DNA from: an uncultured Gammaproteobacteria bacterium
GTDB lineage: Bacteria > Patescibacteriota > Microgenomatia > Daviesbacterales > UBA10151
NCBI GenBank assembly: GCA_964387865.1
Contig: CAYLXC010000001.1
Location: 50,597 to 114,596 of the forward strand
Length of the DNA stretch: 64,000 nucleotides
Direction: 5' to 3'
In this document: positions 1-64,000 of the stretch, piece after piece
How positions within the stretch are numbered: the stretch's first letter is position 1
Layout of the letters: every line of letters starts with the position of its first letter
Made by a program: the position numbers and the translations under genes
Notes under the pieces: generated by a model
Databases searched by the model: none
What the model saw: the letters and a program-made list of their open reading frames with translations, nothing else
Told to the model about the DNA's origin: nothing

Positions 1-441
1 AAAAGAAGCAGCCAGTGTACTCAAAAGAGTCAAAGTTAGATATACCTTTTGGATGCTTTGAGGTTTTTGTCCCATTCATATATTCTATCAGGTATTCAAA
101 AACTTACCAGCCATGTATTCCAGTTTCTACGGACGGTCCTAAGAAAGCTTTCTGTAACATTCTAAACTAAGCATAAATTTTAGTGAGCTGAGCACTCCGG
201 TCTAGAACCTTTGTGTCACTATAGTCATTGTATCATTTCGAGGCTAAATGAGACAAATGAGACACTATAAAAAGGAATGTCTCATTTCCCAAGAAGTTAT
301 CCCATAGTTATTTATATAGTAAAAAATCCACAACTAATAAAATCTATTTCCCTACAAACCAACTCACCACTTAAACCCCAAATATAAAACCAAACTTAAG
401 TTATAGTTGAAATGCTGCTAGTCTTGAGATAGTATTTACGC

Positions 442-1470
442 ATGACAGAAGTTATAGTTAGCCCGCCACCAGTATTTGACTTTGAAAAAGCGTTGCTGGC
501 TAAAGAAACTACAGGAAAGGAAGGTTATAAAGACTTGCCTAATGTAAGAGCTGCTGGTAATTTGTGGTTATATAACAGCCCAGCTGAAAGATGGCCTGCT
601 GTTTTGAGAAAACTAGATGTTTTAAGACAAGCAGAAAAGTCTGTGTCTGGGCCGGATAACCCACTCCCGACAATCGGCTGGGAGGTAGAAATCCCCAGAA
701 AGCCATTCCAGACTTCCAGAGCTGGAATGTATGCATTATTCTTTGATTTTATGGGTTTACCACGGAATAAGAATCATACTTCCATCGTTCCTGGTGACAC
801 CCCATCTACCTCCCCATTCTTCTGGGAGTTTTCTACAGCACCTGCTTACAGTGCGGTAGTTGCTAACAGAACCTTATGTGAGTTAATAAAAGGTGGATTT
901 ATTCCTTATCTTGAGGGTCCTGCCACAGCCTTAGATAGGCGTAACCTGCTGGATGATAAACTGGTATCCTTACACATTAATCTGGGTATTCCTTCTTGGC
1001 TATTTAATAGACCTAGGGAGGGAGCTATTGATTCACAAGAAGATGCTGTACTTTTAGCATCTGGTTTTGAGTTTGCCTATACTTCACCTGAACGGTTTAC
1101 TCACCGTTCGCAAACTTCAGTGGTAGTTTCTAAGCCAGCGGAGCAAACAGCTAAAAACAATGACCCTCAAGCTTACAGATTAGAACTAAAAGCATTCGAA
1201 GTTGGAAGTGCTAATACCTATCGTCTAATGGAAGAAATACAGTTGGCTACAGCAGCTACCTTTAGTGCCATGGCTGATCGTGATCTTCCACTTACTACGG
1301 TTTGGCAGAAGACCAAAAGCAGAATCCAAGCAGTCTATAAGAAATATTATCTTGAACCCAATATGATAATTAATAGGACTGCAGCAGACAAAGTTAGAGA
1401 TGATGATGTTCAAAGGGACTTAAGACAAATTTTAACTGATGCTGCTCATCAAGTCAGGTTAGAGCTGTAA
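442..1470 (+). CDS. hypothetical protein (342 aa); lies in a block that looks GC-richer than the rest of the window
   Basis: Long ORF with no recognised motifs. Codon usage looks GC-richer than neighbouring housekeeping genes. No obvious SD. Confidence 0.45.
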   Translation: MTEVIVSPPPVFDFEKALLAKETTGKEGYKDLPNVRAAGNLWLYNSPAERWPAVLRKLDVLRQAEKSVSGPDNPLPTIGWEVEIPRKPFQTSRAGMYALFFDFMGLPRNKNHTSIVPGDTPSTSPFFWEFSTAPAYSAVVANRTLCELIKGGFIPYLEGPATALDRRNLLDDKLVSLHINLGIPSWLFNRPREGAIDSQEDAVLLASGFEFAYTSPERFTHRSQTSVVVSKPAEQTAKNNDPQAYRLELKAFEVGSANTYRLMEEIQLATAATFSAMADRDLPLTTVWQKTKSRIQAVYKKYYLEPNMIINRTAADKVRDDDVQRDLRQILTDAAHQVRLEL

Positions 1471-1500
1471 ACTTACTAGCCTGAAGTATAGAAAGACAAA

Positions 1501-1827
1501 ATGACTGAAATAGTTCCGAATAATCCTATTGAACTGCAACAAAGACTGGCTGCCTCAGGACTCGAAAACGCCCAGCTCCATAATCAAGTTGGTGAACAAG
1601 GTGATACCATTATTCAACTTAGAAGAACAATTCATGGAAAGGATGCCATTATTAAGACATTAAAAGATGTTCTTGGACATGATGAAGCTGTTGATCAACT
1701 CTCAGCAGCAAATGCCACTATTGTTGAAGCTGAGTTTGACACACATCATACTTTAAGCATGAGAGGTGTCTTTAGACAGATAATTAAATCCTACAGACAA
1801 CTTCGTATTACCACTGCGATAGAGTAA
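1501..1827 (+). CDS. hypothetical protein (108 aa)
   Basis: ORF co-oriented with and 30 nt after the previous one, with the same GC-richer composition. Confidence 0.35.
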   Translation: MTEIVPNNPIELQQRLAASGLENAQLHNQVGEQGDTIIQLRRTIHGKDAIIKTLKDVLGHDEAVDQLSAANATIVEAEFDTHHTLSMRGVFRQIIKSYRQLRITTAIE

Positions 1828-1901
1828 AAGATTATAATTGCAAAGAGCCCTATTTAGATGAAGTTACATTAATTAAATCACTTTTCCGCTATATTAATTT
1901 T

Positions 1902-2150
1902 ATGTATATGGCACATCCTCAGGTATTAAATTTTACTGAAGGTATCAGGCAGAGTATGGAAGATTACAGAAAAATTAGAGACCAAGTATTACTTCATCAA
2001 GATATAGATCCTGACACTAAACCAATGGATCTCAGGGATTATGCAAGGTATGCCCTAAAAGATGGAGGTATGGATCAAAAGAGACAACTTATACAGTTAT
2101 TTAACACCCAGCTGTACATAAAAGACAAAACTATAATCTCCAAAGCTTAA
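1902..2150 (+). CDS. hypothetical protein (82 aa)
   Basis: Co-oriented ORF in the same GC-richer block. Confidence 0.3.
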   Translation: MYMAHPQVLNFTEGIRQSMEDYRKIRDQVLLHQDIDPDTKPMDLRDYARYALKDGGMDQKRQLIQLFNTQLYIKDKTIISKA

Positions 2151-2280
2151 ACAAAGAATGTCCAAAGAGTAAGTTTCCTGAATAACAGGAGTGTGGTACG
2201 AATCTTTAATCAAAAATGTGGAGATTAGCAAGACCTATCAACCTATTCTAGAGACTACGGTCACAGGGTGTCCAATTGTG

Positions 2281-2351
2281 CTGCGGGACTAGGATTTGAA
2301 CCTAGATTAACGGATCCAGAGTCCGCTGTGCTACCGTTACACCATCCCGCA
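2281..2351 (-). tRNA. tRNA-Gln (anticodon CUG)
   Basis: Minus-strand read UGCGGGA-UG-GUGU/AACGGUAG/CACA... with anticodon stem GCGGA/UCCGU and loop CUCUGGA (anticodon CUG). T-arm CUAGG-UUCAAAU-CCUAG, 7-bp acceptor UGCGGGA/UCCCGCA, discriminator G. No encoded CCA, consistent with a cca gene in the window. Confidence 0.8.
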
Positions 2352-2387
2352 ATATATGAGAATTTTACCAAATTATGAATCGAGAAA

Positions 2388-2738
2388 CTAATGAGGAAAT
2401 TTTTTGAGGCCCCAGCCTATTACCACAACTGCAGCTGAAAAAAGACCCAATGAAAGGATAGGAAAACCTGTGTTTGGTAAAGTCTGGGCGCTGCCTTGCA
2501 TCCTTTGGGCAATCGTGTTAAATGCTGACTGAGAAGTCGGGGAAGGAGAAACAGTTGCTGTATCCTGCCCCAAAACAGAAGGAGAAGGTGAAAGAGAACC
2601 TTCAACAGATATTTCTTGAGGCTGCGTTTGAGTAGTACTATTTGTAAATAATCTTCCGCTAATTAAAAAATATCCAACAGCAACAGCTGCTAAAATTAAC
2701 CCGATAGTAACAAGCCTAATCCATCTTGGATCATCCAT
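2388..2738 (-). CDS. small Ser/Thr/Pro-rich surface protein with N-terminal signal/TM and C-terminal LPXTG-type sorting signal (LPNTG, hydrophobic stretch, KKFPH)
   Basis: The C-terminus reads ...QTLPNTGFPILSLGLFSAAVVVIGWGLKKFPH, the classical tripartite sortase substrate signal. An N-terminal hydrophobic segment is followed by a low-complexity S/T/P/Q region. Confidence 0.55.
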   Translation of the reverse strand: MDDPRWIRLVTIGLILAAVAVGYFLISGRLFTNSTTQTQPQEISVEGSLSPSPSVLGQDTATVSPSPTSQSAFNTIAQRMQGSAQTLPNTGFPILSLGLFSAAVVVIGWGLKKFPH

Positions 2739-2830
2739 GAGCGCAATTCTACCATGATCCTATAAGATATGCAATAGTTCCCTCACATCCAGACTTGACA
2801 TACTTCTGAAACTAGGTCTTACTGATTATA

Positions 2831-4486
2831 ATGGCCAAATTAAATCAAAGAGCTGCTGCCCATATTCTTCTTCTTGTAACAGCAATAGGCATTATTGCAT
2901 TAACTCTGGTTACTAATACATTCTCTTTTAAGGACAAACTATTCTCCCAGCTTTTTCCCAAATCTAAATCATTCGCATCACAATTGTATGAATCTACTCC
3001 TCTAAATGAATTATCCATGTACCCTAAAGCAAGTAATAATATTCAGTTATTTGCCTATTTTGGGGTAAATAAATTCCAACAAAACGTTCCTCAATTCGTC
3101 AAGGATTATCTGGCAAAAGAAATGGACTTTTTTTTATTTGATTTCCAACATGATTACCCCTGCATTGATAGTGGAAATTACGATTTTCCCTGTCCAAACA
3201 ATAATTATAATTTTTCAGGGCTTTGGAATTTAACAAGCGATCTTAAAGCGATTTTACCCAACAAATTAAAAGTTATTATTCATGGCTGCGAAGCATTTGG
3301 GAATCACCCCTGGTGCCCCTCTTTTCCAATACTTACTGATAATGACATTATGCACAACAAAGATAGTTCTATTAAAAGGTATATCTTAGGTTCAAGACTT
3401 TTTAATGTAAATAATCCCACAACCAGAGATAAGATTGCTTTGTATTGGAGAGATACATTTAATACAAAAAATGTAGATGGAGTTGTTTTTGATTCATTTA
3501 ATCCTGATCAGGCAGCCTCACTTGGCAGGGGGTCCTGTTTGGATGATACTTGCGACACCACTATTAATCCTGCGTCATTTATTACTGATCGGGCCGAATT
3601 CCAAAGCTGTTTGGAAGGACCTTGCGAAACTTATGATTTTTGGACAGAAAGGATGGGAGCATTTGGAAGGGAAACTATGAATTCCTCTCCTGGAAGAGAA
3701 GTTATATATAATGGTTTCTCACTGGATCCAAATTCAAAATACGGTCCTTACAACAGTAATTTTACGGATTACTTCACAGGAGCTTTAATTGAATATCCCC
3801 AGGAAATGATATTTAGCCCGGAAAAGTTTAAAAACTACTTGGACGCCATTAATTATATTCTGAACAAAGGCAAAAAATTATTCATTATTTTTCAGCCTCA
3901 GCTATCAAGCATCCCCTCATTAAATATCAATTTGAATTTGGAAAGATTTTTCCTTGCAACTTATCTTCTGCTTCAAAAGAATTCTTATACTTTTTTTAGC
4001 TACCATCCGGGAGAACCATATAGATTGGATTCTTCGGAATGGCTTTATTTTTATAAAGACTGGAATTTGGATTTTGGTACACCTTTAGATTTCTACAGAA
4101 GTGTAAACTCGCCTGATTTATATTACCGCCAATATAGCAATGGCTATGCAGTTGTTAACTCATCAGATTTTTCTGTAAACTTTCCGTTCCCGCCGGGTGA
4201 ATGGCGTGAGTGGGATCCTTATGATAGTTCAAAAGGTGTTAGCGGATCAACAGCAATACCACCTAAAACTGGAAAATTTTTCTTTGAAGCTTCCAAGTTC
4301 CCAACTCCTTCCCCTACTCCCCCACCCAAGATAGGCGATATAAATGGGGATGGGGCTGTAAATGTAGTGGATTTCTCGATTCTATTATCTAAATGGAATA
4401 CAGCAGATATAGGTGCTGATTTAAATGGAGACGGAATAGTTAATGTAGTTGATTTCTCAATCCTTTTATCTAATTGGGGGACATAG
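2831..4486 (+). CDS. secreted/membrane-anchored protein (551 aa) with a C-terminal tandem type-I dockerin module after a Pro/Thr linker; the central domain is possibly glycoside-hydrolase-like
   Basis: N-terminal signal-anchor (MAKLNQRAAAHILLLVTAIGIIALTLV), linker PTPSPTPPPK, and two dockerin repeats GDINGDGAVNVVDFSILLSKW / DLNGDGIVNVVDFSILLSNWGT (DxNxDGxVNxxD calcium-binding pattern). Confidence 0.7.
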   Translation: MAKLNQRAAAHILLLVTAIGIIALTLVTNTFSFKDKLFSQLFPKSKSFASQLYESTPLNELSMYPKASNNIQLFAYFGVNKFQQNVPQFVKDYLAKEMDFFLFDFQHDYPCIDSGNYDFPCPNNNYNFSGLWNLTSDLKAILPNKLKVIIHGCEAFGNHPWCPSFPILTDNDIMHNKDSSIKRYILGSRLFNVNNPTTRDKIALYWRDTFNTKNVDGVVFDSFNPDQAASLGRGSCLDDTCDTTINPASFITDRAEFQSCLEGPCETYDFWTERMGAFGRETMNSSPGREVIYNGFSLDPNSKYGPYNSNFTDYFTGALIEYPQEMIFSPEKFKNYLDAINYILNKGKKLFIIFQPQLSSIPSLNINLNLERFFLATYLLLQKNSYTFFSYHPGEPYRLDSSEWLYFYKDWNLDFGTPLDFYRSVNSPDLYYRQYSNGYAVVNSSDFSVNFPFPPGEWREWDPYDSSKGVSGSTAIPPKTGKFFFEASKFPTPSPTPPPKIGDINGDGAVNVVDFSILLSKWNTADIGADLNGDGIVNVVDFSILLSNWGT

Positions 4487-4528
4487 AAAGTTGACTTTAA
4501 TCCCAACTTAGCTGTTAATTAAACTAGA

Positions 4529-6316
4529 GTGAATAAATTAAATCAGGCAGGTGCTTCTCATATACTCATTCTTGTTGCTGTTGTAGGCTTTCTCTTTTTT
4601 CTACTAATATCCAACGCTTTCGACTTTAAAGATAAACTTTTTAGCAATTTATTCCCTAAACCTCCATCACATGCAGTTTCTCCATATAAAATCGGTGCCT
4701 ATTATTTTGGTATGTGGTCATCTACAGATACTGTACCGGATCATCTGGATAATGTTGAAAGAGTTTATGGAAGACGAGATCTGTGGGGAGGAGTAAAAGA
4801 CTTTTATGGTTTAGAGCCGGGAATCCCAAAAGATACCAGAGGCTGGACCGGAGATTTTTCTCATCTCAAACCGGAAATTGGATACTATGATTACAGTATT
4901 TCTGGTCCTACTATTCTAGAACAACAAATAATTCAGGCTAAACAAAACGGGTTAAGTTTTTTTAATTTTTACTGGTATTGGGATTCCACATATAAAAAAG
5001 AATTTCTTAGCAGTGGAATAAATTCTTTCTTGCAAGCAACCAATAAAAATCAGCTGCAGTTTATGATTTCAATTGCAGCTCATCCTTGGTGTAATGGCCC
5101 TACATGCCTATCAATACCTCTTCAGGATGGAGTGCAAACTACTCAAATTATTGTGGATAAATATTTCTCTCAACCAAATTATCTTAAAACTCAAAATGGA
5201 AGACCGATTATATTTATACTTGACTCACGAGGTATGTATGGAGGAACAATACAAGATACTCAAGACTATATTTCCCTTTTAAAACTAACTTCACAAAACA
5301 GATTAGGTGTTGAACCAATTGTGCTGATTTCCGTTGAAAATCCAGATGCCAGATCAATTACTAATACTGATGGATATTCTTGCGTAGCCACCTATATTCA
5401 ACCTTCTGGAGCACAATCATATCAATATTATCTTGATAATTTTACAAACCATTTTGCAACTTTCACTGATAAACCGCTCATGCCATGTTTTGTGAGTAAC
5501 TTTGATGAACGTCCAAGGCAAGATATATCAATAACAGATAGGAACCAAATACGATATTTTAGTGATTTTTCAGAAACACTTTTTAGGGATGGGGTTACTC
5601 GGGTTAAACAATACATGGATTCCCAAACAAATGAACTTAGTAAGATATTAACAATTTATGCATGGAATGAATGGCATGAAGGTGGAATAATAGAGCCTAA
5701 TGTGAGAGATAAAAATAAAAGGTTAAGCATAATAGCTGAAACATTTAGCTTAACAACAAACCCTATCGGTACTTTTGATCTTGCAAACTGCTCCTTAATA
5801 GAAGGCTGGACCTGTGATGCTGATGATTATAATGCTACGTTGAATGTTCACCTTTACAAGGATGGGCCCTATGGAAGTGGGATATTCATCGCATCAACAT
5901 CTGCAAATATTACAAGGGAGCCAGCTGTTGGAAGTTCTTGTGGAGGAAATCCCAATCATGGATTTTCTTATGTAACACCACCCTCACTAATGGATAGCCA
6001 GCCGCATACAATTTATGCATATGGTATAGATATCCCTTCCGGAACTAATTCCATTCTAAATGGTAATCCTAAAACTATTCAGTGTAATCCCACTCCCTCA
6101 CCTACCCCAACCCCAAGTCCTTCCCCATCTCCTACTCCTACCCCTACTCCACCTCCTAAGACTGGGGATATTAATGGAGATGGATCCGTAAATGTAGTTG
6201 ATTTCTCGATCCTTTTATCTAAATGGAACACATCAGATTCTGCATCTGATCTAAATGGAGATGGGATAGTTAATGTAGTAGATTTTTCTATACTTCTATC
6301 TAACTGGGGGACGTAA
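4529..6316 (+). CDS. paralogous secreted protein (595 aa) with the same N-terminal anchor and C-terminal dockerin module but a different central (putative carbohydrate-active) domain
   Basis: N-terminus MNKLNQAGASHILILVAVVGFLFFLL...DFKDKLFSNLFPK is near-identical in pattern to the upstream gene. Linker PTPSPTPTPSPSPSPTPTPTPPPK. Dockerin repeats GDINGDGSVNVVDFSILLSKW / DLNGDGIVNVVDFSILLSNWGT. The last ~170 nt of each gene are nearly identical at the DNA level. Confidence 0.7.
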   Translation: MNKLNQAGASHILILVAVVGFLFFLLISNAFDFKDKLFSNLFPKPPSHAVSPYKIGAYYFGMWSSTDTVPDHLDNVERVYGRRDLWGGVKDFYGLEPGIPKDTRGWTGDFSHLKPEIGYYDYSISGPTILEQQIIQAKQNGLSFFNFYWYWDSTYKKEFLSSGINSFLQATNKNQLQFMISIAAHPWCNGPTCLSIPLQDGVQTTQIIVDKYFSQPNYLKTQNGRPIIFILDSRGMYGGTIQDTQDYISLLKLTSQNRLGVEPIVLISVENPDARSITNTDGYSCVATYIQPSGAQSYQYYLDNFTNHFATFTDKPLMPCFVSNFDERPRQDISITDRNQIRYFSDFSETLFRDGVTRVKQYMDSQTNELSKILTIYAWNEWHEGGIIEPNVRDKNKRLSIIAETFSLTTNPIGTFDLANCSLIEGWTCDADDYNATLNVHLYKDGPYGSGIFIASTSANITREPAVGSSCGGNPNHGFSYVTPPSLMDSQPHTIYAYGIDIPSGTNSILNGNPKTIQCNPTPSPTPTPSPSPSPTPTPTPPPKTGDINGDGSVNVVDFSILLSKWNTSDSASDLNGDGIVNVVDFSILLSNWGT

Positions 6317-7652
6317 GAAATTTATGTGCTTCCTTAATCCTTTTTATACTTTCCTCCTCGCCTAAAATTTTCATGCATTCAAAAAGCGGTGGGGTTACAA
6401 TCTGGCCTGAGATTGCAACCCTAATTAGTTGAAACATATCAGATGCTGACAAACCTTCTTGACTAGCCAATTCCCTGAAAGTTTTTTCAAACACCTCTGC
6501 TTTCCATGGTTTTTCCATTCTTTCCAGCTCTTCCGCAACTCTTCCAATCTTTAATCTTAAATCTTTAATCCCTGCCTTGCCGGCAGGCAGGTTTAATCTA
6601 TTAAATACCTCTATTTCATATTCCGGCTTTTCCCATAAAAAATCTGTTAATGGCACAAAATCTGATAATTTCTTTATCCTCTCCTTTATTAAAGGTATAA
6701 CTTTTCCAATCTCTTCCTCTGTTGGATGATCCAAGGCTCCCCCTGAAATATTTTTTAAATATTCTAAAATTTGAGATTTAAGATTTGAGTTTTGAGATTT
6801 CCTTATGTATTCCCCATTTAACCACTCAAGTTTTGTTACATCAAAATACGCTGATGAAGCATTCACGTCTTTAAAATCAAAAAGTTTTATCATCTCCTCT
6901 ATTTCAAAAATTTCTTTCCCTTCAGGATGAGTCCAGCCTAAAAGTGCCAAAAAATTAAGTACAGCCTCTTTTAAATACCCATCATCCCTAAACTCTAGTG
7001 TGGATTTTGCCCCATGTCTTTTGGATAACTTAGCTCTGTCAGATCCAACCAAAACAGGCATATGGGCAAATTGCGGATGAATCCACTCAAAAGTATCATA
7101 AATCATCAAATGTTTCGGGGTTGAAGAAATAAACTCATTACCCCGGATTACATGAGTAATTTCCATTAAATGATCATCCACTACATTCGCAAAATTGTAA
7201 GTCGGATACCCGTCTGATTTTAGAATCACAAAATCTTCTTGGGTATTATTAGGAAAACTAATTTTTTTATCTCCTACCAAATCTTGCCAAACAGTTTCCC
7301 CTTCCTTCTTAACCTTAAACCTTATTGCTTTTCCGTCTTTATAAGCAAACCCTTTTTCTAAAAGCTCAAAAGCATATTTTTTATAAATATCCAGTCTTTC
7401 GGATTGAATATAGGGTGCATATGGACCACCGATATCAGGCCCTTCATCATACTCTAAACCTAACCATTTTAAAGTTTGATAAATTTGCTCAACACTTTCC
7501 GCAACAAATCTTTCCCTATCCGTATCCTCAAGCCTTAATATGAATTTCCCTCCCATTTTTTTTGCAAACACAAAATCAAATAGCGCTTGCCAGGCTGTTC
7601 CAATATGTGGTGCGCCTGTTGGGGATGGCGCAAGTCTAACCCTAACTTCCAT
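6300..7652 (-). CDS. gltX: glutamate--tRNA ligase
   Basis: Class I aaRS signatures: PSPTGAPHIG (HIGH) and KLSKR (KMSKS). Typical GluRS N-terminal catalytic-domain organisation. 450 aa. The 3' end overlaps the convergent dockerin gene by 17 nt. Confidence 0.9.
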   Translation of the reverse strand: MEVRVRLAPSPTGAPHIGTAWQALFDFVFAKKMGGKFILRLEDTDRERFVAESVEQIYQTLKWLGLEYDEGPDIGGPYAPYIQSERLDIYKKYAFELLEKGFAYKDGKAIRFKVKKEGETVWQDLVGDKKISFPNNTQEDFVILKSDGYPTYNFANVVDDHLMEITHVIRGNEFISSTPKHLMIYDTFEWIHPQFAHMPVLVGSDRAKLSKRHGAKSTLEFRDDGYLKEAVLNFLALLGWTHPEGKEIFEIEEMIKLFDFKDVNASSAYFDVTKLEWLNGEYIRKSQNSNLKSQILEYLKNISGGALDHPTEEEIGKVIPLIKERIKKLSDFVPLTDFLWEKPEYEIEVFNRLNLPAGKAGIKDLRLKIGRVAEELERMEKPWKAEVFEKTFRELASQEGLSASDMFQLIRVAISGQIVTPPLFECMKILGEEESIKRIKEAHKFLTSPS

Positions 7653-7681
7653 GCACTAATTATAACAGTTATAATTGTTAT

Positions 7682-8725
7682 ATGACCTTGACCCAAACTG
7701 CCGTTCTTACCAAACAATCCATAAAACTTACAATTATCGCCTTAATTGTAATTATATTAAGTTTTATTGGCTACAAAATCTGGTATGCATATTATCTTTC
7801 AACCCTTCCTCCTGTTGAAGAAAAGCCAGACACAAAATTTGGTAAATTACCGCCTCCTAATTTTCCAAAAATTGATGTTTCATCTTCAAACTTCTCATAT
7901 AATCTGGACACAACAACAGGCTCTTTACCAAAATTAGGAGATGAAGGTTTTGAAAAAATTATCAAAGTTTACTTTGTAATAAAACCTTTAGCAAGTTTAC
8001 TTTCTTCTGAAAGAAGCCAAACCCTTGCTCAAAAGTTTGGCATTTCTACCCCTCCACAAATTATATCTGAAACAAACTATGCTTTTAGAGAAGCAGGGAA
8101 AAATCTTAATGTGGACTTGGATAGCGGAAATTTTACTTATATAAATCTAATTAGCTCACCTCCTAATGAGCAGTTGGATGATGATAATAAACTTGTAAAA
8201 GACTTTGAAAATATTTTGGCAAACTTGGGAGTTTTGAAAAACGAGCTTAGAGAAGGACGAAGTAAAGTAACACTTTTAAAAAAAGAGGGGGCAAACTATA
8301 TTCCTACTACGCTAAGAACTGAAGCTACATCAGCCCAAATATCCCTTTGGCCTAAAGATTTGGATAAAAGATCAATTTTTACTTCGGATTTCAATAAATC
8401 TTTAGTTAATGCCCAAATTTTTGACTCTTCATCTAATTTGGATAATTATTTATCAATAAACTTTACTAATTGGCCAATTGAGAAAGAAGTTTTTGCAACT
8501 TACCCTACCAAAAGCCCGGAGGATGCTTTTAATGACTTAAAAGGAGGAAAAGGAGCAATTATTTTAAAACCTGCAAAAGGAGAGGTTTCCGTCACATCCA
8601 TCTATTTAGGATATTATCTTTCAGATACTTATACTCCCTACTTACACCCCATATATATTTTCGAAGGTCCCCAATTTGTAGCATATGTTTCAGCAGTAGA
8701 TTCTAATTTTGTTGAGGCCAAATAA
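7682..8725 (+). CDS. hypothetical membrane-anchored protein (347 aa)
   Basis: N-terminal TM helix (LTIIALIVIILSFIGYKIWYAYY) followed by a soluble domain. No recognised motif. Confidence 0.5.
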   Translation: MTLTQTAVLTKQSIKLTIIALIVIILSFIGYKIWYAYYLSTLPPVEEKPDTKFGKLPPPNFPKIDVSSSNFSYNLDTTTGSLPKLGDEGFEKIIKVYFVIKPLASLLSSERSQTLAQKFGISTPPQIISETNYAFREAGKNLNVDLDSGNFTYINLISSPPNEQLDDDNKLVKDFENILANLGVLKNELREGRSKVTLLKKEGANYIPTTLRTEATSAQISLWPKDLDKRSIFTSDFNKSLVNAQIFDSSSNLDNYLSINFTNWPIEKEVFATYPTKSPEDAFNDLKGGKGAIILKPAKGEVSVTSIYLGYYLSDTYTPYLHPIYIFEGPQFVAYVSAVDSNFVEAK

Positions 8726-8726
8726 A

Positions 8727-8798
8727 GTTGACGATTTGTGTAAAATTCCCAAAACACAAATTGTCATCCTGATCCGGCGAAGCCGGAGAAGGATCTAT
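8727..8798 (+). repeat. copy of compound stem-loop repeat family A (hairpin 'atttgtg...cacaaat' + 'ttgtcatcctga' + 'tccggcgaagccgga' + 'gaaggatct')
   Basis: Shares the 'caaattgtcatcctgatccggcgaagccggagaaggatct' core with the copies at 27846-27933, 59502-59590, 60962-61036 and 62524-62632. Lies between convergent genes. Confidence 0.7.
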
Positions 8799-9716
8799 TC
8801 AATTAGGCCATTGAAAATTCGCATATGTCCAATTTATAAGGCTCGTTGTTTCACCAAACCTGTCATCAGATCCTAAAACTATTAGCAAGACTTTATGTCC
8901 CCCTCTTTCAACCAGAGTAACCAAATTTTCCTTTGCCCCCTCAGTGTAGCCGGTTTTCACACCTAAAACTCCGCTAACTTGTGACAAAAGCTTATTTAAA
9001 TTTCTAAGCTGATGCTTATACTTTTTATCCAAAGAAACAATATCCGTATCTTTTGTTGAAAATATTCTTGAAAGTTGAGAATCCTTTAAGGCCTCTTGAG
9101 TAATTTTTGATAAATCCGAAGCAGATGAATAGTGATTGGGTGAATCAAAACCAGCCGGGTTTTCAAAATGTGTATTATTTAAATTTAACTCAATCGCTTT
9201 CTTATTCATGGCAGAAACAAAACCTAAGACTCCCCCGGGATAATTTTCGGAAATTGCGTACGCAGCATCATTTCCGGAATTTAGGAGCATTCCATAAAGA
9301 AGTGATCTGAAAGTCAAATCTTCCCCGCTAAAAAGACCTACCTTTGCACCGGGAATTTTTGCTCCATCATTTACAGTCAATACTGAGTTAGGCTGAAAAT
9401 ACCCGGATGCAACCAAAGCTGTCATAATCTTTGTGGTTGAGGCAATCGGCAAGGGAATAAATGCATCTTTTTGATATAAAATTGTATCTGTTTCCAAATC
9501 CTTAACCAAAATTGACCGTGAAGTAGAGAATGGAACTTCAATATTTTTACTTATTGGCGGAATATTATATTTTTGAACTCCGGCCACCTCAGAATTGTTT
9601 TGAGGGATTTGGGATGTAACGAAAACATCTTCTGCAAATGATAATCCTAAGGGTAGTAAAGCAACAACACAGATTGCGAAAATAATTAAAGCAGCGGAGA
9701 AAAAATAATACTTCAC
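8799..9716 (-). CDS. D-alanyl-D-alanine carboxypeptidase (peptidase S11, PBP5/6-like)
   Basis: STTKIMT (SxxK), LLNSGND (SxN) and KTGYT (KTG) motifs. N-terminal signal peptide/TM. Confidence 0.8.
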   Translation of the reverse strand: MKYYFFSAALIIFAICVVALLPLGLSFAEDVFVTSQIPQNNSEVAGVQKYNIPPISKNIEVPFSTSRSILVKDLETDTILYQKDAFIPLPIASTTKIMTALVASGYFQPNSVLTVNDGAKIPGAKVGLFSGEDLTFRSLLYGMLLNSGNDAAYAISENYPGGVLGFVSAMNKKAIELNLNNTHFENPAGFDSPNHYSSASDLSKITQEALKDSQLSRIFSTKDTDIVSLDKKYKHQLRNLNKLLSQVSGVLGVKTGYTEGAKENLVTLVERGGHKVLLIVLGSDDRFGETTSLINWTYANFQWPN

Positions 9717-9726
9717 TTTTTACTTT

Positions 9727-11079
9727 TTACTTTTTACTTAATCTAACATCCACTCTTTCCATATCCCTTGGAAATAGAGAAGCTTCCCTTATATTGGCAA
9801 GATTAAGAATATGCATAGTTATTCTCTCAAGTCCAAATGAAAAACCACCTTCAGAGGGCATGCCAAATTTAAAAGCCATCAAATACATCTCAAAATTTTT
9901 TGGATCCATGCCATGAGATTTAATTGACTCAACTAGCTGGTCATAGTTATTTATTCTCTGGCTACCACTCATTATCTCCACTCCTCTGAAAAGAAGGTCA
10001 TAGCTTAAAGAATAATTAGGATCTTTTGGATCTGGCATAGTATAAAAAGGTTTTGCAGCAATTGGAAAATGAGTCACTGTGACAAAATCGCTCCTATGTT
10101 TTTCTTTTGCCCAATTACATAAATCAATCTCATCTTGTGGAGTTAAATCTTTTTCATTGCGATTATCTCTCCCGAATTCTTTGAAGATTAATTCCTGCGC
10201 TTCCCTCAGTGTAAGCCTTGGGATCTTACCGTAGGCAACGGCATCCACACCAAACTCATCCAGTATATCTTTACATTTTTCTTCTGCATGTTTAATAGTT
10301 TCAATAGCAACTTTTTCCAAAAGGTCCAAAAGGTCTTCAAATTCAACAAATCCAATCTCACAATCCATTTGGGTGATTTCTGCCAAATGTCTGGTTGTAA
10401 CTGAAGGTTCTGCTCTGTAAGCCTTAGTCACTGTAAATACACGTTCAAAAACAGGAACTAGCATTTGTTTATAAAGCTGGGGACTTTGAGTAAGAAAAGC
10501 TTTGTGTTCAAAATAATCTATTTTAAAAACTTCTGCTCCTCCTTCTGTTGCAGATGCAGCAATTGTGGGAACAACAATTTCAGTACATCTTAATTCTCTT
10601 GCAGATTTTCTAAAACCATCCAGAATTGCCTCTTGAACCTTAAAAATTGCTTTAACCTTTGGATGCCTTAAAGTTAAAGATCTAAAATCCAAAAGGGTTG
10701 GAAGTTGTAAATCTAAATTCTTTCCTCCCATATCAAACGGTAATTCTGATGCTTTTGATAAAACTTGAATACTTTCTGCAGAAATTTCAATTTCACCGGT
10801 TGGGATTTTTTTGTTTACCATATGTGGAGGCCTTTTATTAACCTTTCCTGTTACGGAAACAACATCTTGGGGATGTAGATCCCTCACCTCGAAGGTGGGC
10901 TTTGACTCCTTCGAGGTGAATGTGGTCTGCTGCGATACTACAACTTGAATTAGTCCACTTCGATCCCCTATATCCAAGAACAAAATTTTCCCATGATCAC
11001 GCCTGGTTTGCACCCAGCCATTAATTTTCACATTTTCACCTATTTTGTTATTACAATCTAATATTAATGTCCTATTCAT
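9727..11079 (-). CDS. aspS: class IIb aminoacyl-tRNA synthetase, aspartate--tRNA ligase (archaeal/short type; AsnRS cannot be excluded)
   Basis: N-terminal OB anticodon-binding fold. Motif 2 FRAE...TRHLAE and motif 3 GGFSFGLERI. 450 aa. Carries a 39-nt palindromic in-frame insert (see the repeat at 10885-10923). Confidence 0.8.
   Translation of the reverse strand: MNRTLILDCNNKIGENVKINGWVQTRRDHGKILFLDIGDRSGLIQVVVSQQTTFTSKESKPTFEVRDLHPQDVVSVTGKVNKRPPHMVNKKIPTGEIEISAESIQVLSKASELPFDMGGKNLDLQLPTLLDFRSLTLRHPKVKAIFKVQEAILDGFRKSARELRCTEIVVPTIAASATEGGAEVFKIDYFEHKAFLTQSPQLYKQMLVPVFERVFTVTKAYRAEPSVTTRHLAEITQMDCEIGFVEFEDLLDLLEKVAIETIKHAEEKCKDILDEFGVDAVAYGKIPRLTLREAQELIFKEFGRDNRNEKDLTPQDEIDLCNWAKEKHRSDFVTVTHFPIAAKPFYTMPDPKDPNYSLSYDLLFRGVEIMSGSQRINNYDQLVESIKSHGMDPKNFEMYLMAFKFGMPSEGGFSFGLERITMHILNLANIREASLFPRDMERVDVRLSKK
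10885..10923. repeat. palindromic element family B ('cacctcgaagg-tgggctttgactc-cttcgaggtg') inserted in-frame in aspS
   Basis: Perfect 11-bp inverted repeat around a 13-nt loop. A near-identical copy lies in cca (15823-15861). It encodes ...TSKESKPTFEVRD... in the aspS frame. Confidence 0.75.
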
Positions 11080-11124
11080 TACTTAAAAACTAGATGAATG
11101 CATAATAGCAGTTTAAATCCAATC

Positions 11125-11153
11125 TTGACAAGGATTGAATTAGCTGATATATT
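11125..11153 (+). promoter_or_regulatory. sigma70-like promoter (TTGACA - 17 nt - TATATT)
   Basis: Consensus -35 hexamer at 11125-11130 and -10 hexamer at 11148-11153. An ATG follows 7 nt downstream. Confidence 0.5.
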
Positions 11154-11160
11154 ATCTTTT

Positions 11161-11208
11161 ATGCAAAACCTAAGAAGATATTTTAATTTCTTCTTTACCT
11201 TCGCTTAA
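11161..11208 (+). CDS. putative 15-aa Phe-rich leader peptide MQNLRRYFNFFFTFA
   Basis: Near-leaderless ORF directly after the promoter. Its stop codon sits at the base of hairpin A. The composition (FNFFFTF) resembles E. coli pheL ([15 protein letters not shown]). Confidence 0.35.
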   Translation: MQNLRRYFNFFFTFA

Positions 11209-11277
11209 ACGGAGGTTGGTTTTTGTGTAAAAAAACCAACATAACTTAACCTCCGTTTATAAGTGGAGGTTTTTTTT
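11207..11277 (+). promoter_or_regulatory. attenuator-like leader unit 1: hairpin A (aaacggaggtt...aacctccgttt) and alternative terminator B (acctcc..ggaggt + T8) whose 3' arm is the SD for the ATG at 11278
   Basis: Direct reading: 'ggaggt' (11211-11216), 'acctcc' (11249-11254), 'ggaggt' (11265-11270), 'tttttttt', then ATG. Confidence 0.5.
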
Positions 11278-11520
11278 ATGGAGAAAAGAAAGGAAGGTGA
11301 AAAAATGGTAGAAAGAATAATTGTAAAACCCGAATATCCCGAACAAAAAGGTATTACTCGGGCTTTAGCTGATCTTGATCGAATTCAAGTAGATATTAGA
11401 GGAAGAATGATTGGTTCAGAGCCAGTCGCACAGACAGGATCATCAAGTTTACAAACTAGAGTAAAAATATCACTAGAATATCCAGATCCTACTGAACGAA
11501 AACCATATTTCGTTCGCTAA
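11278..11520 (+). CDS. hypothetical small protein (80 aa from ATG 11278; table ORF starts at GTG 11263)
   Basis: SD GGAGGT lies 8 nt upstream of ATG 11278. The product has no recognised motif. Confidence 0.45.
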   Translation: MEKRKEGEKMVERIIVKPEYPEQKGITRALADLDRIQVDIRGRMIGSEPVAQTGSSSLQTRVKISLEYPDPTERKPYFVR

Positions 11521-11522
11521 AC

Positions 11523-11552
11523 TTGACAAAATACATAAACTGCCCTTATAAT
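11523..11552 (+). promoter_or_regulatory. sigma70-like promoter (TTGACA - 18 nt - TATAAT)
   Basis: Consensus hexamers at 11523-11528 and 11547-11552. An ATG follows 11 nt downstream. Confidence 0.5.
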
Positions 11553-11563
11553 TTAAATAGTCT

Positions 11564-11668
11564 ATGTCAAAAGTTGAAGTAATTGATTTAAGAAAAGTAG
11601 AAGTTATTCTTGGCCTCCTTATTTTAGTGCTCGTTACGGGCACTTTTTTGGGAGGTCTTTTTAGGTAA
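11564..11668 (+). CDS. putative 34-aa Leu/Val/Ile-rich leader peptide MSKVEVIDLRKVEVILGLLILVLVTGTFLGGLFR
   Basis: It starts right after the promoter. Its last codons (gggaggtcttttt) form the 5' arm of hairpin A of unit 2. Branched-chain residues (L8, V6, I3) are enriched, as in leu/ilv leader peptides. Confidence 0.35.
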   Translation: MSKVEVIDLRKVEVILGLLILVLVTGTFLGGLFR

Positions 11669-11720
11669 AAAATAACCTAAAAAAGAAAGTAATCAGACCT
11701 CCCTAACGGGAGGTTTTTTA
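11650..11720 (+). promoter_or_regulatory. attenuator-like leader unit 2: hairpin A (gggaggtct...agacctccc) and terminator B (cctccc-taac-gggagg + T6) that contains the SD of the next gene
   Basis: Direct reading of the sequence. Terminator B is a 6-bp GC stem with a 4-nt loop and a U6 tract, immediately followed by start codon TTG 11721. Confidence 0.5.
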
Positions 11721-12011
11721 TTGGGAAAAAATATGAGTGAAAGATTTAGACCAGATACAATACATAGAAGGGCCTATAAAATAGCCTCAGAAACCTTTGC
11801 GAATGTCGAAAGTTTAACTGATGAACAAGTAGGAGTAGTAGAAAATGACAGAAGAGGTAGAAGAAGAATGATCCATTCATTACAGCAAAGTCTGAAGGAA
11901 ACTTCAGGAGAAGAACGAAGACGGTTACTTGAGCAGTTACATGATCTGGAATCGCATCAATTCGCATCAAGATATGCAATCGAAAAACGTTCAGGTAAAA
12001 GATTTTTTTAA
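11721..12011 (+). CDS. hypothetical small basic protein (96 aa, Arg-rich)
   Basis: The ORF follows SD GGGAGGT at optimal spacing from start TTG 11721. No recognised domain. Confidence 0.45.
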   Translation: MGKNMSERFRPDTIHRRAYKIASETFANVESLTDEQVGVVENDRRGRRRMIHSLQQSLKETSGEERRRLLEQLHDLESHQFASRYAIEKRSGKRFF

Positions 12012-12041
12012 TATAACGAAAGAAAGGGGGTGTTTAAATTT

Positions 12042-12248
12042 ATGACAGAACGTGGAGAAATACCTGTTGAACAGCGTGGAATCTTGAATTCAACCATGGA
12101 GCCAGGAGATGTGGCATTCGGGACATTGGATATATACTACAATCCCGGCCCTGACAAAAGCGTGCCAAATTCAGAAGATGGAAATGGAACTGTACGTGAT
12201 CCTGAACCAGTAGAAGTAGTCACAGATATACGCGGTGTACCTTTTTAA
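12042..12248 (+). CDS. hypothetical small protein (68 aa from ATG 12042; table ORF starts at 12030)
   Basis: SD AAGGGGGTG lies 7 nt upstream of ATG 12042. Confidence 0.35.
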   Translation: MTERGEIPVEQRGILNSTMEPGDVAFGTLDIYYNPGPDKSVPNSEDGNGTVRDPEPVEVVTDIRGVPF

Positions 12249-12291
12249 TTCTAAAAACGACCTATTGCACAGAAAAATCAATTACGGTAGC

Positions 12292-12378
12292 ATGTATTCC
12301 ATATGCATACTAAAGCTGAAATTATTATTGGAATTATTATTACTTCTAAAAAGGGAGGTTGTTTGGCGTAAGTCTTAA
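12292..12378 (+). CDS. putative 28-aa Leu-rich leader peptide MYSICILKLKLLLELLLLLKREVVWRKS
   Basis: Ten Leu including LLLELLLLL. The ORF ends inside the 5' arm of hairpin A of unit 3. It is preceded by a weak TTGCAC-17-TAGCAT promoter-like pair. Confidence 0.4.
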   Translation: MYSICILKLKLLLELLLLLKREVVWRKS

Positions 12379-12431
12379 AAAAAGATTCCGCAACAAACCT
12401 CCTGAAAGGGAGGTTTTTTAATGAGAAAAAT
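12348..12431 (+). promoter_or_regulatory. attenuator-like leader unit 3 upstream of the cimA/leuA-family gene: hairpin A (gggaggttgtttggcg...cgcaacaaacctcc), terminator B (acctcc-tgaaag-ggaggt + T6), and an 8-codon uORF (ATG 12421, MRKIWQKL) overlapping the cimA start
   Basis: Direct reading of the sequence. SD GGGAGGT (12408-12414) is optimally spaced for ATG 12421. The cimA ATG at 12432 is in another frame. Confidence 0.5.
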
Positions 12432-14003
12432 ATGGCAGAAACTTTAAAAATAGTACCTTACGATACAACGTTAAGAGATGGTGCTCAGGATGCAAGGGCT
12501 AGACTCTCTGTAAAGAAGAAACTAAAAATTGCTCAAAGATTGGACCAACTTAGGTTCCCCTTTATAGAAGGTGGTTGGCCTGGGGCAAATGAAATTGATA
12601 CAGAATTTTTTAGACAAGCAAGAGGTATGTTTGAGAATAGCCAGTTTGTTGCGTTCGGAATGACCGCAAGAATCGGTGGCAGACCTGAAAACGACGATGG
12701 GCTAAATGCACTTCTTGAGTCTGGAACAAATTTCATCACTATTTTCGGAAAAACATGGGAGACTCATGTCCAAAATGCGTTAAGAGCACCCAGCTATAAG
12801 AACTTGGATACTATTTTCGAAAGTGTTCGCTTTCTAAAAGCTGAAGGACGAGAGGTAATATTTGATGCAGAACACTGGTTTAGTGGTTATAGAGAAAATC
12901 CAGATTATGCTCTTGAATGTTTAGAAGCAGCAGAAGCTGCTGGTGCCAGAACACTAGTTCTTTGTGATACCAATGGAGGCAGTAATCATAGATTTGTAGA
13001 AAGTGGGGTTAAAGCAGCGAGAAGTAGATTTCCAGATACAGAGTTGGGGATCCATGTACATAACGACAGTGCTCTAGCGGTTATTAACACAATCGTTGCA
13101 GTAGAAGCAGGAGTAATACAGGTTCAAGGGACTATTAACGGCTCCGGAGAAAGGGCAGGAAATGTGGATCTGTGCCAAGTATTGCCAACAGCAGAATTTA
13201 AATATGAAATACCTAGCGGTATAGATTTGAGAACTTTAACTAAAGCATCTCGCTTTGTTGAAAGTATAAACGAGATACCTGTACCGGATAATACTCCATA
13301 TGTTGGCAGAAATGCGTTTGCCCACAAGGGAGGAGTACATCAATCCGGCCAGAGGCGAGCTGATAAAAGGCAAGCGAGTGATGAGGCGGCATATGAACAT
13401 ATAGAACCAGCTTTAGTAGGAAATAAGAGAATTTATATTATGTCAGAACAAGGCGGGTCGACAAATATAGAGATTATGGCAGAAAAGCATGGATTTCAAG
13501 TTGACAGAACTGATCCATTATTTACCTTACTCGTTGAAAAAATGAAGCAAAAAGGTATTTTTGGAGATGCACAGGAGTATCTCCTGCTCTATGAAACTTT
13601 AACAAATGAACAAATACCTTTTGATGTTTTAGAAAGCCGTGTTGTAGACGAACGGGGTAGAGATCCTGAAGCTAGCATTAGAGTGCGGGTAAATGGCGAC
13701 ACTCTACATGAAGCTAATTTAGGCAAAGGTCTTATAAATGCTTTTGATAATGCTTTAAGAAAAGCTTTATTACAAAAGTATAAGGAAGTTGCAGACATAA
13801 CACTTGTTCCAGGAAGTTATAGAGTTACACTTCCCATGGGGGATAGTGATTCAGCTGCTGAAGTGGAAGTATACGCTGAGTTTGCCGCAGATGGCCAACA
13901 ATGGAGTTCACGTGTTCGCGGAACGGATCAACAACGTGCCGGAGAAGATACTTTTATCCAGGCTTACCAATATTACATTTTAAGAAGGCGTTCAGGTTTC
14001 TAA
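12432..14003 (+). CDS. cimA: (R)-citramalate synthase / 2-isopropylmalate synthase family protein (DRE-TIM metallolyase with C-terminal LeuA-dimer regulatory domain)
   Basis: N-terminal DTTLRDGAQ hallmark, HxH metal site (IHVHND), 523 aa with a C-terminal regulatory domain typical of CimA/LeuA. Composition is GC-richer than the flanking genes. Confidence 0.8.
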   Translation: MAETLKIVPYDTTLRDGAQDARARLSVKKKLKIAQRLDQLRFPFIEGGWPGANEIDTEFFRQARGMFENSQFVAFGMTARIGGRPENDDGLNALLESGTNFITIFGKTWETHVQNALRAPSYKNLDTIFESVRFLKAEGREVIFDAEHWFSGYRENPDYALECLEAAEAAGARTLVLCDTNGGSNHRFVESGVKAARSRFPDTELGIHVHNDSALAVINTIVAVEAGVIQVQGTINGSGERAGNVDLCQVLPTAEFKYEIPSGIDLRTLTKASRFVESINEIPVPDNTPYVGRNAFAHKGGVHQSGQRRADKRQASDEAAYEHIEPALVGNKRIYIMSEQGGSTNIEIMAEKHGFQVDRTDPLFTLLVEKMKQKGIFGDAQEYLLLYETLTNEQIPFDVLESRVVDERGRDPEASIRVRVNGDTLHEANLGKGLINAFDNALRKALLQKYKEVADITLVPGSYRVTLPMGDSDSAAEVEVYAEFAADGQQWSSRVRGTDQQRAGEDTFIQAYQYYILRRRSGF

Positions 14004-15574
14004 ATCCTAATATCTTTCACCTTAAGCTGTAATTTTTCAAAGCCATTAAAATCATCCAGCTCTAGATTATATGCAATATCTATTTGCCGCCCGTTCTGCA
14101 GCATATTTTCCAGCTCCCCCATGCCAAAGGCGATTGTATCCAGTCCAGAGGTCTTAAATTTTAGATGTTTTCCCTGCCCTACTGTCCTTAAATCCGAAAT
14201 TTGCATCCCGTATGTTGCAAATACAGGTCTTGGATTTCCAAAACCGTGAGGCTCAAACTTTTTTAATTCTTTAACCAAATCCAATTTTAATTTTTCATAG
14301 TCAATTTCCGCATCTATATTTAACACCTTTTCATTCTCTTCCAATTCCAACTTAACTTCCTCCATTCTTTTTTTAAAAATATTTATATGTTTAGTTAAAA
14401 TTGAAAAACCTGCTGCACCCGGATGACCCCCAACATCAACCAAGATATCCGCGTGTTTTCTTATAAGCTCTACTATATTTATTCCATTAATTGACCTTGC
14501 TGACCCTTTTGAAATACTCTCTCCAACAGAAATTGCAATTGCGGGACGATAAAATTCTTCTGTAATCCTTCCGGCAACAAGTCCGATTATCCCTGGTGAC
14601 CAGCTTTTGCTGTATAGAACATGAATCAAGTTCTCCTGAACAATTAACTTTTTTGCCTCCTCTAATGCATTAATTGTCATTTGTTGCCTGGTAGTATTTG
14701 TGTCAGAAAGCAATTTGGAAAGTTTTCTTGCTTTTACTGGATCTTTTGTGCAAAGAAGTCTTAAAGAATCTATTGCATGCTCAAGCCTTCCCATGGCATT
14801 TATTCTTGGCCCCAGAATATGACCTATTTCATATGATGAGATATTGCCAAAACTAAGTCCTGACTCATTCATTAAAGATAAAAGTCCAATATTTGTAGTT
14901 TTATTTAAAATTCTTAACCCCTCCACCGTAAACGCTCTACCCAGACTAACAAGGGGTAATAAATCACAAACAGTTGCTATTGCTGCAAATTGTAATAATT
15001 CATTTGCCAAATCTTTTTTAATAAGTCCACGGATTAAACACCATCCAACAGCTGCCCCGCACATTTTTGTGGAATGCACTATTGCAAATGAATCCGGCTT
15101 TTCATCAAGTGGAATATGATGATCGGTTATTATTAAATCCAACCCCAATTCTTTTGCATATTTCGCCTGCTCTATAGCAGTTATTCCATTATCTACAGTA
15201 ATCACAACAGTAGCTCCGGAATCTCTGGCAAACTCCAAACCCAATCTTGACAACCCATATCCTTCTTTTTCCCTATGAGGAATATAGGGCAATACTTTTG
15301 CGCCTATTGATGTTAAAGCTTTATACAAAATTGCACATCCGCAAATCCCGTCAACATCATAATCCCCAAAAACTATAATCTGTTCATTATTTTCTATAGC
15401 TTCCAGGATTCTTTTTTGTCCCTTTTCAATACCGGGTATTTCTAGATCCTTATCATAATCAGAAAGCTTTGGATGAAGAAATTGATCCTTTTCTATATCA
15501 GTTTTTATACCGCGGTTTATTAGAAGCTGCTCAGCTAAATCATCGCTTTTCTTTGGTAATACTTTCCATTTCAT
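14000..15574 (-). CDS. recJ: single-stranded-DNA-specific exonuclease RecJ (DHH/DHHA1)
   Basis: DHH-family motifs (DYDVDG, ITVDNG, IITDHH) and a C-terminal DHHA1 region with a GG motif. Confidence 0.85.
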   Translation of the reverse strand: MKWKVLPKKSDDLAEQLLINRGIKTDIEKDQFLHPKLSDYDKDLEIPGIEKGQKRILEAIENNEQIIVFGDYDVDGICGCAILYKALTSIGAKVLPYIPHREKEGYGLSRLGLEFARDSGATVVITVDNGITAIEQAKYAKELGLDLIITDHHIPLDEKPDSFAIVHSTKMCGAAVGWCLIRGLIKKDLANELLQFAAIATVCDLLPLVSLGRAFTVEGLRILNKTTNIGLLSLMNESGLSFGNISSYEIGHILGPRINAMGRLEHAIDSLRLLCTKDPVKARKLSKLLSDTNTTRQQMTINALEEAKKLIVQENLIHVLYSKSWSPGIIGLVAGRITEEFYRPAIAISVGESISKGSARSINGINIVELIRKHADILVDVGGHPGAAGFSILTKHINIFKKRMEEVKLELEENEKVLNIDAEIDYEKLKLDLVKELKKFEPHGFGNPRPVFATYGMQISDLRTVGQGKHLKFKTSGLDTIAFGMGELENMLQNGRQIDIAYNLELDDFNGFEKLQLKVKDIRI

Positions 15575-15597
15575 ACTACTCGGGGTAAAATTACATC

Positions 15598-17034
15598 ATG
15601 CATTATACACTACCTAATGAGGTAAAAAATATTTTAGATAAATTTAGAAAATCCGGATACCAAATTTATATTGTTGGAGGGGCAGTACGTGATCTTTTGA
15701 TGGGAAAAGAGATTAAGGACTGGGATTTTACAACAGATGCTAAACCTGAGGAAATCTTGAAAGTAATCCCGGAAGGTTTTTACGATAATAAATTCGGAAC
15801 AGTAGGAGTACCAACAGAGAACACCTCGAAGGTGGGCTCTGACTCCTTCGAGGTGAATGATGAAATCATGGAGATCACAACAATGAGAAAGGAAGGTAAG
15901 TATACTGATTTTCGCCACCCATCCGAAGTTTCCTGGACCAACAAAATTGAGGAAGATTTGGCAAGAAGGGACTTTACCATAAATGCTATGGCTTTGGGAA
16001 TCCCAAGCAAACACCTCCGAGGTGAAGATAATGGTGTAACACCAAGAGAACACCTCGGAGGTGAAATCCTGGAAACTGTGGATCCCTTCAGCGGCCAAAA
16101 TGATATTAAAAACCACCTCATCAGGGCTGTCGGAGACCCAACCAAACGCTTCCAGGAAGATGCTCTTCGTCTTATCAGAGCAATCAGGATTGCAACTGAA
16201 TTGGAATTTGACATAGATAAGGAAACATTTGAAGCCATCAAAAAAAATGCCAATCTTTTAAAAGAAATTGCCTGGGAAAGGATAAGAGATGAACTATTTA
16301 AACTCCTTGCATCCACGAATCCATACATGGGTACCTTGAAACTTAGGGAAGCGGGGATACTGCAAATGATTCTTCCAGAGCTTGAGCGCTGTTTTGGGAT
16401 AGTTCAGGAAGGTCCAAAACATGACAGAACTTATGACATTGGTGAGCACTCACTACTAACTTTAAAACATACCCCATCTTCCGATGCACTGACTAGATTT
16501 GCTGCACTTCTTCATGACATTGGCAAACCGGATACAGTGGAAAAGGCTCAAGATGGGAATGTCACATTTTATCAACATGATGTAGTTGGTGGAAATTTGG
16601 TTTTAAAAATAGCAAAAAGATTAAATTTATCAAGAAAACAAACAGATAAATTATTTAGATTAGTAAGATTCCATATGTTTACAGTTGCAGAGAATCAGAC
16701 GGATTCAGCAATAAGAAGATTTATTAAAAATGTAGGTCTGGAAAATATTGAAGACATGATGGCCTTAAGAGTTGGCGACAGGTTGGGAGGAGGGACACAA
16801 ACGGAAACCTCTTGGAGAATGGAAAAATTCAAAGAAAGAATTAAAGAAGTATTAAAAAAGCCATTTTCACTTTCAGATTTAAAAGTAAATGGTAATGATG
16901 TAATGGAAATTCTAAAGATTAAACCCGGCCCAAAAGTAGGTGAAATCCTCCAAAAACTCTTTGAAGAAGTCTTAGAAGATGCTTCTAAAAATAACAAAGA
17001 ATATTTATTAAAAAGGCTCCAAGAACTTAAATAA
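15598..17034 (+). CDS. cca: CCA-adding tRNA nucleotidyltransferase with C-terminal HD domain
   Basis: PolyA-pol/CCA head (GGAVRDLLMG...DWDFTT, RRDFTINA) and HD motif LLHDIGK. Contains three palindromic repeat inserts (15823-15861, 16023-16035, 16061-16073). Confidence 0.85.
   Translation: MHYTLPNEVKNILDKFRKSGYQIYIVGGAVRDLLMGKEIKDWDFTTDAKPEEILKVIPEGFYDNKFGTVGVPTENTSKVGSDSFEVNDEIMEITTMRKEGKYTDFRHPSEVSWTNKIEEDLARRDFTINAMALGIPSKHLRGEDNGVTPREHLGGEILETVDPFSGQNDIKNHLIRAVGDPTKRFQEDALRLIRAIRIATELEFDIDKETFEAIKKNANLLKEIAWERIRDELFKLLASTNPYMGTLKLREAGILQMILPELERCFGIVQEGPKHDRTYDIGEHSLLTLKHTPSSDALTRFAALLHDIGKPDTVEKAQDGNVTFYQHDVVGGNLVLKIAKRLNLSRKQTDKLFRLVRFHMFTVAENQTDSAIRRFIKNVGLENIEDMMALRVGDRLGGGTQTETSWRMEKFKERIKEVLKKPFSLSDLKVNGNDVMEILKIKPGPKVGEILQKLFEEVLEDASKNNKEYLLKRLQELK
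15823..15861. repeat. palindromic element family B copy ('cacctcgaagg-tgggctctgactc-cttcgaggtg') inserted in-frame in cca
   Basis: It differs from the aspS copy by one nucleotide in the loop. It encodes ENTSKVGSDSFEVND. Confidence 0.75.
16023..16073. repeat. two short palindromes, 'cacctccgaggtg' and 'cacctcggaggtg', which are reverse complements of each other, in-frame in cca
   Basis: Both are preceded by 'gaacacctc' and related to family B. They encode the cca-specific insertion ...KHLRGEDNGVTPREHLGGE... Confidence 0.6.
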
Positions 17035-17035
17035 T

Positions 17036-17914
17036 ATGGGTACTGAAGAAACTCAAGAAATAGCTTTCCCAGAAGGCGAAATTCAAGGCCGTGGAGATTT
17101 AGAAAATATACTTGTACAAGCAGTTAGAGAGGATAAATCAATACTACCTGAAGAACTACCAGATCAATTGACCTCGTTTGGAATTGAGAGATATATTAAT
17201 TGGATATCAGAACAAGCAAAGAATGATCCAAGAAATAGAGAGTATGCGGGAGAACTTCACATTGATGCGAATGGTAGATTTATCTACTCGAAAAGACCTA
17301 ACAAAGGATCTGAAATTTCAGTTACACCTAGGGTCACGAAAAACTACGATAAGTTTGCGACAGCTGTCTTAGTACATACCCATCCAGATTCTACATCCTT
17401 CTCAGATAGAGACTTATTAAATGTAAATCTCACAATAATACAATCAGTATCCACAACTGAATTTAATTACATTCTAATAAGAAACCCTGAAATTCTTATC
17501 GCCGAAGGTGAAAGTGATAAATTCCGCGAGGATTCCGATGAAAACCAAAAAGAATGGGCAGCGAGCATAGGTGGACTTAGGGGGACTATTACAGGTGTTG
17601 TTATGAGAGAAAACGGATTAACTTTGAATAACCCACAAGGCCAAAAATATAAATCAATTATATTGAATCTAGTAAAACATATGGAAGTTAGTATCTTTGG
17701 AGCAGACTTGACTAGATACATGCATACACTCGATTTTGCTCGTTTGACAGCTAATAAATACGGCTTAGGATTTTATTATTCGGAGAAAGATGGAATATAT
17801 AGAAGGGTTAAACCATCATTTCTTAATGACTTCACAACAAGAGTAAATCAAGAATTAGTAGAACGGGCCTACCAAGAATTACCAGGTAAACTTGCAGTCA
17901 TAAAAGAAGGCTAA
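17036..17914 (+). CDS. hypothetical protein (292 aa) with a possible JAB/MPN-like metal site (LVHTHPDSTSFSDRD)
   Basis: Its start is 1 nt after the cca stop, so it is co-transcribed. There is an HxH-x6-S-x2-D pattern preceded by acidic residues. Composition is GC-richer. Confidence 0.45.
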   Translation: MGTEETQEIAFPEGEIQGRGDLENILVQAVREDKSILPEELPDQLTSFGIERYINWISEQAKNDPRNREYAGELHIDANGRFIYSKRPNKGSEISVTPRVTKNYDKFATAVLVHTHPDSTSFSDRDLLNVNLTIIQSVSTTEFNYILIRNPEILIAEGESDKFREDSDENQKEWAASIGGLRGTITGVVMRENGLTLNNPQGQKYKSIILNLVKHMEVSIFGADLTRYMHTLDFARLTANKYGLGFYYSEKDGIYRRVKPSFLNDFTTRVNQELVERAYQELPGKLAVIKEG

Positions 17915-17984
17915 AAATAATTATGGGCTAGCTTGCTAGAGTATATTTTTTGATCCATTGATTTAAATCATTAAAACAAAAAAT

Positions 17985-18176
17985 CTAAACAGTTTGCTGC
18001 TTTAAACGTTGATTCTCTAGATGTTTACCAATAGCATGATCAATCCCTGCTCCAATTGCCATAATCGCTGCAAAACCCATATGACCTAGAAATAGTGCTA
18101 TAGCAGCAGCCCCTATTTCTACATTTCTTAGTGTATATGATACTTTCTCTAAAAATCCTCCTTTTTCTCTTTCCAT
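17985..18176 (-). CDS. small hydrophobic protein (63 aa), possible
   Basis: ORF at the end of the secF operon with one predicted TM segment. Weak support. Confidence 0.25.
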   Translation of the reverse strand: MEREKGGFLEKVSYTLRNVEIGAAAIALFLGHMGFAAIMAIGAGIDHAIGKHLENQRLKQQTV

Positions 18177-18191
18177 ATGGGTATTTTACCA

Positions 18192-19079
18192 CTAATGCCT
18201 TAATTTTTCTTCCCACCAGACCAAAAGAGCTGTTGCATTAAATATTGAAGAGTATGTTCCGGAAATTATCCCAATTAAAAGTGCTACAACAAACCACCTG
18301 ATTGTTTCCCCACCAAATAATAGCAGTGCTATTAAAACAAAAACCACAGTTAAAGATGTATTTAACGATCTTCCCAAAGTTTGTATAACAGATAAATTTG
18401 CAACATCAATAAATTTTCTTCCAATATTTTTCAAAAGATTTTCCCTGATTCTGTCAAAAACAACAATCGTGTCATGTACTGAAAATCCAATAACTGTTAA
18501 AAGCGCTGTCACAAAGAGTGTGTCCACTTCAACTGACAAAAATTTCCCCAAGATAGCAAATACCCCAACCACAACCAAAATATCATGAATTAAAGCAATC
18601 ACTGCTGCAATTCCAAACCGCCATGAAGAAGCAGGTTTAGGAACTTTTCTAAAAGAAAATGAAATATATAAAACAATCATTAAAGAAGTCAGAAGCAAAG
18701 CATAAGCTGCTTTTTGCTCAAGCTCTTTCCCGATAACTGGGCCTACAAATTCCTGCCTTCTCTCTTCCACAATTCCGAACTTTTCAGTCAAGCTTTTCTT
18801 AACGGCAGAGATTTTCCCTTGCTCCAGTGGTTTAGTTCTAATAATGTAGGTTTTATCTCCTGATTGAGTTATCTGACCCACTTCTACTCCATTCTCTGAC
18901 ACTATTTTTTTCAGCTCTTCCCTATCAACATTTCCTTCTATTCTGTACTCAAGCAATGCCCCTCCAGTAAAATCTATTCCAAGTTTTAGTCCTGAAGTTA
19001 AAAGAAAATAAAGCCCGGGTAAAATTATTAAAATTGAAAAAACAAAATAAAAAACTTTGTAACGCATTAAATTAATCAT
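18192..19079 (-). CDS. secF: protein translocase subunit SecF
   Basis: GIDFTGGALLEY motif and six-TM SecF architecture. Confidence 0.85.
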   Translation of the reverse strand: MINLMRYKVFYFVFSILIILPGLYFLLTSGLKLGIDFTGGALLEYRIEGNVDREELKKIVSENGVEVGQITQSGDKTYIIRTKPLEQGKISAVKKSLTEKFGIVEERRQEFVGPVIGKELEQKAAYALLLTSLMIVLYISFSFRKVPKPASSWRFGIAAVIALIHDILVVVGVFAILGKFLSVEVDTLFVTALLTVIGFSVHDTIVVFDRIRENLLKNIGRKFIDVANLSVIQTLGRSLNTSLTVVFVLIALLLFGGETIRWFVVALLIGIISGTYSSIFNATALLVWWEEKLRH

Positions 19080-19086
19080 TTTTTCT

Positions 19087-19416
19087 TTACCGCCTTTGGC
19101 GAATCTCCTTAATATCCTGGTGAAGCTCTACTGTCAAATCATCTGCTACTTTTTTAATCTTTTCTTCAATATTATCTACTTTTCCATTCAAAAATTCCCA
19201 GATTTTATCATCATCCCCTTCATGGACATGTTTTAAAAATACTCTTTTATCCTCCTCTGATAATTCTGAAAGGATTGCATCTAAAATAGTATGGTGAAGT
19301 GATGAATCTATAAGCGTTGCAAGATGTAATCGTTGCTCCTCAGACAAATCTAACTTATCAAGTTCTAAAGTTATAGATTCTATCTCAATTAGATGATGGT
19401 AAAATTGTTTTTTCAT
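19087..19416 (-). CDS. hypothetical acidic protein (109 aa)
   Basis: ORF overlapping neighbours by 4 nt within the secD-secF operon. Confidence 0.45.
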   Translation of the reverse strand: MKKQFYHHLIEIESITLELDKLDLSEEQRLHLATLIDSSLHHTILDAILSELSEEDKRVFLKHVHEGDDDKIWEFLNGKVDNIEEKIKKVADDLTVELHQDIKEIRQRR

Positions 19417-20312
19417 CCTAGATTGTTTACCTTAACTGGACCTAAAGGCACTTTATTATCCGGATCATTTATAAAAAAATAAAGCACTGGTCCTTTCCTT
19501 GGCCCGGTTGCCAATCCAACCATATCCATAACCTCAGGTGAACCCCCTAAGTGTTTACCTGTCCACTGAGCAGGACCAGCATCCCCAATAACCGCAACAA
19601 CAGCCTGCCCTGTTTTAGGATTTGCAATAAGCATTTTTCTATATTTAAAAAAGTCTCTATATTTTCCTACATTTTCCGCAAAACCAGGAGCCAAAAATGT
19701 TTGAATTGCCAAATAATATTTTTCCCTTTGTTTATCAATTTCACTAAATTCTTGTTTCGAGTGAGAAAAATATCCCCAAGCCCCTAAACCATGTGCAATA
19801 CCGGATGATCCGTACTTTGCCCAATCTACGGAAGTGTCTGCATGAGCATGTAAATTATCACCGGGATAGCGGTAAAGATGTTGCTCTCCTCCAATCAATC
19901 CGTAATTCCTGTTAAGTCTAATTCCATCAATTTGAGAAACCACGCTAAATTCAAAATTTTTGGAAAGTATATCTAAAATTTTTGCCTCCTCCTCTTCCGA
20001 TAAAGACCTCACTTCCTCGGGAACCTCTTTAGATAACTCATGAGCAAGTAATATATTTTGATCGAAACCTTCTAAAATATCATCTTTGCTTTGGGCTAAA
20101 GGAGTTTGTGGCAAAATAGGATTATGTGGAACTGATAATAGTAAAAGTCCACTCAATGATCCTAAAGCCAAATGTTTTGCTGAAACATTTTTGCTAAGCC
20201 AGTTTAGAGAATCCTTATGTTTGTCCCATAAATTTTGTTGGATTGTCCTGTGTTTGGCAACCCATTTTTTCCTTAAATTCTCATAATGCGGCCTTTTAGA
20301 TTTAAATTTCAT
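19413..20312 (-). CDS. membrane-anchored protein with C-terminal RlpA-like double-psi beta-barrel (lytic transglycosylase-like) domain
   Basis: N-terminal TM. The C-terminus LIANPKTGQAVVAVIGDAGP...GSPEVMDMVGL resembles the RlpA/3D-domain consensus (V.V.N..NG.SV.V.V.DRGP...IDLS). Confidence 0.45.
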   Translation of the reverse strand: MKFKSKRPHYENLRKKWVAKHRTIQQNLWDKHKDSLNWLSKNVSAKHLALGSLSGLLLLSVPHNPILPQTPLAQSKDDILEGFDQNILLAHELSKEVPEEVRSLSEEEEAKILDILSKNFEFSVVSQIDGIRLNRNYGLIGGEQHLYRYPGDNLHAHADTSVDWAKYGSSGIAHGLGAWGYFSHSKQEFSEIDKQREKYYLAIQTFLAPGFAENVGKYRDFFKYRKMLIANPKTGQAVVAVIGDAGPAQWTGKHLGGSPEVMDMVGLATGPRKGPVLYFFINDPDNKVPLGPVKVNNLG

Positions 20313-20316
20313 AAAT

Positions 20317-21582
20317 TTAGCGGATAATAAGTTTTAAAAATGTCCTGGTTACAACTATTGCTGAAAACATGGAGACTAAAACTCCGATTGAAAGCGTTAT
20401 TGCAAAACCCCTAACAATTGATGTACCAAAATAATATAGTATTGATGCAGTTATTAGGGAAGAAACATTTGAGGCCCAAATTGATGTCCAGGCTCTTTTA
20501 AACCCAAGCTCCAGTGCCGTTGTTTCAGATTTTCCCCATCTTTTCTCTTCTTTCATTCTTTCAAAAATCAAAATATTTGCATCAACCGCCATACCTATTG
20601 ATAAAATAAATCCTGCAATCCCTGCCAAAGTTAATGTAACTGGTGGGAGTAAGAATAATCCGGTTTTAAAAATTGCCAAAACCAAAATCGTATAAATTAT
20701 TAAAGCTAAATCTGCAACTAAACCTAAAAGTCCATAATATACTCCCATGTATATAGCGACAATTCCCAATCCTATAATTCCTGCAATCAGACTTTTATTA
20801 ACAGACTCCTCTCCTAAAGTTGGACCAATATGGCGCTGTTCCAAAATTTTAATTGGAACTGGTAATGCTCCTGCATTAAGTTGTACCGCCAAATTTTTAG
20901 CCTCATCTGTTGAAAATTGTCCTGTAATTACCGCGTTTCCTCCTAAAATTTCCTGCTGAACAATCGGAGGAGGCCAGCTAATTGGCACCTCATCCAAAAA
21001 CATAGCCAAAGGTTTATTTACATTTCTTTTTGTTATATCGGCAAATTTTTTTGCCCCATCAGCTGAAAACTCAATTGCAACTTGTGGTCCAGCTTGCGCT
21101 ACCCCTCCCCCAAAGGTAACCTGAGCTCTTTTTAGATCAGCTCCTGTTAGTCCGGTTGATTTAAACTGGCCTAACATTGCCTCAGCAGATTGAGTCGCCT
21201 CTGCAGATGGAGTTCCAATCATCTCTCTAAAATCCAACTGGGCAGTTTTACCAACTAAATCTGCTGCGGCAGAGGCATCCTTCAAACCAGGTAACTCCAC
21301 AAGTATTCTCCTCTCATCACCAATCTTGGAAGTCTGAACTAATGCCTCTGAAATCCCAAATAAATTAACCCTTCTTTCAATTACCTCTTTTGCAGATTCC
21401 AAGGCACTATCCCGATCTGCTTTTTCAATTTTATCCATTTGTGTTTGCAAAACCAATTGTGTCCCACCCTGTAAATCTAACCCTAATTTAAGTGGGAAGT
21501 TTATAGGTAATGGAAGATCTATAACTAATGCGAGTAAGGCAATAGCAACAATAAACCAAGGTAGAATCCGAGGTTTCATCAC
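20317..21582 (-). CDS. secD: protein translocase subunit SecD
   Basis: SecD periplasmic domain and C-terminal six-TM bundle (LDLQGGTQLVL near the N-terminus). Confidence 0.85.
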   Translation of the reverse strand: MMKPRILPWFIVAIALLALVIDLPLPINFPLKLGLDLQGGTQLVLQTQMDKIEKADRDSALESAKEVIERRVNLFGISEALVQTSKIGDERRILVELPGLKDASAAADLVGKTAQLDFREMIGTPSAEATQSAEAMLGQFKSTGLTGADLKRAQVTFGGGVAQAGPQVAIEFSADGAKKFADITKRNVNKPLAMFLDEVPISWPPPIVQQEILGGNAVITGQFSTDEAKNLAVQLNAGALPVPIKILEQRHIGPTLGEESVNKSLIAGIIGLGIVAIYMGVYYGLLGLVADLALIIYTILVLAIFKTGLFLLPPVTLTLAGIAGFILSIGMAVDANILIFERMKEEKRWGKSETTALELGFKRAWTSIWASNVSSLITASILYYFGTSIVRGFAITLSIGVLVSMFSAIVVTRTFLKLIIR

Positions 21583-22179
21583 CTATACCAACACCCCTTC
21601 CAACATCTCATCTTCATCCCCTGAAAGCATTACTTTAGATTGAGTCAAAACTCTTAAAATAAAAGGGTCACGCCTCTTAACTCTAAATTGAAATTCCGCC
21701 TCATCCATAAATGAATAATTTATTTCCTGTTCCCTTTTTGCCTGCTCATCGGAAATTATCGCTTGAAGTTCTGGTAAAACTATACTTCCAACAACCAATA
21801 CATCAACATCTTCTGATTCCGATACTCCCCCTTTTAAAAATTTCGTGGATATAAAGGCAAATTTTATTTTGCCAAGCTTTACTTTATTTCTAATGAGATT
21901 TCCACCTAAACCTGTTGTTTTTGCAACCAAAGATAAAAGCTCTTTATAAAAAAGGTAATCTTTTCTAAATCTGTAAAGTCTTCTGTTTGCCCGCCACTCA
22001 GATGTAACCATACCAAATTTTTCCATTCTTCCAAGCTCTCTTCTAACTGCATTAATTTCCTCAGAGACTCTTCTTACAATTTCACGAACATGAAAAAGAC
22101 TATCTTGAGAAGATGATAAAAAAAGCTGTAATATTTTTACCCGGACTCTTGATACAAAAAGTTCTTCTAACATTGCCAC
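21583..22179 (-). CDS. winged-helix DNA-binding domain fused to a minimal nucleotidyltransferase domain (198 aa)
   Basis: N-terminal wHTH-like segment (VKILQLF...FHVREIVRRV). C-terminal GG...SESEDVDVLVVGS matches the hG[GS]...DxD minimal NTase motif. Confidence 0.45.
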   Translation of the reverse strand: MAMLEELFVSRVRVKILQLFLSSSQDSLFHVREIVRRVSEEINAVRRELGRMEKFGMVTSEWRANRRLYRFRKDYLFYKELLSLVAKTTGLGGNLIRNKVKLGKIKFAFISTKFLKGGVSESEDVDVLVVGSIVLPELQAIISDEQAKREQEINYSFMDEAEFQFRVKRRDPFILRVLTQSKVMLSGDEDEMLEGVLV

Positions 22180-22210
22180 CTCCTTTCAGGCAGGCAATAA
22201 GGACCTGAAT

Positions 22211-23401
22211 TTAGAATTCAACCTTGGATCCCTCCGGGACAGTTTGGATCCAGACTTGTCCTTTGTTAAATTCTATTTCTTGATTTCTAGAATCAACAAA
22301 CTTTGTTCTTACAGTTCTTGATGATTTATTCCACTTACCTTCTATTACATTTCCATCTTGGAAAATTAAAGCTTTCCCTACTCCTTTTGTACCATAAAGA
22401 AGATGTAAATTATTTGGATAACCATCATTTGCATTTGATTCTCTCATAAATTGTACAATGATATTTTTAGCCATTAGTTGCTCCTTATTATTTAGATCTA
22501 TATGATCCTCCCCATTTTTTCTTTTATAAGAACTAGACATTGGATCATACGTCCACTGAACCTGGTAATCCGGCTGAGACTCCCAGAAATTGACTTTAAT
22601 TTGAGTTACTTGCCCCGAGCTTACCGATTGGGTCGAAGGATCCTTAAACTTCCAAGGAACAAAGTTCTCATCCCATCTTACTCCATCTGAATCAGTTGCT
22701 ATCCATCCCCTTTTTGCTCCAACTTCCCAAAGCTTTTGTGTTGTTGAATACATTGTATGTTCTGTTGCAACAGAATGTCCTAACCTTTGATAATCTCTCC
22801 AAAATACAGGAAAACCAATAGAAAATTGATTCAAATCTTTTACTCCATATCTTATAATTTGGCCTAAAGCATCCGCAGGTCCAGGTGTATTTGCTCCACC
22901 AACATGAGCATAAAGTGCATCATATTCCCCTAACCAATCCAAATAATAAGTTCTTGCAGAGCGAACTGGCCCAACTTGAACATCTGATAAATGACAATAG
23001 AAAATTGCCATAAAGCGGGTGATCCCACCCTCTGCAACAGCCTCATAAATAATATCTGCAGAAGATAAACCAGATTGCGGTCTTGCTTCTTTGTGATTCT
23101 CAATCATAATAGCCAAAGGACGTCTTTTCTCCCAAAATTCTTTGGCCTTTTTTGTATGCATCCGTCCATTAAGAGGACAACTTTCTGTCCTTGGCTCGTT
23201 TGGATCTTCTGCTAAAGCACCTTCTGGAGTAGGAACAGAGGATTTTGATTCCTCCTCACTTGGCAGAGTCTTCACAAATTTACTAAACAGTGTATAGGAA
23301 ACAGATGATGATGCAGCATAAAAAACTACTGCCAAAATTATTAAAACTAAAATCTTTTGTAAATTAGTTAATCCTTGAAACGTCTCAGTAACTTTATCCA
23401 T
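22211..23401 (-). CDS. membrane-anchored/secreted hypothetical protein (396 aa; DUF3048-like by memory)
   Basis: N-terminal TM followed by a large extracytoplasmic domain. No catalytic motifs recognised. Confidence 0.5.
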   Translation of the reverse strand: MDKVTETFQGLTNLQKILVLIILAVVFYAASSSVSYTLFSKFVKTLPSEEESKSSVPTPEGALAEDPNEPRTESCPLNGRMHTKKAKEFWEKRRPLAIMIENHKEARPQSGLSSADIIYEAVAEGGITRFMAIFYCHLSDVQVGPVRSARTYYLDWLGEYDALYAHVGGANTPGPADALGQIIRYGVKDLNQFSIGFPVFWRDYQRLGHSVATEHTMYSTTQKLWEVGAKRGWIATDSDGVRWDENFVPWKFKDPSTQSVSSGQVTQIKVNFWESQPDYQVQWTYDPMSSSYKRKNGEDHIDLNNKEQLMAKNIIVQFMRESNANDGYPNNLHLLYGTKGVGKALIFQDGNVIEGKWNKSSRTVRTKFVDSRNQEIEFNKGQVWIQTVPEGSKVEF

Positions 23402-23867
23402 TTTGTAAAGCCCTCCTTACTATTGTCTCCTCTTCTTCAGAAAACTGATATTTGCTTGCTCTCCCCTCACTTACCGGTTTTGCAAAAATTCTTGTGCCAG
23501 ATCTTGCGTGTAAACTGGTCAAAACAATTCCTGATCCTTCTTCATCAAGCAAAGCCAAAGTAAAACTCTGATCCCCGCCTGTATCATCATATGGGTTATA
23601 ACGCAAGAGTTCTATTCTTTGAATATAACTCATTCCCTTTTTCTCAAAATTATTCAATTTCTTTTTAAATTCATCCGAGCCTAACTTAAATTCTTCAATC
23701 TGATTTAAAACTTCCTCAAACTTTTGCCTTATATCTCTTTCTCCTGATTTTGGAAAAAGAGATTTTAAGAAATTATTTTGCCTCCCAACCAAATAACTTA
23801 AAACCAAAAGCCAAATAAAAACTGTCGCAACTGCCCCTGCGGCAAAGACGGACCAATCCGAATACAT
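23394..23867 (-). CDS. membrane-anchored hypothetical protein (157 aa; DUF4446-like by memory)
   Basis: N-terminal TM and coiled-coil. First gene of the operon leading to secDF. Confidence 0.5.
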   Translation of the reverse strand: MYSDWSVFAAGAVATVFIWLLVLSYLVGRQNNFLKSLFPKSGERDIRQKFEEVLNQIEEFKLGSDEFKKKLNNFEKKGMSYIQRIELLRYNPYDDTGGDQSFTLALLDEEGSGIVLTSLHARSGTRIFAKPVSEGRASKYQFSEEEETIVRRALQNG

Positions 23868-24038
23868 ATATTACTCTTTTATAATAGAGGATGTGAACAA
23901 AATTTGTCAATCCCGATTAAACGGGATCAACTACTCAGACATTTATTTGTATTGACACAATAACCCATAGTTTTAGCTTCATTTGGTGCTTGACATGCGT
24001 GAGTGTTCATGCTAGGCTCAATTGTGCGTAGCCAAGTT

Positions 24039-24067
24039 TGACTTGGTGTATAGCTTGCGCATAATAT
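24039..24067 (+). promoter_or_regulatory. sigma70-like promoter (TTGACT - 17 nt - ATAATA)
   Basis: Hexamers at 24039-24044 and 24062-24067, immediately before ATG 24066. Possible leaderless start. Confidence 0.4.
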
Positions 24068-24380
24068 GGCCATCCATCAAACTAAGAAACAATCGGATCT
24101 GGAGAAAAGGCTAAAGCTTCTTCGTCAGCAAGTGTATGGAAAAGCACAGGATAACAGGTCAGTAGTGAGAGGTGAGAAATCCCACATCTCTGCCCTGAGC
24201 GCACTTGTGGTGAGCGCAGTCGAACCAGTCGAAGGGCCACATCCCACATCCCACACAGATGTTTCCTATCTTTACCAGGATCTTCTAAAAATTGGCATTT
24301 TTGCCTCTGTTGCAATAGGAGTTCAAATAATACTATTTATCCTTTCGAAAAACCATATTCTGAATCTAAATTTCTTTTGA
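24066..24380 (+). CDS. hypothetical small protein (104 aa) with N-terminal coiled-coil and C-terminal TM
   Basis: The ORF begins at the promoter. Its stop codon abuts hairpin 'ggaagtctaacttcc' upstream of the next gene. Confidence 0.3.
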   Translation: MAIHQTKKQSDLEKRLKLLRQQVYGKAQDNRSVVRGEKSHISALSALVVSAVEPVEGPHPTSHTDVSYLYQDLLKIGIFASVAIGVQIILFILSKNHILNLNFF

Positions 24381-24417
24381 GGAAGTCTAACTTCCTGAAG
24401 GGAGGTGAATTTATCTT

Positions 24418-24555
24418 ATGCAGATGTATTGCGTAAAATGCCGCACTAAAAGAGATGCTGAAAATGTTCAACAAGTTACCATGAAAAATGGTAAGAAAGC
24501 TTCAAAAGGAACTTGCCCGGTTTGCGGTACTTCTATGTTTAGAATTGGCGGTTAA
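24418..24555 (+). CDS. small zinc-ribbon protein (45 aa, CxxC...CxxC)
   Basis: SD GGGAGGTG lies 9 nt upstream. Sequence MQMYCVKCRTKRDAENVQQVTMKNGKKASKGTCPVCGTSMFRIGG has two CxxC pairs. It is below the ORF-table size cutoff. Confidence 0.5.
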   Translation: MQMYCVKCRTKRDAENVQQVTMKNGKKASKGTCPVCGTSMFRIGG

Positions 24556-24590
24556 TTTAGATGGTGAGATTTCACCAATTTCGAAAGGTC

Positions 24591-24616
24591 CTGCACCGTC
24601 TGGTGCGGGATTTTTC
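24591..24616. terminator. intrinsic terminator hairpin (gcacc-gtc-tggtgc + T5), potentially bidirectional between the zinc-ribbon gene and comM
   Basis: GC stem followed by TTTTT on the plus strand and preceded by an A-run on the minus strand. Confidence 0.45.
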
Positions 24617-24621
24617 GTGAC

Positions 24622-26151
24622 TTATAACTCTTCTCTTGCTCGATATTGTAATGCCTCTGCCACATGTTCTGTCTGAATATTTACCTCACCTGCTAAATCC
24701 GCAATAGTTCTTGCAAGTTTCAAAACCTTATGATATCCCCTTGCAGAAAGATTAAGGGAGGAGATTGCCATTTTCAAAAGATTTAATCCCTCTTGATCCA
24801 AATTACAATACTCTTTTATGTCACTATTGCTCATTTCAGAATTACTTATTATTCTTCCCTTGAATCTTCTCAGCTGGATTTTGCGAGCAGCGATAACCCT
24901 GTCCCTTATAGTTTTTGAATCTTCAAATTTCAAATCCGAAGATAATTTATCCACCTCAACTGCTGGTACTTCCAAATAAATATCAATCCTATCCAAGAGT
25001 GGGCCGGAAACTCTCCTTTTATACTTTGCAATTTGACCCGGCATACAAGAACAAATCCTTTTACGATCACCCAAAAATCCGCAAGGACAGGGGTTTTGTG
25101 CAGCAAAAAGCATAAATTGAGCTGGAAAAGTTAAAGAACCTGAAGCTCTTGAGACCGTTATTTTATGATCTTCTAAAGGCTGTCTTAAAGATTCCAAAAC
25201 ATGCCTTGGGAACTCCGGCAACTCGTCCAAAAACAATACCCCTCTGTGTGATAAAGAAATTTCCCCGGGCTTTATATTATTTCCTCCACCCAAAAGCCCA
25301 ACAGCTGAAGCACTGTGATGTGGTGACCTAAAAGGACGAGTTGTAATTAATGAAGATTTCCCATCCAAAAGCCCTGCAACAGAATAAATCTTTGTTATTT
25401 CCAAGGCTTCTTCAAAACTAAGTGGAGGCAAAATTGATGGAAAAGCTCTTGCAAGCATTGTTTTCCCAGCACCTGGTGGACCTTTCAATAAAATATTGTG
25501 TCCTCCTGCTGCAGCAATTTCTAAAGATCTTTTTGCCTGTTCCTGACCTTTTATTTGAGAAAAATCATAATCATATACCCCCTCACCATCCAGCTTTATA
25601 TTTGTTTTCTTAACAGATTTTAAATCTTTTTGCCCCAATAAATATTTGATTAAATCCTGTAAAGATTCAACTGAAAAAACATTCAAATTCTTAACAACAC
25701 TTGCCTCGGATGCATTATCTTTTGGAACAATGACCCCTTTTAATTTTTTCTCTTTTGCCAAAATTGCCAAAGGTAAAATACCATGAGTTCTTCTTAAAGC
25801 ACCGTCCAATGATAATTCCCCGACAAAAAGATAATTTTTCAAATCTTCAATTTTGTCAGTAGGGATTTGTCCGCTGGCAATAAGTAACCCCAAAGCAATT
25901 GGCAAATCATAAGATGGACCTTCCTTAGGCAGATCAGCAGGTGCCAAATTTACAGTAATTTTTCTGGAAGGAAATTCTGCCCCGCAATTTCTTATTGCGG
26001 ATCTAACTCTATCTTTGCTCTCTTCAACAGCCCTATCTGCCAAACCAACAATTGTAAAAGAAGGAAGGGATTGAGAGGAAATATCCACTTCAACAGTGAT
26101 AGGAACTGCATCCAACCCAATATTTGCCCCGGATAGTATTTTTGCAAGCAT
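24622..26151 (-). CDS. comM: YifB/ComM family Mg-chelatase-like AAA+ ATPase
   Basis: N-terminal ChlI-like domain, Walker A GPPGAGKT, and C-terminal Mg-chelatase C domain. 509 aa. Confidence 0.85.
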   Translation of the reverse strand: MLAKILSGANIGLDAVPITVEVDISSQSLPSFTIVGLADRAVEESKDRVRSAIRNCGAEFPSRKITVNLAPADLPKEGPSYDLPIALGLLIASGQIPTDKIEDLKNYLFVGELSLDGALRRTHGILPLAILAKEKKLKGVIVPKDNASEASVVKNLNVFSVESLQDLIKYLLGQKDLKSVKKTNIKLDGEGVYDYDFSQIKGQEQAKRSLEIAAAGGHNILLKGPPGAGKTMLARAFPSILPPLSFEEALEITKIYSVAGLLDGKSSLITTRPFRSPHHSASAVGLLGGGNNIKPGEISLSHRGVLFLDELPEFPRHVLESLRQPLEDHKITVSRASGSLTFPAQFMLFAAQNPCPCGFLGDRKRICSCMPGQIAKYKRRVSGPLLDRIDIYLEVPAVEVDKLSSDLKFEDSKTIRDRVIAARKIQLRRFKGRIISNSEMSNSDIKEYCNLDQEGLNLLKMAISSLNLSARGYHKVLKLARTIADLAGEVNIQTEHVAEALQYRAREEL

Positions 26152-26192
26152 CAGAAAAGGCAGGAATTTTTGGGGCAGAAATATTTTTTGTG

Positions 26193-26494
26193 CCTAGGAA
26201 GATAGTAAGCCAGATTCTGTTTCAAGATGATAATTTATCTAATGCTCCTGATTTCGAAAATCGAGCGAGCAGCTCTTTCGGTTCTAGGATTGCAGCGGGG
26301 AGGATTGCCCGTTTCACTCCCACACCAGATGGTGCGGGATTCGTCACTGTTGCTCTAACTAGTGATTACTCATGCCGATTTACATCGACCACCCTGCTCT
26401 ACGCTGTCTGGACTTTCCTCCACGTTCATGTAAACTACGTTCGTGTAAACCGAATCGTAGTAAACTGAACGTGGTAATCATCCTTCTTCCTAGG
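26193..26494 (-). ncRNA. rnpB: RNase P RNA (bacterial type, reduced)
   Basis: The minus strand contains the P4 signature GGAGGAAAGTCC...AGGGTGG and the 3' P4 strand ACAGAATCTGGCTTAC. P1 is closed by 'cctaggaaga'/'tcttcctagg'. It lies in a 360-nt gene-free gap. The overlapping plus-strand ORF 26124-26468 is spurious. Confidence 0.75.
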
Positions 26495-26510
26495 CCCATA
26501 TATTATACAT

Positions 26511-27497
26511 CTAAACCTTCTTTTCTTCAATTATCTCTGTTGCAATAATTTGTAAAACAACTGCCATAGGCACAGCTAAAAGAGCCCCTCCAAATCCCAA
26601 AAGGCGCGAACCTACTGCAATTGCCAAAATTACAACTAAAGGGTTTAAACCAACAGCCCTTTTCATAACCTGTGGCACAATCAAATGGTTCTCAAGTTGT
26701 TGAATAACAAAATACATTGCTGTAACAGCCAAACTCAAAATTGGGGATATTGTTAATGCTATCAAAATCGAAGGAATTGCTGAAACAATTGGTCCTATTA
26801 CCGGCACTACTTCTAAAACCCCTGCAACAACAGCAAGAGGTAGAGCATATGGAATACCTAAAATAATAAGTCCTATATAAGATAAAAGGCCTATTATTAA
26901 ACTTAAAAAAAGTTGTCCTCTAAGCCATCCTCCCAATTTTTCCTCAATTCTTACTATTATTTTCTTTACCTTATCTTTTCTTCCTATAAAAAGGGATGCA
27001 AATCTCTCTTCCAAATTGTCGCGTTCTAAAAGTAAATAAAATGTCAAAACAAGAAGAAATATGATCATTAAGAAATTATCAAAAATTGATAGTGTAATTG
27101 AGAAAACATTTCCAGGTATACTGCTTAATTGTGATTGTAAAACAGATTTATCTATTGCCGCATTATTTAATAATCTGTCTAGAATTGGTGGAAGTGTTGA
27201 GAATAACTTACGTGTTTCTTCAACAAGCGGAGGTATAATTATAGCAAGTAGACTTGATAAAATCGCTATTATAATAATGTAGGTTATACCAATACCCAAA
27301 GCTTTCGGAAGCTTTAAATTTGTGAAAAATTTAACCATTGGAGATAAAGCAGACATTAAAATTAACGCCACAAATAAAATCAAAAGCAAATCTCTAATTA
27401 AAAATATTAACCAAAGTGATAAGATAAATATGGTAATAAAAATAACTGTTTTATGGGAAATGTCTATTTTTTGTATCATTAATATGGATGATACCAT
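26511..27497 (-). CDS. AI-2E family transporter (PerM/YdiK-like permease)
   Basis: Eight-TM architecture with the AI-2E pattern (N-terminal TM pair, conserved central loop). Confidence 0.75.
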   Translation of the reverse strand: MVSSILMIQKIDISHKTVIFITIFILSLWLIFLIRDLLLILFVALILMSALSPMVKFFTNLKLPKALGIGITYIIIIAILSSLLAIIIPPLVEETRKLFSTLPPILDRLLNNAAIDKSVLQSQLSSIPGNVFSITLSIFDNFLMIIFLLVLTFYLLLERDNLEERFASLFIGRKDKVKKIIVRIEEKLGGWLRGQLFLSLIIGLLSYIGLIILGIPYALPLAVVAGVLEVVPVIGPIVSAIPSILIALTISPILSLAVTAMYFVIQQLENHLIVPQVMKRAVGLNPLVVILAIAVGSRLLGFGGALLAVPMAVVLQIIATEIIEEKKV

Positions 27498-28483
27498 TTA
27501 GCAACTTTATTTTCTACTCTAGTTACAAAATCTTCCTTTGTAATATCAAACCAAACTACATCTTTTTCTTTCTTAAACCAAGCCAATTGTCTTCTAACGT
27601 ATCCATGAATTTTGTGTTGCATTTTTCTAATTAATCCTTTATCCCCCCAAATCTCCCTTATCTCCCCACTCAAATAATCTGCCAAAACTCCATACTCTAA
27701 ACCCAACTGTCTCATTCTTTTTAAGCTCAATCCACCTTTATATAGTTTTTTAGCCTCCTCAATCATCCCGATTCTATCTACCACCCTATCATCCACTCTT
27801 TTATACAAAAGCTGCCGTGGAGCAGTTAAGCCAATCTTCAGCGTATTTGACAAACTGCGTACAATTTTTAAACGCAGTTTGTCATCCTGAGCGAGTCCCG
27901 AGTTTATCGAGGGACGAGTCGAAGGATCTCCTTTATGATTTGATAATGCCAGTTCTATTGCCCTCACTAACCTCCTGGGGTTTTTCCTATCTGAAGAATT
28001 CATCTTTTGCCACTTTCCTAAGGAAAGTTCCCGAAGTTTTCGCTGCAATTTATCTAAAGATAATTTCTCAAGTCTCTTTCTTAATTTTTTATCCACTGGA
28101 ATCACTAAATTTGATAAACCATAAAGGATCGCCTTAAGATATAACCCTGTTCCACCAACAATAATTGGAAGTTTTCCTCTTTTTATAATCTTCTGTATCG
28201 CCCTGCGAGCATCCTTAACATAGTCGGCCACACTATATTGTTTTTTCGGATCAACCAAATCATACATCCAGATTTTTACACCATCGACTACCCAGTATCC
28301 ATTCCCTTTGACATTTCCTCCATGTTTCGAGATTATTCCAGGCAACTTCCCAGTGCCGATATCTAAGCCTTTATATACCTGCCGTGAATCACAAGCTACG
28401 AGCTCACCATCAAATCTTTTGGCCAACTTCAGTGCCAGATCTGTTTTCCCTGTTGCAGTTGGACCTAAAATAACAAGTATCAT
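27479..28483 (-). CDS. miaA: tRNA dimethylallyltransferase
   Basis: P-loop GPTATGKT, DSRQVYKGLDIGTGK. Carries an in-frame copy of repeat family A (27846-27933). Confidence 0.85.
   Translation of the reverse strand: MILVILGPTATGKTDLALKLAKRFDGELVACDSRQVYKGLDIGTGKLPGIISKHGGNVKGNGYWVVDGVKIWMYDLVDPKKQYSVADYVKDARRAIQKIIKRGKLPIIVGGTGLYLKAILYGLSNLVIPVDKKLRKRLEKLSLDKLQRKLRELSLGKWQKMNSSDRKNPRRLVRAIELALSNHKGDPSTRPSINSGLAQDDKLRLKIVRSLSNTLKIGLTAPRQLLYKRVDDRVVDRIGMIEEAKKLYKGGLSLKRMRQLGLEYGVLADYLSGEIREIWGDKGLIRKMQHKIHGYVRRQLAWFKKEKDVVWFDITKEDFVTRVENKVAKWYHPY
27846..27933 (+). repeat. repeat family A copy inserted in-frame inside miaA
   Basis: 'tatttgacaaactgcgtacaatttttaaacgcagtttgtcatcctgagcgag...gacgagtcgaaggatctcc' has the same module order as the ribosomal-operon copies. 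It encodes the miaA-specific segment ...PSINSGLAQDDKLRLKIVRSLSNTLKIGL... Confidence 0.7.
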
Positions 28484-28486
28484 TAA

Positions 28487-29125
28487 CTATTTCTTCAAAA
28501 GAAATGAAACCTCCATTCCTAAATGAGAAAAATGTTTTCTTATTATTTTGAATCCCACCTTTTTGATTATTTGTTCCAGCTCATCATGATGAAAAGGATG
28601 AACATGAGCATCCTGCCAAACTTTACCTTTAGTTTTTTCCCAAATCCACCAAACAAAACGGAAAAGTAAGCTTCCCGAATCCATTGCCACAACAATCATT
28701 CCATCATTTTTAGAAACCCTTTTTAATTCTCGTAAAACCTTATCGGGATTTTTAACATGTTCAATTGTTTCATAACAAATTATCAGATCAAAAAAATTAT
28801 TTTCAAAAGGGAGTCTGTGAGCATCTGCTTTTATAAAATTAATATGGGGATACATTTTTTTACCAAACCTGACAGCATCTTTATAAACATCAACTCCTAT
28901 TATTTCACTTTTAGGAAATACTTTGGAAATTTTATTTGTTAATGTTCCCGATGCACATCCTACATCGAGTATTTTTCCAAAATTCCTATTATTTACTATA
29001 TTCTTAAAGGCTGTAATTTTTTTGTTATGCCATAGTCTCTGTAAAATATTATTCGTAATTCCTCTTTCATAATAATCTACAGGTACTTGTTGCCAAATTT
29101 CTGTAAGTTTTTTATTGTTCTTCAT
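28487..29125 (-). CDS. class I SAM-dependent methyltransferase
   Basis: Motif I LDVGCASGTLT and motif II/post-I acidic residues. Confidence 0.7.
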   Translation of the reverse strand: MKNNKKLTEIWQQVPVDYYERGITNNILQRLWHNKKITAFKNIVNNRNFGKILDVGCASGTLTNKISKVFPKSEIIGVDVYKDAVRFGKKMYPHINFIKADAHRLPFENNFFDLIICYETIEHVKNPDKVLRELKRVSKNDGMIVVAMDSGSLLFRFVWWIWEKTKGKVWQDAHVHPFHHDELEQIIKKVGFKIIRKHFSHLGMEVSFLLKK

Positions 29126-29147
29126 TTTGTAAATAGTTTAAAATTAT

Positions 29148-30383
29148 TTACATTGTATAAAGATGAAACTTATTTATAGTGATTGTTCCCCAAAAATTTA
29201 TAATAATGCTTAAAATTAATAATATATAAGCAATTTTTGAAGGCTTTTTACCTAAACCAATGGCCACTAAGATTAATAAAAATGGCATGAAATCCTGGGC
29301 AAAACGATAACCAAATTGAGAAAAACCAACGCCAGCCCATTGGATCACTACTAATAGAGCAGATATTATCGCCAAAGTACAACTAATCATCAAAAGAGAT
29401 TTTTTTGCTTTAAAAATATAAATTAGTAGAGGACTTGTAAACCAAATAGCAGTAGCATACAAGGAAGGAATAAAGTAAGGAGCTTGCTCACTTAGTTTAG
29501 GTACTCTAAAAAAAAGTGCATCAATATGGCGAGGAATATAGCTTATACTCATGTAAACTCCATTAACTACTGTGTTTGTATCAACATTTTGAATTAAATT
29601 ATAAGGCGCTAATGGACTGAAATTTCCAAATCTTAAAAAATTATAAAAAGCATCTATTAAAATAAAAAATGCTACACCAAAACTTAACTTAATAAAGTCA
29701 ACAATTTTTTCCTTACTAATCGGCCAAAATTTTTCATATAAATAGAGGTGGAAGAAAGGGATGGTAAATAAAACTGAAGTCCTTGCCCAAAATGAAGCCC
29801 CCAAAAGTAATCCAACTAAAATTAATCTTTTTTTTGTACAAGTTTCAATTAATGCTGAAAGCAAAAAGAATAAAGCAACAATATGCGCCAAATACCAGGA
29901 TGAACCAACGCTTGAAAGAAAGTAATGATTTGTGCCGAATGCAAAAAATACCGCCATAAAAACTGCTAGATGTTGAGAAAAATTTAACTTTTTAATTAAC
30001 AAATAAACTAATACCACATTAATACTACCTAAAGTTATAGAGAATACAGTTTCGGAAAAGAACTCACCAAAGATATAAACAAAAGGTGTCATAATAATTG
30101 CAGGCATTGGAGGAAGCGCAACGAAATACTTCCCATCAACAGGAATTAGTTCATTTAACCAGGATGGACTCTCGCTTGTATATAATTTAAAATGGATAAA
30201 ACCTTCAGAAAGTCGTGTAAAATAATCGTATGGGGTTTCACCAGGAGAAGATAAAAAATATATAAAGCAAGTTATGACAAATAAAAAAATAGCAGTTTTA
30301 ATTTCTTTATTAACTAACATAAAATTTCTGCTTCTAGTCGGTTTGATTTTCCGCCTTGTTTTTTCAATTCTACCAGGATTCAA
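29148..30383 (-). CDS. polytopic membrane protein, putative GT-C-fold glycosyltransferase (start probably ATG at 30320)
   Basis: About 10 TM segments. It overlaps the divergent gene at its 5' end. The table start is TTG; an internal ATG (MLVNKEIK) is more plausible. Confidence 0.5.
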   Translation of the reverse strand: MNPGRIEKTRRKIKPTRSRNFMLVNKEIKTAIFLFVITCFIYFLSSPGETPYDYFTRLSEGFIHFKLYTSESPSWLNELIPVDGKYFVALPPMPAIIMTPFVYIFGEFFSETVFSITLGSINVVLVYLLIKKLNFSQHLAVFMAVFFAFGTNHYFLSSVGSSWYLAHIVALFFLLSALIETCTKKRLILVGLLLGASFWARTSVLFTIPFFHLYLYEKFWPISKEKIVDFIKLSFGVAFFILIDAFYNFLRFGNFSPLAPYNLIQNVDTNTVVNGVYMSISYIPRHIDALFFRVPKLSEQAPYFIPSLYATAIWFTSPLLIYIFKAKKSLLMISCTLAIISALLVVIQWAGVGFSQFGYRFAQDFMPFLLILVAIGLGKKPSKIAYILLILSIIINFWGTITINKFHLYTM

Positions 30384-31512
30384 AATTGATGTCGATGCAT
30401 GGTTTGCTTGGGCGCAAAGATTGAATCAGGTAGGGTTACAAAACTTTTACTCTGATCAAATTTGGACAAATTATACTCCTGGATATTTATATATTTTATA
30501 TTTTTTGGGTTGGGTTAAGAATTTGTTTAATATAAATGATGCTCAATTTTATTTTATATTAAAATTGCCCTCGATTCTTGCAGAAATAATATTAGGGTTA
30601 TTTATATATAAGATAATTAGTAAAAAATCCTACATTTGGGCAAAGGTTGCTACAGCATCAGTTTTGTTAAACCCTGTCTTTATTTTTAACAGTGCAATTT
30701 GGGGACAAATAGATGGATTTTTTAGTTTGATACTCCTTTTAACGATTTATTTTTTAGTCGAAAAAGAATTAATTTTATCTTCTATATCATTTGGGTTGGC
30801 ATTCTTAATAAAACCTCAGGCAATTGCAATAATACCTATCTTGATTCTTTTCCTTATTAAAAATTTCAGTTATAAAAATGTTTTAAAATTAGTTTTCCCA
30901 ATCATTTTAGTTATATTCATTTTGCCATCACCCTTTTTTATAGATCAACCTTTCACAGGAATTATTCAACTATTTTCTAAGATGTTATCCGATTATTCCT
31001 ACATTTCTCTTTTTGCCTATAATTTTTGGGGGGGGATAGGGTTTTGGGTTCTCGACGATAAATATTGGAATAATTTATCTTACCAAAATTGGGGATACAT
31101 TTTATTCGTGATATATTGGTCCATCATTACATATTTCTATTTTAAAAAGAAGTTATCACTCTTTTCTTTAGCAGCTCTTGCTACTTTAAGTTTTTATTTT
31201 TTACCAACCCGTATCCACGAAAGATACTTATATCCTGCTATTGTTTTCTTAATAATTTATTCTTTTTCAATTAAATCCAAACTGCTAATAATACTAACAA
31301 CCGTTTTATCAATTATTCATTTCTTAAATCTTTACTATGTTTATGTTTATTACAATGAATTTTATCTAAAATTACCAAAAACACTCTATATTCCAATCTT
31401 GTATAATTTCTTAGATACAAACGGAAAACTTTTGTCTATTGTTTCCACAGCTCTTTTTGTTTTAATAAGCATTAGTATAATAAAATCACAAAATGAAAAT
31501 AAAAAATCTTAG
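30274..31512 (+). CDS. polytopic membrane protein, putative GT-C-fold glycosyltransferase (PIG-V/DUF2029-like pattern)
   Basis: Multiple TM segments with conserved periplasmic-loop aromatic/acidic residues (IDVDAWFAWAQRL). Confidence 0.5.
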   Translation: MTNKKIAVLISLLTNIKFLLLVGLIFRLVFSILPGFKIDVDAWFAWAQRLNQVGLQNFYSDQIWTNYTPGYLYILYFLGWVKNLFNINDAQFYFILKLPSILAEIILGLFIYKIISKKSYIWAKVATASVLLNPVFIFNSAIWGQIDGFFSLILLLTIYFLVEKELILSSISFGLAFLIKPQAIAIIPILILFLIKNFSYKNVLKLVFPIILVIFILPSPFFIDQPFTGIIQLFSKMLSDYSYISLFAYNFWGGIGFWVLDDKYWNNLSYQNWGYILFVIYWSIITYFYFKKKLSLFSLAALATLSFYFLPTRIHERYLYPAIVFLIIYSFSIKSKLLIILTTVLSIIHFLNLYYVYVYYNEFYLKLPKTLYIPILYNFLDTNGKLLSIVSTALFVLISISIIKSQNENKKS

Positions 31513-32707
31513 CCCGAAAAAAATATTAATTCTAATTTTACTGCTGACAACATTTTTACGACTATTCCGTTTGGATTTTCCAAATAAATATATTTTTGAT
31601 GAGGTTTACCACGCATTTACTGCCAAAGAATATTTAGCCTGGCATAAAGAGGCTTGGGAATGGTGGACAACACCTCCTCCTGGAGTTGCTTATGAATGGA
31701 CCCACCCTCCTTTAGCAAAAGAAATCATGGCAATTTCTATGTTTACTCTGCATTCCCAAGATGGATGGGCATGGCGTTTACCTGGAGCATTACTTGGAGT
31801 TTTATCAGTTTATATAGTTTATCTTTTGGGTATTAAATTGCTAAATAACCAACTAGCAGCATTAATTGCGGCATTTGTATTTTCCATAGATGGATTAAAT
31901 TTTGTCCAATCAAGAACTGGCATGAATGATATTTATTTTGTCACCTTCATGCTATGTAGTTTACTACTTTTGCTAAATAAAAAGTTTCTACTTTCTTCTA
32001 TTTTTCTAGGACTTGCCATATCAGGCAAGTGGGCCGCAGTCTACACCTATTTAATAATAGTACCGCTTATACTTTTGTATCATAAGTATTTGCAGATTTT
32101 ATATTTTATTGCAGTTCCTATTATCGTTTACTTAATAATCTACATCCCATTTTTCCTACAAGGACACGGTTTAGAACAATTTATCCATCTTCAACAGCAA
32201 ATGTGGTGGTATCATACAAATTTGAAAGCAACTCATGGATATTCTTCACCTTGGTGGTCATGGCCTCTAAATTTATATCCTGTTTGGTATTTTGTAGATT
32301 ACCAAAAAAATAACATTGCCAATATTTTTGCATCCGGTAATCCTGTTATTTTTTGGTTAGGATTCGTATCAATTGCCTTAACTTCTTGGGAAGCAGTTAA
32401 GAAAAGATCAAAAAATTTGATGATCATTCTCTTAGGATTTTTTATTTTCTGGTTACCCTGGGCAATTTCTCCCAGGATCATGTTTTTATATCATTATTCC
32501 CCATCTGTCCCTTTTATGTGTTTGAGCTTAGGATATTTATTAAGTTCTATTCTTAAAGATAGAGAACGTCAAAAATTCTTAATTATTCTGCTTACTTTGT
32601 GTATACTTTCCTTTATTTTAATTTATCCATTTTTAACAGCCATTCCAATTCCTAGAGAAATGGTTAAAATTTTCTTTTCAACAAACCTAGGTAAAAATCC
32701 TTTTTAA
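31493..32707 (+). CDS. GT39-family (PMT-like) phospholipid-carrier-dependent glycosyltransferase
   Basis: N-terminal loop motif FDEVYHAFTAKEYLAWH (DE motif of PMT/GT39) and a multi-TM body. Confidence 0.7.
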   Translation: MKIKNLSPKKILILILLLTTFLRLFRLDFPNKYIFDEVYHAFTAKEYLAWHKEAWEWWTTPPPGVAYEWTHPPLAKEIMAISMFTLHSQDGWAWRLPGALLGVLSVYIVYLLGIKLLNNQLAALIAAFVFSIDGLNFVQSRTGMNDIYFVTFMLCSLLLLLNKKFLLSSIFLGLAISGKWAAVYTYLIIVPLILLYHKYLQILYFIAVPIIVYLIIYIPFFLQGHGLEQFIHLQQQMWWYHTNLKATHGYSSPWWSWPLNLYPVWYFVDYQKNNIANIFASGNPVIFWLGFVSIALTSWEAVKKRSKNLMIILLGFFIFWLPWAISPRIMFLYHYSPSVPFMCLSLGYLLSSILKDRERQKFLIILLTLCILSFILIYPFLTAIPIPREMVKIFFSTNLGKNPF

Positions 32708-33501
32708 GATGAGGCTGATGAATAACTTCTTAAAGACCAATTCCATACTCTTAATGAAAGATAAAATATAGCAATTGAAAAAATCACTGCATAAATTATT
32801 AAGTAAGGATTTAACAAACCCAATAAGGCCTTAGTTGGAAAGCTCATCATTATTCCTACAGGTATAACAAATGTCAAAAATCCCCTTAAAGGTTCTCTAT
32901 AAATATCTATGGGGAATCTTCCCATTCCAACAATATCTCTATACATCATTATTGCATGATCTATTTCCGTTGTTACCACAGCCAGTGACAAAACTAGAAT
33001 ATGAAAAGATAATGCAATTAAAAAGGCACAAGAAATTAAGATAATATAGATAAAAATATTAACTGGATTAATTAAATTCAACTTGTCCATAAAAAATATA
33101 ATTGCAAAAATTAATGGGAAAAGCGTAATAAAATCCATAACATCCGGCCCCCCGAAAAGAGAACGAAATAAAACATTAACAGGTCTTATAAGATAGAAAT
33201 CAAAATTTCCACTAACAACCGCTTGTCTAAAACGGTATACTTCACGAAACAAAAGTTGGGCTAAAATATCCACCAGATTAAAAGATAAAAAGAAAAAAAT
33301 TGTCTGATCCAAACTATATCCTGCTAAAACTTTAGTTTTTCCAACTAATATGATAATAAAAAACGTGTATACCCCAAATCTTAAAATTTTTCCAAGTAAA
33401 AAAATAATTAGAGCAAATCGAACAGAAATTTGTGTTTGAAATCCATTTATTGCAAAACGCAGCCATATTTTAAAATATTTTTTTGCCAATTTAATAACCA
33501 T
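32704..33501 (-). CDS. ABC-2 family transporter permease
   Basis: Six-TM ABC-2 pattern. In an operon with the ABC ATPase. Confidence 0.6.
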   Translation of the reverse strand: MVIKLAKKYFKIWLRFAINGFQTQISVRFALIIFLLGKILRFGVYTFFIIILVGKTKVLAGYSLDQTIFFFLSFNLVDILAQLLFREVYRFRQAVVSGNFDFYLIRPVNVLFRSLFGGPDVMDFITLFPLIFAIIFFMDKLNLINPVNIFIYIILISCAFLIALSFHILVLSLAVVTTEIDHAIMMYRDIVGMGRFPIDIYREPLRGFLTFVIPVGIMMSFPTKALLGLLNPYLIIYAVIFSIAIFYLSLRVWNWSLRSYSSASS

Positions 33502-34285
33502 AAGCAGTATATTTTCTTAAGCCAGCCTGCAAAATTTTAATCATAAAATACCAGGAAACCAAAACCCAAATACATAAAATAGAAAACCCATAAAATACCT
33601 GCTCCAAAGGAAGATTTCCCAGATAAATTTTGGCAGGAAAGTAAATAAAATAGGGAAATGGGGTCAAAAGCAAAATATCTGCAATACGCTCAGGTAAAAT
33701 ATCTATGGGAAAAAGTCCGCCTCCAAATCCCTCCAAAAGTATGCTCATTAAAAATAACGGACCCCAGGCATTTTCAACCCAGAAAGCTAACATACTTATG
33801 ATAAAAGCTATGGCAAAATATAAAAGAAGTCCCAGGAGAATTGACAAAGTGAAAAATATTAATACATTAGGTTCACGCTGAAATATAATGTTAGGTTTTA
33901 AAAGAATTACTAGTAAAGTTATTTCAACCAATACAAATAAAATATTTAGTAATTTATCGGCCAAATCTCTTGAAAAATAGTATTGGATAAATCCCAAAGG
34001 TTTGACTAAAAAATTAACTATCGAGCCCTCATTAATTTGTCCTGCTAGATCAATCGCTCTTGAAGAAAGTATAATTGCCCTTATTAGGCTTGAAACCAAA
34101 ATATATGTAAGAATTGAGGCTTTTGTATATCCAAAAACTTCAGTCTGTGATTGAAAAACACTCCACCATATAAAGTAGACCAAAAGTAACTGTAAAACTG
34201 ACCTGACTCTCCAAAGAAAAAAATTTAGTCTGTAGATCAAACCCTGTTCCCAGGATATTTTAAATACTGCTAAATATTTATTCAT
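33491..34285 (-). CDS. ABC-2 family transporter permease
   Basis: Six-TM ABC-2 pattern, paralogous to the downstream permease. Confidence 0.6.
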   Translation of the reverse strand: MNKYLAVFKISWEQGLIYRLNFFLWRVRSVLQLLLVYFIWWSVFQSQTEVFGYTKASILTYILVSSLIRAIILSSRAIDLAGQINEGSIVNFLVKPLGFIQYYFSRDLADKLLNILFVLVEITLLVILLKPNIIFQREPNVLIFFTLSILLGLLLYFAIAFIISMLAFWVENAWGPLFLMSILLEGFGGGLFPIDILPERIADILLLTPFPYFIYFPAKIYLGNLPLEQVFYGFSILCIWVLVSWYFMIKILQAGLRKYTAYGY

Positions 34286-34288
34286 AAA

Positions 34289-34618
34289 TCACGAGGATTT
34301 ACCAAAAATCCAGGGAGTGTTTGTTTTAATCTTTCTAGAAATTCCCGACTTTTGTAATGCTCCACGTAAATTCCCCTTCTCAAGCATTCTGGCAACCCTT
34401 ACAACCGTATCTGTTCCAACTTTCACTTGTTTGGCAATATTTCTTATTGATAAACCATCTTCCAATAAATTAACAATTTGGAATCTGTTTTTGAGCATCC
34501 GAAGTTCTGAATGGGTTAGCAGTTGTCTTAAAATTTCATCTGGTATATGTAAATTAATATCTCTTTTAGGTTTAGCCATGTATGGATTCATAGTGACACA
34601 TGCAATAGAAAGTGTCAA
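34289..34618 (-). CDS. TrpR/YerC-YecD family HTH protein
   Basis: HTH region LSIRNIAKQVKVGTDTVVRV and size (109 aa) match YerC/YecD Trp-repressor-like proteins. Confidence 0.55.
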   Translation of the reverse strand: MTLSIACVTMNPYMAKPKRDINLHIPDEILRQLLTHSELRMLKNRFQIVNLLEDGLSIRNIAKQVKVGTDTVVRVARMLEKGNLRGALQKSGISRKIKTNTPWIFGKSS

Positions 34619-35595
34619 GTAGTTTTACCGCTGCTAAAAATTTTGCGAATAATTTCTTCTATAGCCGGATCTTCAATAGTTAAATCTGCAACATCAAAAT
34701 TAGATAGGAGACTACTTGTTATCTCAGATATCTTACTTTTTTTAACCTGAATCTTAGCATGAAATCCATCAAACTCCTCTAAATTACCAAAGCTCCTTAA
34801 CTTTCCTCTTTCGATTTCTTTTTCAAAATCAATATTTATTACCTTAAATGGTGCATACCTTTGAACAATTTTTTCCAAAGACCCATCATATAAAATCTTC
34901 CCCTCATTGATGATAATGATCCTTTTACAAAGAGCCTTAACATCGCCCATATAATGGGATGTTAGAATAATCGTCGCCTTAAACCTTTGATTATATTCTT
35001 TTATAAAATCCCTCATAGTTTTTTGTGCAACCACATCCAACCCAATTGTTGGCTCATCCAAAAATAAAACTTTGGGGGAGTGAAGTAAGGCTGCTACCAG
35101 CTCACATTTCATCCTTTGTCCTAAAGACAATTTTCTAACCTGGATTTTAAGGATATCCTCAATATCAAGCATCTCTGATAATTCCTTCACCACTTTTTTA
35201 AATCTATCTTCCCCTATCTCATAAATTTCTTTATTTAAAATAAAACTTTCCCAAGGAGGTAAATCCCACCAAAGTTGATTTTTCTGACCCATAATTAAAG
35301 AAAATTGCTTTTGAAATTCAGCTTGCCTTTTAAATGGATCAAAGCCCAAAACTTTTACTTCTCCAGAGGTAGGATACAAAAGTCCGGATAGTACTTTCAA
35401 AGTAGTTGTCTTACCAGCGCCATTAGGACCAATAAATCCAATTAATTCTCCTTCATTAATTTCAAAAGAAATATTATCAACTGCCTTTACGTCATAATAT
35501 TTACGAGAAAATAAGGATTTAATAGATCCCCAAAAACCCGGTTCTTTCTGATGAATACTGTAATATTTCTTTAAGTTTTTAACTGAAACAGCCAC
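34615..35595 (-). CDS. ABC transporter ATP-binding protein
   Basis: Walker A GPNGAGKTTT, signature LSLGQRMK, and Walker B LFLDEPT. Confidence 0.85.
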   Translation of the reverse strand: MAVSVKNLKKYYSIHQKEPGFWGSIKSLFSRKYYDVKAVDNISFEINEGELIGFIGPNGAGKTTTLKVLSGLLYPTSGEVKVLGFDPFKRQAEFQKQFSLIMGQKNQLWWDLPPWESFILNKEIYEIGEDRFKKVVKELSEMLDIEDILKIQVRKLSLGQRMKCELVAALLHSPKVLFLDEPTIGLDVVAQKTMRDFIKEYNQRFKATIILTSHYMGDVKALCKRIIIINEGKILYDGSLEKIVQRYAPFKVINIDFEKEIERGKLRSFGNLEEFDGFHAKIQVKKSKISEITSSLLSNFDVADLTIEDPAIEEIIRKIFSSGKTT

Positions 35596-35800
35596 ACGTT
35601 AATGGTAGCATTTTACTAAAGAAGTGATCAATAACCGTATGGAGAGGATACACCTTGGCGCATGAAGAAATAGTAAACAAATATATAGATTATCCCACCA
35701 ACTATAATATAAATTAAAACCCACTGCCACAACGGCCTTTTACCATAACCTGCCATAATATTAGTGAACCACCAATAAGGAGAGCTTGTCAATATCTAAT

Positions 35801-36073
35801 TTATTTAATAAGTCTTTTTAATGTTTTCCCGGCTGTAAATCCCGGAGTTTTTTTGTTGGGGATTTGAATTGTTTCCCCTGTTTGAGGATTACGTCCACGG
35901 CGTGCTGCCCTTGATCTTATAAGAAAAGTCCCAAAACCAGTTATAACAACCTTTTCTCCTCTTACCAACCCATCCCTTACTAAATTAAATGTAGAATTTA
36001 CAGCATCAGCTGCTGCTCTTTTAGTTAAATTAGCCTTCTTAGCTACCTTTTCAATAAGCTCGTTTTTTGTCAT
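35801..36073 (-). CDS. hup: HU-family DNA-binding protein
   Basis: MTKNELIEKVAK...GFGTF...RNPQTGE, the canonical HU/IHF fold. 90 aa. Confidence 0.85.
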   Translation of the reverse strand: MTKNELIEKVAKKANLTKRAAADAVNSTFNLVRDGLVRGEKVVITGFGTFLIRSRAARRGRNPQTGETIQIPNKKTPGFTAGKTLKRLIK

Positions 36074-36157
36074 GCCACTAAATTACCAGAAGTTTTACCT
36101 TTTGTAAAGCCCCAAAATAAACTTGTCAGGCAGCTTGAATTAATCTAAACTGAAATA

Positions 36158-37294
36158 ATGAAACTATTCTCCTGGGCAATTGTGCAAATTTTTATTTTAG
36201 TCTTTCTCCAATTTTTGATTAGCAACATCAAACTTCTTGGTAAACCTCCTAGCGGAGATTTTGCTTATTTTTATAATACGGGCCAAAGAGTATTAATAGG
36301 ACAAAATCCTTATATAAGAGAGGGTGAACCATTTTTAAGAAATCCTCCACCTGCCTTATTGATTTATTCCCTATTGCCGTTGGTTCCTATTAAGATCAGT
36401 CAGATTACTTTTTTTGCTATTTCCTTTATGGCATTTTTTATTGGATCATATTTCCTTTTTAATGCTATTGGCTACAGACCAGGCTGGACACATTGGCTAA
36501 TTTATTTTATAGCAGTTTTGATTTTTTTCCCTTTTAGGTATACACTTGGTTCAGGACACATTAATAATTTATTATTTTTGTTTATTGTGCTAACTTTTTA
36601 CTTTCTTAAACGAAAGAATGAAATTGCCTCAGGATTTTTTCTGGCAACTGCAATATTATTATCTGTCACTCCTCTATTTTTAGCAGTTATTTTATTTTTA
36701 CAAAAAAAGTTCAAAATCCTTCTTTGGACTATTTTAAGTTTAATTACTGTATCTTTTGTAACTCTTTTAAGATTTGGGTTCGAAATATTCAAGAATTATC
36801 TCTCTGCTTCAACCTCATATTTAGATTTTGGTATATCCGCATATTATAATCAATCGCTAGCTGCTTTATTTACCAGAATTTTTAATGATCCAGGACTTAC
36901 ACAAAGTATTATATTTATTATTTTGATATGTTCTTTATTATATTTCTTCTACTTAATATTTAAGACCAAAGACAATACAGATCAAGGTATAATCATTTGG
37001 AATATTGGTGTAATTTATTTAATTATATTTGCTCCATTTGCGTGGCAATATCATTTTGTAATAACTATTTTCCCACTACTTACAACTTCTTATTTGATCT
37101 TAAAAACTAAGCAAGGTTTCATATTTTTATTCATTGTTGCGCTTTCTTATTCTTTGATCGGTTACAATATCAAACATCCGCAAATATTTGATAAACTAAA
37201 TATTATTGGACAAATTATTCTATCTCACGTTTTGATAGGTACTTTTATCTTGCTTATATTAAATTTTTATCTTTTAAGAAAAGTTAAAATTTAA
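36158..37294 (+). CDS. polytopic membrane protein, GT87/DUF2029-like glycosyltransferase
   Basis: N-terminal GDFAYFYNTGQRVLIGQNPY resembles the DUF2029 start motif. There are 10+ TM segments. Confidence 0.5.
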   Translation: MKLFSWAIVQIFILVFLQFLISNIKLLGKPPSGDFAYFYNTGQRVLIGQNPYIREGEPFLRNPPPALLIYSLLPLVPIKISQITFFAISFMAFFIGSYFLFNAIGYRPGWTHWLIYFIAVLIFFPFRYTLGSGHINNLLFLFIVLTFYFLKRKNEIASGFFLATAILLSVTPLFLAVILFLQKKFKILLWTILSLITVSFVTLLRFGFEIFKNYLSASTSYLDFGISAYYNQSLAALFTRIFNDPGLTQSIIFIILICSLLYFFYLIFKTKDNTDQGIIIWNIGVIYLIIFAPFAWQYHFVITIFPLLTTSYLILKTKQGFIFLFIVALSYSLIGYNIKHPQIFDKLNIIGQIILSHVLIGTFILLILNFYLLRKVKI

Positions 37295-38674
37295 CTATTG
37301 CGGTGCAGTCATTGTTGTTTCTGTGGCACGAGTTTCTCTTACGGCAGTAATTTTAACAGCTCCCGGAACCATAACTTCTTTGGAGATTCTCTCAGCTATA
37401 TCATGAACTAACTTAGGCAATTCATCATCTGAAATTTTCTCAGGAACAACAATCACCCTTACTTCCCTTCCTGCCTGAACTGCAAAAGCTCTCTCAACTC
37501 CCTCAAATGAAACTGCAATTTTTTCTATATCATCCATCCTCTTTATATAATCTTCAACATTTTCATGTCTTGCACCCGGTCTTCCACCTGATATGGCATC
37601 AGCAATGTATACCAGAATTGATTCAATTGAAGAGAAAGGTTGATCTTCATGATGTTCAGCAATACAATTAACAACTTTTTCGGGCATGTGGAATTTTTTA
37701 GCAAGTTGAACACCTTTCTCCACATGAGTCCCCTCATCACCTTCAGTTACAACTTTACCTACATCATGCAAAAGACAACCGAGTCTAACGATATTGGCAT
37801 CTGCCCCAATTTCTTTTGCCAAAGCCACACCTATTCTTGTTTCCTCTAGAGTATGTTGGATTAAATTTTGACCAAATGAAAATCTATACTTGAATCGTCC
37901 TAAAATAGTTACAAGTTCCGCAGATAAATTATAAACACCTGCATCTTTACAAAGTTTTTCACCCTCCTCAAGCATTATTTTTTCAAAGTCTTCTTCAGTC
38001 TTTTTGACAATTTCCTCAATTCTTTGAGGCTGGATTCTCCCATCAGCAATTAATCTTTCCAGAGAAACTCTGGCAATCTCACGCCTTACACTATCAAATG
38101 ATGAAATAATCAAACTGTTGGGAATCTCATCATCCATAATCACATCAACTCCAGTTGCTTGCTCAAAAGTCCTAATATTTCTTCCCTCCTTTCCAATAAT
38201 CCTTCCTTTAACTTCTTCATCCGGCAAATTCACTCTTGATGTTGTAAACTCTGAGATATAATCAGTAAAACCATGACGCATGGCATCTGCTAATATTTCT
38301 TTTGCTTTCTCATTTGCCGTCACTTTTATTTCTTCTTCTGCCTCAACAATTTTTTTGGAAATCTCGACTGCCAGATCATTCTCAACTTGTTCCAAAAGAA
38401 TTTTCTTGGCTTCATCGGCAGACATCCTGGACGATTTTTCTAACTTCTCTATTAAATCTTTTCTTATTTTTTCTAATTGTTCTAATTTTTCATCAATTAA
38501 TTTTTGCTTTTCTGATATTTGTCTTTCCCGCTCTTCTAGAATTCCTTCTCTCTTTGCCAAATCCGATTCACGATTAGAAAAATTTCCACCAGATTGTGGA
38601 ATACTTTGAGAACCAAAATTCTTGGGGCCGAAGCTTCTTTGCATATTTTTTGGAAAATTAGAAAATAACTCCAA
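37295..38674 (-). CDS. rny: ribonuclease Y
   Basis: N-terminal coiled-coil, KH domain (IGKEGRNIRTFEQATGVDVIMDD), and HD domain (LLHDVGK). Confidence 0.85.
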   Translation of the reverse strand: MELFSNFPKNMQRSFGPKNFGSQSIPQSGGNFSNRESDLAKREGILEERERQISEKQKLIDEKLEQLEKIRKDLIEKLEKSSRMSADEAKKILLEQVENDLAVEISKKIVEAEEEIKVTANEKAKEILADAMRHGFTDYISEFTTSRVNLPDEEVKGRIIGKEGRNIRTFEQATGVDVIMDDEIPNSLIISSFDSVRREIARVSLERLIADGRIQPQRIEEIVKKTEEDFEKIMLEEGEKLCKDAGVYNLSAELVTILGRFKYRFSFGQNLIQHTLEETRIGVALAKEIGADANIVRLGCLLHDVGKVVTEGDEGTHVEKGVQLAKKFHMPEKVVNCIAEHHEDQPFSSIESILVYIADAISGGRPGARHENVEDYIKRMDDIEKIAVSFEGVERAFAVQAGREVRVIVVPEKISDDELPKLVHDIAERISKEVMVPGAVKITAVRETRATETTMTAPQ

Positions 38675-38759
38675 ATTAAATGGAGCTTTGAGGATTTAAA
38701 GTTGTAGAAACTAATACATTCATAACTTATCCTATATTTCTGATTTTCCTATACTTATT

Positions 38760-39419
38760 TTACCGCTTTTCAATAAAGTTTGCAACAATATCTTTAACTT
38801 GGGAATATCCAAAACCTCTCCTCAAAAGAAAATCATATGCTTTCTTTTTAAATACCAGGGAAGGTAAATTTCTCCAAACCTCCACTTTTTTCGCCAGCAA
38901 TTTCACTGCAACTTCTTTTTCTCTGTCGACTGTAGACTGTAGACTGATGACTTCTTCAATAATTTCCCTTCCAATTCCTTTTTGAAATAACTCCGCTTTT
39001 ATTCTCTGAGGCCCATATTTTCGCAATCTACTCTCTGTCCATGCTCGTGCAAACTGCACATCATCTAAAATACCTTTCTTTTTTAGTTTATCCACTATGG
39101 AATCAACAACAATCTGGGATATTTCATCTTTCTCTTTAATTTTTCTCTTAAAAGACAAATTTCTTAAATACTCCCTTGCTTCTTTTTCCGACCTTTGCCT
39201 TATTCCAAACCATCTATACATTCGTTCCATCATCTTTCCAACCTCTGCCTCAAATAAAATTTTATCCAGGTCCTCCAGATTAATCTCTTTTCCCACCACT
39301 AAACGTCTGTTAACAACCAAATCCTCACCTGCCCCAAAAGCAAATTCCCCATCCAAAAAAATATTAAAACGACGCGGGGTATTTTTCTGCGGATCAACTG
39401 AAGTAATTTTCATTAACAA
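38760..39419 (-). CDS. recX: regulatory protein RecX
   Basis: RecX three-helix repeat pattern. Sits downstream of recA in the same orientation. Confidence 0.7.
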   Translation of the reverse strand: MLMKITSVDPQKNTPRRFNIFLDGEFAFGAGEDLVVNRRLVVGKEINLEDLDKILFEAEVGKMMERMYRWFGIRQRSEKEAREYLRNLSFKRKIKEKDEISQIVVDSIVDKLKKKGILDDVQFARAWTESRLRKYGPQRIKAELFQKGIGREIIEEVISLQSTVDREKEVAVKLLAKKVEVWRNLPSLVFKKKAYDFLLRRGFGYSQVKDIVANFIEKR

Positions 39420-39452
39420 GATTATACTCCTTGTTATTTATAAGAGAAAAAA

Positions 39453-39605
39453 CTACTTTCTTATTCTGTGCTCAGTTCTTTTGGAGGAACTTTTTCTTTC
39501 CGGCAGAAAGTAAGCATATAGAAAAACACCTACGATAAGTCCCACAAAAACCATAATAGGGTAGACTATTCCAATTAAAATGGCTCCCAATGTCTTATCA
39601 TCCAT
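39453..39605 (-). CDS. possible small membrane peptide (50 aa)
   Basis: ATG overlaps the upstream stop (ATGGATGA). Sequence MDDKTLGAILIGIVYPIMVFVGLIVGVFLYAYFLPERKSSSKRTEHRIRK has one TM. Below the table cutoff. Confidence 0.25.
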   Translation of the reverse strand: MDDKTLGAILIGIVYPIMVFVGLIVGVFLYAYFLPERKSSSKRTEHRIRK

Positions 39606-39837
39606 AATTCTTAACTATCCTTTTTGAATACCTTTTAAAATAAAAGGATAAACTTATAAATCCTAAAGCTAAAATGAAGTTTACCACAGCAACAATTGCC
39701 AATACAAGAAGAGGAAAACTTGAAACTAAATAAATAACTAATGGAGCTCCTAACACCCCTTTTGCAATATCCATAAAGAATTTCGCAAGATCCTTAAGTT
39801 CATCCGCTTCCAATTTTCCCAAAATTCTCTTAACCAT
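39598..39837 (-). CDS. small membrane protein (79 aa)
   Basis: Two predicted TM helices. Lies between recA and recX. Confidence 0.35.
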   Translation of the reverse strand: MVKRILGKLEADELKDLAKFFMDIAKGVLGAPLVIYLVSSFPLLVLAIVAVVNFILALGFISLSFYFKRYSKRIVKNYG

Positions 39838-39845
39838 TAAATTTC

Positions 39846-40913
39846 TTATGCCGCTTCTTCGACTACGCCTGCACCTTCTTCTTGGGGTCCAACTACAATT
39901 TTATCCCCTCCGTTACTCTTTTTTCCCCAGGCTTCCCTGATTTCCTTTTCCAATTTTTCAGCTTCTTTTTTATTTTCTTTAAGATAGGCACTGGCAGCCC
40001 CTCTTCCTTGACCCAATAACTTTTCACCCCATTTTATAAATGCTCCTGATTTAGTTAAAATCCCAAGTTCAATACCTACATCCAAAAGTTCACCTTCGTG
40101 AGATACTCCATTTTCATTCATATCAAATTCTGCAATCCTGAATGGAGGAGCAACTTTATTTTTTACAACCTTAACTCTGTGTCTTGATCCAACAACCATA
40201 TCCCCGTCTTTAATATTTTCAATTCTTCTAATATCAAGTCTTATTGAAGTATAAAACTTTAGAGCCAGACCACCAGGAGTTGTTTCCGGATTTCCAAACA
40301 TAACTCCAATTTTTTGTCGAAGTTGGTTGGTAAAAATTACTATGGTATTAGTATTGGAAATAGCCGCAGTTAATTTGCGTAAAGCTTGAGACATAAGTCT
40401 TGCTTGCATCCCCATAACTGCATCACCCATCTCGCCCTCCAACTCTGCGCGAGGTACCAGTGCGGCAACAGAATCAATTACCAAAACATCAATACCTCCC
40501 GAGCGAATCAACGTTTCTGCAATTTCTAAAGCCTGCTCACCGGTATCCGGTTGAGAAATCAAAAGATCATCCAAATTTACCCCGATTTTTTGAGCCCTTT
40601 GAGGATCCAAAGCATGTTCAGCATCTATAAATGCCGCAACCCCATCTTTTTTTTGTGCCTCAGCTATAACATGAAGACAGATAGTAGTTTTTCCAGATGC
40701 CTCAGGGCCAAAAACTTCAATAATCCTTCCTTTTGGCAAGCCGCCAACACCTAATGCAAGATCTAAAGCAATGGAACCTGTGGGGATAACTTGTGTGGTT
40801 AACTTTTCAACTCTTTCTCCAAGCCTCATTATTGCACCCATGCCATATTGTTTTTGAATTTGAGCCAAAGCGGCAGAAATAGCCAATTTTTTTGCTTCAC
40901 CATCTTGTGCCAT
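39846..40913 (-). CDS. recA: recombinase RecA
   Basis: GPEASGKTT Walker A, loops L1 and L2. 355 aa. Confidence 0.95.
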
Positions 40914-40985
40914 AAAACATTTATACCAAATATTTACCGAATGTCAATACCCCAAAATAGATGATGTATCAATGTATCCATACAT

Positions 40986-41501
40986 CTAAATTAATGGTAT
41001 GGGGTAGAGAGGAGGTATCCTCAATTTAATCTTTCTCAGCTCGTCATACCTTTGATGCTCGCCTGCTAATCCAAAATATTCAATAAATTTGTTTCCTATC
41101 TTAAAATCTGCTGTATAAATACCTTCAGGATATAAAACAGCTCTTTCATGCTCAATTTCTTTTTCAAATAAATAATCATCAATTATCTTTTCAGCTATAG
41201 AGTCACAAATGTGACCATCAGTCGCCAAACATTTATCAGCAAACATAATCGGATTGGGTTTATAACCTGCTGCTCTTACCGCATTATTCCAGTTACCAAA
41301 CCGATTTCTGGCAGCATGATAATGGTTGAATTCTCTTTTAAGAGGAATTCGTCCGTGTTCAGCATAGAACTTTTTAATCTGATCAAGAATTTCCTTTTCA
41401 TTTATGGATTGATGTTCTGACCTACACTTTACTGAGCAATAAATTCTGTAGTTAAAAATTCTCTTACCACAGAAAGAACAAATGATCCAACTCTTTGCCA
41501 T
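40986..41501 (-). CDS. zinc-ribbon + HNH-repeat (homing-endonuclease-associated repeat) protein with C-terminal nuclease-like region
   Basis: N-terminal CSFCGK...CSVKC, the repeat signature GRIPLKREF...ARNRFGNWNNAVRAAGY, and a C-terminal D/E/K-rich segment (YTADFKIGNKFIEYFG). Confidence 0.45.
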   Translation of the reverse strand: MAKSWIICSFCGKRIFNYRIYCSVKCRSEHQSINEKEILDQIKKFYAEHGRIPLKREFNHYHAARNRFGNWNNAVRAAGYKPNPIMFADKCLATDGHICDSIAEKIIDDYLFEKEIEHERAVLYPEGIYTADFKIGNKFIEYFGLAGEHQRYDELRKIKLRIPPLYPIPLI

Positions 41502-41569
41502 ATCGCCACGATACCCAAACTAAACCCAAATGTCAATAGAAAAACAAATCCTCAAATGAAAACCTATAG

Positions 41570-41641
41570 TCGGAGATAAGGGAATTGGACCCTTTGCCTC
41601 TCGGACCCCATCCGAGCGTTCTACCGATGAACTAATCTCCG
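41570..41641 (-). tRNA. tRNA-Pro (anticodon GGG)
   Basis: Minus-strand read CGGAGAU-UA-GUUC/AUCGGUA/GAAC-G-CUCGG/AUGGGGU/CCGAG-AGGCA-AAGGG/UCCAAUU/CCCUU-AUCUCCG-A. All four stems pair and the anticodon is GGG. Confidence 0.8.
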
Positions 41642-41690
41642 TAAACCTTTGTATTTTATCATCGCTCTTGTTAGAATACTACAAATATAT

Positions 41691-42305
41691 ATGAAATCTA
41701 TTATTGATGTATCACTACCTATATATGAAGGGATGATTAGTTATCCTAATAATCCTCCATTTAAAGTTAAGCCATTAAAAACCAAAACCACTTTTATTTC
41801 AGAGCTAAATATGAGCTCCCATACTGGGACCCATATTGATGTCCCCCGCCATGTTTTTGAAGATGGTATTGGAGTTGATAAAATAAATCTTGATCAGCTA
41901 ATCGGTCCTTGCAGAGTTTTAGACATGACACACTGCGAGATATCCATCCAAACTGGGGATCTGGTAAAAGAAAATATCCAGGAAGGTGAGAGAATTTTAG
42001 TAAAGACTAAAAATTCACTCCGTGGATTCAAAGAATTTTTTCCGGATTATGTTTACTTAGATGGTGATGCAGCTGAATTTCTGGCCCGGAAAAAGATTTC
42101 CATTTTCGGCATTGATTCTTTATCCATAAAACAAACAGGAAGCGATGATACAAGACCTCACACGGAACTTCTGAAAAATAACATCATTATCATAGAGGGT
42201 CTGGACTTATCAGATGTGATACCAGAAGAATATAATCTTTTTTGTTTACCTCTAAACCTTGTAGGATTAGATGGGACTCCGGCAAGAGTAATACTTACCA
42301 GATGA
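41691..42305 (+). CDS. cyclase-family protein / kynurenine formamidase-like (PF04199)
   Basis: HTGTHIDVPRH metal-binding motif. The start is reset to ATG 41691 because the table ORF (41649) would overlap the tRNA-Pro region. Confidence 0.7.
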   Translation: MKSIIDVSLPIYEGMISYPNNPPFKVKPLKTKTTFISELNMSSHTGTHIDVPRHVFEDGIGVDKINLDQLIGPCRVLDMTHCEISIQTGDLVKENIQEGERILVKTKNSLRGFKEFFPDYVYLDGDAAEFLARKKISIFGIDSLSIKQTGSDDTRPHTELLKNNIIIIEGLDLSDVIPEEYNLFCLPLNLVGLDGTPARVILTR

Positions 42306-43090
42306 AATTAATATCTTTAAATACATGGGGAGGGAAATTTTTTGATCATTTTATTCAATTTGTTAAAGAACATAAAATTAGTACAGACATTTTCTGTTTC
42401 CAGGAAATTTTTAGTACTACATCCAGTGTGAAACAGTTCAATTCTATTCTTAGAGCCAATCTTTTAGAAGAGCTTAACGCTATCTTAACTGATTTTAGAT
42501 CTTTTTATTTCCCAACACTAGAAGGTTTTGATGTAAAAGCAAACAAAGTAGATTTTGATCTTCTATACGGACAAGCAATTTTTATAAAAAAGGTTTTAAA
42601 AGTAAATAAGTATAAAAATTATTTTATATACCAAGATAAATCATTTAAAACTTTAAAGAAAAATTTTTCCAATCTGTCAACACCTCTTCAATATATTCAA
42701 TTTACAAAGGATTATAAAGTATTTTCTATTTTTAATTTCCATGGAACTGCCCATCCTGCAGCAAAGAAGGATACCCCAAAAAGATTAGAACAATCAAGAA
42801 AAGTTAAAAAAATCATTGATAAAACGAAAGGAGTAAAAATTTTAGTGGGTGATTTTAATTTGTCAATGTATACAAAAAGTATAGATATATTTGAAAAAGA
42901 TTTATTAAATCTCACTAGAAAATATGATATAGAAAGAACCCGAAGTAAACTTAGTCCTTTTTTTGGTAAAAGAAATTTCCAAAAATTTGCTGATTATGCT
43001 TTTGTATCTCCTGATGTTAATGTTCTAAATTTTGAGGTTCCAGACATTAAAATTTCAGATCATCTCCCAATGATCCTTGAATTTTCATAA
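42302..43090 (+). CDS. endonuclease/exonuclease/phosphatase (EEP) family protein
   Basis: MKLISLNTWGG N-terminal motif and C-terminal SDHLP. ATG overlaps the upstream stop (ATGA). Confidence 0.6.
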   Translation: MKLISLNTWGGKFFDHFIQFVKEHKISTDIFCFQEIFSTTSSVKQFNSILRANLLEELNAILTDFRSFYFPTLEGFDVKANKVDFDLLYGQAIFIKKVLKVNKYKNYFIYQDKSFKTLKKNFSNLSTPLQYIQFTKDYKVFSIFNFHGTAHPAAKKDTPKRLEQSRKVKKIIDKTKGVKILVGDFNLSMYTKSIDIFEKDLLNLTRKYDIERTRSKLSPFFGKRNFQKFADYAFVSPDVNVLNFEVPDIKISDHLPMILEFS

Positions 43091-43114
43091 CATATCAAAT
43101 ATCATTAGTCTTCT

Positions 43115-43687
43115 ATGGCTGTTGAATCTAACATGTTACCACTTGGAACTAAAGCTCCTGATTTTAATTTGATTGACGTGGTATCCGGAGAAACTGTCGC
43201 TATCCATGACTTTAAAGATAAAAAAGTTTTGCTCATTATGTTTATTTGCAGACATTGTCCATACGTTAAACATGTCCAAAATCATTTGGCACAACTTGGC
43301 AAAGATTATGCTGATAAAAATATAGCTATAGTTGCAATATCCTCCAATGACCCGGAAGCTTATCCGGAGGATGCGCCTGAATCCTTAAAAGAGCAAGCCC
43401 AAGAATTAAAATTCACCTTTCCCTACCTTTTTGATGAAACTCAAAATGTTGCAAAAACTTATACTGCAGCTTGTACTCCTGACTTTTTTCTTTTTGATGC
43501 TGATAGGAAATTAGTATATAGAGGTCAACTGGATGACTCCAGACCAGAAAGTAATATTCCTGTAACAGGTACTGACTTAAGGGAAGCCATAGATGCTGTA
43601 TTAAGTAATAATATCCCTGATGTAAATCAAAAACCTTCCGTAGGGTGCGGCATCAAATGGAAAGCAGACAACCAACCAAACACTTAA
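43115..43687 (+). CDS. thioredoxin-fold redoxin (AhpC/TSA-like thiol-disulfide oxidoreductase)
   Basis: CRHCPYV CxxC motif in a thioredoxin-fold context (APDF...VLLIMF). Confidence 0.7.
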   Translation: MAVESNMLPLGTKAPDFNLIDVVSGETVAIHDFKDKKVLLIMFICRHCPYVKHVQNHLAQLGKDYADKNIAIVAISSNDPEAYPEDAPESLKEQAQELKFTFPYLFDETQNVAKTYTAACTPDFFLFDADRKLVYRGQLDDSRPESNIPVTGTDLREAIDAVLSNNIPDVNQKPSVGCGIKWKADNQPNT

Positions 43688-43941
43688 ACATAAAAATTTC
43701 AGGTTTTGTCCAGGGAATTTTTTTCAGATTAACAGCAAAAGAAAAAGCGGAAAAATTGGACATCAGGGGATTTTCAAGAAATCAGCCAGACGGATCTGTT
43801 TATATTGAGGCAGAGGGAGATGAGAAAAGTTTAAGTGAATTTATAAAATGGTGCCACCAAGGTCCGTCCTTAGCAAAAGTGGAAAAAGTTGAAATATCAG
43901 AGGGATTGCTGAAGCATTTCTCAGAATTTGAAGCTTATTAA
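43657..43941 (+). CDS. acyP: acylphosphatase
   Basis: ISGFVQGIFFR and GFSRNQPDGSVYIEAEG signatures. Start taken as ATG 43657 (about 94 aa). Confidence 0.75.
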   Translation: MESRQPTKHLNIKISGFVQGIFFRLTAKEKAEKLDIRGFSRNQPDGSVYIEAEGDEKSLSEFIKWCHQGPSLAKVEKVEISEGLLKHFSEFEAY

Positions 43942-45047
43942 ACAATTCTTTCCCAGGGGAATTCTTCGCGCCCGAAGTGGCCATACGCGGCTGTTGGTAA
44001 ATAAATTGGCCTTTGTAAATCCAAGCCTTCCAAAATTCCTGCAACTGATGTATCCAAAATTTTATCCATAAAAGAAAGAATTATCTTGTGTGATTTTTTG
44101 TTAGTTCCAAAAGTTTCTACATCCTGCATAGTTGGCTTTTTTGCCCCAATAAAATAAGCAAGTCTTACCTCCGCTTTTTCAGCTAAGCCATGAGCTACAA
44201 CATTTTTTGCTAAAAATCTTGCAGCATAGGCCCCGCCCCTATCAACCTTTGATGGCTCTTTTCCTGAAAAGCATCCTCCTCCAACCCTTGCATATCCTCC
44301 ATAAGTATCAACAACAATTTTTCTTCCGGTTAACCCGCAATCCGATGCAGGCCCGCCATTATGCCAAATTCCTGTCCCATTAACAATTAATTCCTTCTTC
44401 TTAATTTTATATCCGAAAGTATCCAAAACCGGAGTTACTACTATATTATAAACATCATCCTTTACTTGATTTAAATTTATGGATTCTTTGTGAGGTATAG
44501 CAACAACAACTTGCAAAACTTTGTAAGGTTTGCCGTTTCTATATTCTATAGTTACTTGCGATTTCCCATCCGGTCTAAGATAATCCAACATTTTCTCCTC
44601 CCTTACTTGATCCATTCTTTTAACTAAAGCATGTGCAATCATAATTGGAACGGGCATTAATGTGGAAGTTTCTCTGCAGGCAAAACCAAACATCATGCCC
44701 TGGTCTCCTGCCCCTTTTTTCTTAACTCCTACTGCAATTTCAGGGGATTGTTCATGCACAAAAACCTCAATAGGTGACTTATCTGAAAAATTAAATTTGG
44801 GATTTGTATATCCAAGTCTCCTTATTTGCTCCCTGGCAATTTTTTTGTAATCCACTTTTGCATTCGCGCCTATTTCTCCTGCAATAATTAACCTGTTATT
44901 TGCCGCCAGACACTCAATTGCAGTCCTGCCTTTTGGATCTTGTTTTAATACTTCATCCAAAATTGCATCAGAGATCTGGTCACAAATTTTATCAGGGTGA
45001 CCGGCACAAACAGATTCTGATGTAAAAGTTGTTATACCGTTTTTCAT
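43938..45047 (-). CDS. metK: S-adenosylmethionine synthetase
   Basis: FTSESVCAGHPDKICDQISDAILD N-terminus and the GGGAFSGKD-like motif (GGGCFSGKEPSKVDRGGAYAAR). Confidence 0.9.
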   Translation of the reverse strand: MKNGITTFTSESVCAGHPDKICDQISDAILDEVLKQDPKGRTAIECLAANNRLIIAGEIGANAKVDYKKIAREQIRRLGYTNPKFNFSDKSPIEVFVHEQSPEIAVGVKKKGAGDQGMMFGFACRETSTLMPVPIMIAHALVKRMDQVREEKMLDYLRPDGKSQVTIEYRNGKPYKVLQVVVAIPHKESINLNQVKDDVYNIVVTPVLDTFGYKIKKKELIVNGTGIWHNGGPASDCGLTGRKIVVDTYGGYARVGGGCFSGKEPSKVDRGGAYAARFLAKNVVAHGLAEKAEVRLAYFIGAKKPTMQDVETFGTNKKSHKIILSFMDKILDTSVAGILEGLDLQRPIYLPTAAYGHFGREEFPWERIV

Positions 45048-45048
45048 G

Positions 45049-45190
45049 AAAAAAACCTCTCATCAAGAGAGGTCCAAAGTTTGCCCATACTGGACCACAT
45101 CCCACAATTATGTAAACTAATTGTGATTGGCACCGTTCTTTCCGGTTGCCGCCCCGTACCATACAATACAGGATCTCTTGATGCAGATAC
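45049..45190 (-). promoter_or_regulatory. metK leader: terminator/SD-sequestering hairpin (acctctc-ttgat-gagaggt + U7 + AUG), a long-range competing segment (gcatcaagagatcc), and a SAM-I-like core (GGCAACC-GAAAGAAC-GGUGCCAAU); putative SAM-responsive riboswitch
   Basis: Read from the minus strand: P3-like 'ggcggcaaccggaaagaacggtgccaatcac', the 5' strand 'catcaagagat' complementary to 'tctcttgatg' in the terminator 5' arm, and terminator stem acctctc/gagaggt followed by TTTTTTT and the metK ATG. Confidence 0.45.
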
Positions 45191-45211
45191 TAGTAAACCA
45201 TAAATCGTCTA

Positions 45212-46633
45212 TTATTGCAAGGCATCTGTATTAACCCCGTCCTTAAAATCAATTTCCGGGTATTTATGTAAAATATCAGAAAGAGTTTTTTTCAATTTTA
45301 CATATTCATCTGCTGTTTTTGCCTCATATTTTATAGTAAGATACGGACCATTTTGAGATGCCCTTATTACCCCCATCTCATCTTCTGTATCAAATCTTAC
45401 ACCATCAATTTCAACATAACTGGCATTAGGATATACCGCTTTTATATCTTTAGTTATTCCCTCTGATACCATTTTAAATTTAATATTATCCGGACAACCC
45501 ACTTTTATTTCCGGACTGCTATGATATTTTGGTAACTCATCGACAACTTGGTCTAAAGATTTATCTACTCTTGTAAGATATGCCAAAAGTCTTAAGGTTG
45601 CATATGCCTCATCATCATGACCATAAAAATTATCTGCAAAAAACATATGCCCGGAAAGTTCTCCTGCAAAAGGGGCTCTTTCTTCTTTAAGCTTTGCTTT
45701 AATAAATGAATGGCCTGTAATCCAAATTACCGGCTCACCACCATGTGCTTCAATTACATCCCTGGTTTGTTTTGAACAGAGCACGTTAAAAACAATTTTT
45801 GCTCCCGGCATAAAATCCAAAACATCCATAGCAAATATTGCAACCAAAGTATCATTCCAAATTAACCTCCCCTGCCCATCAACAATCCCCATCCTGTCAC
45901 CGTCAGTATCATATGAAAAACCAATATCTGCCTTCTCCTTAACCACTCTTTCTGCCAGTCTTTCTTGTACTTCCCTTTCAGTTGGATCAGCTGTTCCTAA
46001 AGGAAAGGTACCATCAAGTTCCGTGTGCTGCTCTATTACCTCACATCCTGCTTCTCTTAAAATTTTAGGCAAAAACATACCTGCTGTTCCATAAATTGTA
46101 TCAACAACAACTTTAAACTTTCCAATTTTTCCAGTCCGTCTTAATATATCTTTTTTATATTCAGGAAAAATATCAACTTTTTTATACTTTGCTTTGCGGT
46201 TAAACTTTTTAAACTGTCCGTCTTTTGCAATTTCCTTAAGTTTTTGAATCTCAATACCAGTCATTGTATCCGAAAAACCTACAGCCATTTTTATTCCGTT
46301 ATACTCTGCCGGATTATGGGAAGCTGTAATCATTACAGCTCCCTTAAAACGCAACGGGTATTGAGCAAAGTAAACAATTTGAGCCAAGGCCAATCCTATA
46401 TCAACAACATCTATCCCAGAATCTAAAAGTCCCTTAATAAATGCTTTGGAATAACTTTCAGATGTTGTCCTATTATCCCTTCCTATAACAACTTCCCAAA
46501 TCCTTCGCTGATAAAGAAATGTTGCATATGCCTTACCCAAAAGTTCCATTATATCTTCATTTAAATCCACCCCGGAAACTCCCCGAAGGTCATATCCTCT
46601 GAAAATATGGTCATTGATGGTTGCTTTAGACAT
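45212..46633 (-). CDS. phosphoglucomutase/phosphomannomutase family protein
   Basis: Active-site TASHNP (ITASHNPAEYNGIKM) and metal loop DTDGDR. Confidence 0.85.
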   Translation of the reverse strand: MSKATINDHIFRGYDLRGVSGVDLNEDIMELLGKAYATFLYQRRIWEVVIGRDNRTTSESYSKAFIKGLLDSGIDVVDIGLALAQIVYFAQYPLRFKGAVMITASHNPAEYNGIKMAVGFSDTMTGIEIQKLKEIAKDGQFKKFNRKAKYKKVDIFPEYKKDILRRTGKIGKFKVVVDTIYGTAGMFLPKILREAGCEVIEQHTELDGTFPLGTADPTEREVQERLAERVVKEKADIGFSYDTDGDRMGIVDGQGRLIWNDTLVAIFAMDVLDFMPGAKIVFNVLCSKQTRDVIEAHGGEPVIWITGHSFIKAKLKEERAPFAGELSGHMFFADNFYGHDDEAYATLRLLAYLTRVDKSLDQVVDELPKYHSSPEIKVGCPDNIKFKMVSEGITKDIKAVYPNASYVEIDGVRFDTEDEMGVIRASQNGPYLTIKYEAKTADEYVKLKKTLSDILHKYPEIDFKDGVNTDALQ

Positions 46634-46649
46634 AGCTTAAAATATTACC

Positions 46650-47135
46650 ATGAATCAGCTAATTAAGAAATTTTGGGCTTGGTATGAAAGACACTATACC
46701 ATAAATGTCACGGTTGCTGCCATTTTATTTACTCTTCAAATTGTTCATCTTTATTGGTTAACTACCCATGTTGTTATTCACAAAATTTTCGGCTTCAGCC
46801 TTTGGGATCCCACTGTTTTTTTACAGACCATAATAATTATTGTAGATTACACGGAAATCCCGGCAATTATTACAACATCTTTAGTTTATATTAATGATTT
46901 AAGAAAAGGGTTTAAAATAAAACCATCACTATACTTATTTTTTCTAGATATCCAACTACTTCACATTTTTTGGATTACGGATGAATTTGTTATAGAATCT
47001 TTCACAGGAACTGGTGGAGGAACTATATTACCCCTCTGGCTTGCCTGGATCGCCATAATGATTGACTACCTGGAACTTCCGGTAATTTTTGAAACCATCA
47101 AGAAAGCCCTTATTGCTTTAAAAAAATTCTCTTAA
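46650..47135 (+). CDS. hypothetical membrane protein (161 aa, 4 TM)
   Basis: Hydrophobic ORF with no recognised motif. Confidence 0.45.
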   Translation: MNQLIKKFWAWYERHYTINVTVAAILFTLQIVHLYWLTTHVVIHKIFGFSLWDPTVFLQTIIIIVDYTEIPAIITTSLVYINDLRKGFKIKPSLYLFFLDIQLLHIFWITDEFVIESFTGTGGGTILPLWLAWIAIMIDYLELPVIFETIKKALIALKKFS

Positions 47136-47163
47136 CCGAATATGTCTGCTTCAATGATTTAAA

Positions 47164-48456
47164 TCATTTTATGTTTGCTCTAATGATTCGTATCATATAA
47201 ATGGAGAGTCTTCTCTCATTGCGTCTTGCTCTCAAGTATATTGGAATTAAGAATAAAAGTAGTATTCCAGCTATAAACCATGAAGTCTGTATACTTGTAT
47301 TTTTTGCTATCCAACCTAAAACTACTAATCCTAGAGCTGCTCCAAACTTTCCCATCATAGAATCGAAAGATAAAACAGTGGCTCTTTGTTCTCCTGGAAT
47401 ATGCTTATTAAGATATGCTTTATGGGCAGGAGTTAGCATACCTCTTCCAATCTCATAAGTGAAAAAACTTACTAATACAACAGCAAAAATATTTGAAACG
47501 GAAGAAATTAATATTGGTACAGCCAAAAATATAGCAGTTAAGATAAGAATCCATGAGTATGCTCTCTCCTTTTTTAGAAGCATTTTAACGAGATAGCTTC
47601 CAATTATCATAAATAAACACATACCGGCCCAGACCCAACCCATTAGCCAAATTTGATTGCCAGCAAGATCATTCATTCTGGGTGACCAATACATATTAAG
47701 AGGCTGGAAAGCAAACATTGAAACTATAGAAGATAAAATCAACCAAAGTATGACTTTATGCTTTATACCATAAGTAATACTATCTTTAGCTACCTTTCCA
47801 ATTTGACCTATGTTTCCAACTAGATTAAGGGTCTTTTTTATTTTTGTGTCTTCATTTATATAAAATATAGAAACCAATAGCCCGGCAAATGCTACAACAG
47901 CACCAATTCCGAAAGGTAAGTTCAATGCTATAGCCCCTAGATATCCTCCCAATAACCCCCCTAAAAGGGCTGCTACTTTTCCAATAATTGCCGCATGGGA
48001 GAATATGAAATCTATTTTACCAATATAATTTTTTCTTTCCATAGAATCCACCATCCATGCATCCAAAGCACCTGAGGCAAAAGTAAAATGTATGGCGGCC
48101 AAAATTTCAGCCAAAATAAACATTGCAATATTTTTTGATTCAAAATAAACAAGCAAGGCAACTACTAAAAAGACAAAGCTTAATACGATAGCTTTTCTTC
48201 TCCCAAAATAATCTGCATAAGCCCCAGTCGGAATTTCAAAAATAAAATTTGCTACCATAAATACCAAATTAACTAGCATCACTTGAAAGACATCTAAACC
48301 TTTGCTTAAAAGAAATAGTACATATGTCGCAGCCGTTAAACCGACAGCAAAATCAAATAGAAAAGTTAGTAGATAATAAACTGCCCTCGTGTCTTTTGCA
48401 CGAATGCTATTTGAAAAACTACTTACTCTTTTATCCATGTTATTTAAGTGTAACAT
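47164..48456 (-). CDS. MFS transporter
   Basis: Twelve-TM pattern with the MFS loop 2-3 motif (GAYADYFGRRK). Confidence 0.75.
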   Translation of the reverse strand: MLHLNNMDKRVSSFSNSIRAKDTRAVYYLLTFLFDFAVGLTAATYVLFLLSKGLDVFQVMLVNLVFMVANFIFEIPTGAYADYFGRRKAIVLSFVFLVVALLVYFESKNIAMFILAEILAAIHFTFASGALDAWMVDSMERKNYIGKIDFIFSHAAIIGKVAALLGGLLGGYLGAIALNLPFGIGAVVAFAGLLVSIFYINEDTKIKKTLNLVGNIGQIGKVAKDSITYGIKHKVILWLILSSIVSMFAFQPLNMYWSPRMNDLAGNQIWLMGWVWAGMCLFMIIGSYLVKMLLKKERAYSWILILTAIFLAVPILISSVSNIFAVVLVSFFTYEIGRGMLTPAHKAYLNKHIPGEQRATVLSFDSMMGKFGAALGLVVLGWIAKNTSIQTSWFIAGILLLFLIPIYLRARRNERRLSIYMIRIIRANIK

Positions 48457-48944
48457 TATCTAAATATTGTTCTTTGTTTTTTCCTGACACTGACAATATG
48501 ATCATGCGGAATACAGTATCTAAATGATATACCTCTTATTTCATCCTCCAAATCTGATATTTTTTGTATTGCATCAGAAATTGTCTCCATGCTCCACTCA
48601 GGCAAGTTGGGTTTTATAAAGGTTTTCACTTTTGGAACTTTAACCTTTATCCAGTAACCAGGAAAAGGAGGGTCTTCCCTAATTGGCCCTTTATCTAAAA
48701 CACTTCTGACAATATGGTAATTTCTATCGAGTTCTACTACTCCTTTTAAAACTACTCTCCATACCCTACCTCTATGTTCAGTCAGAAGAATTCCATTACC
48801 CATATCAACTCCTAATGACAAAGCACTATTTGCTATATGCAAATACTCGGAAGGGTCAACTTCCAATTTGTGTCTTTCTATATGATCTACAACATGATCT
48901 ACACTTGAGCAAACATTTTCAAAATATAATCTTTCCATAACCAT
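48456..48944 (-). CDS. hypothetical protein (162 aa)
   Basis: ORF preceded by SD GGGAGGT + T7 + ATG, which is embedded in a terminator hairpin. GC-richer composition. Confidence 0.5.
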   Translation of the reverse strand: MVMERLYFENVCSSVDHVVDHIERHKLEVDPSEYLHIANSALSLGVDMGNGILLTEHRGRVWRVVLKGVVELDRNYHIVRSVLDKGPIREDPPFPGYWIKVKVPKVKTFIKPNLPEWSMETISDAIQKISDLEDEIRGISFRYCIPHDHIVSVRKKQRTIFR

Positions 48945-49120
48945 AAAAAAACCTCCCTTTTGGGAGGCTTCTGTGAATTTATTAAAATCTTCTTAGATTA
49001 AGACTTATTTACCACAGGAATAAACCTCCCACTTGAGAGGTACCAATAAGCACACGAAAAGTTGTCATTTAAAATTTTCATACTTTAATCATTGTAACAT
49101 AAAGAAAATTAACTTGTCAA
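48945..49120 (-). promoter_or_regulatory. leader with promoter (TTGACA-18-TACAAT, plus-strand coordinates 49091-49120), 27-aa leader ORF (48998-49081), hairpin A and terminator B (gcctccc-aaaa-gggaggt + U7) whose 3' arm is the SD
   Basis: Read from the minus strand. It has the same architecture as the three units at 11.1-12.4 kb. Leader peptide: MKILNDNFSCAYWYLSSGRFIPVVNKS. Confidence 0.45.
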
Positions 49121-49133
49121 CTATGGGGTATAT

Positions 49134-49394
49134 TTAAGTAGATACTGAGACAAACTTCCAAGGTTCTTTTTTACTCTTAGTTTCTTCTGCTTTTACTACC
49201 TTTTTACCTTCTTCTAAAAGATCTTTAACTAACTCATCATTTATTTCATTCAGTTTTTTATCTGTTGCAGAGAAAGGCACTACTGAAGCATTTGAAGAAT
49301 AAAAATTCTTAGAGTCTTCAGGATGTGAAGCTAGATAATCAGTTAACTTTACTGTTAAATCCATATTTTTAACTGCTTGTTGTTTTTTACTCAT
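49134..49394 (-). CDS. hypothetical small protein (86 aa)
   Basis: ORF between rpsI and the leader. Lys/Glu-rich C-terminus. Confidence 0.4.
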   Translation of the reverse strand: MSKKQQAVKNMDLTVKLTDYLASHPEDSKNFYSSNASVVPFSATDKKLNEINDELVKDLLEEGKKVVKAEETKSKKEPWKFVSVST

Positions 49395-49475
49395 ATATCA
49401 TTAATAATACACAAAAAATATTAAGAATTCAATAATTAATTAGTAAGGTTGATCAGATAAAATTCAATAGGGAGG

Positions 49476-49871
49476 TTACCTCTTTGGAGATTGTTTTTTA
49501 GCCCTTGCTTTTCCTGCATTACCATATTTTCTTCTTTCTTTAACCCTTGCATCACGAGTTAAGTAACCCTCTTTTTTTAAACTTACACGTAGTGATGGTT
49601 CAGCTTTTACAATAGCCCTTGCTATTCCATGTATAACTGCCTCAAGTTGAGAAACTCTCCCCCCACCTTCCACTTTTACTGAAATACTATATTTACCAAT
49701 AGTTTTAGTAATCTCTAATGGTCTTGTATAAAGTTTTTGGAAAATTGACCCCAAAAAATATTCTGAAATAGGCTTTCCGTTAACAGTAGTTTGACCATTT
49801 CCGGATATTAGTCTCACCCTTGCAATTGCTTCTTTTCTTCTGCCTACTGTGTTTATAAAAGATTCAGCCAC
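49476..49871 (-). CDS. rpsI: 30S ribosomal protein S9
   Basis: C-terminal ...GKARAKKQSPKR and conserved S9 core. Confidence 0.9.
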   Translation of the reverse strand: MAESFINTVGRRKEAIARVRLISGNGQTTVNGKPISEYFLGSIFQKLYTRPLEITKTIGKYSISVKVEGGGRVSQLEAVIHGIARAIVKAEPSLRVSLKKEGYLTRDARVKERRKYGNAGKARAKKQSPKR

Positions 49872-50269
49872 TAAATTACTGCCTCCTCCCCTCTATATAC
49901 TCTTAACTTTTTTATCATTTGCCTTCCCAATCTACTGTGAGGTAACATACCTTTTACGGCATGTTCAATTATATACTCAGGTCTTCTTTCAATAAGTTTA
50001 TCAAACTTTTCAACCTTTAAACCTCCCGGATAACCTGAATGTCTCATATAAATCTTTGTCTGATACTTCTTACCGGAAACTTTTATCTTACTGGCATTTT
50101 TTACAACCACAAAATCTCCTGTATCTAAATAAGGTACATATGAAGCCTTATTTTTTCCCATTAAAATAGTAGCAACTTCTGTTGCTAGCCTTCCCAAAAT
50201 TTTTCCAGATGCATCAATTACGTGCTTTGCTCTTTTTATATCTTTTGCTGATAAAACATTAGTACTCAT
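49871..50269 (-). CDS. rplM: 50S ribosomal protein L13
   Basis: L13 N-terminal pattern ([13 protein letters not shown]). Confidence 0.9.
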
Positions 50270-50297
50270 AATAGAATAAAACTGTTAGAATTATGAA

Positions 50298-50810
50298 TTA
50301 AGCTTTTTTACTCCTTCCTCGTGATTTAATCTTAGGAGAAATGACTTTGGGCTTTGATGTTTTCACAGACACTCCTCTACTTACATCTTTAGTATTTTTC
50401 TCTTCTTTGCTTAATTCTTTATTCTTAATTCTTAATTCTTTTTCCAAAGGTTTCAGCTCCTCTGCTCCAATTAAGCTCATTTTTACCATCATTGTTTGAT
50501 CTCCAAATCTAGTTCCCAATCTTACCAATGATGTGTACCCGGAATTTCTATTAGCTAATTTTGGCACAATCTCTTTAATTAATCTTTCCCTTAAATTTTT
50601 ATCATTAAGAAAAGTCTGCAACCTAGATTGAGTATTTTTTTCTTTTGCAAGATTTACAACCTTATCAACTAAACCTTTAATTGCTTTTGCCTTAGCTTCC
50701 GAGGTCTGGATAGTTCCGTAAGTAAAAAGGGATTGCACTAAACCCTTAAAAAGAGTGTCTCTTTGATCTTTATTTCTACCAAGGTGTTTACCATAAACTC
50801 TATGCCTCAC
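50298..50810 (-). CDS. rplQ: 50S ribosomal protein L17 (with Lys-rich C-terminal extension)
   Basis: MRHRVYGKHLGRNKDQRDTLFKGL L17 signature. Confidence 0.9.
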   Translation of the reverse strand: MRHRVYGKHLGRNKDQRDTLFKGLVQSLFTYGTIQTSEAKAKAIKGLVDKVVNLAKEKNTQSRLQTFLNDKNLRERLIKEIVPKLANRNSGYTSLVRLGTRFGDQTMMVKMSLIGAEELKPLEKELRIKNKELSKEEKNTKDVSRGVSVKTSKPKVISPKIKSRGRSKKA

Positions 50811-51705
50811 TAAGAGTCAACCCCCTTTCAGAAAGCTTTTCTGAAATTAGACTTAATGATTTGGTACCTAAATTTTTAGCTTTTAAAAGTTGAGGTTTCG
50901 GAATATTTATTAAATCCTCAATTGTATTTATCTCAATTGCCTTCAAAGCATTTGTAATACGTACAGGCAAATCCAATTCTTCTATTGTAAGTTTTAAAGT
51001 TTCCTCAGAAATTTTTGATCCCTCTTCTTTAATCTCCTCTTCCATATCAGGTTCATAAACTTTCTTAAAAGTTTCTGATAAAATTTTTGATGCCTCATTT
51101 AAAGCGTCAAGCGGTGTAACAGCTCCATTAGTTGTAATGTCCAAAGTCAATTTATCAAAATCCGCCTTTCTTCCAACTCTGGTTGGATCAACAGAATAAT
51201 TTACGGCAACAACAGGAGAAAATAGCGAATCAATTGAAATTACTCCTATCTCATTTATTTTCCTCTCATCTGCAACTGAATAACCTTTACCAACTTCTGC
51301 TGTTGCTTCCATATTTAATTTAGATTTGGAATCTGTAAGAGTTGCAATTACTTGATCTCCATTTACTATTTCCCCGTCCCCCTCTATCTCAAAATCCGAA
51401 GCTTTTACAACTTTTTTGCCTGATGCTTTAACAGTCAATTTTATCCCTTTTTCTGAATGAATTTGAAGGCGAACCTTTTTTAAATTTAAAATTATTTCAA
51501 TTACATCTTCCAAGATTCCATCAATTGTTGAAAATTGATGTGAAACTCCATCAATTTTTACAGAAGTTATAGCAGCACCCTTAAGGGATGCGAGCAGTAC
51601 CCTCCTTAGACTGTTTCCCAAAGTATGACCAAAACCCTCCTCTAAAGGTTCAAGTACGATCTTTGCAAAATTATCTTTTTCAACTACTATCTTTACTTTA
51701 AACAT
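50800..51705 (-). CDS. rpoA: DNA-directed RNA polymerase subunit alpha
   Basis: N-terminal domain plus alpha-CTD. The start is reset to the ATG at 51705 (MFKVKIV...); the table extension to 51744 runs through an intergenic hairpin. Confidence 0.85.
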   Translation of the reverse strand: MFKVKIVVEKDNFAKIVLEPLEEGFGHTLGNSLRRVLLASLKGAAITSVKIDGVSHQFSTIDGILEDVIEIILNLKKVRLQIHSEKGIKLTVKASGKKVVKASDFEIEGDGEIVNGDQVIATLTDSKSKLNMEATAEVGKGYSVADERKINEIGVISIDSLFSPVVAVNYSVDPTRVGRKADFDKLTLDITTNGAVTPLDALNEASKILSETFKKVYEPDMEEEIKEEGSKISEETLKLTIEELDLPVRITNALKAIEINTIEDLINIPKPQLLKAKNLGTKSLSLISEKLSERGLTLSEA

Positions 51706-51795
51706 ATCGTTCCTTCTGTCATTCCTGCGAAAGCAGGAATCCATACAAATAATTATTATATGGATCCCGTATCAAGTACGGGATGACGTTTCATG

Positions 51796-52398
51796 TCATC
51801 TTGAATAATATTCAACAATCAACTGCTCATCAATTGATTGTTCCATCTCATCTCTTGTAGGAATTCTTAAAACCCTGCCTATTGTAGCTTTTCTTTCAAG
51901 CCACTCTGGCAAGGTTTCAATTTCCTCCAGGCTGCTTTTAATTTGAGTATTATCTCTTAATTTATCAGATAATGCAATAGTTTGACCTATCCTTACCTGA
52001 AAGGATGGGAAAGCTACCTTTTTGTCATCTATCCTAATATGGCCATGTGTTACAAGTTGTCTTGCCCCAGCTCTGCTTTTGGTAAAACCTAATTTATAAA
52101 CAATATTATCTAGTCTTGTTTCCAAAGCTTGTAATAAACTTAATCCTGTTGCGCCCTTAACTTTAGAAGCCTTTTGAACATATCCCTTAAACTGTTTCTC
52201 CAATATTCCATATAATCTTTTTGCTTTTTGTTTCTCGCGAAGCTGTAAACCGTATTCGGATACGCGTCTTCGCATTCTTGCACCATGTTGTCCAGGAGGT
52301 ACTGCCCCTTTTCTCTCCAACGCCTTTACATCCTTTGTAAATAAGGGTAAACCTTCACGTCTACTTAATCTTCGTTTTGGTCCAGTATACCTAGCCAT
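51796..52398 (-). CDS. rpsD: 30S ribosomal protein S4
   Basis: MARYTGPKRRLSRREG N-terminus. Confidence 0.9.
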   Translation of the reverse strand: MARYTGPKRRLSRREGLPLFTKDVKALERKGAVPPGQHGARMRRRVSEYGLQLREKQKAKRLYGILEKQFKGYVQKASKVKGATGLSLLQALETRLDNIVYKLGFTKSRAGARQLVTHGHIRIDDKKVAFPSFQVRIGQTIALSDKLRDNTQIKSSLEEIETLPEWLERKATIGRVLRIPTRDEMEQSIDEQLIVEYYSR

Positions 52399-52524
52399 TT
52401 TTATTTGGACTTTTCTGAATTTCCTTTTTCAATGATTTAGGTTTATCTCACGAAAAGTCCAGTTCTACCTCCTTCTTGTCATTTATTTTTTTAATTCTTT
52501 ATTCATAATTCTTAATTCATAATT

Positions 52525-52923
52525 CTAAACGCGTCTGCGTTTTTTTGGTCTTGGTCCATTATGTGGAATTGGCGTCACATCAGCAATCATTGTTATATTT
52601 ATTCCTGCAGACCTTAAAGCTTTAATTGTTGCATCTCTTCCTGATCCAGGACCTTTTATATACACTTCACAACTACTCATCCCAAAACCTTTGGCTTTTT
52701 GTGCAACTGTCTCCATGGCAGAGATTGCAGCAAAAGGGGTTGCTTTTCTTGCCCCCTTAAATCCGGATCCGCCGGATGATCCCCATGCAAGAGTATTACC
52801 TTGAGAATCAGTTAAAGTTACCAAAGTATTATTAAAAGTTGCAGTCACATATACTCTACCGGATGTTAACTTCCGTTCTACTACCTTCTTTGTTGGTCTA
52901 GATTTTATTTGTTTCTTAGTCAT
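52525..52923 (-). CDS. rpsK: 30S ribosomal protein S11
   Basis: Conserved S11 core (TFNNTLVTLTD...GSS). Confidence 0.9.
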   Translation of the reverse strand: MTKKQIKSRPTKKVVERKLTSGRVYVTATFNNTLVTLTDSQGNTLAWGSSGGSGFKGARKATPFAAISAMETVAQKAKGFGMSSCEVYIKGPGSGRDATIKALRSAGINITMIADVTPIPHNGPRPKKRRRV

Positions 52924-52963
52924 AATATTGTTCCATCTCCTTCATGTTATCCTCTCACCTAAT

Positions 52964-53407
52964 TTATTTAACTCCTCCTTCTACACTCTTAACCTCTTCC
53001 GTTGTCTTTACTGCTGTTGGTCCGCCCATTTTCTCAACTGCTTCTTTTCTGAGAGTACCAACGGTTTTTCTTTTACCTCTTTTTGTTCTGGCATTTGATC
53101 TGGTTCTTTGGCCTCTTGAGGGTAAACCTCTCCTGTGTCTTAAACCCCTATAACTTCCAATCTCCTCAAGCCTTTTTATATTTTGTTCAACTTCCTGCCT
53201 TAAATCTCCCTCCACTTTAATTTGCTCAACAGCTTTTTGAAGTTTTTTTACTTCTTCCTCAGTTAAATCCTTAATTCTTTTTGCTCCATCAACTCCGGAA
53301 TCTTTAATTATCCCAACCACGTTTGACCTCCCTATACCAAATATATAGGTAAGCCCAATATCAACTCGTTTTTGTTCCGGCAAATCAACTCCAGCTATAC
53401 GTGCCAT
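52964..53407 (-). CDS. rpsM: 30S ribosomal protein S13 (C-terminal basic extension)
   Basis: [11 protein letters not shown]-terminus. Confidence 0.9.
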
Positions 53408-53412
53408 TAGAC

Positions 53413-53447
53413 AATTCTCCTTTTTTGATATTTGATATTTGATATTT
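53413..53447. repeat. heptanucleotide tandem repeat (gatattt)x5 in the rpmJ-rpsM spacer
   Basis: 'ttgatatttgatatttgatatttgatatttgaaatt' read directly from the sequence. Confidence 0.8.
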
Positions 53448-53464
53448 GATATTTGAAATTCATA

Positions 53465-53581
53465 TTATCCTTGTCTCTGTTTATGCCTCGGGTCACGAGG
53501 GCATATAACATACAACACGCCTTCGCGCTTTACTATTTTGCAAAATTTACATCTTGTTTTTATGCTTGCCTGTACTTTCAT
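53465..53581 (-). CDS. rpmJ: 50S ribosomal protein L36
   Basis: Minus-strand [41 protein letters not shown] (38 aa). Zinc-ribbon L36 consensus. Not in the table because of the size cutoff. Confidence 0.85.
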
Positions 53582-53641
53582 AGTTAAGTTAAAAGTAGAA
53601 AGTTTAAAGTAAAAAAATTTTTCCTTTTTACTTTTGCCTTT

Positions 53642-53884
53642 TTACTTTAATCTAAATGTAATCCTCCCTTTATCCAAATCATACTGCGGACTCATCTCAA
53701 CCCTTACCCTATCTCCTTCCAAAAGCCTGATGTAGTGCATCCTCATTTTACCCGAGATATGGCACAAAATCACTCTGCCTACTAATTCAGGCAGTTTGGA
53801 ACTTTCCTCAATCTCGACTCTAAACAAGGTATTGGGTAAAACCTCTTGGACTTTACCCGCAATCTCTATTACATCCTTAGCCAT
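53642..53884 (-). CDS. infA: translation initiation factor IF-1
   Basis: S1-like OB fold ([12 protein letters not shown]...FRVE...). Confidence 0.9.
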
Positions 53885-53941
53885 ATGTTTTTTGGATCGT
53901 ATGATTGTATCAGAACCAACCTACAAATACAACCCATAGCA

Positions 53942-54715
53942 TTAATCTTCCAAAGACGTCAAAACTTTAGCACTTTCTCTACCCACAATAACCGTCATTT
54001 CAAAAAGGCCACCCCATGACTTATCTGCAGCAGAGTATGTCCATCCATCCTCTGATAAAACTACATCCGGTGATCCTTTCGTATAAATAACCTCAAGCGC
54101 TAAACTCATCCCGACTTTTAGAATTGGACCCTTATTTTTTTCTCCATAACCTGGAATTTCAGGTTCCTCATGCAAACTCCTGCCTACCCCGTGTCCAACC
54201 AAAGCTCTGACAATACTATACCTTGCCCCTTCTACTCTACTTTGTATAGCATTTGAAATATCTCCAACCCTGTTTCCATCTAAAGCCTTTGAAACCCCAT
54301 CCCACAAAGCCTTCTCTCCAGTATTCAAAAACCTTTCCTTTTCATCATACTTTCCCCTTTCCCCTTTCCCCTTTCCCCTAACCAATACACTCCACGCACA
54401 ATCTGTATGCCAACCCTTAAAACTTACTGCCAAATCAACTGAAACCAAATCCCCCTCCTCAAATTTTCTATCAGTTGGTATACCATGTACAACTTTCTCA
54501 TTTACCGTAATACAAGTTGCATATTTATATCCAGCTACACTCTTGTAAGATAAATCGCCGCCTAATCTATAAATCTCTTCTTGAGCAATCCTATCAACTT
54601 CAAGTTCTGAAACCCCTACCTTTATTGATTCCAAGGACTTTCTTAAAGCAGAGGATGCAATCTTGCCACTTTTTCTCATAAGCTTTAATTCATATTTGTT
54701 TAATCTTCTAATCAT
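53942..54715 (-). CDS. map: type I methionine aminopeptidase
   Basis: Pita-bread fold with metal ligands (D..D, H, E, E). Confidence 0.85.
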   Translation of the reverse strand: MIRRLNKYELKLMRKSGKIASSALRKSLESIKVGVSELEVDRIAQEEIYRLGGDLSYKSVAGYKYATCITVNEKVVHGIPTDRKFEEGDLVSVDLAVSFKGWHTDCAWSVLVRGKGKGERGKYDEKERFLNTGEKALWDGVSKALDGNRVGDISNAIQSRVEGARYSIVRALVGHGVGRSLHEEPEIPGYGEKNKGPILKVGMSLALEVIYTKGSPDVVLSEDGWTYSAADKSWGGLFEMTVIVGRESAKVLTSLED

Positions 54716-55245
54716 TTAGACAAATTTGATCTTAATCTTTTCTGGATTGCATCCACCTCCCCCACCCCATCTATTTCAACTAATATTCCCTTATTTTTGT
54801 AGTATTCAAGTAATGGTTGCGTTTGCAGATAATAAAGTCCCAACCTTGTTCTGATTAATTCTTCGCTGTCATCTTCCCTGCCTCTTTTTAAAAGCCTTTC
54901 TAACACCACATCTTCCGCTACTTTTAAATAAAATACTTTATTAAAATTTGGATCAAAAGTTTTAAGCTGTACAATATTTCTGGGATAACCATCCATAATA
55001 AAACCGTTCTTGCAATCCTCCTTCTTTAACCTTTCCTGAACTATCTTGGATGTTGTCTCATCATTAATAAGTCTACCTTCATCCAAAATCTGCTTTACAC
55101 TTTTACCCTGATCTGTGTCCTGATTTGACAAATTTCTAAAAATATCTCCTGTACTTACAAGGGGAACTTTTAGAAATTGCGATAATAATTTTGCCTGAGT
55201 GGACTTACCCGATCCCTGAGAACCAATAAGTAGTACTTTTGTCAT
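54712..55245 (-). CDS. adk: adenylate kinase (short form without zinc lid)
   Basis: P-loop [10 protein letters not shown]. Confidence 0.85.
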
Positions 55246-56534
55246 CTTCTTGCAAATACCTCATAACTTCTTTCAATAAGCTTTGATTCAAACTGCTTTG
55301 CTGTATCCATAATAACTGAAACAACTATCAAAAGTCCTGTTCCACCTAAAACCAAGGTCTCTATCCCCGTAATTTGTGAGGCAATGGATGGCAAAATTGC
55401 AATTGATCCTAAAAAAATTGCTCCAGCCAGCGTGATTCTTACCATAATATAGTTTAGATATGCAGCTGTTTGAGTACCTGGTCTTATTCCAGGAATAAAT
55501 CCACCATATTTTTTGATTTCATCGGAAACTTTAGTTGGATTAAAAATAACGGCCGTATAAAAAAAAGTAAATCCTACTACCAAAAGAAAATACGTCAGAT
55601 TATAAACCAGACTTGAGGGATCAAAATTTGCAGCCAAAATCCTTCCTAAAAAAGACAGTTGTGGTTGATTTAATTGAGCAAGATAAGATCCTGCAAAAGA
55701 GGGAATCAATACTAAAGATACTGCAAAAATTATTGGGATGACTCCTGCCTGGTTAACTCTAAGCGGAAGATAAGTTTGAGCACCGGTTCCACCCTCTTTT
55801 CCCCCTATAAATCTTCTTGCATAAGCAACTTTTACTTGTCTTCTGCCTTCATTTATAAATACAATTCCTGCAATTACCAAAATTGATAGGCCTAAGAAAA
55901 TTAAGATATTTAAGCTTTGCGTCTGATCAAATACAGTTGCTGTTTGGGTTAAAACAACAGGTAGTCTTGCCACAATTCCCGCAAAAATAAGAAGTGATAT
56001 TCCGTTTCCAATCCCGTACTCTGTTATAAGTTCTCCAAGCCACATTAAAAAAATAGTTCCTGCAGTCATACCAATTATAATGGCTGCAATTTGTATCGGG
56101 GTTGTCTGATGCAAAACTCCCTGGTTCTTTAGTAAAACAAACATCCCGATGGCTTGGAGTGCGCTTAAAGGGACAGTCAGATATCTTGTGTATTGATTAA
56201 TCATTTGCCTTCCCATTTCACCTTCTTTAGATAAGGCTTCAAGGCGGGGTATAATCATTGTTAAAAGCTGCATGATAATCGATGCATTAATATATGGATT
56301 AAGTCCTAAAGAAATAATTGAAAAATTTGCCAAAGTTCCACCGGAGAAAATATCCAAAAGACTTAAAAATTGATTAGATGCAAAAAGTTGCTGCAGCGCT
56401 ATTAAGTCTACCCCGGAAACAGGGATGTGAGAAACTATCCGAAAAATTATAACTATTATTACAGTTATGATAATTTTTCTTCTTAATTCCTTAATTTTGA
56501 ACGCAGAAATTATGGGTGAGAGGATATTAGACAT
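55242..56534 (-). CDS. secY: preprotein translocase subunit SecY
   Basis: Ten-TM SecY pattern. 430 aa. Canonical position in the spc operon. Confidence 0.9.
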
Positions 56535-56964
56535 TTTCTACTTTCCCTCCCTTTTTCTCAATTTCTATCTTTGCTTTTTTAGAAACTGGCAATCTGATAA
56601 TTAAGGATTGGGTCAACCCCCCACCTGACAAAATCTTAACTCCCCTTTTAATATCTTTTTCACCAATAAGTTTTGCCTTCAAAAGATATTCTAAATCAAT
56701 TACGGTCTTCGACTTAAAGATATTTAATTTATTTAAATTAATTGGTTTGGGTTTTAAAGATATAACTCTATTTCCTAAACCACGTCTCAATGGAAGTTTC
56801 TTATAAGTTGGAAGCCCTGCCCCGCTAAATCCCACAGGCATCTTGCCTCGCGCTTTTTGACCTTTAGAGCCACGTCCTGCTGTTCTCCCTTTTCCAGAAC
56901 CAAGCCCACGTCCAAGACGTTTATTACTTTTAGTAACTGCCTTTTGTAATTGGTTCAGTTTCAT
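56527..56964 (-). CDS. rplO: 50S ribosomal protein L15
   Basis: Gly/Arg/Lys-rich N-terminus ([15 protein letters not shown]). Confidence 0.9.
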
Positions 56965-57497
56965 ACTCCACCCCTCATCTGTCTCAGCTCACCTAATGCT
57001 TTCATTGTTGCATAAACATTAGATGTCCTGTTTTTGGTTCCCAAAGATTTTGATACAACATCATGAACACCAGCTGCCTCAACAACCACTCTGACTGCCC
57101 CACCTGCAATTACTCCGCTACCCTCTGGTGCAGGTTTTAGCAAAACTTGCGCTGCTCCATATTTTACTAAAATTTGGTGAGGAATGGTTCTTCCCTTAAG
57201 TGGAACATTAATTAAGTGTTTTTTTGCATATGTTGTTGCCTTCCTTACCGCTGATTGAACTTCTGATGCTTTGCCCAACCCCACCCCAACTCTTCCTTTC
57301 CTATCTCCAACAACAACGAGTACTGAAAGAGATCTTCTGTCTCCTCCTTTTGTCTTTTTAGAAACACGATTAATTTGAACAACCCTTTCAAAAAATTCTG
57401 AATCTTGCTCAAGCTGATTTCTATTGCTTGAATAGTTTCTGTTACCTCTATTATATTGATTCATAAAACTAAAACTCCAACCCCCTTTCTCTTGCAC
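56961..57497 (-). CDS. rpsE: 30S ribosomal protein S5 (start possibly ATG at 57464)
   Basis: S5 dsRBD and C-terminal domain. The table start overlaps rplR by 29 nt; the internal Met (MNQYN...) is more likely. It directly abuts rplO, so no L30 gene lies between them. Confidence 0.85.
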
Positions 57498-57810
57498 CTT
57501 TCGCTAATTCTGCTATTCTTCCCTGATACAAAAACCCGCCTCTATCAAAAACTACACTTTTAATTTTACTCTTTATAGCTTTTTCAGCCAACTTTTTACC
57601 AACCTCATAAGCTTTTTGCTTTTTATTCATCTTATTTCCCGCAATTTTTGCATCAGATGCTGACACTAAAGTTTTATTAACTGTATCATCAATAATCTGT
57701 GCATAGATATGTTTATTTGATCTAAACACAGAAAGTCTTGGGCGCCTCGCTGTCCCAAAAATTTTCTTTCTAATCTTCTTATGCTTTCTTACCCTTAATA
57801 CTTTATACAT
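57469..57810 (-). CDS. rplR: 50S ribosomal protein L18
   Basis: Conserved L18 C-terminus ([23 protein letters not shown]). Confidence 0.9.
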
Positions 57811-57818
57811 ACTACTTT

Positions 57819-58385
57819 CTACTTACTACCCACTGCCCCGGCAACTCCTACCTTGGCACTCTTACCAACTTTCTTTCTTATATATTCTCCTTGATATCTA
57901 ATTCCCTTACCTTTATAAACATCTGGCACTCTAACCTTTTTAATATTTGCTGCAATTTGTCCAACCAATTGTTTATCAATACCGGAAACTTTTATCTTTG
58001 TATTATCAGAAATCTCAAATGTTATACCCTCAGGTGATTCAATTTCCACAGGATGGGAATAACCAACATTCAAAATCAGTTTATTTCCATTTACTTGTGC
58101 CCTAAAACCAACTCCCTGAAGTTCCAAATCTTTACTCCATCCATCAGTTACCCCCAAAATCATATTGGCAATCAAGTTACGAATTAAGCCATGCAAAGCC
58201 TTGATTCTTTTTTGGTCATTATCCCTTTTAACAATCAATTTATCACCTTCAACCTCCACCTTAATTTCTGGAACCATATTTAAACTAAGTCTACCTTTGG
58301 GCCCATTAACCACCAAATCATTTCCAGTTTTTTCAACTGTTACTCCAGAAGGTATAATAATAGGTGTATCTCCAATCCTACTCAT
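57819..58385 (-). CDS. rplF: 50S ribosomal protein L6
   Basis: [16 protein letters not shown]-terminus. Confidence 0.9.
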
Positions 58386-58387
58386 AT

Positions 58388-58765
58388 CTACCAGACGAGC
58401 GCTAGGACCTCCCCTCCCACCTTTTGTTTTCTAGCTTCTCTTTCTGTCATTAATCCTTTAGGGGTTGAGATTACTGCAATACCTAACCCATTTAGCACAG
58501 AAGGTAAGGTGGAAACTCCTTTATAAACCCTTAAAGAGGGCTTAGAAACTCTTTTTATATCAACAATAGCAGGTTTTCGGCCCTCATATTTTAGCGAAAC
58601 AATAACTTCTCTACCTTTTGTCTCAACAGATTGAACATATCCCTCATTTTGTAAAAGTTTCATAAGTTTCACAATAAGTTTCGAGTATTTGACTGATACT
58701 GATTGTTTACCAACCATATACCCATTTTTTATTCTGATTAATGCATCTGCAATAGAGTCACTCAT
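58388..58765 (-). CDS. rpsH: 30S ribosomal protein S8
   Basis: MSDSIADALIRIKNG N-terminus. Confidence 0.9.
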   Translation of the reverse strand: MSDSIADALIRIKNGYMVGKQSVSVKYSKLIVKLMKLLQNEGYVQSVETKGREVIVSLKYEGRKPAIVDIKRVSKPSLRVYKGVSTLPSVLNGLGIAVISTPKGLMTEREARKQKVGGEVLALVW

Positions 58766-58771
58766 TTGTCA

Positions 58772-58951
58772 TCACCAACTCGCTTTCTTCACCCCAGGTA
58801 ATAACCCTTGGTGAGCTAAATCTCTGAAACAAAGCCTGCAAAGTCCGAATTTTCTAATAAATGCCCTTGCTCTTCCACAACGCATGCATCTGCTTCTTTT
58901 TTGAACATCATATTTAAATTTAGTTTTTACAATATTACTTACTTTTGCCAT
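58772..58951 (-). CDS. rpsZ: 30S ribosomal protein S14 type Z (zinc-binding, 59 aa)
   Basis: Minus-strand [62 protein letters not shown] with a CxxC...CxxC motif. Not in the table (size cutoff). Confidence 0.85.
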
Positions 58952-58953
58952 AG

Positions 58954-59493
58954 CTAACTCCTAAAAGGCATACCTAAATATTCCAATAGTTTTCTGCCTT
59001 CCTCTTTATTTTTTGCAGTTGTTGTAATAGTAATTGCCAAACCTCTTGTTTTATCAACGGTTTTATAATCCACCTCCGGAAAAATTGTCTGCTCCTTTAA
59101 ACCAATATTTAAATTTCCAAAACTGTCAAATGATTTTTCAGATATTCCTTTAAAATCTCTAACCTTTGGTAAAACAACGCTTACCACCTTATCCAAAAAA
59201 GCATACATTCTTACTCCTCTTAAAGTTACCATCATACCAATTGGCTGACCCTTAGTTACTTTAAATGAGGCAACAGATTTTTTTGCATGCGTTATAACAG
59301 GAGTTTGTCCTGCCAAAGATGACAAGTACACCTTAACTTTATCCAAAATCCCCTGATTATCTTTTGCTTCACCAAGACCTATATTTACAACAATTTTTTC
59401 AAGCCTTGGGACAGCCAGTCTGTTTTTTAACCCAAGCTCCTCTTGCAGTTTTTTCTGCACTTCATTTAGGTACTTATCTTTAAGTCTGTTCAT
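58954..59493 (-). CDS. rplE: 50S ribosomal protein L5
   Basis: [13 protein letters not shown]-terminus. Confidence 0.9.
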
Positions 59494-59501
59494 AATTCTT
59501 G

Positions 59502-59590
59502 CCGATTTGACAATTTGAATACAATTTTTAATTCAAATTGTCATCCTGATCCGGCGAAGCCGGAGAAGGATCTCCTTCATGAGTCCTCTC
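59502..59590 (+). repeat. repeat family A copy in the rplE-rplX spacer (13-bp-stem hairpin 'tgacaatttgaat/attcaaattgtca' + 'tcctga' + GC hairpin 'tccggcgaagccgga' + 'gaaggatctccttcatgagtcc')
   Basis: Read directly from the sequence. It fills almost the entire 103-nt spacer. Confidence 0.75.
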
Positions 59591-59596
59591 ACTTCC

Positions 59597-59902
59597 TCAT
59601 TTAAACTCCTTCTTACATTTTTTACATATCCTCATCTTGTCTTTACCAACCACCTTGAACCCCACCCTTGTTACTTTTTTACAATTTGGACAAATCAAGC
59701 CGACATTTGATACATCCAAAGGTTTTGGAATATTAATTATTCCACCTTCAATTTGTCCTTGTTTTTTTACATGTCTCTTATAAATATTTGCACCTTCAAC
59801 AAACACTTTTCCCTCTCCTGCTTTCACATAAGCCACATTTCCTTCTTTTCCCCTATCTTTACCAAGTATTATTTTAACTTTGTCGCCTTTTTTAATCTTC
59901 AT
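59597..59902 (-). CDS. rplX: 50S ribosomal protein L24 (KOW) with C-terminal zinc-ribbon (CPNC...CKKC)
   Basis: MKIKKGDKVKII KOW start. The table ORF begins 6 codons upstream. Confidence 0.85.
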   Translation of the reverse strand: MKIKKGDKVKIILGKDRGKEGNVAYVKAGEGKVFVEGANIYKRHVKKQGQIEGGIINIPKPLDVSNVGLICPNCKKVTRVGFKVVGKDKMRICKKCKKEFK

Positions 59903-59913
59903 CTTTTCTCTCC

Positions 59914-60282
59914 CTACCAAACCTCCTGTGCTAAAGAAACAATCTTGCTAAACCCTGCATCCCTTATTTCCCTTGCAATTGGTCCAAATATCCTTGTTGC
60001 TCTCAAATTTCCCTCATTATCAATAACAACACCTGCATTATCATCAAATTTTACATATGAACCATCCTCACGTCTTATTTCTTTTTTGCATCTGACAATA
60101 ACTATCCTTACAATTTCATGATCTTTAACCTGACCATTAGGGTCTGCCCCTTTCACAACCCCTACAACAAGTTGTCCTAATGTGGCTTTCCTTTTTCCGG
60201 ATCCGCCAAGAGGCTGAATTACCTGCAGCGCTTTTGCTCCGCTATTATCTGCAACTGTTAACATTGTCCTATGTTGTACCAT
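59914..60282 (-). CDS. rplN: 50S ribosomal protein L14
   Basis: [17 protein letters not shown] canonical start. The table ORF (to 60384) is an upstream read-through extension overlapping rpsQ. Confidence 0.85.
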
Positions 60283-60703
60283 GGGCCCCTTTCTTTTTTC
60301 GTGGCTTTTTCTGTTTCTCATCCATTTTTCTCTCTGTCTGAGGACTCGCTTCGCGAAGCGAGCTGGCGACTGACGACTCTTCAATCTTTTCTTCTGGCAT
60401 TACTTGCCTGCCGACAGGCACGGCCTCAGCAATTATTCCTTCTGCTTCTTTTTTCAGTTTTTCCTCAGCAATTTCAGCAAGGTTTCTGCCTAAAACTTTT
60501 GTAATCTTCCAATGTTTATTTTTAGAAATTGGTCGGCATTTAATAATATCTACGATATCCCCTATTTTTACTCCAATTGGGTCATCAACCAAAAATCTTT
60601 TGCTTTGCACATAGGTTTTTTTATACAAAGGATGCATTGCCATTCTCTCCACCAAAACCGTGACTGTATTTTTTAATTTTGTTGACACAACTCTTCCAAT
60701 CAT
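60269..60703 (-). CDS. rpsQ: 30S ribosomal protein S17 (about 60-aa Lys-rich C-terminal extension)
   Basis: [18 protein letters not shown]-fold start. Confidence 0.85.
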
Positions 60704-60948
60704 AACTTTGACTCCTTATGACTTATCTGACTCTTTGACTCTAATTCAGCAAGTAGCTCTTTTTGCCTCATAACTGTCAGCACTTGTGCCAAATCTCTTC
60801 TTTTTTTAGAAATCTTCTTCACATCCTTTAATTTCTTCATATTTTTATCCATTACCAAATTTGCTATTTCATCTTTAATGTTTTTAGCTTTATTTCTTAG
60901 TTCTTTTGGGTCCAAACCCTTTATTTGTGTTAGTTCGTTCTTTTTCAT
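60700..60948 (-). CDS. rpmC: 50S ribosomal protein L29
   Basis: Helical L29 pattern (ELRNK...L). 82 aa. Confidence 0.8.
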   Translation of the reverse strand: MKKNELTQIKGLDPKELRNKAKNIKDEIANLVMDKNMKKLKDVKKISKKRRDLAQVLTVMRQKELLAELESKSQISHKESKL

Positions 60949-60961
60949 AATTTTCTACTTA

Positions 60962-61036
60962 GCCGATTTGACAATTTGAATATAATTTCTGAATTCAAAT
61001 TGTCATCCTGAGCGAGCGTAGCGAGTCGAAGGATCT
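60962..61036 (+). repeat. repeat family A copy in the rpmC-rplP spacer
   Basis: 'ccgatttgacaatttgaatataatttctgaattcaaattgtcatcctgagcgagcgtagcgagtcgaaggatct'. Confidence 0.75.
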
Positions 61037-61039
61037 TCA

Positions 61040-61453
61040 TCATATTTTCCCCACGATCTTTGTATTAAGTGGCAGTTTATGGGAAGCTAACCTTAATGCT
61101 TCATGAGCAACAATTTCTGTAACTGCTCCCATTTCAAAAATTAACTGTCCTCTCTTTACAACAGCTACATACCCCTCTACATCACCTTTTCCAGATCCCA
61201 TCCTTGATTCTGCGGGATGTTTGGTAACAGGTTTATCCGGAAAAATCCTAATCCAAATTCTTCCACCTCTTTGGGTATAATGAGCCATTGCACGCCTTGC
61301 AGATTCAATTTGTCTTGCACTTATCCACCCATTTTCCATAGATTTTAGTCCAAATGCTCCAAAGGCAAGTCTGTTGCCTCTTGTGGCAACACCTCCTCTT
61401 GTCCCCTTAAACATTTTTCGGTATTTAGTTCTTTTCGGTTGTAACAGTGCCAT
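61040..61453 (-). CDS. rplP: 50S ribosomal protein L16
   Basis: [14 protein letters not shown]-terminus. Confidence 0.9.
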
Positions 61454-62094
61454 TAAATCTCAACCTCCCCTTTATTTATCCATACCTTTACACCAACATA
61501 TCCTGATTTTGTTAATGCAGGATAAACCGAAAAATCTATATCTGCTCTTAATGTATGTAAAGGCATTGTTCCTGAGGCTTTCCATTCACGTCTCGCAATT
61601 TCTGCCCCCCCAATCCTTCCTGATATAACAACTCTTACACCTTTTGCCCCGGATCTCATAACCCTATCTATTGCCTGATTCATTACTCTTTGTGCAGGCA
61701 ATCTCTTTGCAAGTTGTTCAGCAACAGATTGTGCAACTAAATAGGCAGAAAGATCAGCAGATTTCAACTCCATAGGCACAATTTCCAAACTATTTTCATC
61801 TTTTAAATTAAGTCCCTTCATCAAAAATTTCTTAATCTCAGTGAGCCCACTACCTCCTCTTCCAATTAAAACTCCCGGGCGGGATACGAAAATTATCACC
61901 TTGAGCTTATTAACTGCCCGTTCAATTTCAACGGATTGAATACTCGCAGGCCTTAATTTTTTCATAAGCAAATCCCTAATCTTTATGTCTTCTAAAACAT
62001 TTTGCTTATACTTTTCACCTTTGGCAAACCATCTTGATTTCCAGGTTGCCGAAGTACCCATTCTGAAACCGACAGGATGTATCTTTTGTCCCAT
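61453..62094 (-). CDS. rpsC: 30S ribosomal protein S3
   Basis: [11 protein letters not shown] and KH domain. Confidence 0.9.
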
Positions 62095-62125
62095 AAGTTA
62101 GGGTTAAGGGTTAAGGGAAAAGTTT

Positions 62126-62515
62126 TTATTCTTTACCCTTTACGCTTTCCGCTTTACCCTTACCTCCTTTCTTACTATCCACTTTTCCCTCATCACTTAA
62201 CACTATCTTTATATGACTCATTCTTCTTTTATACGGCTTAACCCTGCCTCTTGATCCTGCTCTAAAACGGCGCATTTTTGTGCTTTCATTAATTTCAAAT
62301 TTTTTAAATCCTACCTTTTCTACATCCATTCCAGCATGTTTAGCATTTGCCAAAACTGTTTGTATGGCTTTTACCAAATCTCTTCCAGCTACTTTTGGTG
62401 TTACCATTAAAACATCAACTGCCTTTTGAGGCTCCATTCCTCTAACCATATCAGCAACCAACCTCAGCTTCCTGGGGCTAGTATGTATATAGCGTTGTAT
62501 TGTTTGTATTTCCAT
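62126..62515 (-). CDS. rplV: 50S ribosomal protein L22
   Basis: L22 core (ISPRKLRLVADMVRG). Confidence 0.9.
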   Translation of the reverse strand: MEIQTIQRYIHTSPRKLRLVADMVRGMEPQKAVDVLMVTPKVAGRDLVKAIQTVLANAKHAGMDVEKVGFKKFEINESTKMRRFRAGSRGRVKPYKRRMSHIKIVLSDEGKVDSKKGGKGKAESVKGKE

Positions 62516-62523
62516 ATTTGTTA

Positions 62524-62632
62524 TTTGACAATTTGCGTAAAATTACTAAACGCAAATTGTCATCCTGAGCGAGCGAAGTCGAGTCAGACTCGACGGAGCG
62601 AGTCGAAGGATCTCCTTCATGAGTCCGCTCAC
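62524..62632 (+). repeat. repeat family A copy in the rplV-rpsS spacer (longest copy, extra GC hairpin 'gtcgagtcagactcgac')
   Basis: 'tttgacaatttgcgtaaaattactaaacgcaaattgtcatcctgagcgagcgaagtcgagtcagactcgacggagcgagtcgaaggatctccttcatgagtccgctcac'. Confidence 0.75.
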
Positions 62633-62647
62633 TCTTTTTAACCTACT

Positions 62648-62932
62648 TTAAGTTTTAGCCGTGCTTTTCTCAGTTACTTTTCCATGTGACCTAAATATTC
62701 TTGTTGGTGCAAATTCACCTAATCTTTGTCCAACCATAGACTCTGTCACAAAAACAGACACAAAATTTTTGCCTTGATGAACCAAAAATGTATGCCCCAC
62801 AAACTCGGGTGGAATTTGTGACCTTCTGGCCCAGGTTTTTATAGGTGTTTTAGCACCACCAGCCTTTTGAGCCATTACTTTTTTCAAGAGCTTCTCATCA
62901 ATAAAAGGTCCTTTTTTAGTTGATCTACTCAT
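62648..62932 (-). CDS. rpsS: 30S ribosomal protein S19
   Basis: [13 protein letters not shown]-terminus. Confidence 0.9.
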
Positions 62933-63002
62933 AATAGTCGTAAACTGTCAGCTCTCAGCTATCAGGCAAGCTGTCTGACGACTGAATACTGATGACTGAT
63001 AG

Positions 63003-63758
63003 CTAACTTTTCCTCCTTTTCAAAATATATCTATTAGATCTATTTTTCTTATTTCTTGTTTTTCCTACTGCCGGCCTTCCATAAACTGTCATAGGCCTTT
63101 TTCTTCCAATTCCGGATCTTCCTTCTCCACCTCCATGCGGATGAGAATCCGGATCTTGAGCAACACCTCTGACATTTGGTTTTATCCCCATATGTCTGGA
63201 TCTGCCTGCCTTACCTATTACCATTTGTTTAACATCTTCATTCCCCAATACCCCAATTGTTGCCAAGCAGTCCAAAGGTATCATTCTAACTTCTCCTGAC
63301 GGCATTTTCAAATGAGCAAATCCACTCTCTTTTGCAAGAAGCTGCAATCCTACTCCCGCACTTCTACCAATTTGTCCACCTCTTCCGGGCATAAGTTCCA
63401 CATTATGAACCAAAGTTCCTATTGTTATATTTTTAAGCTTCATAGCATTACCTGTTTTCATATCACTTTTTTCGGAAGATAAAACTATATCTCCAATCTT
63501 CATTCCTTTTGGAGATAAAATATATCTGTATTCCCCGTCTTTGTATTTAATAAGAGCAATTTCAATATTTCTGTTTGGATCATATTCTATCCCCGCTACT
63601 TCTCCCTCTACCCCAAATTTATCTCTTTTAAAATCTATTTCCCGATAAAATCTTTTATGTCTTCCACCCTGGCTTCTAACAGTAACCATTCCTCCTGCAG
63701 ACCTACCAGAATGCTTTTTAAGTATCGTTTTCAAATGTTTAATGCTTTGTGTTTGCAT
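63003..63758 (-). CDS. rplB: 50S ribosomal protein L2 (short N-terminus)
   Basis: EYDPNRN...GMKIGD... and C-terminal GGGEGR motif. Confidence 0.9.
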   Translation of the reverse strand: MQTQSIKHLKTILKKHSGRSAGGMVTVRSQGGRHKRFYREIDFKRDKFGVEGEVAGIEYDPNRNIEIALIKYKDGEYRYILSPKGMKIGDIVLSSEKSDMKTGNAMKLKNITIGTLVHNVELMPGRGGQIGRSAGVGLQLLAKESGFAHLKMPSGEVRMIPLDCLATIGVLGNEDVKQMVIGKAGRSRHMGIKPNVRGVAQDPDSHPHGGGEGRSGIGRKRPMTVYGRPAVGKTRNKKNRSNRYILKRRKS

Positions 63759-63779
63759 AGTTTTTTAATTGATTCCTCC

Positions 63780-64000
63780 TTACGTCGGAATCACCTTTCT
63801 TTGTGTTGTTGGTGCAGCTCCTACTGCACTTTTTTCCACTTTTACCTTAGTTCTTCCTAAAATATCTTTTCTCTCTTTTAATTTAATTGGTTCACCCTCA
63901 GCAGTTGTAACGGTTACCTCCTCTTTTGGTGTTTCAAAAAGTGCTATCTTTTGAGTCTTGCCAATCTGAACAATTGCTTTTTTAAACCCGGAAGTTTTAT
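63780..64000 (-). CDS. rplW: 50S ribosomal protein L23, partial (N-terminus beyond window end), with unusual C-terminal extension
   Basis: Minus-strand frame ends ...KKAIVQIGKTQKIALFE..., matching the L23 C-terminal core (WKKAYVTLKEG), followed by about 45 extra residues ending ...QRKVIPT. Confidence 0.6.
   Translation of the reverse strand, partial: KTSGFKKAIVQIGKTQKIALFETPKEEVTVTTAEGEPIKLKERKDILGRTKVKVEKSAVGAAPTTQRKVIPT

Follow-up and report, generated by a model that had tools for sequence, protein, structure and literature searches.

The stretch of DNA analysed here, referred to as the window, comprises 64,000 nucleotides, has a GC content of ~35% and is C-rich on the + strand over its whole length. 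Its closest MiaA and S3 relatives all belong to Candidatus Daviesbacteria (Microgenomates), and the source of the window is a CPR bacterium. Within an intact miaA gene on the minus strand lies a structured element of ~95 nt with two hairpins (H1 and H2), which belongs to a repeat family, family A, with four further copies in the window. The features to which we refer are:

27479-28483, minus strand: miaA (tRNA dimethylallyltransferase), 334 aa, intact (Pfam IPPT, 7.5e-47)
27845-27939, + strand: whole family-A element, antisense to miaA, ATTTGACAA ... GAAGGATCTCC TTTATGAT, from alignment with the four other window copies and the orthologous miaA copies
27847-27865, + strand: promoter-like hexamers in the sequence, TTGACA (27847-52) and TACAAT (27860-65), 7 nt apart
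27848-27884, + strand: hairpin H1 as folded, 13-bp stem (27848-27860 / 27872-27884) and 11-nt loop (27861-27871)
27851-27881, + strand: hairpin caaactgcgt/acgcagtttg as read from the sequence
27880-27883, + strand: TGTC tag of the REP module, paired within H1 (tag as defined in PMC3733652)
27882-27890, + strand: tcatcctga, from the sequence
27884-27927, + strand: hairpin H2 (REP module) as folded, closing stem ATCCT (27884-88) / AGGAT (27923-27)
27891-27920, + strand: GC hairpin in the sequence, stem GTCCC (27895-99) / GGGAC (27911-15)
27921-27931, + strand: gaaggatctcc, from the sequence
27928-27939, + strand: tail CTCC and conserved extension TTTATGAT (family consensus TCCTTCATGA), common to the copies at 59505 and 62523 and to many metagenome copies
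8727-8797, + strand: family-A copy between convergent genes, 2-3 nt from either stop codon
59505-59590, + strand: family-A copy at the L24/L5 junction (genes on the minus strand), empty in three relatives
60966-61045, + strand: family-A copy at the L16/L29 junction, empty in three relatives
62523-62630, + strand: family-A copy at the S19/L22 junction, empty in three relatives
26190-26493, minus strand: RNase P RNA gene (Rfam, 117 bits), immediately downstream of an AI-2E transporter gene, itself next after miaA; its promoter (in 26494-26540) is the canonical TTGAAG-17 nt-TATAAT

The four modules that a sequence-only reading had picked out in miaA (hairpin, tcatcctga, GC hairpin and gaaggatctcc) are all present where it had placed them; its account of the orientation has to be corrected, the element being antisense to miaA. 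In the miaA copy H1 reads TTGACAA...TTGTCA with a TAnAAT loop, while H2 has a tandem GA and a variable GC-rich inner hairpin (GTCCC/GGGAC); compared with shuffled sequences the two hairpins gave z = -4.8 and -5.1. The core motifs TTGTCATCCTGA (≤1 mismatch) and GAAGGATCT each occur five times in the 64-kb window, all on the + strand and paired every time, with 0.35 and 0.88 occurrences, respectively, expected from shuffling and none of 100 shuffles reaching five. All five window copies have the same module order, i.e. ATTTGACAA, a variable stem, a loop starting with TAyAAT, the complementary stem, TTGTCA-TCCTGA, a variable GC-rich hairpin and GAAGGATCT(CC), and no H1 without H2 was found anywhere in the window. 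Two adjacent hairpins are predicted on both strands, and in four of the five copies they fold below shuffles (z between -4.4 and -7.5); for the copy at 60966 z is only -1.8. No Rfam 15 family was detected in the window at the gathering threshold, and a permissive Rfam scan of 27780-28000 gave chance-level miRNA matches alone (E > 0.08).

The element is translated in the miaA frame with continuous read-through (...SNHKGDPSTRPSINSGLAQDDKLRLKIVRSLSNT...), using the sole antisense frame that lacks stops, and codes for MiaA residues ~183-213 (HKGDPS...RSLSN), i.e. ~31 residues. Solved MiaA structures in the PDB match the window MiaA with E-values down to 1e-40, and in these alignments the element-coded stretch is a gap between the helix ...RA(I/L)E(L/I) and the strand ...(I/V)GL, in the linker that joins the tRNA-binding insertion domain back to the core. 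The P-loop and every column invariant in 33 MiaA orthologues are retained. An AlphaFold model of the window MiaA has a mean pLDDT of 80, with residues 184-210 below 50, and the AF2 model superimposes on the E. coli MiaA-tRNA complex 2zm5 with TM-scores of 0.75/0.81; the ~31 residues are thus predicted to form a disordered surface loop, while the fold and the catalytic motifs of MiaA are intact. The claim that a member of a repeat family sits in frame between conserved MiaA segments is therefore borne out by the intact ORF, the five window copies and the structure and orthologue alignments. A second variable insertion, specific to Daviesbacteria, is present after the DIGTGK motif at residues 43-62 (window ~28298-28357); it too has low pLDDT and is absent from the solved MiaA structures.

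Measured from RAIEL to LKIGL, the linker is 46 aa long in the window MiaA versus 32 aa in the orthologue L248, where it is Lys-rich, AT-rich (27% GC) and free of hairpins; without the flanking motifs the window linker is 36 aa, the second longest among about 107 orthologues (median 22 aa, range 15-47). Given 46 aa here and 32 aa in the hairpin-free orthologue, the element takes the place of the greater part of a dispensable linker and brings a net ~14 residues. The figure of about 30 added residues in the sequence-only reading consequently holds for what the element encodes and overstates the gain, since the linker was largely replaced. Judged by the sequences compared, the linker is hypervariable among Daviesbacteria. 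In L245 it holds a head-to-head dimer of TGTC-ATTCCCGC hairpins, in L246 an GTCATTGCGA-type repeat and in L247 an CACCTCGGA...TCCGAGGTG hairpin, so that this one spot has been colonised repeatedly, by at least four hairpin-repeat families across lineages. In L253 the linker carries H2 alone, at a site identical to that of the window element; for this reason H1 looks like a ~36-nt addition placed 5' of the TGTC tag and pairing with it.

The same element is present at the same codon, and antisense, in the miaA genes of L120, L122/L123, L124 and L252, representing five independent assemblies (NCBI GCA_016176405.1, one ENA assembly, one JGI metagenome and two Logan assemblies) whose MiaA proteins are 63-70% identical to that of the window. 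The H2 interior, 30 nt in the window miaA, is 27 and 15 nt in orthologues, always a multiple of three, and in L252 it is lost altogether. Orthologues with equivalent residues had been named as speaking against an insertion; such residues are indeed present in the closest orthologues, through inheritance of the same element at the same codon, and they date the event rather than refute it. These comparisons show the element to have been acquired in an ancestor of a Daviesbacteria group and then inherited vertically.

Among four orthologues the 45 nt of H1 constitute the most conserved stretch of miaA DNA (89% of sites identical vs 52% elsewhere), and where a column has the same residue throughout, the third codon position is invariant in 12 of 13 cases within H1 compared with 46 of 160 outside it (Fisher p = 8e-6). 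In L252, the fifth orthologue, two base pairs of H1 have been exchanged by compensatory double substitutions (C-G to G-C and G-C to U-A); four codons differ as a result, and the stem remains perfect. Over nine copies all 117 of 117 cells in the H1 stem are paired and four pairs show compensatory change, a degree of covariation that was reached in none of 500 shuffles.

In the window the S19/L22, L16/L29 and L24/L5 junctions of the S10/spc ribosomal-protein operon measure 132, 91 and 103 nt and each is filled by a family-A copy, while in three relatives (S3 84-92% identical) the same junctions measure 0-54 nt, partly with overlapping stop and start codons, and the element is absent. Judged by presence and absence alone, this shows family A to have been mobile in the window's lineage. 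Neither target-site duplications nor terminal inverted repeats were found at these three filled-versus-empty junctions. Among 150 ORFs flanking ~70 copies no transposase family was recurrent, Y1_Tnp was not among the top families and no RAYT was detected near the 70 copies. Viral contigs yielded no composite H1+H2 element and hence no hint of a phage vector. The view that the genome tolerates structured repeats in essential genes was stated too broadly for miaA, the essentiality of which is not established; the copies at the ribosomal-protein junctions do show tolerance at essential loci. In E. coli miaA is dispensable.

Two candidate explanations for features of these copies were rejected. 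In IS608 the TTAC comes from the target site; a TGTC tag supplied likewise by the target does not fit, as the empty ribosomal-protein junctions lack GACA/TGTC. A discontinuous ribosome-binding site (the element has AAGGAG in the mRNA sense) was also discarded, since H1 lies anywhere between 4 and 21 nt from the AUG and the copy in miaA is internal to the gene. In the empty sites an AAGGAG within the last part of L24 precedes the L5 start by 7 nt; in the window the two are ~100 nt apart and the L5 start has no Shine-Dalgarno of its own. One relative (L249) has an additional ORF of 108 aa between L2 and S19 (2500-2826) without a Pfam match. Many S3-bearing contigs from close relatives are only 1.0-1.5 kb long, roughly the spacing of the copies that flank L22-S3-L16, and because of this agreement we suggest that the repeats fragment short-read assemblies.

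A scan for the H2 module (TTGTCATCCTGA-hairpin-GAAGGATC) with one genome per species gave at least 119 loci, and the matches listed include Acidobacteriota, Bacteroidota, Bacillota, Actinomycetota, Planctomycetota, several Proteobacteria classes, Patescibacteria and others. In these genomes an inverted copy often follows the module within 10-30 nt, or tandem partial TTGTCATCCTGAGC units stand before it. The composite H1+H2 element was detected at no fewer than 120 metagenome loci, from which 76 distinct well-formed copies were analysed. The inner H1 stems were of 50 different kinds among these 76 copies, with 429 of 456 positions (94%) Watson-Crick paired; the exceptions include 10 G-T(U) and 8 A-C pairs, a balance from which it follows that H1 has no transcribed-strand signature. 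The TAnAAT loop is kept in 57-65 of the 76 copies and TTGACA is conserved in most, and H2 folds more stably on the forward strand in 71 of 76. TGTC stands directly 5' of the H2 stem in all five window copies and in 120 of the 120 metagenome matches listed.

With tblastn no ribosomal-protein or miaA context was found among the 120 metagenome matches listed, the loci being many and unrelated. Family-A copies lie in frame in metagenome genes confirmed by Pfam as Nth (endonuclease III), PGK, ATP-dependent DNA ligase, Aminotran_5 (class-V aminotransferase, SufS-like), FeS_assembly_P and WecG glycosyltransferase, and also in ArgRS-N, Polysacc_synt and ComF-like genes; in several of these hosts the copy splits the Pfam domain match. 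This shows that family A inserts in frame into many other genes. The well-formed intragenic copies are antisense to their host in 10 of 10 cases, with the peptide (GDPS or EILR)...QDDK. Over the 76 copies 79 open frames are antisense and 48 sense, and this openness does not fully explain the uniform orientation within genes. Intergenic copies are likewise biased relative to the adjacent gene (40 antisense vs 19).

The closest likeness to a described repeat system is with the CGTC/TGTC-tagged REP superfamily, which includes Neisseria dRS3 and Rickettsia RPE-4/RPE-6, some copies of which lie inside genes (PMC3733652). These REPs are defined by a CGTC tag, or TGTC/CCTC, at one end of the palindrome, an 8-9 bp stem starting with A-T, T-A, a 4-5 nt loop and a short unpaired tail, mostly CCA; they occur mainly as head-to-head dimers, no dedicated transposase is known for them, and the 2013 survey reported them in five phyla, with no CPR (Di Nocera, De Gregorio & Rocco, BMC Genomics 14:522; PMC3733652). 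Like them, H2 has a TGTC tag (of the unpaired type) and a stem starting A-T/T-A, which in the minimal forms is a 9-"bp" stem including tandem G.A; the short G-rich loops of the minimal forms and the short 3' tail agree with them in part. The minimal copies have the stem ATCCT(GA)GC / GC(GA)AGGAT (e.g. ...ATCCTGAGCGAAGCGAAGGAT) and loops of C-GNA-G or GAAA; the miaA copy keeps ATCCT/AGGAT and has an expanded interior, with a nested hairpin of 15-36 nt as in many others. Both systems are also multi-copy and mostly intergenic near gene ends, with some copies intragenic, including in tRNA-related enzymes. The differences are that in family A the tag pairs as part of H1, an additional conserved hairpin not previously described, that the tail reads CTC(C), or CTA, and not CCA, that copies are single H1+H2 units and not head-to-head dimers, that the interior is often expanded to the nested GC hairpin and that the host is a CPR bacterium. 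Head-to-head dimers belong to other families, namely those in the L245 miaA linker and at 51717-51792 in the window.

As far as the accounts of Ogata et al. 2000 in PMC10969869 and PMC3733652 go, the Rickettsia palindromic elements (RPE) are in-frame palindromic repeats in many unrelated housekeeping genes, translated and kept among related species, and RPE-1 is 100-150 bp long, Rickettsia-specific and has its own conserved peptide. Within the limits of these accounts family A resembles them in these respects and in occupying fold-compatible in-frame positions, in miaA and nine other Pfam-confirmed genes; it differs in its length of ~95 nt and its peptide, and in that the linker of a single gene, MiaA, is occupied by different repeat families across lineages. 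The likeness to RPE-4/6 is one of shared CGTC-type architecture as described in PMC3733652, by description and not by consensus sequence. MITEs (Correia/NEMIS, ERIC, RUP) are also small, non-autonomous and able to create in-frame fusions, but at the three filled-versus-empty sites family A shows neither terminal inverted repeats nor a target-site duplication. GTAG REPs/BIMEs with RAYT transposases, known from E. coli and Pseudomonas, are classically extragenic and are thought to move as single-stranded hairpins. They share with family A the character of short multi-copy GC hairpins at intercistronic or 3' positions in operons, co-transcribed with genes, whereas the family-A tag is TGTC and not GTAG and family A is also intragenic. 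A literature search on CPR/Patescibacteria returned nothing relevant on REP, MITE or RPE repeats, and one with the element sequence strings returned primer matches alone; an intragenic translated hairpin repeat is thus apparently unreported for CPR bacteria.

Taken by its sequence, the family-A element is a REP-type palindrome consisting of the TGTC-tagged H2 and a 13-bp H1 whose 3' arm holds the tag; it would be non-autonomous, since no transposase family recurs in the 150 flanking ORFs and CGTC REPs have no known dedicated transposase. The reading that we favour, and regard as probable, is that an ancient insertion of such a palindrome with its extra hairpin into the permissive MiaA linker has been vertically inherited and is translated. 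We infer that copies spread as single-stranded hairpin DNA through a putative trans-acting enzyme and without target duplication. The in-frame, antisense and linker-sited state may then be what selection leaves, disruptive insertions having been lost, and H1 may be kept paired by constraint or repair acting on the hairpin itself and not on the protein. A purely junk insertion should decay, yet H1 is conserved, which argues for some function or homogenising process at work; that a host-level function or such a process lies behind the in-frame maintenance of H1 we put forward with reserve, as unlikely. The REP-insertion account leaves unexplained why TTGACA and TAnAAT are conserved and why the orientation is biased.

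One alternative is that the host maintains the element as a nucleic-acid signal, for instance a pair of hairpins that act in mRNA stability or processing, or a signal at the level of DNA, and that selection keeps it in miaA, where it would be more than a tolerated selfish insertion. The frozen synonymous sites of H1 in four orthologues, the two compensatory double changes in the fifth with 100% of cells paired, the conservation of loop and TTGACA in most of the 76 copies and the bias relative to genes (40 vs 19 intergenic, 10 vs 0 intragenic) speak for such a signal, and copies adjoin stop or start codons as transcribed REPs do (PMC3733652). Yet the element is missing from each of the three ribosomal-protein junctions in three relatives, the miaA linker of other Daviesbacteria contains hairpins of unrelated families or none, the host genes and flanks are functionally unrelated, Rfam gave no match, and the 10 G-U against 8 A-C pairs in H1 leave no transcribed-strand signature; gene conversion or intra-hairpin repair could, moreover, mimic selection. 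We therefore consider a host-maintained signal unlikely.

A more specific and rather speculative possibility is that H1+H2 constitute a conserved functional module of Microgenomates genomes, in which the -10-like TAnAAT loop stands beside duplex TTGACA. If so, it might act as an ssDNA or structure-dependent entry signal for RNA polymerase or primase, or as an RNA recognition hairpin, with host upkeep even in coding sequence, an idea suggested by the compensatory changes and the frozen synonymous sites in miaA.

The sequence-only reading had pointed to TTGACA as a reason to look for an internal promoter, which in the antisense direction would be of the sigma70 type (TTGACA + TACAAT) and fire inside miaA. 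The -35 hexamer is perfect, the -10-like hexamer varies at its third position as real -10 elements do, both are conserved family-wide and 71 of 76 copies have the more stable H2 on the forward strand, but TACAAT follows after 7 nt and not after 16-18 (17 in the canonical case), and a promoter scan made no call at the element. The promoter of the RNase P RNA gene has a 17-nt spacer, so normal spacing applies in this organism. Further, most copies aim antisense into the 3' end of the neighbouring gene, with no enrichment upstream of co-oriented genes, and the + strand ORFs downstream of copies have 2, 10 and 43 codons. The promoter idea thus finds no confirmation here and appears very improbable. 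That the insert is an assembly artefact, or an ordinary MiaA linker that merely resembles the repeat, we regard as scarcely credible, for while assemblers can be misled by repeats and the linker varies in length anyway, the element recurs at an identical codon in five further assemblies made from different samples, shares 64-86% identity over 56 nt as well as its module order with the intergenic window copies, and has 43% GC against 38% for the gene and 27% for the hairpin-free linker of L248.

With the insertion of a REP-type palindrome as the preferred reading, the Rickettsia-type repeat-to-protein phenomenon would extend to CPR/Patescibacteria. Genomes in this group of ultra-small bacteria are ~1 Mb and usually viewed as streamlined. 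The MiaA linker could serve as a natural experiment in how repeats make new peptide segments, and the miaA H1, evolving by in-frame compensatory changes, represents a clear overlap of nucleic-acid and coding constraints. For CPR genome annotation it matters that such repeats insert even between ribosomal-protein cistrons, that they may break short-read assemblies and that they inflate the number of "hypothetical" small ORFs (peptides CHPERS... and ...SLRMT).

Other repeats are present in the window. A second hairpin repeat, CACCTCGAAGGTGGGCT(T/C)TGACTCCTTCGAGGTG, forms a 97% identical pair at 10885-10922 and 15822-15859; each member is in frame within its host, the first an ORF resembling class II aminoacyl-tRNA synthetases (9727-11079, minus) and the second an ORF resembling CCA-adding/poly(A) polymerases (15598-17034, plus), and this repeat is probably what the sequence-only reading called family B. 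At 51717-51792 classical CGTC-type REPs are paired head to head, with TGTCATTCCTGCGAAAGCAGGAATCCAT on one strand and CGTCATCCCGTACTTGATACGGGATCCAT on the other, a classical ...GGAATCCAT pair; minus-strand genes border it on both sides, and it overlaps the start predicted for ORF 50800-51744. Finally, a 203-nt direct repeat with 79% identity (4290-4492 and 6120-6322, 1830 nt apart) probably stems from paralogous genes, and a shorter related repeat pair is found at 2837-2893 and 4535-4591.

Follow-up and report, generated by a model that had tools for sequence, protein, structure and literature searches.

The window, by which we mean the whole 64-kb stretch of DNA analysed, carries on its minus strand a pgm-like gene, a 164-nt leader and metK, in this order. 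The metK open reading frame encodes an S-adenosylmethionine synthetase in which all three Pfam S-AdoMet synthetase domains are found, and the pgm-like gene encodes PGM_PMM domains I-III. In the protein database, the MetK of the window is 76-90% identical to MetK proteins of Candidatus Daviesbacteria: more than 100 MetK clusters fall in this range, many of them bearing the name Daviesbacteria, and the top matches are L001 among genomes (81% identity) and L081 among metagenomes (86%). The host is a Patescibacterium near Candidatus Daviesbacteria. The order pgm-leader-metK, common to the window, L001 and L081, is kept by most of the closest relatives; L082, L083 and L011 have no pgm upstream.

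The putative riboswitch leader spans about 45190-45049 on the minus strand. Its sequence is identical in three independent assemblies, and the leader as a whole folds more stably than its shuffled versions (z = -4.3). The features of the locus are listed below in the order of transcription, with the basis of each assignment in brackets.

45212-46633, minus strand: pgm-like gene (PGM_PMM domains I-III).
45191-45202, minus strand: putative extended -10 promoter (TG-n-TTTACT), motif TATGGTTTACTA (resemblance to the extended -10 consensus).
45180-45186, minus strand: P1 5' strand CUGCAUC, with a 5-bp core, GCAUC (RF00162 and R1 alignments, covariation).
45174-45179, minus strand: J1/2 AAGAG(A), the ligand-core junction of the SAM clan, AAGAG proper being 45179-45175 (RF00162/RF01725 consensus AAGAG).
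45152-45173, minus strand: P2, a 9-bp hairpin, UCCUGUAUU-GUAU-GGUACGGGG (folding, covariation).
45129-45150, minus strand: P3, GGCAACC-G-GAAAGAA-C-GGUGCC, with a conserved asymmetric AA/U internal loop (alignments, folding).
45141-45138, minus strand: predicted 5' strand of pseudoknot PK-2, the P3 loop AAAG (complementarity search).
45104-45128, minus strand: J3/4 (AAUC) and the internal P4 hairpin (folding).
45124-45104, minus strand: P4 itself, ACAAUUA-GUUUACA-UAAUUGU, 7-8 bp in 21 nt (folding).
45095-45101, minus strand: P1 3' strand GAUGUGG (RF00162 and R1 alignments, covariation, folding).
45083-45095, minus strand: P5 hairpin GUCC-AGUAU-GGGC, 3' of P1, the location typical of SAM-I/IV and SAM-IV (R1 alignment, RNAalifold).
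45076-45082, minus strand: tail AAACUUU (complementarity search in each sequence).
45079-45076, minus strand: predicted 3' strand of PK-2, the CUUU of the tail, facing the P3 loop AAAG (complementarity).
45071-45096, minus strand: predicted alternative hairpin, GGUCCAG (45096-45090) with UUGGACC (45077-71) (MFE fold from 120 nt onward).
45061-45070, minus strand: predicted antiterminator 3' strand UCUCUUGAUG (MFE fold of the full leader, chance test).
45049-45075, minus strand: intrinsic-terminator-like hairpin GGACCUCUC-UUGAU-GAGAGGUUU followed by U7 (sequence, terminator scan).
45061-45055, minus strand: Shine-Dalgarno (SD) sequence GAGAGGU, which is the terminator 3' arm (sequence).
43938-45047, minus strand: metK, S-adenosylmethionine synthetase of 369 aa, the presumed regulated gene (PF00438, PF02772, PF02773).

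The motif TATGGTTTACTA lies 6-8 nt upstream of P1, and its counterpart TRTGRTTTAMT stands at constant spacing from P1 in all Daviesbacteria metK leaders examined. A sigma-70 scan did not call it, in keeping with its having no -35 element; its resemblance to the extended -10 consensus suggests that it may serve as a promoter.

Across the whole window, Rfam at gathering thresholds reported no SAM-clan family and nothing other than RNase P RNA and two tRNAs. When 351 nt were scanned permissively, SAM-I (RF00162) matched at 45094-45187, with 29.1 bits and an E-value of 1.1e-4. This is 15 bits short of the gathering threshold of 44.4 bits, yet the match covers the full length of the model (positions 1-108); P1, J1/2, P3, J3/4 and P4 fall in their canonical places, while the P2 region fits poorly. 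The local match to SAM-I/IV (RF01725, gathering threshold 41.1 bits) scored lower than the 29.1 bits of RF00162. Most likely, the window leader stays below the RF01725 threshold because of its 21-nt P4 insertion and its short PK-2.

Related leaders gave a more sensitive probe. A covariance model, R1, was built from 18 of them with the window left out and with only P1, outer P2, P3 and P5 annotated. Against both strands of the 64-kb window it has a single match, at 45073-45189 on the minus strand, with 65.4 bits and an E-value of about 4e-10; its alignment treats the P4 of the window as an insertion. Two of the relatives themselves, L002 and L086, score weakly with R1 (41 and 34.5 bits), which we ascribe to long P3 or P4 insertions, and no leader could be recognised in L007, L014, L034 and others. 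All the invariant core columns of the relatives' alignment are present in the window leader. The P3 core reads GGCGGCAACC-GGAAAGAAC-GGUGCCAAUCAC, the P3-like stretch being also written GGCAACC-GGAAAGAAC-GGUGCCAAU, and the pattern GCAACC..GGTGCYAAT occurs once in the 64-kb window against 0.01 occurrences expected by chance. An earlier, sequence-only reading of this DNA had suggested a SAM-I-clan riboswitch in the metK leader from its P3 and J3/4 consensus and a P4-like hairpin, acaatta...taattgt. Both elements are there, the hairpin at 45124-45104, and the clan assignment is borne out by the architecture, by RF00162 (E-value 1e-4), by R1 and by covariation. Covariance models of the SAM clan, which that reading had proposed for scanning the leader, missed it at Rfam gathering thresholds and found it locally.

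The same reading had also looked to an alignment of metK leaders for covariation, and this is clear among the relatives: the leader has both a SAM-clan match and covarying helices. Leaders of 14 further close relatives were added to the comparison, and pairs were counted in an alignment of 21 leaders (A5). In this alignment, which was fitted to the model structure and is biased toward it, standard pairs fill 90.9% of cells; the figure falls to 77.0% after column shuffling and to 35-43% after the partners are displaced by 1-3 columns. Double changes occur in 15 of the 24 pairs, and none of 500 shuffles reaches any of the observed pairing measures. RNAalifold, which makes its own structure prediction, recovers P1, P2, P3 and P5, with compensatory changes in 13 of 21 pairs. 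The P1 pairs covary across the 21 leaders, as do all four pairs of P5, and the outer P2 pairs show 10 and 9 double changes. Within J1/2, G-A-G is invariant and the other positions are nearly so.

When modules were folded singly, all 21 leaders gave P2 as a plain hairpin and all 21 gave P5. The P2 of the window is homologous, position by position, to the 24-nt P2 of L167, L169 and L172, from which it differs by compensatory changes of A-U to C-G. For the internal P4, 18 of the 21 gave a hairpin, and the sequences are unrelated: CCCCGAU/AUCGGGG in L175, UGCUGCACC/GGUGCGGCA in L173, and a helix of at least 11 bp in L086. As a separate observation, a P2 loop AUUGU could pair with the P4 5' strand ACAAU in the window; this complementarity is absent from the relatives.

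Some complementarity of P3 loop and tail is seen in every leader, and the potential to form PK-2 with at least 4 bp exists in 19 of 21 relatives. It covaries in the distant ones, as in AAGCUU:AAGCUU (L001), UAAGUUUU:AAAGCUUA (L003), UAGGA:UCCUA (L093), AAGUAU:AUACUU (L082), UGACUU:AAGUUA (L086) and UAAAAGUU:AACUUUUA (L083), and shows conservation, not covariation, among the closest relatives. The predicted pairing of the window, AAAG:CUUU, has only 4 bp, and this minimal form is common to the window and seven other Daviesbacteria. At one fixed alignment register PK-2 pairs in only 72.8% of cases because distant relatives are shifted by one column, and each sequence was therefore searched on its own.

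At the 3' end of the leader lies the hairpin that would carry out the regulation. Its core, ACCUCUC-UUGAU-GAGAGGU, extends to the 9-bp stem GGACCUCUC/GAGAGGUUU (45075-45053) and is followed by U7 at 45055-45049, a single C and the AUG at 45047, so that the U-tract ends 1 nt before the start codon. A consensus terminator scan calls this hairpin as well, in agreement with the sequence-only reading, which had seen both the terminator just upstream of the metK ATG and the identity of its 3' arm with the SD sequence. The usual 16S anti-SD is ACCUC, complementary to the GAGGU that lies in this arm 7 nt from the AUG. With the SD inside the terminator 3' arm, the hairpin would also block initiation on any read-through RNA. 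Proximity of a U-run to the start codon is frequent among the relatives: it falls within 0-2 nt of the AUG in 11 of 21 leaders.

The strand that could oppose this hairpin comes from the other end of the leader. CAUCAAGAGA (45183-45174), made up of P1 5' strand and J1/2, is complementary to UCUCUUGAUG (45070-45061), which takes in the loop of the terminator together with some of its 5' arm and the leading G of its 3' arm. The long-range complementarity noticed from the sequence is real, although it amounts to 10 contiguous Watson-Crick pairs and not to the whole 14/15-mers first proposed. Among 2000 dinucleotide-shuffled leaders, 4 (0.2%) form a helix of at least 10 bp, and only one of the 1024 possible 5-nt terminator loops allows a long-range helix of at least 9 bp.

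Folding of nascent transcripts of growing length suggests how the two structures might compete. At 96 nt, the unconstrained MFE fold coincides exactly with the aptamer junction, made up of a 7-bp P1, P2, P3 and P4. In the folds at 108 and 115 nt, P5 has joined it, and at 120 nt the hairpin GGUCCAG:UUGGACC appears. At 125-130 nt, AGAGA:UCUCU nucleates on J1/2 and CAUCAAGAGA:UCUCUUGAUG then displaces the P1 3' strand, which in this series gives way only after CUCU... has been transcribed. The full leader has the antiterminated fold as its MFE structure (-53.1 kcal/mol, versus -41.9 kcal/mol for aptamer plus terminator), in nearest-neighbour energies that leave out ligand, pseudoknot and tertiary contacts. 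The antiterminated fold pairs every base of the contiguous 3' strand (C)UUUGGACCUCUCUUGAUG and leaves the SD essentially unpaired, which predicts ON as the default state. The hairpin GGUCCAG:UUGGACC would, in the ligand-free RNA, keep the lower end of the terminator 5' arm paired, along with part of PK-2 and P5. Its counterpart in L173 is GGUCCAUA:UAUGG(G)ACC.

We now propose that the metK leader is a SAM-clan riboswitch of the SAM-I/IV type, switched OFF by SAM, and put the probability of this reading at about 85%. With SAM bound, P1, J1/2 (AAGAG) and P5/PK-2 would be locked, leaving GGACCUCUC free to pair with GAGAGGUUU. The terminator hairpin and U7 would then stop transcription 1-2 nt before the AUG, and in RNA that is read through nonetheless the same hairpin would hide the SD GAGAGGU. 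Without SAM, the single-stranded J1/2 would act as a toehold: once transcribed, UCUCUUGAUG would pair with CAUCAAGAGA, and this helix would displace the P1 3' strand while GGUCCAG pairs with UUGGACC. The entire terminator 5' arm would thereby be sequestered, no terminator would form, the SD would be free and metK would be expressed. The helices and their covariation, the homology to SAM-I/IV, the predicted energies and the predicted order of folding argue for this scheme; binding of SAM, actual termination and the toehold kinetics of J1/2 are what we infer from them.

Control of metK might instead be purely translational, or the hairpin might be mainly the terminator of pgm, with the aptamer a decaying relic. 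Three relatives, L001, L003 and L093, appear to regulate with no terminator at all, the 3' strand of PK-2 abutting the AUG, and hairpins combining SD, U-tract and AUG are found at other genes of the window too, where they may be a kind of compact-genome punctuation. We nevertheless consider this alternative unlikely. With its 9-bp stem and the U7 after it, the hairpin has the textbook form of an intrinsic terminator, and here it is set in a precise three-way competition with the strands of the aptamer. The conserved promoter-like motif stands between pgm and P1, and a decaying aptamer is difficult to reconcile with core positions that are all intact and with a leader that is identical in three assemblies.

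The class of the aptamer can be read from its modules. In the window, CUGCAUC/GAUGUGG is the P1 that the models and the folds place as closing a four-way junction of a plain P2, P3 and an internal P4. By inspection of the window sequence and its folds, P2 has no internal loop, no K-turn and no GA/AG tandem, and its loop GUAU finds no complement in J3/4 AAUC that could serve as PK-1 partner; the absence of the SAM-I kink-turn and of a GGCCC pseudoknot partner had been remarked on from the sequence. In the known classes, the P2 of SAM-I/IV lacks an internal loop (Weinberg et al. 2010, PMC2864571) and is not split, and the class has P4 and a PK-2 together with P5 but no PK-1 (PMC6890682); SAM-IV has a P2 split into P2a and P2b, a PK-1, no P4, and P5 and PK-2 outside the junction (PMC6890682). 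The crystallised SAM-I/IV RNA env87 (structure 4L81, Trausch et al. 2014; sequence in PMC5393176) runs through P1, ACGAG, a plain P2, P3, P4, the P1 3' strand, P5 and the tail, with P4 CACC-GGAGAC-GGUG, P5 GGCCC-GAGA-GGGC and the P3 loop:tail pairing ACGGAC:GUCCGU. A MAFFT alignment that included the env87 crystal sequence and L011 misaligned both badly, so the comparison with env87 was made visually, one module at a time: the order of modules in the window matches it one to one.

The window leader resembles SAM-I/IV (RF01725) in its core, with P1 ending in AUC/GAU, J1/2 of the form A-A/C-GAG and the asymmetric loop of P3 in GCAACC/GGUGC, and in its periphery, with a continuous P2, no PK-1, an internal P4, a P5 that follows P1 and a predicted PK-2 joining the P3 loop to the tail. 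It also lies upstream of a gene of SAM metabolism, as SAM-I/IV does. It departs from the Rfam SAM-I/IV model in having a long P4 (7-8 bp, 21 nt) and a predicted PK-2 of only 4 bp. Six related leaders pass the RF01725 threshold of 41.1 bits, namely L087 (53.0 bits), L082 (48.0), L011 (47.2), L001 (46.2), L093 (43.8) and L083 (42.8), and L081 nearly does (40.0). Taken together, the architecture, the above-threshold relatives and the window-free model place the leader in SAM-I/IV, as far as homology and modelling can do so. Whereas SAM-I/IV, discovered by Weinberg et al. (2010), was first described in marine metagenome sequences, the host here is a Patescibacterium.

SAM-IV (RF00634) shares with the window P5 and the predicted PK-2 outside the junction and a SAM-I-like binding core; membership was rejected, given the unsplit P2, the missing PK-1 and the P4 that is present. 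Another reading is canonical SAM-I (S-box, RF00162), of which the leader would be a divergent member that has lost both the K-turn and the pseudoknot between P2 loop and J3/4. RF00162 is the best Rfam match in the leader; the ligand-pocket motifs and the four-way junction with P4 inside P1 are those of SAM-I; and more distant Patescibacteria do have canonical SAM-I leaders at metK (L005, 56.8 bits; L094, 52.0; L004, 49.8). Even the OFF logic and the competition of terminator and antiterminator predicted for the window are like those of SAM-I upstream of metK in Bacillus. Yet the match stays 15 bits below its threshold, the uninterrupted 9-bp P2 with a 4-nt loop leaves no K-turn and no PK-1 partner, and P5 and a tail able to form PK-2, absent from SAM-I, are present and covary among the relatives. 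The closest relatives are above threshold on RF01725 and not on RF00162, and an internal P4 is no privilege of SAM-I, being found in the crystallised SAM-I/IV RNA as well (PMC5393176, PMC6890682). The antiterminator would come from the 5' side of the aptamer, unlike that usual in SAM-I, which is the P1 3' strand. We rejected SAM-I membership for want of K-turn and PK-1 and on the score (29.1 < 44.4 bits), and hold the divergent SAM-I reading, under which the leader had been filed from its sequence, to be quite improbable.

Hardly credible is an ON switch in which GCAUCAAGAGA/UCUCUUGAUG is the ligand-stabilised P1 and SAM frees the SD and activates metK. In favour of this, the 10-bp helix does exist and belongs to the MFE fold predicted without ligand. 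It would, however, consume J1/2 AAGAG, unpaired and conserved in every SAM-clan aptamer; the P1 of the clan, GCAUC/GAUGY, is there, covarying, and closes the junction in its canonical position; in most relatives the terminator 5' arm has P4 as its partner (CUUGAGAGG:CCUCUCAAG), with P1 unchanged; and it would make no sense as regulation for SAM to activate its own synthetase. The sequence-only reading had taken this course and had remarked on a polarity unusual for metK. RF00162 and R1 put the covarying P1 at 45186-45180 / 45101-45095 instead, and the model alignments and the folding series led us to drop the long-range P1 with its ON switch. Neither P1/J1/2 nor the terminator can form together with the long-range helix, which is accordingly predicted to be an antiterminator, and SAM should switch metK OFF. 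The polarity had looked unusual because the antiterminator was mistaken for P1.

Under the SAM-I/IV reading, the expression platforms of the relatives can be compared. The platform of env87 is reportedly a PK-2/RBS translational switch. Among the relatives, L001, L003 and L093 have the translational arrangement by their layout, with no terminator and a PK-2/RBS coupling, unlike the window, whose platform is an SD-containing terminator. Most Daviesbacteria (L081, L171, L172 and L176, with L087 similar) have a short P4, CC-UUGAGA-GG, in which CUUGAGAGG can pair over 8-10 bp with the 5' arm and loop of the terminator, CCUCUCAAG; by its position this appears to be a conventional antiterminator, supplied by the aptamer's 3' side. 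A long, unrelated P4 and a terminator loop UUGAU(G) characterise the window, L173, L175 and, in its own fashion, L082; in these leaders the partner of the terminator is P1 5' strand plus J1/2, a choice that differs from SAM-I/IV. In L173, which has CAUUAAGAG, C is replaced by U, and G-U pairs preserve P1 as well as the antiterminator. That of L175 has a 1-nt bulge, and L082 has the analogue CGAGAGGC:GCCUCUCG. Judging by these sequences, the same aptamer is joined to at least three kinds of platform among close relatives, the J1/2 type counting only three or four related sequences that may share it by descent.

A more specific proposal, to which we would give somewhat less than an even chance, is that Daviesbacteria have wired the same SAM-I/IV aptamer in two ways to the same terminator/SD hairpin, with J1/2 as a toehold masked by SAM. 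The short P4 CUUGAGAGG would be the antiterminator strand in most relatives; the window and a few others would have swapped it for an inert long hairpin, and the terminator loop would have evolved to UUGAUG, so that P1 5' strand and J1/2 became the antiterminator strand. If this is true, it would be a natural case of rapid re-engineering of an expression platform, and one in which the ligand pocket is coupled directly to a strand-displacement toehold.

There is no new ligand, fold or regulatory logic here. The mildly novel aspects are the locally rewired antiterminator and the hairpin modules that appear to have been shuffled between P2, P4 and P5. A search of the literature on riboswitches in the candidate phyla radiation (CPR) found nothing relevant. 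If SAM is bound as the pocket suggests, classical feedback of SAM on metK has been retained in a Patescibacterium whose genome is very small. Curated Rfam thresholds miss such leaders: none is reported in the window at gathering score, where the model of the relatives gives 65 bits. The roughly 20 related leaders form a compact natural series, with translational PK-2/RBS platforms, P4-based terminator platforms and J1/2-based ones, that should be useful for studying the evolution of platforms and for the design of switches in genetically intractable CPR bacteria.

Finally, near-identical hairpin modules are found at P2, P4 or P5 in different genomes, a recurrence that suggests, from the sequences compared, shuffling or duplication of modules inside the riboswitch.

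Three tandem leaders on the plus strand, lying 5' of small ORFs and leuA, are arranged like the platform of metK, where the 3' arm of a terminator-like hairpin serves as the SD and the U-tract after it ends 1 nt before the AUG:

11206-11280, plus strand: leader 1, with the metK-platform layout
11650-11725, plus strand: leader 2, with the same layout
12350-12435, plus strand: leader 3, with the same layout, preceding leuA (12432-14003)

In each of them an SD-like decoy (e.g. GGGAGGUUGUUUG) is followed by an anti-SD arm (CAACAAACCUCC) and then by GGGAGGU with U6-8, the latter adjoining the start codon; such a layout gives mutually exclusive antiterminator and terminator-SD hairpins. These leaders may be what the sequence-only reading meant when it ascribed "the same" platform to metK. 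None of the three matched an Rfam family at gathering thresholds. The gene following the last one encodes 2-isopropylmalate synthase (Pfam: HMGL-like and LeuA_dimer), and the role of the arrangement could be that of a leucine-responsive attenuator.

A further hairpin of this type is found elsewhere in the window:

about 48925-48990, minus strand: hairpin GCCUCCC-AAAA-GGGAGGU with U7, AUG immediately after

Taken together with the count of GAGGTTTTT in the window (7 observed versus 1.8 expected), it suggests that this genome habitually places the next gene's SD in a terminator-like hairpin.

Upstream of P1, the closing helix of the predicted metK riboswitch, lies a promoter-like motif:

45191-45204, minus strand: T(A/G)TG(G/A)TTTA(C/A)T, with counterparts at the matching position in relatives

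The motif is kept 6-8 nt 5' of P1 across all Daviesbacteria metK leaders compared. Its probable role is that of an extended -10 promoter lacking a clear -35 element, in which case the transcript start would fall almost at P1.

Among related metK leaders (loci L163, L164, L166, L171, L173, L174, L175 and L176, upstream of position 501), near-identical hairpin modules occupy different helix positions, genome by genome: P2 and P4, inside the P1-closed junction, or P5, 3' of P1. The CCGAUGUAAUAUCGG-like module serves as P2 in L171 and L176, as P4 in L163 and L175, and as P5 in L164 and L176. L166 and L173 have GUCGCCUAGGCGAC as their P2, and L171 has it as P5. The P5 of L174 nearly duplicates the P2 of that leader. 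Duplication or shuffling could account for this, as could functional alternative pairing of P2 with P5 strands.

One other relative (L169 / L170, positions 259-500) has about 105 nt of additional leader between the riboswitch with its terminator and metK. This stretch comprises another AU-rich hairpin and its own SD (AAGGGA), and the metK SD is not within the terminator 3' arm.

Several MAG contigs among records L003, L006, L007, L009, L024 and L029 are titled "uncultured Gammaproteobacteria", "Pseudomonadales" or similar. Their MetK and leader seem Patescibacteria-like, and the titles are probably binning or label errors.

Other RNAs in the window are:

2281-2351, minus strand: tRNA gene
26190-26493, minus strand: RNase P RNA, bacterial class A (117 bits), short at 304 nt versus a 367-position model
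41570-41641, minus strand: tRNA gene

Follow-up and report, generated by a model that had tools for sequence, protein, structure and literature searches.

Within the window, the 64-kb stretch of DNA analysed here, an uncharacterised gene of the minus strand (gene X) is preceded by a compact regulatory element that we refer to as unit 4 (Table 1). Upstream of unit 4 lie the rpoA-rplQ-rplM-rpsI operon and an 86-aa gene. The element itself combines a promoter, a short leader ORF and four segments able to pair in alternative ways.

Table 1. Features of unit 4 and of the genes that follow it (window coordinates).
Feature	Position	Strand	Remarks
CCCATAG, possibly UP-like or operator element	49121..49127	-	Invariant in all orthologous units; abuts the -35 box
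Sigma-70-type promoter, TTGACA (49120-49115) + 18-nt TGn-containing spacer + TACAAT (49096-49091)	49091..49120	-	11/12 consensus positions
Leader ORF, 27 codons, MKILNDNFSCAYWYLSSGRFIPVVNKS, predicted leaderless	48998..49081	-	Start and frame kept in two other lineages
Segment 1, ACCTCTC, anti-antiterminator arm	49035..49041	-	Overlapped by codons Y14-L15-S16; pairs with segment 2
Segment 2, GGGAGGTTT...CTGTGG, 5' arm of antiterminator	49012..49030	-	Translated as G18-V24
Segment 3, TCACAG-AAGCCTCCC, 3' arm of antiterminator	48962..48976	-	2:3 pairing
Segment 4, GGGAGGT + 7 T, terminator 3' arm and U-tract	48945..48957	-	3:4 pairing
Intrinsic terminator, predicted	48970-48945	-	Just upstream of the 162-aa gene
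Gene X, 162 aa, uncharacterised family	48456..48944	-	Directly downstream of the terminator
MFS transporter gene, probable start ATG 48438	47164..48456	-	Same transcription unit as gene X

The initial annotation had described a promoter, a leader ORF and two competing hairpins at this locus, and all of these sequence statements were borne out. Both boxes of the promoter and their 18-nt spacing are as described, and it is the top promoter-like site within 8 kb. The leader ORF starts at ATG 49081, 9 nt past the -10 box, encodes 27 aa and stops at 49000-48998; its ATG has no Shine-Dalgarno (SD) sequence and is located at the expected transcription start. Computed folds give both of the alternative hairpins: gggaggttt...ctgtgg (49030-49012) pairs with tcacag-aagcctccc (48976-48962) at -22.8 kcal/mol, and the terminator gcctccc-aaaa-gggaggt, followed by T7, has an energy of -12.4 to -15.2 kcal/mol. 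Since the AAGCCTCCC portion of segment 3 doubles as the 5' arm of the terminator, antiterminator and terminator are mutually exclusive. What had been overlooked is segment 1, which forms with segment 2 a 1:2 hairpin (ACCUCUC-AAGU-GGGAGGU, -9.0 to -9.5 kcal/mol) with its 5' arm inside the leader coding region, at codons 14-16. With this segment added, the element has every pairing of a trp/phe-type attenuator (1:2, 2:3 and 3:4). The aromatic codons F8, Y12, W13 and Y14 lie immediately 5' of segment 1 or inside it. The leader stop is 22 nt beyond the start of the segment 2 basal arm and 23 nt ahead of segment 3, so a terminating ribosome would mask segment 2 only. The region as a whole folds with z = -4.9, and 0 of 200 shuffles fold equally well. 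We consider it probable (roughly 0.7) that unit 4, driven by its own promoter, belongs with the classical leader-peptide attenuators of the trp/phe type, in which the ribosome controls transcription.

For the operation of such an attenuator, we infer that transcription would start at or within ~3 nt of the leader AUG and that the 27-codon leader would be translated as a leaderless mRNA, a mode of translation not known so far from CPR bacteria. With no ribosome on the leader, or with a ribosome at the stop codon covering segment 2, segments 3 and 4 would pair, and transcription would terminate at the GCCUCCC-AAAA-GGGAGGU hairpin and its U7; in the full-length RNA, the same hairpin may also hide the GGAGG before gene X. 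If instead codons 11-13 (GCU-UAU-UGG, Ala-Tyr-Trp) occupied the A site of a stalled ribosome, segment 1 would be covered and segment 2 left free, the 2:3 antiterminator would form first, and RNA polymerase would proceed to gene X and then to the MFS gene. Scarcity of charged tRNAs for the aromatic amino acids Tyr, Trp and Phe would be the likeliest signal. Equilibrium energies with segment 1 masked slightly favour the terminator state (-26.1 kcal/mol) over the antiterminator (-22.8 kcal/mol); thus, the switch would depend on co-transcriptional kinetics, as the E. coli trp attenuator likewise does.

Orthologous units precede gene X in two other lineages, the L001-L006 group and L007, where the protein is 70% and 65% identical, respectively, to the window copy. 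The flanking genes differ in both, yet the attenuator is kept, including CCCATAG-TTGACA, the -10 box, all four segments and T7. Across L001-L007, the -35 box is invariant and the -10 box reads TACAAT or TAAAAT (alignment A1). The orthologous leaders start 10 nt past the -10 box and run for 25 or 24 codons; two 3-nt indels leave their reading frame unshifted with respect to the helices. Segment 1 reads CCTCTT in these units, and the predicted energies in the L001-L006 group and L007 are -6.5 and -7.3 kcal/mol for 1:2, -16.3 and -19.2 kcal/mol for 2:3, and -11.2 and -12.7 kcal/mol for 3:4. One antiterminator pair, C-G in the window, has become U-A in L007 (a compensated change), and the loop-closing pair of the terminator is C-G, U-A or U.G across the three lineages. 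The apical loop sequence is divergent among the orthologues, and the leader peptide of the window is poorly conserved in the L001 and L007 lineages.

This pattern bears on whether there is a switch at all. The hairpin and T-run could simply be the terminator of the rpoA-rplQ-rplM-rpsI operon, with a separate promoter for gene X and a fortuitous ORF and complementarity; indeed, downstream of rpsI and the 86-aa gene this hairpin is the first terminator encountered, a CCTCCC-loop-GGGAGG hairpin with a T-run serves as a plain intergenic hairpin between the DAHP synthase and prephenate dehydratase (PDT) genes of a distant locus (L064), and base composition (36% GC) gives a probability of ~0.14 that a 27-codon frame stays open by chance. 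However, a promoter upstream of a terminator is sensible only if the terminator is conditional, and segments 1 and 2 are conserved despite being superfluous for a plain terminator. In addition, the start, frame and stop of the ORF have kept their positions relative to the helices through both indels and in the new context of L007, and nine platform units share the same geometry. We regard a plain terminator as very unlikely.

The position of the gene X start matters for the mode of control. The initial annotation placed it at ATG 48944, but the orthologous proteins begin with MERLY, and the real start is probably ATG 48938, 6 nt further downstream. The GGAGG at 48956-48952, inside the terminator 3' arm, is 7 nt before the former and 13 nt before the latter, and the same overlap of terminator and SD occurs before metK (45074-45054) and in units 1-3. 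Such an arrangement recalls ermC, which also has four segments and the SD of the gene in segment 4, freed when a ribosome stalls on the leader in segment 1, and control might be mainly translational, with termination secondary or absent. Against this, the GGAGG lies 18 nt from the MERLY start in the orthologues, so that the SD spacing is not conserved, a difference from ermC, and at a distant homologous locus (L066) some 85 nt separate it from the probable start, where a separate SD is present. The invariant run of seven T directly after the stem is a hallmark of intrinsic terminators and, unlike in ermC, makes 3:4 a canonical one. Mainly translational control thus seems improbable to us, although the translational and termination modes can coexist.

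Attenuator RNAs may also act beyond their own operon, as exemplified by the Sinorhizobium attenuator RNA rnTrpL, which acts in trans as an sRNA (PMC6614838). By this precedent, the ~135-nt transcript from promoter to terminator could be chiefly a trans-acting sRNA, possibly with a dual function, its CCUCC targeting the Shine-Dalgarno sequences of other mRNAs; the element is a discrete promoter-terminator unit with one CCUCU and one CCUCC as anti-SD-like motifs. In all three lineages, nevertheless, it sits immediately ahead of gene X, and action in trans would supplement cis attenuation rather than replace it. There is accordingly little likelihood, in our view, that trans action is the chief role.

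Unit 4 is one of four units of the same design in the window, as the initial annotation had proposed from the units at 11.1-12.4 kb. All four share one layout, with a promoter, a leader ORF whose ATG lies 7-11 nt past the -10 box and which stops at or just past segment 2, and a terminator with a T-run. Exactly four sites in the 64 kb carry the motif CCTCC-N2-14-GGAGGT (0.16 expected), namely unit 4 and its three counterparts at 11.2-12.4 kb. When all loci are counted, the leader geometry, including the stop position, is the same in all nine units examined. The cimA unit of the window has an Ile-rich leader, MHTKAEIIIGIIITSKKGGCLA, and three Daviesbacteria-type relatives with CimA proteins 55-61% identical have the leaders MSKQVGQIIIAIIASPKGGLLR, MSKQRAQIIIEIIIASPKGGLLR and MNIQNSISIIIAIITSRKGGFFA at cimA. 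In each, the ATG lies 7-10 nt past a -10 box, and the 1:2 hairpin, antiterminator and terminator are all present. The retention of an Ile-rich leader in these relatives indicates that ribosome-mediated attenuation is genuine in the Daviesbacteria lineage. The design had further been called a genome-wide idiom. Over the scope covered here, the 64-kb window and related loci, it does recur in related genomes, both at cimA and next to Phe-related genes. It was not found at rpsI in 45 genomes (~30 of them Microgenomates) and is absent from ~300 kb around rpsI in ~30 related genomes, indicating that the idiom is not tied to the rpsI locus.

Protein X belongs to a rare family. The suggested homologue search did return relatives (17 matches among 1.8 billion representatives), but it assigned no known family, and no match was found by sequence search in Pfam, NCBIfam, PADLOC or PDB. 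A scan with alignment A4 yielded no relatives in genome contigs and only the already known contig in metagenome contigs. The HxxxH motif noted in the initial annotation is real (H21/H25) and invariant in the seven full-length family members aligned; by contrast, neither gene X (GC 0.35-0.36) nor the upstream 86-aa gene (0.29) is GC-richer than the window mean of 0.356, contrary to what had been stated. An AF2 model from 16 sequences reached a pLDDT of 91 (39.5, and unusable, from 3 sequences), and its N-terminal domain appears to resemble the BECR/RelE fold; a Foldseek search of the model against PDB gave nothing significant. Two homologues match the N-terminal part only, one on a DPANN-like archaeal contig (P0014) and one beside an AsnC-type regulator (P0016), and the attenuator was found at neither; both were of little help with the function of the family. 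Small proteins of 80, 92, 68, 86 and 161 aa showed no similarity to one another or to small genes at related loci.

The MFS gene follows gene X in the window and in L007 but is absent from the L001 lineage, where phosphoglucomutase takes its place. As this lineage keeps the attenuator and gene X without the transporter, the switch belongs to X. The best similarity of the MFS protein is to efflux families, those of Tet(40)/TetA(P) and of H+ antiporters (E = 2e-25); its 90 bits compare with a cut-off of 800 for Tet(40), and it does not qualify as a resistance determinant. We had initially considered that unit 4 might be a general translation-stress or antibiotic-responsive attenuator, in which a drug stalls the ribosome in the leader, opens the terminator and induces an efflux pump. 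The similarity of the MFS protein to efflux families and a leader with no clear run of a single codon are compatible with this, and the class is well documented (PMC4191407; PMC4335068), with bmrB-bmrCD, mef/mel and vmlR as examples. As proposed for unit 4, a short uORF in bmrB-bmrCD (PMC4191407) and mef(E)/mel (PMC4335068) overlaps the anti-antiterminator, ribosome stalling sets the choice between terminator and antiterminator, and a transporter gene lies downstream. We demoted this reading because the MFS gene is missing from the L001 lineage; a transporter that is dispensable in one lineage and scores far under the family cut-offs sets unit 4 apart from these systems, as do the neighbours of family X, which suggest Phe metabolism and include Phe clusters with X behind Phe- or Phe/Tyr-containing leaders. 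A drug-responsive switch is consequently doubtful.

All three distant full-length X homologues that were looked up adjoin PDT, and their clusters also contain DAHP synthase or pheS/pheST. The order in L064 is terminator, DAHP synthase, PDT/ACT and X. In L066, PDT is followed by the leader MKKYQQFFKFYFYYPKPGGLLMS with its attenuator, X, a 68-aa gene, pheS and pheT, and a second leader (..KFYFFYFTSQ..) stands ahead of PDT; in L067, a leader (..KKFTFA*) with its attenuator precedes X, PDT and pheS. Two of the three loci thus have a Phe- or Phe/Tyr-containing leader of the platform directly upstream. None of PDT, DAHP synthase or pheST is encoded within the 64-kb window.

In all three unit-4 orthologues, four of the nine codons before segment 2 are aromatic (NFSCAYWYL in the window, FRRFDFPYI and FRRFDFNYT in the others; background frequency 0.10), giving P ~0.01 each for a zone chosen post hoc. 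Over its full length, the window leader has 5/27 aromatic codons (2 F, 2 Y, 1 W), which is not significant (P = 0.14), and no single-codon run. Related units have clear aromatic clusters, with 7/9 in L066b and 6/9 in unit 1. We take unit 4 for a diverged attenuator of the aromatic (Phe/Tyr/Trp) type, its codon signal being weak in the window copy, and the switch probably turns on gene X when the supply of phenylalanine or tyrosine is short. More tentatively, family X may be a new component of aromatic (Phe) homeostasis in Microgenomates, either supplying a missing pathway activity or acting as a solitary RNase of RelE/BrnT fold. The pathway reading rests on the operons seen with PDT and DAHP synthase, in which there is no chorismate mutase domain. 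As an RNase, X would respond directly to ribosome stalls at Phe/Tyr/Trp codons, which would switch it on.

The closest known parallels are the E. coli pheA attenuator (pheL; RF01859) and that of pheST (pheM), which share with unit 4 a promoter-proximal ORF, aromatic codons in or just before segment 1, the alternative 1:2, 2:3 and 3:4 pairings, and a structural gene preceded by an intrinsic terminator. The pheL leader ends with ..FFFTFP*, nearly matched by the ends of unit 1 in the window (..FNFFFTFA*) and of the L067 leader. The likeness extends to gene content, as platform attenuators precede PDT and X-68aa-pheS-pheT in L066 and X-PDT-pheS in L067. Unlike pheA and pheST, the unit 4 leader has no SD and begins at the predicted transcription start; unlike pheA, it mixes F, Y and W codons with no Phe run, and it would regulate an uncharacterised protein in a Microgenomates (CPR) bacterium. 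For the SD-less leader, the better comparison is with Actinobacteria, where a leaderless leader-peptide attenuator with a three-hairpin model is described for ilvBNC of C. glutamicum (PMC11857589) and mycobacterial poly-Cys uORFs are reported to attenuate operonic expression (bioRxiv 10.1101/834739). There, too, an SD-less leader ORF lies at the 5' end of the transcript and ribosome progress controls the operon. Unit 4 differs in belonging to another phylum and in its GC-poor RNA with CCUCC/GGAGG arms, and the mycobacterial uORFs were not reported with a terminator design of the unit 4 type.

Our literature search found no report of leader-peptide attenuation, a textbook mechanism, in CPR/Patescibacteria, bacteria that are usually regarded as regulation-poor auxotrophs. 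The Daviesbacteria-like organism studied here appears to sense tRNA charging by the logic of E. coli, with leader peptides that have no 5' UTR. Leaderless leaders in CPR would imply efficient leaderless translation and transcription-translation coupling in tiny cells, and if the reading of X is true, CPR would use a single modular platform for a family of leaderless leader-peptide attenuators (Phe, Ile, branched-chain). The rare and unannotated family X can now be linked, in a testable way, to the biosynthesis of phenylalanine and the charging of Phe-tRNA; if it is an RNase, a toxin-like nuclease would be under leader-peptide attenuation in place of an antitoxin. The platform (promoter, leaderless uORF, CCUCC/GGAGG hairpins and U-tract) may also serve as a search key for amino-acid-responsive genes in uncultured bacteria and for the amino acid that each of them senses.

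Two further comparisons concern the RNA itself. The duplex energies of the antiterminator extensions in ten units average -6.5 kcal/mol for own pairs vs -4.0 kcal/mol for cross pairs. Since a UUGUUG/CAACAA core is common to several units, this comparison is too noisy to count as evidence. At gathering thresholds, Rfam identified RNase P and two tRNAs only in the window. Below threshold, the Phe_leader model (RF01859; gathering cut-off 55) matched the terminator half of unit 4 with 26.8 bits (E = 0.021), and units 1-3 scored 27.7-29.3 bits.

On the minus strand of the window, unit 4 precedes X, a gene for a 162-aa protein of an uncharacterised family, and is best filed among classical leader-peptide attenuators. 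The initial annotation had read a promoter, a short ORF and hairpins here, all of which were confirmed at their positions, and had interpreted them as an attenuator, which is supported by folding, by conservation in orthologues, and by a geometry shared with three other units of the window. Its hairpin segments 2-4 were right, whereas segment 1 had been overlooked. Segments 1 and 2 would pair as an anti-antiterminator (1:2), segments 2 and 3 as an antiterminator (2:3), and segments 3 and 4 as a terminator (3:4). What is notable in unit 4 is the phylum, the putatively leaderless uORF, the weak and mixed aromatic codon signal, and the uncharacterised protein family that would be controlled.

Features of unit 4 and of related elements in the window
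Feature	Sequence or description	Position	Strand
Unit 4 promoter, -35 box (sequence reading)	TTGACA	49120-49115	minus
Unit 4 promoter, spacer	18 nt, TGt at its end	between 49115 and 49096	minus
Unit 4 promoter, -10 box	TACAAT	49096-49091	minus
Element abutting the -35 box	CCCATAG	49121-49127	minus
Unit 4 leader ORF	MKILNDNFSCAYWYLSSGRFIPVVNKS, 27 codons	ATG 49081, 9 nt past -10; stop 49000-48998	minus
Segment 1	ACCTCTC	49041-49035	minus
Segment 2	GGGAGGTTT..CTGTGG	49030-49012	minus
Segment 3	TCACAG-AAGCCTCCC	48976-48962	minus
Segment 4	GGGAGGT and seven-T run	48957-48945	minus
ATG codons after segment 4		48944 and 48938	minus
X	162 aa	48456-48944	minus
86-aa gene		49134-49394	minus
Unit 1, leader	MQNLRRYFNFFFTFA, Phe-rich	11127-11280; ATG 11161	plus
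Unit 2, leader	MSKVEVIDLRKVEVILGLLILVLVTGTFLGGLFR, Leu/Ile/Val-rich, 34 codons	11523-11735	plus
Extra hairpin within unit 2 ORF	terminator-like, T6	11626-11644	plus
Unit 3, leader	MHTKAEIIIGIIITSKKGGCLA, Ile-rich	12266-12431	plus
Unit 3, frame shifted by one	MYSICILKLKLLLELLLLLKREVVWRKS, Leu-rich	ATG 12292	plus
metK		43938-45047	minus
metK upstream region		45048-45211	minus
metK terminator	gacctctc-TTGAT-gagaggtt, then T5, c, ATG	45074-45054	minus
SAM-I riboswitch match		45094-45187	

The unit 4 promoter agrees with the consensus at 11 of 12 positions and ranks first among promoter-like sites over the 8 kb scanned, where the count of such sites is not above that in shuffles. No Shine-Dalgarno (SD) sequence precedes the leader ATG. 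Transcription usually starts 6-9 nt past the -10 box, so the transcript would begin at this ATG or at most ~3 nt from it, and the leader would then be translated as a leaderless mRNA.

In folding calculations, the 1:2 pairing reached -9.0 to -9.5 kcal/mol, 2:3, which includes an inner helix and whose apical stem is AT-rich, -22.8 kcal/mol, and 3:4 between -12.4 (7 bp) and -15.2 kcal/mol (10 bp). The 161-nt region as a whole folds at -47.2 kcal/mol vs. -30.1 ± 3.5 in shuffles (z = -4.9), and in its full-length minimum-energy fold a 1:4 helix encloses 2:3. Since a stem abuts the U-tract in untranslated RNA either way (1:2 with 3:4, or 1:4 around 2:3), these models suggest termination by default when the leader is untranslated. 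Masking of segment 1 leaves the terminator state with a small stability advantage over 2:3 on its own (-26.1 vs. -22.8 kcal/mol), so that the switch would have to be kinetic, with 2:3 forming ahead of the synthesis of segment 4, as in classical attenuators such as trp.

The arrangement recurs far beyond chance, as the 64-kb window contains four loci with CCTCC-N2-14-GGAGGT vs. 0.16 expected, namely units 1-3 (11.2-12.4 kb) and unit 4, each preceded by another GGAGG and followed by a T-run. A scan of the window found only 11 strong terminator-like hairpins, five of which share the form ACCTCYC-loop-GRGAGGTT-T5-8-ATG, the fifth preceding metK. In all four units, the leader ATG lies 7-11 nt past the -10 box, the last sense codons overlap the 1:2 hairpin, the stop codon falls at or shortly past segment 2, and the 2:3 antiterminator and the 3:4 terminator with its T-run follow. 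The gene after unit 3 encodes a citramalate synthase (CimA), the first enzyme of one isoleucine route, with a score of 445.9 bits on TIGR00977, just below the 450-bit cut-off. Ile-rich cimA leaders are also present in three relatives with 55-61% identical CimA (MSKQVGQIIIAIIASPKGGLLR, MSKQRAQIIIEIIIASPKGGLLR, and MNIQNSISIIIAIITSRKGGFFA in L061-L063), two of them annotated Candidatus Daviesbacteria. In each, the ATG lies 7-10 nt past a -10-like box, and a 1:2 hairpin of the CCUCYC/GGGRGG type is present together with an antiterminator and a T-run terminator. In the closest relative (L060, CimA 89% identical), no terminator was found in the 87 nt available upstream. The conserved Ile leader and hairpins at cimA are characteristic of classical amino-acid attenuators, which shows, on sequence evidence, that amino-acid attenuation is used and conserved in a Daviesbacteria-like lineage. 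The organism itself is Daviesbacteria-like (Microgenomates, CPR). The S9 protein of the window is 61-73% identical to those of Candidatus Daviesbacteria MAGs and up to 80% identical to those of other MAGs; the GC content of the window is 35.6%.

The unit 1 leader likewise appears leaderless. Its 3' end (TTT ACC TTC GCx stop, CGGAGGTT) is shared with the attenuator before the X homologue in L067 and the leader ends almost as E. coli pheL does; no relatives were detected for the 80-aa protein encoded after unit 1. Unit 2 precedes two small uncharacterised genes (92 and 68 aa). The Leu-rich frame of unit 3 occurs in the window only, where it opens at an ATG overlapping the -10 box; the same frame is closed in L062.

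X is rare, with three clusters in 5.8 billion proteins and 17 profile matches among 1.8 billion representatives. Close orthologues were found in two other lineages, L001-L006 (70% identity) and L007 (65%), and their upstream regions can be aligned with the window. CCCATAG-TTGACA is invariant across these units, which have either TACAAT or TAAAAT as the -10 box, with the orthologous ATG 10 nt further on. The CCCATAG element itself, retained despite differing upstream genes, may serve as an operator or a UP-like element and form a second control layer. The leader ORFs of the orthologues are 25 and 24 codons long (MKNINCFRRFDFPYILLKGEVFSVV and MNNNCFRRFDFNYTLLKGEEFFVA), so that lengths in the window, the L001 group and L007 differ by whole codons, and the frame in which segments 1 and 2 are read (CTC-xxx-xxx-GGG) is unchanged. 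The four segments are all retained, as is the T7 run, with a divergent apical loop containing indels; energies for 1:2, 2:3, and 3:4 are -6.5, -16.3, and -11.2 kcal/mol in the L001 group and -7.3, -19.2, and -12.7 kcal/mol in L007. At the terminator pair that closes the loop, the window has C-G, L001 has U-A and L007 has U.G, the changed U also pairing with a G of segment 2, and an inner antiterminator pair changes from C-G in the window to U-A in L007. Every change seen in these three lineages, too few for statistics, preserves both alternative structures. The gene order is rpsI, 86-aa gene, unit 4, X, MFS transporter gene, 161-aa gene (opposite strand), and PGM in the window; rpsI, unit, X, and PGM in L001; and a tRNA-synthetase-like fragment, unit, X, and MFS in L007. 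The differing flanks and the lack of MFS in L001 argue that the switch belongs to X rather than to the MFS gene. The 86-aa gene that separates rpsI from unit 4 is missing in the L001 lineage; it has the lowest GC of the region (0.29) and scores just below threshold on Pfam DUF5647 (26.1 vs. 27 bits).

As to what unit 4 might sense, its leader contains no codon run, and 5 of its 27 residues are aromatic (P = 0.14, background 0.104). A ribosome generally shields ~10-12 nt downstream of the codon in the A site; under this assumption, stalling with codons 11-13 (GCT-TAT-TGG) in the A site would expose segment 2 while disrupting segment 1, Y14 being borderline. Four of the nine codons before segment 2 are aromatic in all three orthologues (NFSCAYWYL, FRRFDFPYI, and FRRFDFNYT; P ~0.01 each, for a zone chosen post hoc), and the equivalent predicted stall position is a Tyr codon in each. 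All three distant full-length X homologues looked up (41-45% identity) sit in phenylalanine gene clusters. L064 (homologue P0005) has a GCCTCCC-GAAT-GGGAGGT-T7 terminator at the contig edge, followed by DAHP synthase, prephenate dehydratase (PDT)/ACT, and X. In L066 (P0004), a leader ..SNQIKFYFFYFTSQTGRLVGALKA with attenuator precedes PDT, and a second leader, MKKYQQFFKFYFYYPKPGGLLMS, with attenuator, whose start codon overlaps the stop of PDT (ATGA), precedes X, a 68-aa gene, pheS, and pheT. L067 (P0006) has a leader ..KKFTFA-stop with attenuator, nearly identical to the 3' end of unit 1, and then X, PDT, and pheS. Thus X adjoins PDT in 3/3, and each cluster also contains DAHP synthase or pheS/pheST. 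Because X repeatedly lies behind Phe or Phe/Tyr leaders built on the same platform as unit 4 and beside genes for Phe synthesis or charging, we read unit 4 as a probable diverged aromatic-amino-acid attenuator, whose leader in the window would have drifted from Phe-rich to mixed F/Y/W. By score, unit 4 is not a member of Rfam Phe_leader (26.8 vs. 55 bits). No PDT, DAHP synthase, or pheST was found within the 64-kb window, and these genes may lie elsewhere in the genome. No chorismate mutase domain was found in the L064, L066, and L067 clusters; X might supply the missing step, or have a regulatory or RNase function.

In the window, the terminator 3' arm of unit 4 is also an SD sequence, 7 nt before the first and 13 nt before the second ATG of X. 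The orthologues start (MERLY) at the equivalent of the second, with GGAGG 18 nt upstream, and the X gene of L066 has its own SD ~85 nt further on. Upstream of the metK terminator, a SAM-I riboswitch match is sub-threshold (29.1 bits, E = 8.6e-5, gathering score 44.4), and the element is probably a divergent SAM-I riboswitch on the same terminator/SD expression platform. A symmetric A6-CCTCCC-GCAA-GGGAGG-T5 hairpin (L064 936-962), between DAHP synthase and PDT in one apparent operon, looks like a bidirectional terminator or may be a processing/stability element. The variable SD spacing, this plain hairpin, and the metK platform suggest that SD masking is an optional extra and that the conserved function of the GGAGG arm would be termination.

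An AlphaFold model of X from a 16-sequence alignment gave two domains with confidence (pLDDT 91). The resemblance of its N-terminal domain to the BECR/RelE fold, assigned by size and secondary-structure order from a fold-match output that gives no aligned residues, is suggestive only; nothing was found with Foldseek and all sequence libraries searched. H21, H25, R80, and S81 are invariant in seven full-length members; across the 16 sequences, only R80 is invariant, and the others are ~90% conserved. With its 12 helices, the MFS protein is a generic transporter that most resembles drug/H+ antiporters and scores far under every family cut-off. The X N-terminal domain is also found on its own in an archaeal contig (L010 4001-4381, identified as archaeal from ribosomal proteins L21e, L15e, L31e, and S19e) and, in two bacterial contigs (L012 4001-4327 and L013), divergently beside an AsnC/Lrp-type ligand-binding regulator.
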